A stretch of DNA of 34,684 bases, from positions 1-34,684 of the forward strand of contig JALDZX010000109.1 of NCBI GenBank assembly GCA_022813865.1, given 5' to 3'. Shown piece by piece: positions 1-34,684 of this stretch (position 1 is the stretch's first letter; each line of letters begins with the position of its first letter). Made by a program: the position numbers and the translations under genes. This DNA is from Xylographa opegraphella. Taxonomy: Eukaryota. The notes under the pieces were generated by a model that was not told where the DNA came from, searched no databases, and saw only the letters and a list, made by a program, of their open reading frames with translations.

Positions 1-83
1 TCCTAACCGCTTTCAAACTAGCCTGAGTCCCGGGTGCGCTTTAGTCCCGTTCCGTCTATCACTTATTAAGGTGCCATGTAACA
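1..83. repeat. End of a young, un-RIPped LTR inserted into the gypsy pol 5' region
   Basis: About 50% GC with CpA/TpG intact, ending TGTAACA at 77-83, then a switch to RIPped AT-rich sequence. The other end is outside the window. Confidence 0.6.
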
Positions 84-199
84 CGCCGTTACAATTTTCA
101 ACTTTAAACTAAATTTAAATAATAATGATCGACGAGTCATCAAGAAAGGAAAACAAACGATATATAAAATCATTTCCTGTTATGATTCATTAATATTAT

Positions 200-3100
200 A
201 AAGAAATAATTTTTAATATAATTATTATAGCCAGGTATTATATTATTTTAATTTTATTTTAATGGATTAAATATAACGTATTTTTAAACTGGGATAAAAA
301 AGTATTTATTAAGAAGTATATTAATCGCGTTATTAATATATATTTTATATATCGATAAAGAACGGTAGTAAATAAAAAAATCGAAAATCGAATAAAATTA
401 TAAAAATTTTATTTTCGAATAAGAACGATTTTACTTAAGGGTTCGACTCGATATATATTAATAAAGGTTAGCAGAGCAAATTAAATCAGAGTTTGAAAAG
501 AAGTAACGTATCTTTCAATATCCCTACAAAATATAAAATATAAACATGGCTTTTTTAAAAAGAGAAAGAGTTTAATACTTTATTTAAGTATCAATTTTAA
601 GACTATGAAATCAACATCGAATCAGGAAAAAGCCAACATTTCTATTTATATAAAATATGTTAAAAAAAGAACTTCGAGAGCTACGCAAATATATAAATAA
701 AAATTTAAAGAAAGAATTTATAATAAAATTAAAACTTTTAGCAGAATATTTCGTGATATTTATGTTTAAGAAAAACGAAAATTTGAGATCTTGCATTGAT
801 TATCAAAAGTTAAACAATATTATTATTAAAAATCGATATTCTTTACCAAAAATTAGCGAAATACGAAACAAATTTATTAAAATAAATATTTTTATCAAGC
901 TTGATCTTAAAGGCGTATACAATTTAATCAAAATAAAAAACTGCATTTCAAAACAAATATAAATACTACGAGTATTAAATTATATTTTTTAAATTAATTA
1001 ATGCACTAGCTATTTATTAAACATTAATTAGTAGCGTAATAAAAATACAGTTGAATTTAACAATAGTAGTTTATTTAAACGATATATTTACTTACTCGAA
1101 ATCAGTAGAGAAATTTGTAAGATATATACAGAAAATACTTACATATTTAGAAAAAGCAGAATTGCTTTTTAAATCAGAAAAATGTAAATTCGGCAAGGAC
1201 GAAGTAGTTTTTCTGGGATTTATAATTAATGAAAATAAAATCAAAATAAACTCAGAAAAAATACGAGCCATATTTAAATGACTTTAATTAGTAACAACAA
1301 AAGAAATCTTGGAATTTTTAAACTTTACAAACTTTAACAGAATTTTCATTGAAAAATATTTTAAAAAAGCGATACCTTTAACGAATCTAATATATAAAAA
1401 TACAATTTCATCAAGAACTCGAACCAACAACGAGCCTTTGAAATTTTGAAGAAAAATTATATAAAGTTACCAGTTTTAACAATATTTTAAGTAAAAGAAT
1501 CTGCAAGAATGAAAACAGACGCATTAAATTTAGCCATAAAAATATATTTACTGTAAATATAAAATGGGAAATAGCACTCTTTTGTATATTTTTTTAAGAA
1601 AAATATTATAAATAAAACAAAACTATCATATTCACGACAAGGAACTACTCGCTATAATAATATTTATTCAAAACTAAAAAGTATATACAGAAAGTTGCTC
1701 AAAATGTACTATTTATATAAATTATAAAAATTTATTAAGTTTTACTACGACAAAAGTACTCAATAGAAAATAAATACGATGGGCAGAACTTTTTTAAAAT
1801 AATACAAATTCAAAATTATATATATATCAGGCAAAGACAATGGGAGAGCAAATTCATTTAGTAGAAAAAAGAATTTAATAAATAAAAAATTAATGAATAA
1901 AGCATTGTTATAAAGAAATAGCGATAAAGCTTTTATTTTTACAAGACAAATCGCCGTTTTCGAAATAAAAACGATTGCAAAAAACCTGACAGGGCTATTA
2001 GCAGAGAAAATAAATAAATATTATAGTAATAAATCAACGAATGGCCACTCAGAAATTATTATAACAATAAAATTTATAAGAAAAAACTATGAATTCCCGA
2101 ACATAAAAAAGTATGTAAAGAAATATATCAAAAAAGACGTATTGTGTTAAAAGAATAAATTAATAAGGCATGCAGTATATAAAAACATTCAATTTTCAAA
2201 CGTTTTGAAGAAATCATAGGAATAAATTTTAGTTAACTTTATTACAAAATTTTAAAGTTAAAAAATTTAACTAAAGAACTGAAATATAATTCGATAATAA
2301 TATTTATAAATAAATCTATCAAATACTCAATTATCGTACCTTTTAAAAAATATTTATAATAAAATAACTCGCTTTTCTCTTATTGAACAGGTTAATAAAA
2401 GATTATAGATTTTAGCAGAAATAATATTTAAAAAAATAAAACGTTTATATTAAACTTTTAAAAAACTTTAATATTTAAATTAAAAGTTAAATTAAAGATA
2501 TTAATCGCTTATTACTTATAAATAAATAATTAAACGAAAAAAATGAATCAAAGTTTGAAAGTGTATGTACGACACTTTATTAACTTTAAAAAATATTATT
2601 ATTACCGTTGAAACAATTGGCACTAAACGATAAATAATTTGTAAAAACAAGAATATCGCCTTTTTCGTAAATATAAAACGACATTCAGAATTGTTAAAGA
2701 TAAAAGATCAAAATTTTAATATTGATAAAATAACAATATTAATTAAAGATTTGAAAAATACACATAAAGCGTTATTTAAAAAATTAATAAAATAACAAGA
2801 AAATTGCTACTGCAAGATATAAAAATGTAAAGAATGAACCTTAATTTAAAAAAAGGAATAAAGTATATTTTTTTTACTAAGAATTTAACAATCATCAAGA
2901 ATCGAATCAAGAAGTTTAATTATAACAAAATCGAATCATTTTTGATCAAGTAAATTAAAAAACTAATTAATTACCTTCTCCATCTGCCAAAAAATGCGAA
3001 AATATATTTAGTATTTTATATTTTATTGCTAAAACCAGTAAACGCAAATATTTTATTACAAACAACCTTTCGGTACAATAAAAGAAAAGAACAGGAATTA

Positions 3101-3322
3101 AAAGTAAAGAAAATCCTGGACAAGCAAAGTCAGAACTATTTAATTAAATAAAAGAAATACCCAGAATTAAATAATATTTAAAAATCACTTACTAGCCTTG
3201 AAAACTACCAGGAATTTTTTTAATAATATTATTAAACAGAGCTAAAATCTCGAAAGGAAAAGCTTTTAAAGTCCCAGGAGAAAAGAAAGAAAGAGAAAAG
3301 ACCTCGAAGAAATCGTTGGTAA
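200..3322 (+). pseudogene. pol: pol polyprotein relic (protease end, RT, RNase H, integrase, chromodomain)
   Basis: RT: LRSCIDYQKLNNIIIKNRYSLP and KLDLKGVYNLI (ORF 657-962), YLND (=YLDD) at 1072-1083. RNase H: TDA ~1515, NYHIHDKELLAII 1621-1659, GKDNGRANSFSR ~1830-1865. Integrase zinc-finger GH at ~2043. Probable natural stop TAA at 3320-3322. Confidence 0.93.
3095..3230 (+). other. Chromodomain-coding segment at the integrase C-terminus
   Basis: Reads ELKVKKILDKQSQNYLIK*KKYPELNNI*KSLTSL, matching E(Y)xVExILD...YLIKWKGY....TWEP with both TGG codons changed to TAA. Confidence 0.85.
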
Positions 3323-3352
3323 GGGTTTTCGCTTTTTAACGTTTATTATTTT

Positions 3353-3700
3353 TCAGGGCTTCGATGTTAAATATTTTACGTTGGAAAATATCTTTCGTTC
3401 CTCGTCCTTAATATTTAAAAGACGACGTTTTTTACGACCAAGAGCCTTTTTGAATTTAATTATTCGGCGTTTTATTTTATTCTTTCGTTTTTTTAAATCA
3501 CGACGATCGGCCTCAATAACAATCGAAGAATAATAAACTTTAACGTTAATATAATTTGCGCAGAACTTCGATATTAAAAAGATCTCGTAAAACAAATATT
3601 TCTTAATACAGCGATCGCAAGAATATATCGTGAACTTTCCTTTATTACGAATACTATGCGATTGAATCTTTCAACGTTGAGTATTGATTAATTTATATTT
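3353..3700 (-). pseudogene. Antisense accessory ORF of element A: Zn(II)2Cys6-like cluster plus basic coiled coil
   Basis: Frame of ORF 3353..3595 extended upstream reads SCDRC-IKKYLF-Y-EIFLISKF-CAN-Y-INVKVY-Y. The three Tyr (TAC/TAT) fall at Cys positions of C-x2-C-x6-C-x8-C-x2-C-x6-C. Followed by RRDLKKRKNKIKRRIIKFKKALGRKKRRLLNIKDEERKIF. Start position approximate. Confidence 0.7.
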
Positions 3701-3763
3701 TAATATAATATAAAAAAGCTGGTAAAATTCTTTCGAAAGCAAGAATCTGGCGAAGGGAGTTAG

Positions 3764-4122
3764 TAATAAAATTCTGACCAATGTTGTATAAAATAAAAAT
3801 CCGGGGGATTTTATTTCGAATGCCTTTTCTGTCTTCTCAAAAGGTATAAAAATATAATTTCTTTGCCTTAATGGCCTTCTCGAAAGGCATGGGAGGCATT
3901 TTAAAATAAAACTTTTATATAAAATGAAGGGTTTCCTGTATTATACAAAACGTATTCAACTCATGTCATAATTTTAAATTAGTGAATTTTAATATAATAC
4001 TGTACGAAAATTATTACTCTTGAAAAACGATTAATCTGTTACGATGTTTTTTTATTTATTCATTGACGAATTCAATTTAAATCCTTAATCGAATTATACT
4101 AATGAGAAGCAGAATCGTAATA
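3764..4122 (+). repeat. 3' LTR of element A (LTR family A)
   Basis: Follows the purine tract GGCGAAGGGAGTTAG. TA...TA ends are RIPped TG...CA. Homologous to 28106-28427 and to 16389-16450 (reverse). Confidence 0.88.
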
Positions 4123-7100
4123 AAACGAAGTCGATAACAGCTTATTCGAAAGCATTTTACGTAATAAATTCAACGTTTATTATTCCGGCGGTAAACACGC
4201 GTTTTTTTACGAAATAGAATTATTTATTGAAATTCTTTATATTATAAAATTAAACTTTTTATTTTTAAATATTATAACGTCGCTGTAAAAATTAATTTAT
4301 ACATTTATTACTAATCGCGCAGCGAGTTAAAGGCTTTCGTATTCTTTACAAAAGTTTATTAATAAAAGTTAGCGAATATTACGATTACAAAATTTCATTT
4401 ATAAGTTTTTTTAACATATTTATAACGTTTATTATACGTAACGAATAACTTTTCGTTTGATAAATAATAAAGTTCGAATAGAATTTCGAACGTTCGAATT
4501 TTAAATTAAATTTCGTTTAATTATTTATTGAACGAATAATAATTGCTATTAAATTTTAAAACTTTATGGCGATTTATAAATTATTTAAATAATATTAATA
4601 TTAAATTTTTGATTACGCCGGTCGGGATCGAATTGATTCTTTATTTTTTACAGTTAACGGAGTAAATTTTATGAAAAATATATATTTAAAGCGTTAACAG
4701 CGAATTACTATAGATCGTACGCGCTGGCGAAGTTAAAGCGAATTATTTAAAAATAAAAAAGTAACGATATAAACCTTGTTAAATTAAGTTATTATAGATA
4801 TAATTTATTTTAATCAAATATTTAATACAAACTAATATTTACTGTATACCGCGGATTTTGAAATCAATTTTTTAATTTAATAAACTTTACTTTTAATAAA
4901 ATTTAAATTACTTTATTTATATTTTTATGGATTTATATCAATTCTTTAATAAAATAAAGAAAAGTCTTCGAATTCTCTATACAAATTAAAACTCGTTAAT
5001 TCGATTTATTTTTAAATATATTTTGTAAAATTCGAAGTTTCGTAGTAATTTTTAGCGCTTAAAACCCAAGTTTAAAATTTAACAAACAAAAACTAAAATT
5101 ATCGTAACTATTATAATTAAAACAATAAAGATTTAAGCGAATTTATTTTAAAATTTATAGTTTAAAATCGTGGCCGTCGCGACGTATATTTTCAATGAAC
5201 TTTGAATCGAAAAAAGTAAAAAACGCCGTTCGAGCTCGCCACGAGTTGAAAATCAATAATCATTTATTTTCGTATTTATAAATATCGTATATATATAATA
5301 AATAATAGAACCTTAATAAAATTTTAAAAACTACGCGATGGAGTTTATATTAAATATTTTATGAATTAAAATTTTACGAATATTTTTCGAATTTAAATTT
5401 TAGATAAAATTTTTATTGTTCGAAACCGCGATATCGTTTTTGACGAAAGATTTTTGTTTATTTTAAAAAAATTAATATAACGACAATAAACCTAATTAAT
5501 TAAATAATTATTGCGCTCGAGAACGAAATTATAAATTAATTTAACGAATTTTTTAAAACGATATAAAAAAGCGAAAACGTATTCGCCGACGTATTTAACA
5601 AAATGAACAAAATGAACAAAATTAACAAAATGAACAAAATTAACAAAATTAACAAAATTAACAAAATTAACAAAATTAACAAAATTAACAAAATTAACAA
5701 AATGAACAAAATTAACAAAATTAGCAAAATTAACAAAATTAACAAAATTAACAAAATTAACAAAATGAGCAAAATGAACAAAATTAACAAAATTAACAAA
5801 ATTCATATATTAAAAAGTAACGGCAAATTTCCTAATTAAAATTAATAAAATATATTTTATAAAACGGTAAAAGATATCGCAATGATTAAAATAAAGAAAT
5901 TTTTGCCGCAAAATTACGAAATAATTAAATTAACCACGAATTTATTTATCAGAATATCGATTTTGGCAACCGAATTTTTACAAAGCGAATTTTCTTTACA
6001 TTAATTTTTTATAGTTAATTTTAAACCGCGTATAATTAGTATTTAGTAAAGCGAAACTAATAACGATTTTACTTTTAATATTTAACGTATTTATATATAC
6101 TTAACAATAGTATTAAATAATAAAAAAACTTCTTAACTAAATTTTTAATAAATAATTCTTTATACAAAGATTTACTAGCGAGATATTTAACGAAATTAAT
6201 ATAATAATTTATTATTCAAAAATTTATTATTCGTAAGTTATTTAAAAATTAGATACTGTTTTTGCTATAAAAGTTCGACGGTTTAAATATTAAAGTTAAA
6301 AAACGTAATAAATTAATTTTAAATAACGTAATTTATAATAAAGAAACGATATCGCGTAGTCGATATGGTAGCCGCGGTCGTATTTAATTAACAATATTAT
6401 TATTTAATAATAATTTTATTAATATTTATAATACTATTAATCGATATTATTACTAAAAAAAGTTATGAAAAGAAAATCGTGCATTTTAAATTTAGATACT
6501 AAAATTAAATTAAGAGATATAAATTCTACGACTTATAATTAAAATTAATAAAAAAATAAAGCAAATTTTAAAATAAAAAAACCAAAAAATAAATAAAAAT
6601 CGACGGCGTCGAAAAAGGGAATTAAATTATACCTTTAACCTAAATGTTCAAGAACAAAATCGACGAATTTGAATAATTAATTAATTAAAAAAATAAAATG
6701 TGCGTACGAAAGGATTTACAAACAATTAATAAAAAAATATACGTTTTTATTCTAATATTTAAGGTATTGTAACTGCTCGTTATTTTAATGATTGATTTTA
6801 ATTTTAAAATTTAATAAATCGACGTCGTTAATATTTTTTTAAATTTACAGTTTAATTATCGAATATACGTTAAATCTTAAAACGGGTACGAACGTTCGAG
6901 TTTTATATTTTTTTAAAGTTTTTTACGAGTTAAAAAAGTTATTTTATTTATAATAATAAATTTTTACTGTAATTTTGAAGGGAGTTGATTTGTATTCGAT
7001 TCTCGGCATCGATTGTTTATTTTATAATAAAAAGGTTTTCGTTTTTTCGTCGATAATATAATATTAACGTATTTTAAAATTTATAAAAAAGCGTAATAAA

Positions 7101-8040
7101 TCAAGAACGAATTTACCTTAATTTACGAATTGAAATTTTTTAAAAAGTTTAATTAATTTTTAAATATTTACGTATAGTAAAATCGATTTAAAAAACTCGC
7201 CTGGCTGTCGCGGATGTAGTACGTTTTAAAAGTAATATATATATTCGCTATTTGCTCTATTATAAAAAGAGTTTTATTTTAATACTCGATGATATTATTT
7301 TTACGGCCAATCAGAACAAGGTTATTGTTTAAAAATATTAATAATTTAATAAAAAATCGAATTTATAAATTTTGCAGGAATTAATATAAAATTCAACGTC
7401 GTAAAACCAGTTTTAGTATCTATTTTAAAAAGTTAAAATTTAAATAAAAAGTATTTATACGCAGCGAATCATCGCATTTGATATTTTTTAAACATTAAAA
7501 ATTTCTACTTAATTTTTAATAAATTTATTAAGTTTATTATCGTTTATTAAAACGAGTTTAGAATCGTTTTGAACATATCGTTTAACGATAACGCAGAAAA
7601 TTGAATTAATTTGAAGGCTGGCTTTTATTTTTATTTAATAAAATTATTAATTAAAAAGTTATTAAGCAATAAACAATTACTATATTAATTATTAAAGTAG
7701 AATTTCTGTCGTTATCGTACTTGAAAGATAAATAATATAAATAAAAAACCCTTTTAACGACAATTTACGAATTTTTTGCGATAATGTATAAATTGTTTAA
7801 ATCGTTAAAAAGTAATTTTATAAACTCGAAATTAAATTTCCGATTTAAATTTCCAATAATTGATAATATATTAAATATTTAAAAATAAATTGATTAATTT
7901 TTAAAAAAGAAAAATATATTAATTTGTGATTCAGCTTAATTTAAAACCTGTTGGCGAAATATAATTAATCGTTAAAAAATTAACAAAAAAATAAATCGAT
8001 AATAATAATTATAATAAAAAGATAATAAAATTTATAGTAT
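4123..8040 (+). mobile_element. Ty1/copia pol relic (integrase-RT-RNase H), RIPped; probably the host of element A
   Basis: ANLFKNL*FKIVAVATY (~5137-5190, =ANLP.NLWPE), NRDIVFDE 5424-5447, IPLT*MFK ~6628, CVRKDLQ ~6699 (=CVRGDLQ), IDVVNIF ~6818, FVDN 7046-7057 (=YVDD), KQ*TITILIIKVE ~7665 (=KQ.TVTTSTTEAE), CDN ~7777. Integrase precedes RT. Confidence 0.88.
5595..5803. repeat. 9-bp minisatellite (AAAATTAAC/AAAATGAAC)n, ~23 units
   Basis: Directly visible. Lies in the copia integrase-RT linker and produces the spurious ORFs 5492-5806, 5536-5799 and 5603-5839. Confidence 0.95.
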
Positions 8041-8231
8041 TGTTAAATATATACGTAGATTATAAAAATACGCTAAAACGTTAAAATTATAAAATTTAAA
8101 GAGGTGCATTGCAGGCGAAGCCGCTAACGATTTATTGTATTGTATTAATAAACGACCTGCTCGATTCGATACGAAATATTACGAAGGTTTATCAGCAAAA
8201 AGAATTCTTGCTTAAAATCCAAGGTTTTACA

Positions 8232-8758
8232 GGTCGGTCAAAAAGTATGCTTTTTGCGCATTTAACACGTTTAGCACGTTCAGTACAAAAAGCAAATATT
8301 TTTGCTTTTTGCTCTTTTAGTAAATATTTTTTATATTTAAAATACGTTTTTAATACGTTTTTGATGCCTTTTTAAAATAAAGCTAAAATGACTAAAAATA
8401 GAATAAATTATAAAGTTTTAAATTAACGAGTATTATTCGTAAATATTCGTTAACGCTGTAACTTTATGAATATTCAACGTAATTTAAATTCTTTAACGGA
8501 TTTGGATTTTTTACGTAAAATTGAACTAATTACGGATATATATTGCCTATATAAGCCAAGTAGGGGGCCTGCTGAAAGGGATTTAAATGACATATTTCGA
8601 AAAAAAAGTTCTTAGTCAGTTTTTATCTATTTTTAATAATTTTTAAATATATTTTTTAAGCGAATTAATCATTTTGGGACTTTTTTCAATTTTGAATAGA
8701 AAAGTTGCTAAACGTGCTGAACGTGTTGAATACGCAAAAGTATACTTTTTGATCGAAT
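8232..8758. mobile_element. Inverted-repeat-bounded segment, MITE-like or a DNA transposon end
   Basis: GTCGGTCAAAAAGTATGCTTTTTGCGCATTTAACACGTTTAGCACGTTCAG (~8233-8283) matches the reverse complement of ~8707-8757, differing mostly by transitions. No TSD resolved. Confidence 0.55.
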
Positions 8759-10669
8759 TTTCGTTTTTCCTTTTTGCTAATATTCGAGTACCGAAAAAGG
8801 GCTTTCGCCCGTTTGAACAAGTATTTTATATATTCGTAAACCATTACATAGTATTTACAATATGATCACGTTTTTTACACATTGTATTACTTTGTATTGT
8901 GATAATTATTGATTATTATATTAATAATTAATAAAATAATAAAATTAAACGTTTAACCCGAGGCAAACTTAATTTTGTTTAATAATTATATAAAATTGAT
9001 TTAATAATAAATAGCGAAACAGTTTGATTGACGATTTATTAAAAAGAAATACGAAATTTTTTAAAAAATATATGAATAATCGAAACTTGAAAAACATAAT
9101 AATAATAATATAATATTAATCAAAAACTTAACTAATTATTATATAATTATATAATTATATCGGGCAGTAACGAGGTTATATAATAATTAAAATTTAAAAT
9201 ATCGTAAATAGCTATTACGATTTTTAATATATAACTTATATTTAAATTATATTGTTAAATTGTTACAAAACGACAATTTTGCGTACGAAAATTAGAAAAT
9301 CGTAAATTTTAATATATTATTTATATTTAAACGATTTTTTATTAATAAATACTATATAATTATAGTAATTAATTTTAACACTATCGCGAATATATTTCGA
9401 TTGAATTACCGCCCTGTATGATACGAGTTTTACTTAGTCTTTAATTAATTACGAACTGATTTTACCTCTGATTAAACTTTATATATAATAAATTATAAAT
9501 ATATTAAGACCTAGTTATTTACGGTTATTTTGAATTAAACTTTATAACATTTATAATTAGTACTAATCGTTTTTAAATTATAATTAATTTGCAATCAGTT
9601 TTTGACCGGTTTTTAATTTATATTATTATTTATTAATATTCAATTATAAGTTTCTTAATTTAATACTTTAAAAAATGTATTAATCAAGTAATTAAAATAA
9701 TTATTAATTATAACTAAGCAAGCCAGTTTTGTATTTATTAAAATATATATAAACCTTTGATATACTTTATGCTTATAATACTGTAAATTATTAAATAACA
9801 ATAAAAGCTTAATACAGTTATTTATATTTAAATATAATTAAAAATTATAAAATATTACGCTAAATACTTAATAAATTATAAATAAAAATTCGTTTGAATT
9901 TTTATTAGCAATTTAATTTAGTAAAGCCCTTTATCGTTAATTTATTACATATTTAATAAATCTAAATTCGATTTTATTTATTATTATTATTATTATCGAT
10001 ATTTAAACCATCGATATTTTTATTCTTTTGATTTAAATCGATATTTTGATTTCGTAATTCCGATTATTAATAATACTCAAATTAAAACATTTCTCGTTAT
10101 TAATTATTATAAATTTTTAATTCAAATTTTGATCCTAATTTCGATTCTGATTCAAATGTTAATCGTAATTTTAATTTTAATTCTCGTTTTCGTTTTATTT
10201 TTTATTTTCGTACTAATTCTCGTTAAAGTTTTTATTTTGCTTCGTCTTCGATTTTGAGTTTTGAGTGTATTTTTATATTATACTTATTTTTCAACAATTA
10301 ACTATACTACGATTGTTACCTTGTAGCGAAACAGATTTAAAACGTTATATAAAATTTTTAATATTAATTTTAAAATTTCAATTATTATTCAAATTAAAAT
10401 AATTAATTAAAAATCGTAAACATATTTCATTTTATTTTAAAAGATTCTCAACTTTAAATCTCTTAAATATTTTTATAGTATAAAGAAAATTAAATCGTAA
10501 CTTGCGATATAAACTTGTAAATTTCATTATATTAGTATTTTAAAAGTATATTTCTACGATAATTATTATAGGATAAATAATATAGATTTAAATTAACATA
10601 TTTATATAAATTAACGATCGACTCCAATATATTTCAAAATAAAATATATAGTAATAAATAAAAGTCGAA

Positions 10670-10940
10670 GTTTATAACAATAAAAATTAATTCCATAATA
10701 ATAAAAATTAATTTTATAGCAATAAAAGTTAATTTTATCACAGTAAAAATTAATTTTATGATAACAAGAGTTATTTCTATAGCAGCAAAAGTCAATTTTA
10801 TAGCAGTAAAAATCATTTTTATAACAGTAAAAGTCATTTTTACAGCAGCAAAAATGTAGCAGCCAAAGAATTTTGTAGCAGTAAAAACATAATAATAAGA
10901 AAGTTTTGTAACAGTAATAATTAAAATTACAACAACGGTA
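10670..10940. repeat. Degenerate 21-bp tandem repeat (heptad periodicity if coding)
   Basis: Units such as ATAGCAGTAAAAATCATTTTT; the minus-strand ORFs 10611-10955 and 10634-10972 show 7-aa periodicity. Confidence 0.8.
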
Positions 10941-10944
10941 ATTT

Positions 10945-11045
10945 TTATAATACAAATAAATTTATAATACAAATAAATTCATAATACAAATAAATTCATA
11001 ATACAAATAAATTTATAAAATAAATAAATTTATAATATAAATAAA
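10945..11045. repeat. 18-bp tandem repeat (ATAATACAAATAAATTT/C)n
   Basis: About 5 units directly visible. Confidence 0.85.
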
Positions 11046-12304
11046 AGTATTGAATATTAATATAATTTACAGTACAACCATTTTTTTTCTATTCGAATTA
11101 TATTATTAAAATTTATTACTAACGTAACGACTTTAAGTATAAAATTTCAATCAATAAAATTGAAATTCCTCTATTAAAATTTTTTCAAATTTCATAAAAA
11201 TTTTAATCTTTGAAGCGGTAAAAAATTAAATTAAAAAAATATTGCTAATGAATACTTCGACGCTATCGTAGAATTTTTTTAATAATTTAAAAATATTTTT
11301 TAGCCTTTTTTTTCGCTTTTTATTAAAATTTACAGTTTTTTTATATTAATAAATATTATTTTAATAGCTTTTTTAAATTTAATATTATTTAATTAATATA
11401 AAAATACTTATCGATTGTTAATCTTTAAACGTTTTAATATTGAATATATCGCAATTTTCTTTAATTTTCTTTCATTTTTAATATTTAAAGTCAAGTTACT
11501 GCTGCTATTTATTATATTTTTTTTGTAATTTTAACCTTTTATTATTTATTTTTTTATTAACTGAAAAAAAACGCTTTTTAAATCTTTTAAGTAATATAAA
11601 CTGTCTAAAAGGTTAAAATTAAAAACGCGATTAAAATAATATTAATACATTAAGCAATATTTCAATGAACGCGAAAATTTATATTTATAAATATTTAATA
11701 AGTATTCAATAAACATTTAATAAGTATTCAATAAACATTTAATCAAAAATTAATAAAAATTGATGAAAAATTAATAAAAATTTACCCAAAATTTAATAAA
11801 AATTTAACAAACATTTAATAAAGTTTTTATAAGCTATTTAACTTTTGCTCGAATTGATTAAAACTTTATTTAAAACAAGGTTTTATTTTTATACGCTTTT
11901 TAAAAAAGTTTCGCTATTGATTAAATCTATTTTTTAAATAACTTTCAACGTTTTAATATTTACAATATTTCAATTAAATATGGACGGTATAATTAAAAAC
12001 TTATTTAAAATATAAAAATATCATTTTTTGAAATCCCTGCGTATTAAAATCGATTTAATAAAAATTTTTTTTACGAATTTTATTTTTATTTGTCGATCTT
12101 CAGGCTACAAATTCGTCTCGTAAAAATTATATTAAAATAATTTAATTTATAATCGAACGATAAAAAGTTTAAATTTATTCAACTTTTTTCTGGGAATATA
12201 TTAAATATTTAATTTATAAAGGAAACGAGGAAAACTTGCGAATTTTAATTTTTTAAGTATTTGACAAGAACGAAATATTATATTATACTATATTATTAAC
12301 GACG

Positions 12305-12405
12305 TTAACGTCGTGATTCATTAACGTCGTGATTCATTAACGTCGTGATTCATTAACGTCGTGATTCATTAACGTCGTGATTAATTAACGTCGTGATTCA
12401 TTAAC
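12305..12405. repeat. 16-bp tandem repeat (TTAACGTCGTGATTCA)n, ~6 units
   Basis: Near-perfect units directly visible. Confidence 0.95.
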
Positions 12406-13771
12406 CTCGAACGTTAATAAAGATTTGAATTTCAAATTTAAATTTTGATAAATAAAAAATTATTTTGAAGTTATTTCGTTATTTTACAGTATTGATAAAA
12501 ATCAATAAAAAAGTATACCAAAAAATACGCAGGCTACGAATAATTTAAATTAAAATTTTGTACCAAATATTTAAAAATTTTAATGAATAAATAAATTAGT
12601 TATAGTTTTTTATAGTTTTTTTTAAATCTTTTAAAATTTAAATAATAACGTTAAAATACGGAAACTCGATGCGTTATTTTTAATAACCTATTATTATTAA
12701 AAAAAGGTGTTCGTCGATAGTGGAACGCTTAAAAATTCAAAAAGTTATAAATAATAATTAACGAGAAAATACGAATTTAAGCTTAAATATATTATTTATA
12801 ATTAAAAAACTCGAGAATATAATTATAAATAATAATTTCAATCGATTAAAACGCGATATTAACGAGTATATTCCTAACATTATATTAAATTTTAAAAGTT
12901 AACGAATTTTTTTTATAAATAGTATATTCGCGATTTTTTTCGTTATTATCACTTTCTTTTTTTTGTATTAATTAAAACTTACGTAGAAAACTTATAAATT
13001 CGATAATTTTAACCTCAAAATTATACTTTAAAATGTTTAAAAAATTAAAAAAAAATTGGCGAAAACTTTAAAATTTTTTATAATTCCTAAAGTCGACGTA
13101 TTTTTTAACGATAATATTTTTATAAATATCGTAGTTTTACTCTAAAAGTTAAATACGCTTAAACGATATATATAAAAGTAATTATTATTATTTAAATTAA
13201 TAAAAAAGGCTATTTTGATAATAATAAAAAAAATAGCCGTTAATTTTAATTCGCGATAAAATGATTATGATGATTTCTATTATTAATTAATTATACTAAT
13301 TTAATTTTATTAATTTAATTCGAATTATTTTATTTATTATTAAACTTCGTAAAAAATATTTTGACATAACTTAATTAATAACTTTTTCGATAAAACTTTA
13401 ATGTTGTATGAGCTATAATACTATTTAAACAACCGGAATTTATTCAAAATATTCTGGAATATTCCGGAATATTACGAATATAAGTAATGTAACCGTTGCA
13501 AAACCGTTGTAAAATCGTAACAAAACGATAACAAAACGATAACAAAACGATTATAATATTAATAAAATATTAATGATTTTATTAATTTCTTTTATTTTTA
13601 TTCGATTTTTTCGATTTTTTTGAATTCTAAATTTTTTAGAAATAATATAATACATAATTACGTATTATGAAATATTTTATAAATATGAAAATATAAGTTG
13701 CGAATTATAAATTAAATAGTTTTCAAAGAAAATCAATAATTATTTGAATATTAATATTTGATATTTTTAAA

Positions 13772-14252
13772 GTATCGTTAAAAAATTACAAATCCCTTTT
13801 TCAGGGAATTTTATTAATTTATTAATATATTATTTGTAATAACTTGATCGTAAAATGTTTCATTTATATATATAAATTAAATATCGATTAAAAATTTCGC
13901 GAGGGTAAATAATTTAAAAAAATATTCAATTAATTTAAAAAAATATTCAATTAATTTAAAATCAATAGTAAAACGAGTGTACAGAAAGCGTTTAAAGGGC
14001 GTACAAAGACGAGGGTACAACGATATTAATTTTGTTTTAATTATAAATCGCAGGCCTTTGTAATCAACGGCTTTCGTTATACAATTAATTTTTCGAGGGC
14101 GAAATAGGGGTAAAATTTCTAAAAAACGAGGGCGATACTTTTAAACAATGGGTTTGAAACCCTTAGATTCGGGTTTATAATTATTATATAACCACTGTAC
14201 ACCCGTTGCACACCCACACGGTTCAAAAAGTACGAGGTTCGATCAAATAATA
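13772..14252 (-). repeat. ~480 bp transposon terminal region, copy 1 (inverted relative to 26975-27471)
   Basis: Reverse complement aligns with 26975-27471, e.g. TTTTCGAGGGCGAAATAGGGGTAAAATTT vs AAATTTTACCCTTATTTCGCCCTCGAAAA. Both stop at GGTTCGATCAAA(C/T)A(G/A)TA. Confidence 0.85.
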
Positions 14253-16096
14253 ACTTTTATTTAAAAAATTTAATCAATATTGAATTTATATTTAACGATA
14301 AATTGATATCGACTAAAAAAATTTAAATAAATATTACTTTCAATATCGAGTATACTAAAATTTAAAAATATAAATATTACTTTTACGTCGATTCGAAACT
14401 ACTACTTTAAAAAGGAAATAAAATAAATGTAAATTACGCGGTCGTACAAAGGTATTTGTAAAATACGTTAATAAAATTAATTAATAACAACGTTTATAAA
14501 TGTTAAATTTTTAACGCGTTATTAAAAATTACGTAAAAAAATTCGAGGAAAATATATTTAAAGAATCGATGGTTTTTTTATTAAATTTTTGAAATAAATT
14601 ACGAATATTTTATTTATTAAAATTTATATAAAAAACCCTCGTATATTATTTATAAATAATATAAATATCGTATTAATCGAAAAAAATTTTAAAATTTTAT
14701 AGATTTTTTTTTAAAATTCGTAAAAAGTTTAAATAATCGCTTACGTTTAAAACCCTTTTATTTATTTATAATTTTTTTATTAATAATGAATTTTTTGTAT
14801 ATATAACGATTCCCAAGCGAAACGACTCGACCGATAGAAATATTTGAAAAATATTATTCTTTATCGAAATTCTTTTTATTTCATTATTTAAAAAGGAATT
14901 CAGCTTGAAAATCAATTTTAATAAAAATTTATTGTTGTAAATTTGTTTCGTTTTCATTTAAATAAAGTTTATTTTTAAAAAATTATTTTTTAATCTTAGA
15001 AGGAAATTCGACGAAACAGATTTTTTAAATTAAAATTTAACTATAATAAAAATAATTTAAAATAATTTAAAGAATTCATTATCTAAAATTAAAAGAACTA
15101 ATAATATAATATAATCAACTGTTTTAGCGAAAAACGATAAAAAAAATAACAAATTGATTGCAAAATTAAATATTACTTTATTTTGTTAACTTATCAAAAA
15201 GCGATTAACGACTCGAAATAAAAGAAATTTTAAGCAAAAATCGCAAACACAAAAATTGTCATATTCGTATTCAGTAAAATTTAAAAAAAAAATTTATCCA
15301 AAGGCGTTAATATTATTATAAATAGATAAATATTTAAATCGAAATTTTATATCAATAAATTGTTAAACAAATTTAGTGCCCGTATCGTAATAAAAGAATT
15401 CTCCCAGGAATATAGCGTAAATTACGAAACCATTTTCGTTTTAATAATAAAATACGACATATTTCGTTTTTTGGTATAAATCGTAATAAAAAATTTAAAT
15501 ATAATTAAATAAATGTTAAAAACGCCTTTATTAAATTCTTTTTGAAACAATTATACATGGTTTTTATCAAGGATTAAAAATAAATCAAAATATTATTTAA
15601 AAATATTATAAAAGTTTTACGATCTTAAATAAACAGCTTGTGATCAATATAAATATTATAATGAAAATTTCGAACGAATTGATTTCAAGTAATAAATACA
15701 ACGCTGACTTTTATTTATTAATTTATTTTGAAAAAAATAATTTATTTTTATAAATAAACGATACCAAAATCGCTGTATCGCATTGAATTAAAATTTATTA
15801 ATTCATAGAAAAAATTTATGAAAAGATTTAAGGGAAATTAAAAAAATCCTTAATATTCAAGTTACGCGCGATAAAAGAAATGATTTAATTCGTTTAAATT
15901 AAATTTATTATTTAAAATTCTTTTTTTAAAATTATATATAAAAATCGAGAACTATAAAATGATAGAAAAATTGAATAATTAATTACGACTCGCTTTAATT
16001 AATTAATTTTAAAATTAAGAGAATTAATTAACGCGAATATTAATACGCAATTAAAAATTTAATATTATAATTATAATTTGTAAAGTTTTGATTTAT

Positions 16097-16235
16097 CTGC
16101 CTGCCTATTTGCCTGCTTGTTTATTTACCTGCCTGTTTATTTGCCTGCCTGCCTATTTGCCTGCTTGCTTGTTTGCCTGCCTGCCTATTTGCCTGCCTGC
16201 CTATTTGCCTGCCTGCCTATTTGCCTGCCTGCCTG
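16097..16235. repeat. (TGCC)-rich microsatellite inside the family-B LTR
   Basis: CTGCCTGCCTATTTGC units, expanded relative to the sister LTR at ~19640-19670. Confidence 0.9.
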
Positions 16236-16388
16236 ATTTCAGGGTTTTTACTTTATTTCGCTGATTAATAAAGAACTTCCTGCCTAATTAGAAAATTATA
16301 TATATATATATAAACAAAGTTTTCGGTTTTATAGATTATTAATCTTTTATTTTATATTATATTTATTCTGTTTTTAAACGTAGTTGTA

Positions 16389-16576
16389 TGTTACGATCCT
16401 GCCTCTCACTAGTATAGTTCGATTAAGGATCTGGGTTGGATTCGTCAATGNNNNNNNNNNNNNNNNNNNNNNNNNNNNNNNNNNNNNNNNNNNNNNNNNN
16501 NNNNNNNNNNNNNNCTTCCCGTTGCCGCTAGTCCCAACTGGTGGTAGCTTACCTGGTCAAGGTGAGAACCTTAACA
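16389..16576 (-). mobile_element. Young un-RIPped family-A LTR element collapsed into an assembly gap (Ns 16451-16514)
   Basis: TG...CA ends with perfect TSD TTGTA (16384-16388, 16577-16581). 16389-16450 is the reverse complement of the LTR-A 3' end with CpA intact. Right end reads TGTTAAGGTTCTCACC on minus vs TGATAAGGTTCTGACC at 28106. Confidence 0.88.
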
Positions 16577-16729
16577 TTGTAACATATAAAAATATTATTT
16601 AACCACTAGAATTTTAAAATATTTATTAAAAATACGTTTACTGGCATAATCGTCTTAGGTTAATTTAAGTTTCGCCGCCAAATTAATTATATTAAAATAC
16701 GATTTTATAAAAATTTAGCCTTTTTAATA

Positions 16730-17140
16730 AGGTTATTTCGATTATATTCAATCGAATTTCTTATTGAATATTTATATTTTGAATAGTTTATTCTTCATTA
16801 TAGTATTAACTTTATCGTACCAATTTTATCGTATTAACTTCGATAAGAAATCGTTTAAGAACTCGATATTAAAATAATTTAATTAAAATCTTTTAAAACC
16901 CTATTATTAATTTTTGAAATCGATTTTTTTATAAAGTTCGTTAATTTATTTTCGTATTTTTGTAGCTTCGTTTTTATAATTTTATTGATTTGGTACAATT
17001 TAAATTCTTTATCGAGTATTTATAGTTTTAATAGTTTTATTTTTAATTATAGTGTTAATTTTATCGTATTAATTTTATCGTATTCATTTTATCGTATTCA
17101 TTTTATCGTATTCATTTTATCGTATTAACTTTGATAAAAA
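16730..17140. repeat. Degenerate duplication (~250 bp offset) containing a 14-bp repeat (TATTCATTTTATCG)
   Basis: ~16730-16850 resembles ~16980-17140, with more 14-bp units in the second copy. Confidence 0.65.
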
Positions 17141-19609
17141 TTAATCATTTCGAGTCAAATATTTCGTGAATTTTTTAATTAAATATCCTCGAATTTTTTT
17201 ATTATTCCAGTTAGCTGCACAGATTCTAACTTATTTTATTTACTTTTTCTAAATTAACTGTTTTAAATCCTGGTTTATTTCATTTAATTGCCTTGGTTTT
17301 TTTGTTTCTGCGACATTCGCCAGATTTCTTGGTATAAAGATCGAGAATTAATTCATTATTTTAATTTTATTCGTATTTTTTATTATTCTTTTATATTGTT
17401 ACCAAATATTTTTATTTTACGAAAACGCATCCATTAGAAACTTTTTGATAATTTTAATTGTTTGTTTTTTTATTAAATTATAACCACTGAATTATTATTA
17501 TTTGGAATATTTTTAACTTTAAAAATAAAATAAAGGATTATAAACGACATTCGCGTTGGTTGTAATAGCCGTAATTTTTATAGTTTTAAAAGTTTTACTT
17601 TTATCGCTATATTTATTAATATTTAATAGCTTTTATACCGTAAATATTATTTGTTTTTTTCGAAAATTCAACTGTTAAAGCATATTTAAACTCGCCCTTG
17701 ATGTAATAAAATTAATATATTTATAATGATTACGTTTAACTTATTTCGTTTTCAATTTTTTGCGCAGAATTCACCGAAAATTTTTGTTTTCAATATTTTA
17801 AACTTGAGTAAAATGGCAAATTATAATTGGTTTTCGTCTGTTTTAAAGTTATCGCCATTAAATAATAATAAATATAAATAAACGCTAAAATTAAAAATAA
17901 AACTCGAAGAAAATTTCATAAATTTATTGAATTATTAAATAGCTAGTAATTAAAAATTTAGTAAATTTTTCGAAAATAAAAATCTCAGCGATCCGGTTTC
18001 AAGCAATAATGACTACGATAATATCTATAACAATAATTATAACGATAATAATAATTATAAACATAATTATCATCTGAAAGGTTACAGCTCGAAACAATTA
18101 TAAAAGTTTTATATTCTAAATTTTAAAATATTTATATTATTGATCAATATCGCCTATTTTTTATATTTTAATCGATTGTTATTTTTTATTTTTATTTATT
18201 ATAGTATTAATTTGCTTACCCCGCGCGATTTACTATTATCATATATTTTACGAAATCTTTAAAAAATTGATTTCGTATTGTATACTACCTTTACTTCTTG
18301 CTTTAAATTTCAGAGAATATTTAGTCAGAAAGTTTATATCTAAGATTTAACAAGATAATTTGAAGATAACTCGTTAAAACTATTATTGATTTAATTAATA
18401 TTATTTTTTATTTGATTTTTACTTTAATTATTACTGTATTTTTTATTAATTTAATCGAAAGTATTATAATTATTTATTTTTTATTTTTTATTTATAAATA
18501 ACTCTTCCTGCGTTATTTAAATGATATTTAGTCGAAAACTCTATAAAATTAATTAATTTTAATAATATTGAATAATATATGATTTTCGCCTCTTTCGTTT
18601 GCGGTACCTTCACGAGCAAAAAATCTTCAAAACTCAAGATAAAACTTAAGATTAAATTAAAGAATTTGAATTAAAAAATATATTAAATCGTAATAAAATA
18701 AACTCGAGTATTAATTAAAAATAAACGCTAATTTAAAGATAAAAATCTTTAAAATTTATACACGATCGATAAATCATAATTTACAAATATTTTCTTATCT
18801 CATTTTTTAAATCGATTAAATTTATTATTATAAAATATTATAATTTAAAAAACGTAATAATTAAAACATCTTTAAATAAACCGTCAAAGTCGTTATTAAA
18901 TTTATTCTTAATACGTTTATTTTGTCAGTTTTCGCGCGACTGTCCGCAGAATAAATTATAAAAAAATTATATATAAACTTTTTTTACAAATCTGAAGGTT
19001 TATTTTATAATAATAATAAAAATAAATTTAATTGCCGATTAATTTATAAAAATTTTACAAATTTACGAAATATATAATTATACGCTTAATAATTTTTTCG
19101 ATTTACAAATCATTAAAAAGAATATATAATTTCTTAATAAATTCTTTACGTACGAAACTCGTACCTTAATCGCCGAAAGTTTTATTATTAAATATTAAAT
19201 TTTAAAAATTAAGGTTATATACGTATATAAAAAAGACTGCTAAATTTAATTTTAACTTCGATGTATATAAAAATTTTATTTAATAAAAGAAATTTAGAAT
19301 AGCTATAAATTTCTTAATTTATAATTATTAATAAACGGAACACAATTTATTGTTAATATTTACGTAAAGATTTTAAAAATATTCAATAAAAAATTATTAT
19401 TCTGATTAAATACGTTCGGATTATTTACGAATGTTTTATTTTTTTTATGGCTAAGGGCGGCTTTTAAGCGTTTTTCAAAAAATAACTATTAAAATAAAAA
19501 AAGCAGGAGTTAAAAATACGATAAATATATAATAAATAAAAAATTTAAAAACTTTACGAGTATGTTAAAACTTTCGAGGCGAAAGTTTCTTTATTTTAAT
19601 ATTAATATT

Positions 19610-19824
19610 TATTATAATTTTAATTTGCAAGGCTTTAATCTGCCTGTCTGTCTGTTGATTTATTTATCTGGCTACAGAGCTTTTGTTTTATTTCGTTATT
19701 TAATAAAGGGTTTCCTGCCTAATGAGGAAACTTTATATATATATAAATAAAGATTTCGAGTTTATAGATCATTAATCTTTTACTTTATATTATATTTAGC
19801 CTGCTTTTAGCCGTAATTGTGATA
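19610..19824. repeat. Family-B LTR
   Basis: Direct repeat of 16063-16388 plus 16582-16584; ends TGTGATA (RIPped TGTGACA). Confidence 0.85.
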
Positions 19825-20704
19825 TTTAATATACGTAATTATATATATACGCGGCTTAATATCGTTTTCATCTTAAAATAAATTAATACTTTGATAATTC
19901 TATAGAATATTACGATTGCGTATTAAAAACTTAATTTTATTACGTTCGATTGAGAATTAAACTTAAAATAATCTCTAAAAATAATAAAAATCTTAATTTT
20001 ATTTACTACTTCGATTATGATTATATAATAAATAAACAAAATTAAAAATTAATTTTTAATTATATATATATATTTAGCAAAGGCCAAGTTATCTAAATAA
20101 ATTGAAAATAAAAATCGATATTTATTTTAATTATTAAAAGTAAGCATATAATTTTATCGATCTGCGCGAAAAAATAACTTTAAATTATATAATTATTTAA
20201 AAACCTCGATTGTAGTAAATATTTAAATATCGATTAAAATAATATTAATATTCTACAAAATAATAAATTCAAAAAAACTTATCAATGCAGTTAAAAAATC
20301 AGGTATTATTAACGTTAGTTAAAATATTTATATTTACGAAAAATCGAAAAATATTAATATTATTTATTATTTTATTAGGGATTTTTATTATAAAAAACCA
20401 GATTCAGATTGGTTTCAAATGTATACAAAATATAATCACAGACGAATTGATTAAATTATTATTTAATTTTAATCTTAAAAGATTCATTATTTAATGAAAT
20501 TTTAAAAGTAGTAAAAACTAGCGATTTAATAAATATTAAATAAAAATATTAAAAATAACGTTGTTTAATAAAATATTCTTTATATTATTTCAAAATAATA
20601 TAAACGTTGATTTTTTAAACTAGCGTAGTCGTATATAAAAAAGCATTTTTCCTTATAAAAAAGTTTTCTTTTACGCATTTTGAGAGATAATTCAATAAAG
20701 CATT

Positions 20705-20853
20705 GATTTCATCATTTTGATTTCATCATTTTGATTTCATCATTTTGATTTCATCATTTTGATTTCATCATTTTGATTTCATCATTTTGATTTCATCATT
20801 TTGATTTCATCATTTTGATTTCATCATTTTGATTTCATCATTTTGATTCCATC
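20705..20853. repeat. 14-bp tandem repeat (GATTTCATCATTTT)n, ~10 units
   Basis: Near-perfect units directly visible. Confidence 0.95.
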
Positions 20854-20949
20854 AATTCATTTCTATTAAATATCACGAAATAGAAATTTTAACGCGTAAA
20901 TATAAAATTTAACAAAATTAACGAAATATTAATTTAATCGTTTAAAAAT

Positions 20950-23900
20950 AAATACGATATTCGACCGTGTATAAATTATTGTATATATAAAAATTTTAAT
21001 CGCATATTAATATTCGCGTTAATTGATTTTTCATTCTTAAATTTTAATACTCATAGCGAATGGTAGTCGTTTATTAAAATTTTTATTGATTTATATTTAT
21101 TAATTTTATATATAATCCCGTTCATACTTTTCTAAAGTAATAAATTTGATTCAAGCGTATTATACGATTTTTTTAATTACTCGTAATTGCAATATTGAGT
21201 ATTTTCTTTTTTTTAAACTTTTATTTTAAAATGTTTCGCGAATTCGATCTTAAATTATTTAATTTTATATAATTAAAAAACAGCGGTATTAATACTATTT
21301 ATATAAAAAAGTAATATCATTCGCTTTTCTTTATAAATTAATAAACAAAAATTAATAACGTATATTTTAATTTTAATTTTCGCGAAATTAACGATGTAGC
21401 GCTTGTATTCGTTCTGAGCAAATTGTTTAAAATCGTATAAATATTGAAAAAAAAACTACGATTTTAACTTTATTTAATAAAGCTATATAAGTTTCCTTTT
21501 TGGAAAAATAACTTTTTAATAAAAACGTTATTAACGGTAATTTAATACTATTTTAAATCTTTAAAACCGAAGAAACCGAAAAGTAAGCGTAAACTGTTAT
21601 TTTTTATTATCAAACCCAAAATATTCTAATAATTGATTTATATTTCTACGAAAATCGTTTTGAAATTAAAACGTATTTTTGATTTATTGAAAAAGTGGTT
21701 AATATAAAACTTCAACTTAAAAATCTATTTCTTCATAATAATATTAGCTTTTTTTATTAATATAATATTTTGAAATATGATTGAATATTAGCGCAATAAA
21801 TTCAGCGTCAATAACTTTTTAATAACTTTTTAAAAAATAATTTTTTACTACTTTTTTAGAAATTAAAAAAATTAAAATATTGATAAACTTTGTTTTATCA
21901 TGATTTTTGTTAATCAGAAACGCGGCCATTATAGCTCGTAAACGTTTTAAATTATGTTTTTTCGCGAAAGTTTATTTAACTTCGTTTTCGCTTTCAAATA
22001 ATAATATACAAAAGAAATTCGTAGCCTTTAGTTAATCGGCGATTACTTTTATTAAATTAATTAAAATACGACCGATTATAATACTATTAATTAAATCTTT
22101 AATACTTTACTTTTAAAAATAACGATATAAAAAACTTTCAATCGTTATTAATTTAAAAACGAAAGGCTAAGTTTTTAACGTTTTGATTTTAAAAATAATA
22201 ATATAAAAGATTTAATTGCTATTAACTTAAAAGCGATTAATATAATAGGAATTAATAAATTAAATTCGTAGTCTAAATTGTTAAGAAATATTATAAATAT
22301 GTTTTTTTATTATTTAATAAACTTTTAAGTATTATATTCGAGAATTTCAATTCATAAATGAAAATAAAACTTTTTTTAATAAACGTTAAAAATAAAACCC
22401 TTTTTAACGAGCGTTAAGATAAAGTTGTTCATAAATTTAACAATATATTTAACAATTTTCTTTTTAAGTAATTTTCCAATCAAATTTTTAATAAATAAAA
22501 CATTTATTATTTACATAATACGTACTTCAAGGTCAACAATTCCTTTAACTGTATTTTTATAAAATTTAATAACGTAGTTTTAAATTACCCGACCTGGATC
22601 AATATTTATAATAAATACTATTTAATAATTATATTTACGTAATTTATAAAAACCTGGATTTATTCTTATTTTATAAAATTATCGCGTTTTTCTTCTTAAG
22701 AAATTGATTGAAAATCGACGTAAAAATAGTATTTATGATTTTATATTCGTAAATGATCGATAGATAATTCAATTTTTATTTAAACTTTATCGAGCGATAT
22801 CAATTTATTATAAATTATAAATTTAATAACCGTATAATTTTTTGAAAATAAACGTTCGTTTAAATCATTTTTATTTAAACTTCGATAAATAAATTTATAT
22901 TTTTAATTATCGCGAGAATTAAATTCTTGGCAGTTTCATTTATTTGTTTAACGATAATATTATAAATAAATATATTAAAAACAGTATTTTACAAAATAAT
23001 ATTAAACGTAAAGTATTATTCGTTAAAAATTATTTTCAACTTTAGGGCGTTATTATTAATTATTATTTAAAATTCAAAATTTATTTATAATTTTACGACA
23101 GTTCTCTATTTTATTAACTTTAATATTACATTGAATTTCTACTTCAATAAAATAATTTAAATAATTTTAAAATATTTATCCACAATTGAAAGAAGTTATT
23201 GTAAAACACCAACAGGGTTGCGTAAATAATAATTAATATTAATATAAATACGTTAAATTTTCGTTCGTTTATTATATAATTTCGCTAAGTTTTAAATCTA
23301 ATAAAAATATAAATTTCATAAAAATTATTATAATTTACAGCGACGGCAATAGATTTATTAAAAATAATTCATTTATATAAATTACGTAATTTAACGAATT
23401 TCAATTAAGCGAAACCGCGATATCAAAAAACATATTTATTACGAGTATATAAAATTATATTACTCGAAGGTAATATAATTTTAACTTGCCCATTTCAAAA
23501 ACGGCTTCAATAATTATTTGAATAATAACCTTGGCTAAAGAACGCGATTTTATAGTCAATATAATTAAAAATAAACAGAATAAATTTATTGAAAATCTGT
23601 TTAATTTTCGTAATTATATAAATTCTCTTAATTTAAATCGCTATAATTATTTTCCTATTAACTTTATTACGTATACAAAGTTTAATTTAATCGAAAGCCT
23701 TTTTGTAGTCCTTTCTTGTATATTTTTTATCGAATAAAAAATTAACTTTAAAATTAAAAATATAAAAGATAAAAAAAATATCGAGTTCCCTTTTTAATTT
23801 TTTATTATAATTATATCGTAATAATCGATATATAATTTCCTTTTTTCGACCTTAATAATACGCTTTTTAATTGGAATAAAAACTTTATTCAAGAGTCGAA

Positions 23901-24518
23901 ATTAATTAATTATATAAAAAAATATCAAAATTTACTATTTAAACGAATTTAAATAAATCTTAACGACGTTTTTTAATGAAATAATTATTTTTTAGACCCG
24001 TTTTTTAATTCGAATTCGAAATCGAAAACTAATTTTGTTTCATTATTAAAATTATTAATGTTATACGCGTAATAACCTTCTTGACGGCCTGTGAAATGTT
24101 GGATTTTGAGCTCGAGATGCAAAACGTATTTGATCTATCAAGCTGAAATTAAAGAGTGAAGTTCAGAACCGCAGGTTCTGATTATATACATATTGGGCTT
24201 CCTAAATGGGAAGCCACGCTCAAAATACAGGCAGGCAGGTAGGTAGGCAAACAAGCAAACTGGCAGATCGAACGCCACTTTGAATATTATATTTAACACG
24301 GCCGTTAAAACGGTTTTCTTTTTTATATAATTTATTTTATAATAAAAACGATTCAAAATATTCTCGTTTAATTTAGCCAGCTCGATTTATTTAATTATTA
24401 AAATAATAAATTTTAATAAACATTCGAATTTCGAAAAAATATCATATTTATTAATTTAATAGCGATCCTTGTAAAAAAAAACATTTAAACGCTGACCGAC
24501 GTAAATTTTAATTATTAT
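20950..24518 (-). mobile_element. Heavily RIPped Ty3/gypsy pol relic, minus strand
   Basis: Degenerate RT-like (~23350-23700), RNase H-like (~22850-23240), integrase C-terminal-like (~21400-21540) and possible chromodomain-like (~21130-21250) remnants in gypsy order. Motifs are badly eroded. Confidence 0.55.
24090..24298. repeat. Solo LTR (209 bp, family C) with perfect TSD
   Basis: TGTGAAATG...ATTTAACA flanked by CGGCC at 24085-24089 and 24299-24303. Lightly RIPped; carries GCCT-type repeats as in family B. Confidence 0.9.
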
Positions 24519-26974
24519 TATTATAAATACTGCTGAAAGCGAATAACTATATGAATAGTCAAGAATGATGATTTATAAAGTCGAGAATTTTATTTATATA
24601 TACATATAAAATTTCTTAATGGAGCAGAAAACCTTTATTGATTATATGTAACAGAAATTTTAATAAATAATTAAAGTAATTGCAGCTGAAATTTATACTT
24701 CATAAATATAATAGGGATTTACGATTTATGACTGCAGTAAAGACTCGATATAAGAATTAAAACTTTCGCTTTAAAAGCGCTGCAGATATAAAAACGCAAT
24801 AAGAAATTTTCTTAAAATAATGTATTTTTTTTTTAACAATTTCACATCGGCGACACCAATTCTTGAAAAATATTTAAATAATTATTCGTATTCTATGAAT
24901 ATATATATCGTCGAGTTTACCCCAGTTTTTTTTGCGATAATAAATCTATTAAAGGCCTTAAATTAAAAATATTTAAATTAGTCAAATATTGATTAACAAT
25001 AAAAAACCACGAAAGTTATATAAATAAATTTATTAAAAAATATTAATATAATTTTTTTATTATAAATAATTTTTAGCAGCGAAAATTGAATCATGTTCGT
25101 ACGTATTATCGTCGTAATTTTGAGTTTAATTGAAGCCTTAATAAAGAAACTTAAGAAATATAAAATATAAATATTTTATAAACGTTTAAATTTATTAATA
25201 ATAAGATTTTGATAAAAAAATATTTATATTAACGGAAAAATTAGCGGTATTTTAAATTTAAATCGTTATTCAAACGAATAAATAGTGTAACGCGAGCGTA
25301 ATAATAAAGATAAAATAAAATTAAAAGTTAGAAAAAACAATTATTAGAATTAAATCAATAAAAAAGACTTTAACGTTATTTTATATATAATTATACGAAA
25401 AAATTTGAAAATAATCAAAGAAATATATATATAAACCGCTGGTAATACGTAAGTTATCGAGCGAAAAATTTAATATTATAATTTTTAAATATTTATTTTA
25501 AAAAAGATTTAATATCGAATACGAATTGGCTTATGAAAGCGATTTAGAAAATGTTTATTCATTATAAAAGGTATTCGATAATAATATACGAGGTCAAGAA
25601 ATAATCGATTTATACGATTATTTTATATATAAATAAATTATTAATAGAATAAAACAAAATAATATATTTAAATTTATAAATAATATAAATAACATAGTTA
25701 AAATTGACAATAAAGATAAATAACGCTTTGAAATTAATAATTATAAAAATAACGTTCGTGAAGCAGATTAACGCATTAATTGAAAAAAGAATTATAAAAA
25801 ATTATAAAATCAAGAATTACGAACTATTCGAAAAAAATATAAAAAAATATAATATTATAAATATTGATATTACGAATATATAAAAAGGCGTATAAATAAT
25901 TAAAGATATATAAAAAAATTACGCGAGTTAATATCGCAGTAACGAATACGAATATCGAAATAATAATATTGAAATATATATATTTTACTCGAAATAAAAC
26001 TACGAAACCTGGTAAAATATTTATTCGATAAACCTTAAATAAAGAAAATTTTTAACGATATATTATAATGAATTAATATCTTTTTCGTTATTCCCAAGAA
26101 CGCGTAATCACGACGTAGCAAGACAATTCAAAACGCGTAAAATAATTAGAAAAATTAAAGTTATATATTAAATTCTGCGAATCCCCTCGAGAGTTTATAT
26201 ATTTTAAATTCTAATTAAATATTATCTACAAAAAGTGAACTAAATAATAATTAAAATAATAATAACGCGAAATAAATTTATATTAAATTGAAAAAGAAGG
26301 CAATACTCTCGATTACATTAAACGCCAACTCAGTAAATATATAAATTATTATCAAATAACGTAAAACATAAACGATATAAAATAAATATTAATACTATAG
26401 TACAAAGTGCGCAAAAGCAGAAATGTAATTATAATTTTATTGTTATAAAATAAAAAAGTTAATAAATTCAATAAATTTATTATTCAAAAACCTTAATACT
26501 ACCCGTTCGTATATACGACGTATATTTTTTACAGTAACAATTTTGATTTAATTTATTTATTATAATAAGAGATTAAAGTATACTTGTACATTAACAATAA
26601 AATTAATTTTAATTTATAAAAGGCCTACTTTTTTTAATAAAAATATAAGTATTTTAAAAATTAATAAAATAAATCAAAGCGACAATAACTTATTATTAAT
26701 ATACCACGTTTATAATTTCGAAGGGTCGATTATATAAAAGACGAAAAATATAAACAATATAATTAATTTAATATTCGCAGGCAAAGATTTAACATAACGT
26801 ATAATTAACTACGATATTAGATAAAAATTGAATCACTAATTCGATTTTCTTTAATAATTATCGAATTAAATTAAGAAATAATATAAATTATCCCGAGTAT
26901 AAAACGTAATTAAAGTAAAATAAATTTAAAAATAATTCACAAAAGGGTACAAATTCTTTTTAAAAATATATAAA
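24519..26974. mobile_element. Second family-B-related element: LTR 24519-24739 plus interior, inverted relative to 16063-19824, cut off by the repeat at 26975
   Basis: Reverse complement of 24519-24739 aligns with 19610-19824. The adjacent motif GCGAAAGTTT is shared (~19579 and ~24760-24770). Interior similarity is only patchy. Confidence 0.65.
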
Positions 26975-27471
26975 TACTGTTTGATCGAACCTCTCATTTT
27001 TTGAACCGTTGTATAACGAGGATACAACAGGTGTATACTAATTATACAGTAGTTGCAGGCTCGAATTTAGGGATTTCGACCCCGTTTTTTAAGGGTATCG
27101 CCCTCGTTTTTAAAAAATTTTACCCTTATTTCGCCCTCGAAAAATTAATTATAAAATCGAAGTTGTTGGTTGCAAAAACCTGCGATTTAAAATCAAAATA
27201 AAATTAATATCGTTACACCCCCATTGTACGTCTTTTATACGCCCTTTAAATATTTTCTGTAAACTCGTTTTGCCATCGATTTTAAATTAATTAAAAAAAA
27301 GTTTTTTTTAAGTCATTCACCCGCGAAATTCTCAGCCGATATCTAATTTATATATAGGAATAAAACGCTTTATCGTTAAGTTACAACGAATAATATAATA
27401 ATAAAATTAAAAAAATAATATATAAATTAATAAAATACCCCCAAAAGAGGACTTGTAATTTTTTGACGATA
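26975..27471 (+). repeat. ~500 bp transposon terminal region, copy 2
   Basis: Starts TACTGTTTGATCGAACC; inverted homologue of 13772-14252; similarity ends where an LTR-like sequence starts at 27472. Confidence 0.85.
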
Positions 27472-27657
27472 TGTTACGTATTTAACACAAAACGCTGGCC
27501 TGTGCGCACGCTTTGACAATGCTTGATAATTGCTTGGCAATCCAGCCTTTTTATATAGTGACCTTCGGGCCTTTATGATAAAGCATTTTTTACATAAATA
27601 ATATAATCAACATAATTATAACAATATAATAATATTATTTAATTATTAATTATAACA
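27472..27657 (+). repeat. Probable 5' LTR (family D) of the downstream gypsy element
   Basis: Begins TGTTAC exactly where the preceding repeat's homology stops. Candidate TATAACA ends at 27623 or 27657. No second copy in the window. Confidence 0.55.
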
Positions 27658-27679
27658 GTATCAGAAACCTCCGCGGATC

Positions 27680-27825
27680 CGTTAAACTTTTAATTATTAA
27701 ACTTTTAATTACTAACCTTTTAATTATTAAACTTTTAATTACTAACCTTTTAATTATTAAACTTTATATTATTAAACTTTAAATTATTAAACTTTAAATT
27801 ATTAAACTTTAAAATTATTAAATTT
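27680..27825. repeat. 15-bp tandem repeat (TAAACTTTTAATTAT)n
   Basis: About 9 degenerate units directly visible. Confidence 0.85.
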
Positions 27826-28105
27826 AGCCCTTCGAGTTATAGTCTATCTATACGATAATTTAATATTAACTTTACAATTTAATGTTTTATTTAAACCCGT
27901 TAAACATTTTTTTCGCAGTCAATATCAAAAGTAAAAATTGCTAATTAATATAAATTTTATTAATTTATTAAAAAAATCTATAAAGCGTAATACGAAATTA
28001 CGTTAATTACTTTTTTATTTAATAATTTCCTTAATTTTGTAATTTAATAAAGTATACAAAATTAATATTTTTTTAAAAAATAATATTCCTCCTCGTAAAA
28101 CTTAG

Positions 28106-28427
28106 TGATAAGGTTCTGACCAATGTTGTATGAAACAAAGGTCGGAGAAACTTTATTCCGGTTGCCTCCTCTGCCTCTCTGTGGAGGGAGGCATGGGAGG
28201 CATTTCAGAACAGAATTTTTATATAGGCTAAAGGATTTCCTTTATTGTAAAAGGCGTGTTCAACTCGTGTTATAGTCTTAGAATAATAAGCTTCAATATA
28301 ATTATTATACGAAAATTATTACTCTTGAAAAACGATCAACATGTTACTGTGCCTTCATATTTATTTATTAACGAATTCAACCCAGATCCTTAATCGAACT
28401 ATATTAATGAGAAGCAGAATCGTAATG
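28106..28427 (+). repeat. Solo LTR, family A
   Basis: Homologous along its length to 3764-4122. Flanked by CTTAG (28101-28105) and TTTAG (28428-28432), a TSD with one C>T change. Confidence 0.88.
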
Positions 28428-29182
28428 TTTAGTTAAAACTTGATTTAAATTTTATTTTATTTCTTTATATTTTATACATCTTCACGATATTTAAATATTG
28501 AGTTAAATTTCGTGTTTAATTACGTTATATTATTTATACGGGAATTAATATGAAAACTTTTAAAGTTGGTTTACTAATTAAAAATACTTTTAAATACAGG
28601 CTACGTATATATTAATTTATTTTTTAAAAAAATTTAACCCAGAATTTTCGATACCGTAAAAATATATCTATAAATAATATGAATTTTGATGAATATTCAA
28701 AATCGCTCAATAAAACAAAAGTAAAAATTTTAATTTAATTTCGATTAAATTTAAAATAGTTTTTTTTAAATAGTTAGATAATTTTTTTTATATAGTTAAA
28801 TAATTTAATTGATAATTATTGAATTTAACGCTGTAATTTAATTTCGATATTCCGAAACGATTTAGTATTTTTGAACAACTATTCGAATTGTTAATTAAAT
28901 ACGTTATATAATGAAAACGGTAATTAATAGTCAAATTGTTAAAATATTAAAATAGTTAACTTTTTGGTAAAATAAAAACTTAGCAAAAATCTTTAAATAC
29001 ATTGTAAATTTTAATATTACTTAAAAAATCTACTTTTTTCGTAAATTTTTAGTTTTAAACATTTAATCAATTCGTTAAAGAACGATTGATATAAATCATT
29101 TTTAGTACTATAGCCGAAATTTTCCAATATGACCCTTTTAGGCAATATACGGCTTAAATTTTAAAAATACGATATTTATTTT

Positions 29183-29250
29183 TATACTTACAAATTATTA
29201 TACTTACAAATTATTATACTTACAAATTATTATACTTACAAATTATTATA
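29183..29250. repeat. 16-bp tandem repeat (TATACTTACAAATTAT) x4
   Basis: Directly visible. Confidence 0.9.
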
Positions 29251-32200
29251 TAAAATTTAAAAATATAAATACTTTGACCTAAATATTAAAAATATTAATA
29301 TAATTATAAATATAAAAAAATATATATATTACAAAAACGTTGACACGTTCTTAAACAAATTCACGAATATAATAAAAATTTAAAAATTTAAAATAAATTT
29401 TTATGTCATTTTAAAAAAGCAATTTACATATAATATTTATTGGAAATAAACGCAATAGAAAAGAATCTGCTAAAAATACTATATTATACAAAGTCGGTAT
29501 ATTAATAATTCAACAATTTAAAAAACGAAAAATAATAATATTATCGACGTTGTAATGAAAGATCTATCAATATAATAACGCGCGTAAACTTAAATCGTTT
29601 TAAATATATACGTAAAAGATATTTCGTTACGCACGAGCGGTAGAAATAATTTTAATATATAATTAATTTTTATATATATATAAAACGGGCTTGATTTACA
29701 ATTTAAATTATTAATCAATAAGCCTTCGTTTTATTCCACAATACACGAATTTTTAATAATTTTAAACGCGAAAACGAATGTTATTTATTAAATAACGTTT
29801 TAGAAAAACAATTTAAAATATAATTAATATAATTATTTCGGGTCTCGTTTTTATTTTTTTACTTTATTTAAAAAATATCGGCTATAATCGTAATCGTAAT
29901 TTTAAACGAAATATTTATTTTTAACAATTAAAATTAAATATTAATAAGAAATACCTTGCAAGCAAGGAAATTATTATAAATTATTTGAAAAAAAAATTGA
30001 CAAAAAATCGATAAATCAAACCGAGTTTTAAAAATATCAAGCTTTAACAACATGAATCGATTATTATAAAATAAAAATTCAAAAAAATATTAATAATATC
30101 GACGAAATTTTGATAATAAAACAAAATAGCGATAAAATTTTAAAAAACTCAAATAATAAATCTTTTTAACTAATTTCGCAAAATTTGTATTTAATAAATT
30201 ACGAAGCTGAATAATTAAATGTACAAAATATTAGAAAATATTTATGTTTAATATTAAGTTATACGCGTATATTAAGAACGAATTTTATCGGTAAATTAAT
30301 AAAATTAAAGTTGTAATAGAAATTAAATTTACTATTATATTTATTTTAAACGTGGCGGTATACTTTATAATAATTAATACAAAAATCAAACTGCTTTTAA
30401 ATAATGATAAATCTGTCGAATAAAAAATTACTCCTTTTAAAATTAATGCAAACAAAGAAAAAGATATAAAGTTTTAATTTTGAAATTATTAATATATTAT
30501 CGCTGTAGTTAAATTAATCAAAAATGAATCGACGAAAAAAATATACTTCGATGTAAAAAATATTTTATTACTGACGAATAAATATAGATTTTATATAACG
30601 CTTTATTTATAGTTATTAAAACTATAATAACGTTGGTAACAATAAAGGGCATTAAAGCCGAAAAATACGATATTAATGAATATATAATTTTATCAATTTA
30701 TTCATTAAAAACGCATTAAAGAAAAAAGTATATAATATTTATTAAACGCGAGGTTTATTTAATAAATAATTTACAAGCGAAAATGTCAATAGAAATAAAT
30801 ATTATAAAATTTGAGAATATTAATGTATATATTGTAAAGCGAATTATTTATATTAATTTCTGCGATATAAAATTTTTTACTTAAAACCGCGCGGCTAAAA
30901 GTTTATTTAAATAAAGAATTTATATAAAAATGAATAAAAATGATTTTGTGATACCGCTTTGTTAATTAATATTTATATTTATTTACTAAAAAAATATACC
31001 GCTAAACAGAGATTCTTTATTTAAATCAAAATTTACGTATTTAAAACTTTCGCTTTACGTTTATATAATCGACGTTTTAATATTGTATATTATAACAAAA
31101 AACGACTTTAAGCGCTTTTTTAGAATATTAAACATTTCGACTAAAATATATCATAAAAATAAACTACGAGAATTATTATTCAAAAATTAATAATCATTTT
31201 CGAGCTCGTTTTTAAAATAATATGAAAATCGAAATAATTTAAAAAAAGCGATTATCGAAATTATAATACTATTTGCTACAGCGCAATTTATAATTAAATT
31301 AATATTTTTATAATTTTTAAAGTCGATAATATATTTGCCAAACGCTTTTATTTATTTTTTTATAAAAAATAAGGGCAGAATTTATAATAAATTAAATCGC
31401 TATTAACATCGAAATAATTTCATTTAACGGCGTTAATCTTTACGCTCGAAATAATAATAATTATTTTTAATTTATATAGTTGATTAACAATAAATTTTAA
31501 AATTTTAAAATGTATAAATACCTTTTCAATTAAATTAAAAATCAAGAATTTTTAGTAAAATTAAAATTTATTTACTAAAAGCTAAAAATAAGAAAATAAA
31601 AAACTAAACGTTTATTACATTATATTAATAAAAACGAATAAAATAAATGAATTCCTATACGCCGTTTAATTATTTAATGTTTATAATATAGCAATAATTG
31701 GAAAACGAATTTAAAAAAATAAAGTAATAATAAATATACGTAACATAAATTAATTTATAATATTTAACGCATATTTTTCATTACTGTAAAACAATATTAT
31801 CGCAGCAGTTTAAAAATATAATTATATAATAATCGTCGATTATTGATTATTTTTCTATTAATAATTGGTCGTTAATAAGTATAAAAATCGTTCAAAAATA
31901 ATAATATATCGTGGTTAAAAGTTATTTAATATTATAGTAATAAAATATCGCAATTCGCCAGTATATATACAACGGCAAATAAATACAGTATTTTAAAAAT
32001 TTCGAGTATTTTATTGCGTATATATATAAATAACGTAGTAATATTTTAAAAATGTTTATTAAAATACATCGATTATTTATAATAAGTTTTTGAAACATTT
32101 TCAATTATAAATATTTTTATTAAAATTATATAAACCTTTTTAAATTATTTAAATATTAAATTTTTAAAATAGTTAGTAAATTCGTTGAAGCTTATAATAA

Positions 32201-34323
32201 ATAAAAAATTATTGATTCTAAATAAATTTAAGTTCTCTCGAACTTTTAAGCAGCTTGTAATATATTTTAAATTTATAAAATATATAAGTAATAATATTTT
32301 AATATACGTAAACAAATTTTCTTTACTACAATTAATGAAATATATTTTGAAAAGGTTCGCCGGTCGTTAGTAATACTAAACAGATGTTTTAGCTCGATAA
32401 TTTATTGAATAATTTAAATTTAAAAAATTAATTTCGTTTAAAATTATATAAAAATATTATTAAATTCGATAATATTACTATATTTTCATTAATTTCGAGT
32501 ATTTTTAATCGATTTCAGCGCGTTAAAAATAATAACAAATGCTATAGTTTATTACTTTGAACTCAGTATCGATTTATTTAAATACTCTTTAAAAATAGTA
32601 ATTTAATTTTTTTAATCAATTTATAATTAATGTCGAAACTCGATATTACTGAATTAAATTAAAAATAGCAAATCAATATAAATACTTCGAAAAGTTAAAT
32701 ATATAGTTAAATACTATAAACAGTTTATTATTATTTAAATAAATTATAAAATAAACATCGAAATGGCTACATAAATCAGTTTTATGACGTTATTAATAAA
32801 AAATTAATTTAAAATTATTTAAAGCCAGCGAATATATTCAACGATTTTTGTTTAATATTCGAAACAAATCAGGCAAATTCAATATTATTTTAAATATATT
32901 ATTTCGTTTAGATTTTAAAAATAAATTGCTTGCAAGCAAGGTTAATTTATACAACGCGTTGTAATTATATTACGATCTTAATTTCGATAAGCTCAATATT
33001 AAAACTTTATTTTTATTTTTATCAAAATTCGCGTTTATTTACTCGTTCGTAAAATTATTAAAAGATTTTAAAAATCGTATTATTAATAAATATTCGCAAG
33101 ATTTTATATACATTCAATTATTAAAATTATTTATAAAAAACGATAATTTATATCAAAATAATAAAGCTAAATTGCTTTTCATACGCGACGATAAAGATTT
33201 CATTTATAAATTCAACGTTTTTATAAAAGCGTATAAATATTAAAATCAAAGATTTTATTTTTTATTTCAATTCTATACGACATATTTCAAAGCGTATATA
33301 ACAATAAATATTTTAAATATATATATTTTTACTTAATTTTAAACGCGATTTGATATATTCGAGATTTAAATAAAAATTTTATTATACTATTTATAATATT
33401 AAGTTTTTGAAACTGAAAAAATATAAATCGTACTAAAGTCTGCAACCAATTAAATCGATATTAATTTTACTTTATATTATATTTATGAAATTTGGGTTTG
33501 CTTTTTCAAAATTTCGCGAAAAATTTAATGTATCGTTTGTAACGATATTGAAATTTTTTGTAGAAATAATTTTAATAATTAAAATCTTTATATTTTTAAT
33601 TTTACAATAAGCGAAGGTATTGCTTAGAAATTCAAAAATAGATAAATAAAATTTACTAAAAAAACTTTTATTAAATCGAGATTTAAAACTTTTAAACGAT
33701 TTTTAAAAGTCGTATCGATTAATTAAACGTAAAATTTATATATTGTACAATTTATTATTTTTAAATAAATAAATAAAGTGAAAGAATTAATTAAATAATT
33801 CGAATCGCCCTGCGCTATTATTTCGCAAAATCATACGACGTGGCCGTTAATATTATTTGGAATTTAAAACGAAATTAATAGTTATTTAATCGGAAAAAGT
33901 TTTATCGAAACTATTTCCGAATTTATCATAAATTAATTAATGAATTTAAAGATTATGAATTAATTACTATTTAAATTATTTATCGTAAAAATCGAAATTT
34001 AAAATACGTTGATATAAATATTGATATTTATAAAATATTATTACTATACCAAATATTAATTAATGTTTTTCGAAGTCGAGAATTAAATATTACTACGATT
34101 ATATTAAAAATATACTATTTTATGAATAAAAAATTAAAAATTTAATTCATGATTGATAAATTTATTTCGAATAATAAAATAAATAAAACAGCTTATTTAC
34201 GAATTAAATTTTTTTACGATTTAAAAAATTTATTTTATAATATTAATCGGGATGCTTGAATCGCTGTCGTCAAAAATGATTTATAATAATAAAGTCTTTC
34301 TATTAATTCATTTTAATACATAT

Positions 34324-34420
34324 TAATAAAAATACAATTTAATAAAAATACTGAATTTAATAAAAATATTGAATTTAATAAAAATACCGAATTTAACAAA
34401 AATACTGAATTTTATAAAAA
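34324..34420. repeat. 18-bp tandem repeat (AATAAAAATACTGAATTT)n
   Basis: About 5 degenerate units. Confidence 0.85.
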
Positions 34421-34621
34421 TTACGAATTAAAAGAAATTAGTAACAAAAAAGCTATATTTATTTATATTAATACGAAATATTATACAATAAAAAAGATAT
34501 TTTATAATTTAATTAATAAATATTAATTCCGCAGCTAAATAACGCCGTAAATTAATAAAAAGGTTTAAAAAAGTCGAAAAAGTCGTAAAATTATAATTTA
34601 AAAGAAAAAAATTTTGGAAAA

Positions 34622-34684
34622 AAAAATCAAAAATCAAAAATCAAAAATCAAAAATCAAAAATCAAAAATCAAAAATCAAAAATC
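34622..34684. repeat. 7-bp microsatellite (AAAAATC)n running to the window end
   Basis: Perfect units directly visible. Confidence 0.95.

Follow-up and report, generated by a model that had tools for sequence, protein, structure and literature searches.

Background

The closest described system is brtn, a gene that is encoded antisense and sits between pol and the 3′ LTR in the Boty-like elements of Botrytis and was published in 2011 (PMC7264820, PMC8365987, PMC4227169). Its source, Zhao et al. 2011 (Virology 417:248), deals with Ty3/gypsy elements of Botrytis cinerea and Sclerotinia. A transcript from Monilinia was later reported to match a truncated Pol together with BRTN (PMC5987419). Genes in this position form the aORF-3R class, long known in plants and in Boty of Botrytis. 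Among the plant cases that a 2020 review lists are gene23 of maize Grande and the antisense ORFs of rice RIRE2, Silene Retand and Phaseolus PvRetro13; the Retand ORF has a transposase_28 domain and the PvRetro13 ORF an SMC-like domain (PMC7264820). The plant genes occur in many copies per family, and the same source suspects for them a function in the nucleus or in regulation, as yet unproven. In its account of the class, the review describes no clear similarity to other proteins for any aORF-3R protein and gives the function as unknown (PMC7264820).

The antisense layout that we describe below has precedents, both in fungi, where Boty carries brtn, and in plants. A mechanistic analogy may be found in a retrovirus: HBZ of HTLV-1, a basic-zipper protein, is encoded in antisense and its transcription starts from the retroviral 3′ LTR.

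Results

The host element

In the window, by which we mean the whole 34,684-nucleotide stretch of DNA analysed here, lies the 3′ half of a Ty3/gypsy LTR retrotransposon that has been degraded by RIP (Table 1). With stop codons read as X, Pfam reported RVT_1 (E 3e-8, residues 302-409 of frame 1), RT_RNaseH (E 6e-9, residues 531-598) and Integrase_H2C2 (E 3e-5, residues 671-719 of frame 3) in the pol remnant, in the order reverse transcriptase, RNase H, integrase that is expected for Ty3/gypsy. The end of pol looks like a chromodomain. Its best two matches among PDB sequences are HP1 chromodomains, both weak (E 0.18 and 0.26), and the window's stops align to their Trp positions; the Pfam Chromo family is absent from the pol end at E ≤ 10. 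The sequence-only reading had placed the pol stop at 3322 and a polypurine tract near 3749, and both are there: pol closes with TAA at 3320-3322 (+), and a purine-rich tract covers the latter position.

The 3′ LTR is delimited in three ways. First, there is another LTR copy of the same family in the window. Second, the depth of contigs of the same genome rises several-fold across 3740-4117. Third, 8-9 of these contigs diverge at 4120-4122. Neither pol nor antisense-gene homology is found beside the LTR copy at 28102-28426, and the interval 3323-3760 has no second copy within the window, the LTR alone being repeated.

A RIP signature is present in the window, with a GC content of 0.20, a TpA/ApT index of 1.01 and a (CpA+TpG)/(ApC+GpT) index of 0.74. 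Differences among the copies in contigs of the same genome comprise 361 transitions versus 85 transversions. Two further sets of the same study, X2 and X3, yielded no match to the window, which does not prove that copies are absent from them.

Table 1. Coordinates of the element, its antisense gene and the lesions of that gene in the window
Feature	Position	Strand	Basis or remark
Degraded Ty3/gypsy pol	1..3322	+	Truncated by window start; numerous stops and frame changes
Chromodomain-like pol end	3095..3238	+	Stops at expected Trp positions
Antisense accessory gene, full extent (pseudogene here)	3192..3706	-	About 171 codons; tblastn of P0002 and P0001
Convergent overlap of pol 3′ end and antisense gene 3′ end	3192..3322	.	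131 nt
Terminal stop of antisense gene	3192..3194	-	At most 3 codons from ends of P0001 and P0002
In-frame TAA	3336..3338	-	Gln in P0002
First-reported open frame	3353..3670	-	105 aa stop to stop; closing TGA 3355-3353
Two extra bases, frameshift	3383..3384	-	Frame -1 to frame -3 at about 3386-3383
Six-position Cys motif	3530..3619	-	C,C,Y,C,Y,Y here; six Cys in P0002
In-frame TGA	3671..3673	-	Arg in P0002
Lost start codon, ATA at start-Met position of P0002	3704..3706	-	tblastn register
Purine-rich tract (polypurine tract)	~3740..3759	+	Immediately before LTR; function inferred from position
3′ LTR	3760..4121	+	Second copy in window, contig depth and contig divergence
Second LTR copy, same family	28102..28426	+	76-80% identity to 3′ LTR

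An antisense gene and its two relatives

The sequence-only reading had proposed that a minus-strand frame from 3670 to 3353, between pol and the 3′ LTR, is an accessory gene of the element. This frame is indeed open, with 105 codons between stops. Its proposed extent did not hold: it is the central part of a larger minus-strand gene, now broken, that reaches from about 3706 to 3192. The longer gene came to light through two relatives. A phmmer search with the 105-aa ORF against 1.84e9 representative proteins gave two matches, P0001 with 48% identity (E 4e-10) and P0002 with 32% identity (E 7e-5). P0001 is an open frame of 166 aa with RIP-like composition, on a contig of 361,890 bp, and P0002 an open frame of 177 aa with normal composition, on a contig of 8,706 bp. 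Neither is a named protein, and beyond these two no relative was found among 1.84e9 and 5.8e9 proteins with the ORF, P0002 or the profile A2 as queries. Searches of the JGI metagenome contigs (including a degenerate motif scan), IMG/VR and the GTDB genome contigs found no loci of the family.

In a tblastn comparison of P0002 and P0001 with the window, frame -1 aligned at 3700-3401 and frame -3 at 3404-3201; ungapped extension by two codons upstream of the alignment reaches the position of Met1 of P0002. The start of the gene, between pol and the LTR, is 55 nt from the 3′ LTR boundary. The ends of the window gene, P0001 and P0002 agree within 3 codons, while the three differ from each other by 52-70% at the protein level. 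In the window copy the gene is dead, its start having been lost along with three Cys, and its frame being broken by two in-frame stops and a 2-nt frameshift. The change from ATG to ATA at the start would be a G-to-A change in a TpG context. The ORF first reported ends at 3353 because of the frameshift at 3383-3384, and in at least 2 other contigs from this genome two bases are missing at 3383, which coincides with the frameshift site.

The proposed motif at 3619-3530 consists of three Cys and three Tyr at the spacing C-x2-C-x6-Y-x8-C-x2-Y-x6-Y, and its codons are as claimed. On the minus strand, Cys is encoded by TGC at 3619-3617, TGT at 3610-3608 and TGC at 3562-3560, and Tyr by TAC at 3589-3587, TAT at 3553-3551 and TAT at 3532-3530. 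This is the one place, over all six frames of the window, at which the relaxed, stop-free pattern [CY]x2[CY]x6[CY]x5-12[CY]x2[CY]x6-8[CY] occurs. First-order Markov simulations of the window, whose six-frame residues are 7.2% Tyr, produced it in 11 of 300 cases. For an ORF of at least 105 aa, simulation of the local 438 nt gave 39 cases in 3000 runs, and simulation of the whole window 45 in 200. With such chance rates, the sequence of the window alone is therefore suggestive, not decisive.

It is the homologues P0001 and P0002 that settle the reality of the antisense gene. In the three-way alignment any Cys sits in one of six common columns, which read C,C,Y,C,Y,Y in the window, Y,C,C,Y,Y,Y in P0001 and Cys throughout in P0002 (C-x2-C-x6-C-x8-C-x2-C-x6-C). 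The suggestion that the three Tyr are former Cys was thus borne out, P0002 having Cys in all six columns and P0001 having Cys opposite Tyr-28 of the window. Furthermore, the codons of the window either match the P0002 residue, or could have arisen from a codon for it by C>T/G>A changes alone, in 60 of 100 and 44 of 62 aligned positions (104 of 162), versus 19.8±3.8 (maximum 31) and 13.0±3.1 (maximum 25) in 2000 permutations each, or about 33 expected overall.

The segment also extends beyond a single copy, as the sequence-only reading had supposed. The stretch 3320-3740 is also spanned, at ≥80% identity, by some 2-5 more contigs of this genome, which are joined to pol and the LTR; among the contigs listed, one bridges pol to the antisense gene and two bridge the antisense gene to the LTR. 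Several contigs leave out stretches of the gene, such as 3429-3688 or 3509-3689, and therefore not all copies keep it whole. No T>C change restoring Cys at 3588, 3552 or 3531 is among the 40 copy variants listed, 406 further variants standing outside that list. Three outcomes had been named in advance as contradicting the gene: residues other than Cys at the three Tyr positions in less mutated sequences, a frame that is not open there, and a segment unique to this copy. None of them was observed, either in the homologues or in the contigs of the same genome.

The cysteine module

The motif had been interpreted as a cluster of the GAL4-type Zn(II)2Cys6 family. The part of this claim that stands is the spacing of the six Cys. 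P0002 fits C-x2-C-x6-C-x5-12-C-x2-C-x6-8-C, and in the window and in P0001 each of these places is taken by C or Y. Membership in the family is not supported. The Pfam model Zn_clus (PF00172) matched P0002 with E 0.33 and 11.5 bits against a gathering cutoff of 21, and the alignment is out of register, running from residues 27-44 of P0002 to positions 16-34 of the profile, so that the first half of the motif falls on the second half of the model. At E ≤ 10, PF00172 is nonetheless the sole Pfam match of P0002, and neither the window ORF nor P0001 had a match. Among PDB sequences no solved Zn2Cys6 chain was matched at E ≤ 10, either by the profile A2 (4 matches) or by P0002 (9 matches). When residues 22-66 of P0002 were compared with named Atlas clusters only, the best score was 0.80 and no Zn_clus cluster appeared.

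In GAL4-type domains, basic residues within the cluster contact DNA. The corresponding region of P0002 (residues 30-59) is acidic, with 3 K+R and 5 D+E, net -2. On sequence grounds, the antisense protein is not demonstrable as a GAL4-type member. What it shares with that family is the identical Cys spacing in two C-x2-C-x6-C halves, the fungal setting and, directly after the cluster, a predicted long helix for which self-pairing is modelled. Unlike the GAL4-type proteins, it has an acidic cluster of which only one half aligns to Zn_clus, and to the wrong half. Typical zinc-cluster regulators are also far longer than P0002, which is without a Fungal_trans domain. A Zn2Cys6 protein encoded antisense in an LTR retrotransposon was not found in our literature search.

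Predicted helix and self-pairing

The expectation of a long helix after the cluster agrees with the AlphaFold2 model of P0002, in which a helix of about 84 residues is predicted at positions 58-141, with block-mean pLDDT of 90-97 over residues 71-120. The Cys module is poorly modelled (pLDDT 42-55). Charge is segregated along the protein: residues 60-100 have a net charge of +12, residues 101-141 of -7, and the tail of -6.

A homodimer model of P0002 scored 0.54 versus 0.00 for the best of 3 controls. The mark for a homodimer was reached by 21 of 30 solved pairs and 0 of 23 solved single chains and, among eukaryotes, by 17 of 29 and 0 of 30, respectively; the P0002 job included 4 Zn and the calibration was done without zinc. 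The runs share at least 86% of their contacts, with a partner pLDDT of at least 84. The modelled contacts 78-110, 82-106, 89-103 and 92-96 suggest that the two chains pair in an antiparallel manner. The dimerisation coil of GAL4 is parallel, in contrast to this modelled dimer. In the antiparallel model each basic helix would face the partner's acidic helix, and this speaks against a basic surface left free for DNA binding.

Discussion

The above observations make it quite probable that the element carries a real antisense accessory gene. In this retrotransposon family, an extra gene of about 171-177 codons lies antisense, between pol and the 3′ LTR. It would encode, after a short basic N-terminus, the six-Cys module, then two helices, the first very basic and the second acidic, and lastly a tail that is acidic and hydrophobic. 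In the window copy, C-to-T/G-to-A changes of the RIP type have probably removed the start codon, given rise to the two stops and left Tyr codons (TAY) where three Cys codons (TGY) had been. Given a start codon 55 nt from the LTR boundary, the mRNA would therefore begin, in antisense, within the 3′ LTR or at its edge, and a promoter borne by the LTR is the natural inference; the mRNA would end within the 3′ end of pol.

What the protein does is more speculative. The six Cys may bind zinc, and the long, charge-segregated helix, which like the pairing is known from models, may mediate self-pairing. The protein would then act in the nucleus as a regulator encoded by the element, and our preferred role for it would be binding of nucleic acid at its own LTR or RNA, by which transcription or silencing might be tuned. 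A specific role as a DNA-binding regulator is tentative and somewhat doubtful. Taken in full, the proposal is that an ascomycete Ty3/gypsy lineage encodes its own miniature zinc-cluster regulator, combining a Cys6 zinc module with a helix of basic charge, a coil that pairs with itself and a tail that is acidic and activation-like, which would be expressed antisense from the 3′ LTR, overlap the end of pol, bind the LTR or host promoters and control the transcription or silencing of the element. In this full form we regard it as unlikely.

The locus has two of the features by which aORF-3R genes are recognised. As to position, the antisense gene (3706-3192, minus strand) lies against a pol that runs to 3322 on the plus strand and an LTR that starts at 3760. 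As to conserved coding, P0001 and P0002 are open and RIP-compatible codons number 104 of 162 versus about 33. The plant genes have the same position and orientation, and differ in kingdom and in element lineage; they show no sequence relation to the present family and are without a zinc-cluster-like module.

The likeness is greater with brtn, and it may be asked whether the antisense gene is brtn itself in a RIP-degraded relative, so that the Cys reading alone would be new. As brtn is described, position, orientation and host type agree: in both cases a fungal Ty3/gypsy element with a chromodomain-type pol has the gene antisense, after pol and before the 3′ LTR (PMC7264820, PMC4227169). The reported Monilinia transcript matching Pol and BRTN suggests that the two genes overlap there, much like the 131 nt here (PMC5987419). 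Moreover, the Atlas look-alikes of P0002 are unnamed clusters of Ascomycota hypothetical proteins (score 0.95, 226 of 256 features). BRTN should be present in public protein databases, because BLAST hits to it were reported in 2018, yet the protein searches gave no named protein, and in them no sequence link to it was detected. The absence of clear similarities for any aORF-3R protein in the 2020 account also speaks against this identity. We consider it distinctly unlikely.

Alternatively, the segment could be a fragment of a host gene for a zinc protein, transduced by one lineage and carried passively, with no part in the life cycle of the element. P0002 comes from a contig known by its length (8,706 bp), the family is very rare in protein databases, and the genome copies that skip parts of the segment would suit a passenger. 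Transduced ORFs are typically present in one or few copies, according to what a review says of them, whereas this segment is found in 2-5 other contigs of the genome, joined to pol and the LTR. In addition, an open frame, with start region and end in common, has persisted in three sequences that differ by more than half of their residues. Passive transduction is, in our opinion, quite improbable.

Even less credit, a very slight probability, can be given to the possibility that the minus frame is a by-product and that the conserved strand is the plus strand, as an extension of pol or an extra sense ORF. A plus-strand frame of 87 aa (3270-3533) does overlap the region, several frames of the region have few stops, and a frame opposite a real gene can score high in an Atlas search. 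Against this, the source gene finder called both P0001 and P0002 on the antisense strand with a Met start, all Cys fall within the six columns at zinc-cluster spacing, and no Pfam family is found on the plus-strand tail. A confidently predicted helix of 84 residues, with modelled self-pairing well above the controls, would likewise be unexpected of a mirror frame. Pure chance, by which AT-rich and Tyr-rich sequence yields an open frame and a C/Y pattern at the simulated rates given above, we judge already refuted by two relatives at such E values against 1.84e9 proteins, one of them with six Cys, and by counts of RIP-compatible codons far above all 2000 permutations.

For a real accessory gene of the element, the interest lies in a class whose proteins have so far been hard to interpret. 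The antisense protein here can be read: its six Cys are spaced as in a zinc cluster, one helix is strongly basic, a coil is predicted to pair with itself and the tail is acidic. These features lead to testable questions, namely whether it binds zinc, forms dimers, binds nucleic acid, and activates or represses the LTR. If the zinc-cluster regulator reading is true, this would give the aORF-3R class its first protein whose biochemical activity can be recognised, and it would be the counterpart, in a fungal retrotransposon, of the retroviral antisense regulator HBZ. Both would be small dimerising regulators whose genes run antisense at a retroelement's 3′ end and are expressed from the 3′ LTR. 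The parallel is one of mechanism, as HBZ is a vertebrate retrovirus protein without a Cys cluster and has no homology to the present family. Finally, reading Tyr as former Cys can recover lost motifs in RIP-mutated DNA, and the intact P0002 matches the prediction made in this way exactly.

The antisense gene and its relatives

The element carries a conserved protein-coding gene on the antisense strand of its pol-LTR interval. The accessory gene proposed there by the sequence-only reading is real, and it encodes a six-Cys module followed by a predicted long helix. Re-reading of the window confirmed the minus frame open from 3670 to 3353 (105 codons) and, at 3619-3530 on that strand, the motif C-x2-C-x6-Y-x8-C-x2-Y-x6-Y, encoded by TGC, TGT, TAC, TGC, TAT and TAT. 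The relaxed pattern, stop-free and with C or Y at the six places, has a single occurrence in the six-frame translation of the window, at 3619-3530, and turned up in 11 of 300 simulated windows. Simulation produced an ORF at least as long 39 times in 3000 local runs and 45 times in 200 runs of the whole window. Since both are reachable in simulations, the window sequence alone is suggestive and no more. Pfam reported nothing for this ORF at E<=10.

A phmmer search of 1.84 billion representative proteins with the window ORF gave two matches, both unnamed singletons from ENA: P0001 (166 aa, E 4e-10, 48% identity, RIP-like composition) and P0002 (177 aa, E 7e-5, 32% identity, ordinary composition). 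JGI metagenomes, IMG/VR and GTDB genomes yielded no further relatives. P0002 has Cys at all six motif positions (C-x2-C-x6-C-x8-C-x2-C-x6-C), which bears out the suggestion that the three Tyr in the window motif are former Cys. The six columns read Y,C,C,Y,Y,Y in P0001 and C,C,Y,C,Y,Y in the window, and in the three-way alignment none of the sequences has a Cys outside them. As a general rule for the ORF, however, the replacement does not hold: three of its seven Tyr lie opposite P0002 Cys and the remainder opposite His, Gly, Ser and Ala.

Its dinucleotide bias marks the window as heavily altered by repeat-induced point mutation (RIP). G+C is 20%, TpA/ApT is 1.01 and (CpA+TpG)/(ApC+GpT) is 0.74 over the whole window; CpA, TpG, CpC and GpG are depleted, and CpG (1208, against 399 CpC) reaches about 3.5 times the expectation at 20% G+C. 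The remaining C and G lie mostly within CpG, and Arg (CGN) codons are therefore inflated in any open frame of the window. A codon counted as RIP-compatible if some codon for the aligned P0002 residue equals it or can be turned into it by nothing but C>T/G>A changes. This applies to 60 of 100 and 44 of 62 aligned codons, against 19.8+-3.8 (max 31) and 13.0+-3.1 (max 25) in permuted controls. Such an excess indicates that the window gene is largely a RIP-mutated version of a P0002-like protein.

Extent of the gene and its host element

On the window, tblastn with P0001 and P0002 follows frame -1 at about 3700-3401 and then frame -3 at 3404-3201. Extension of the alignment by two ungapped codons places Met1 of P0002 on an ATA, 55 nt inside the LTR boundary (Table). 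The frame change coincides with a 2-nt gap at 3383 in two further contigs, both from X1, a contig set probably from the source genome of the window. Those copies are thus in frame at this site, and the stop of the ORF at 3353 is fortuitous, peculiar to the window copy. Given its terminal stop, the gene overlaps the 3' end of pol convergently by 131 nt.

Table. Features of the element, of the antisense gene and of the related protein P0002
Feature	Position	Strand	Remark
Ty3/gypsy pol, 3' half	1-3322	+	Pfam RVT_1, RT_RNaseH, Integrase_H2C2, in order
pol stop TAA	3320-3322	+	
Terminal stop of antisense gene	3194-3192	-	at most 3 codons from P0001 and P0002 ends
In-frame TAA	3338-3336	-	Gln in P0002
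Frame change	~3386-3383	-	tblastn frame switch
Three Cys-to-Tyr changes	within 3619-3530	-	relative to P0002
In-frame TGA	3673-3671	-	Arg in P0002
Lost start codon	3706-3704	-	ATA at Met1 of P0002
Purine-rich tract	~3740-3759		abuts LTR
LTR (3' LTR)	3760-4121		
Second LTR copy	28102-28426		76-80% identity to 3760-4121
P0002 basic N-terminus	residues 1-29		net +5
P0002 Cys module	residues 30-59		net -2
P0002 very basic stretch	residues 60-100		net +12, 16 K+R
P0002 acidic stretch	residues 101-141		net -7
P0002 acidic, hydrophobic tail	residues 142-177		net -6

The pol domains were found by a Pfam scan of the plus strand with stop codons translated as X. The end of pol is chromodomain-like, with stop codons at expected Trp positions. 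Pfam detected no chromodomain there; in the PDB, HP1 chromodomains ranked first and second (E 0.18 and 0.26). The chromovirus label is plausible but weakly supported.

Other copies come from X1, which is probably the source genome and hence not independent. About 2-5 further contigs cover 3320-3740 at 80% identity or more. Among the records listed, one bridges pol and the gene (2900-3017 with 3162-3382) and two bridge the gene and the LTR (3360-3821; 3408-3801 with 3898-4120). The copies differ by 361 transitions versus 85 transversions. The gene is not whole in every copy, since parts of it (3429-3688, for example) are missing from some contigs. In the LTR the depth of contigs rises several-fold, and 8-9 of them diverge at 4120-4122.

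Upstream of the gene the minus frame continues without a stop for another 89 codons (3940-3674), across the polypurine tract into the LTR, with the in-frame TGA as the sole separator; a similar open peptide is present in the corresponding frame of the second LTR copy (~28102-28300). This stretch could be chance, an N-terminal extension or an upstream ORF. On the plus strand an 87-aa frame (3270-3533) overlaps the gene; the pol tail with which it overlaps has no Pfam match, and we treat the frame as a by-product of the few stops in this stretch. The other longest open frames (105-116 aa), in tandem arrays at 5525-5884, 10647-10856 and 20675-20884 with units of 9, 21 and 14 nt, are repeat artefacts and not genes.

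The predicted protein

The sequence-only reading had likened the motif to the GAL4-type Zn(II)2Cys6 class. The Cys spacing of P0002 fits that class exactly and a predicted long helix lies behind it, but membership of the family is not supported. At E<=10 Pfam reports a single family for P0002, Zn_clus, whose score of 11.5 bits falls short of the cutoff of 21. The match aligns residues 27-44 to model positions 16-34; the similarity is thus between the N-terminal half of the motif and the C-terminal half of the canonical domain. Neither P0001 nor the window ORF matches Zn_clus, and Zn2Cys6 chains are absent from the PDB sequence matches at E<=10. Moreover, GAL4-type clusters carry basic DNA-contacting residues, whereas the Cys module of P0002 is acidic. 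On these grounds we call it zinc-cluster-like and do not place it in the GAL4-type family. Its look-alikes in the Atlas (score 0.95 for whole P0002, 0.80 for the Cys part) are clusters of unnamed Ascomycota hypothetical proteins, none of which carries Zn_clus.

AlphaFold2, given the three-sequence alignment, modelled P0002 at a mean pLDDT of 64, with a single predicted helix at 58-141 (block-mean pLDDT 90-97 over 71-120) and a poorly modelled Cys module (42-55). When residues 22-142 were modelled as two copies together with four zinc ions, the score was 0.54, and the best of three controls reached 0.00. In calibration the two-copy mark was reached by 21 of 30 solved pairs and 0 of 23 solved single chains, and among eukaryotes by 17 of 29 and 0 of 30, although the P0002 job, unlike the calibration, carries a ligand. 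The runs agreed in at least 86% of contacts, with a partner pLDDT of at least 84. The contacts of least error (78/110, 82/106, 89/103 and 92/96) imply antiparallel pairing, the basic half lying on the partner's acidic half. The model supports self-association of P0002 but does not show it.

Precedents and possible function

The gene had been regarded as lying outside the canonical gag-pol layout. It is indeed present, but such a layout is already known in fungi: according to later papers, the Boty-like retrotransposons of Botrytis carry the antisense gene brtn, also found in Sclerotinia (Zhao et al. 2011, cited in PMC8365987, PMC4227169, PMC5987419 and PMC7264820). A review lists plant counterparts in Grande, RIRE2, Retand and PvRetro13, and reports that for none of these antisense-ORF proteins has clear similarity to other proteins been described (PMC7264820). 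Our protein-database searches with the window ORF and its relatives returned no named protein, which argues against a close relation between P0002 and brtn. A full-text literature search found no paper joining Zn2Cys6, LTR retrotransposon and antisense.

The geometry of the gene suggests transcription directed inward, which, with a start codon so near the LTR, would have to begin within the 3' LTR or at its border. The transcript would terminate inside pol, and sense and antisense transcripts would therefore overlap by at least 131 nt. Judging from composition and models, the protein may bind zinc and pair with itself, and would combine an extensive basic surface with a tail that is acidic; such features would suit a small nuclear regulator. 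We favour a role as DNA-binding regulator, though with rather low confidence, since antiparallel pairing as modelled might leave the basic helix buried. Alternatively, the protein might serve as an RNA chaperone, or as a protein adaptor that directs integration or counters silencing.

Other repeats in the window

Beside the second LTR copy no homology to pol or the antisense gene was found; it could represent a solo LTR or else belong, as 5' LTR, to a copy that has diverged too far. A 15-nt tandem array (27668-27832) lies just upstream of it. At 16391-16450 a piece of the LTR end recurs in inverted orientation (85% identity to 4061-4120), adjoining a run of 64 N (16451-16514). Finally, the direct repeats 16233-16387 and 19668-19820, 75-86% identical and about 3434 nt apart, are each preceded by a 16-nt tandem array of the GCCTGCCTGCCT type. 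Either a second, short element with these repeats as its LTRs or the duplication of a block could account for them.
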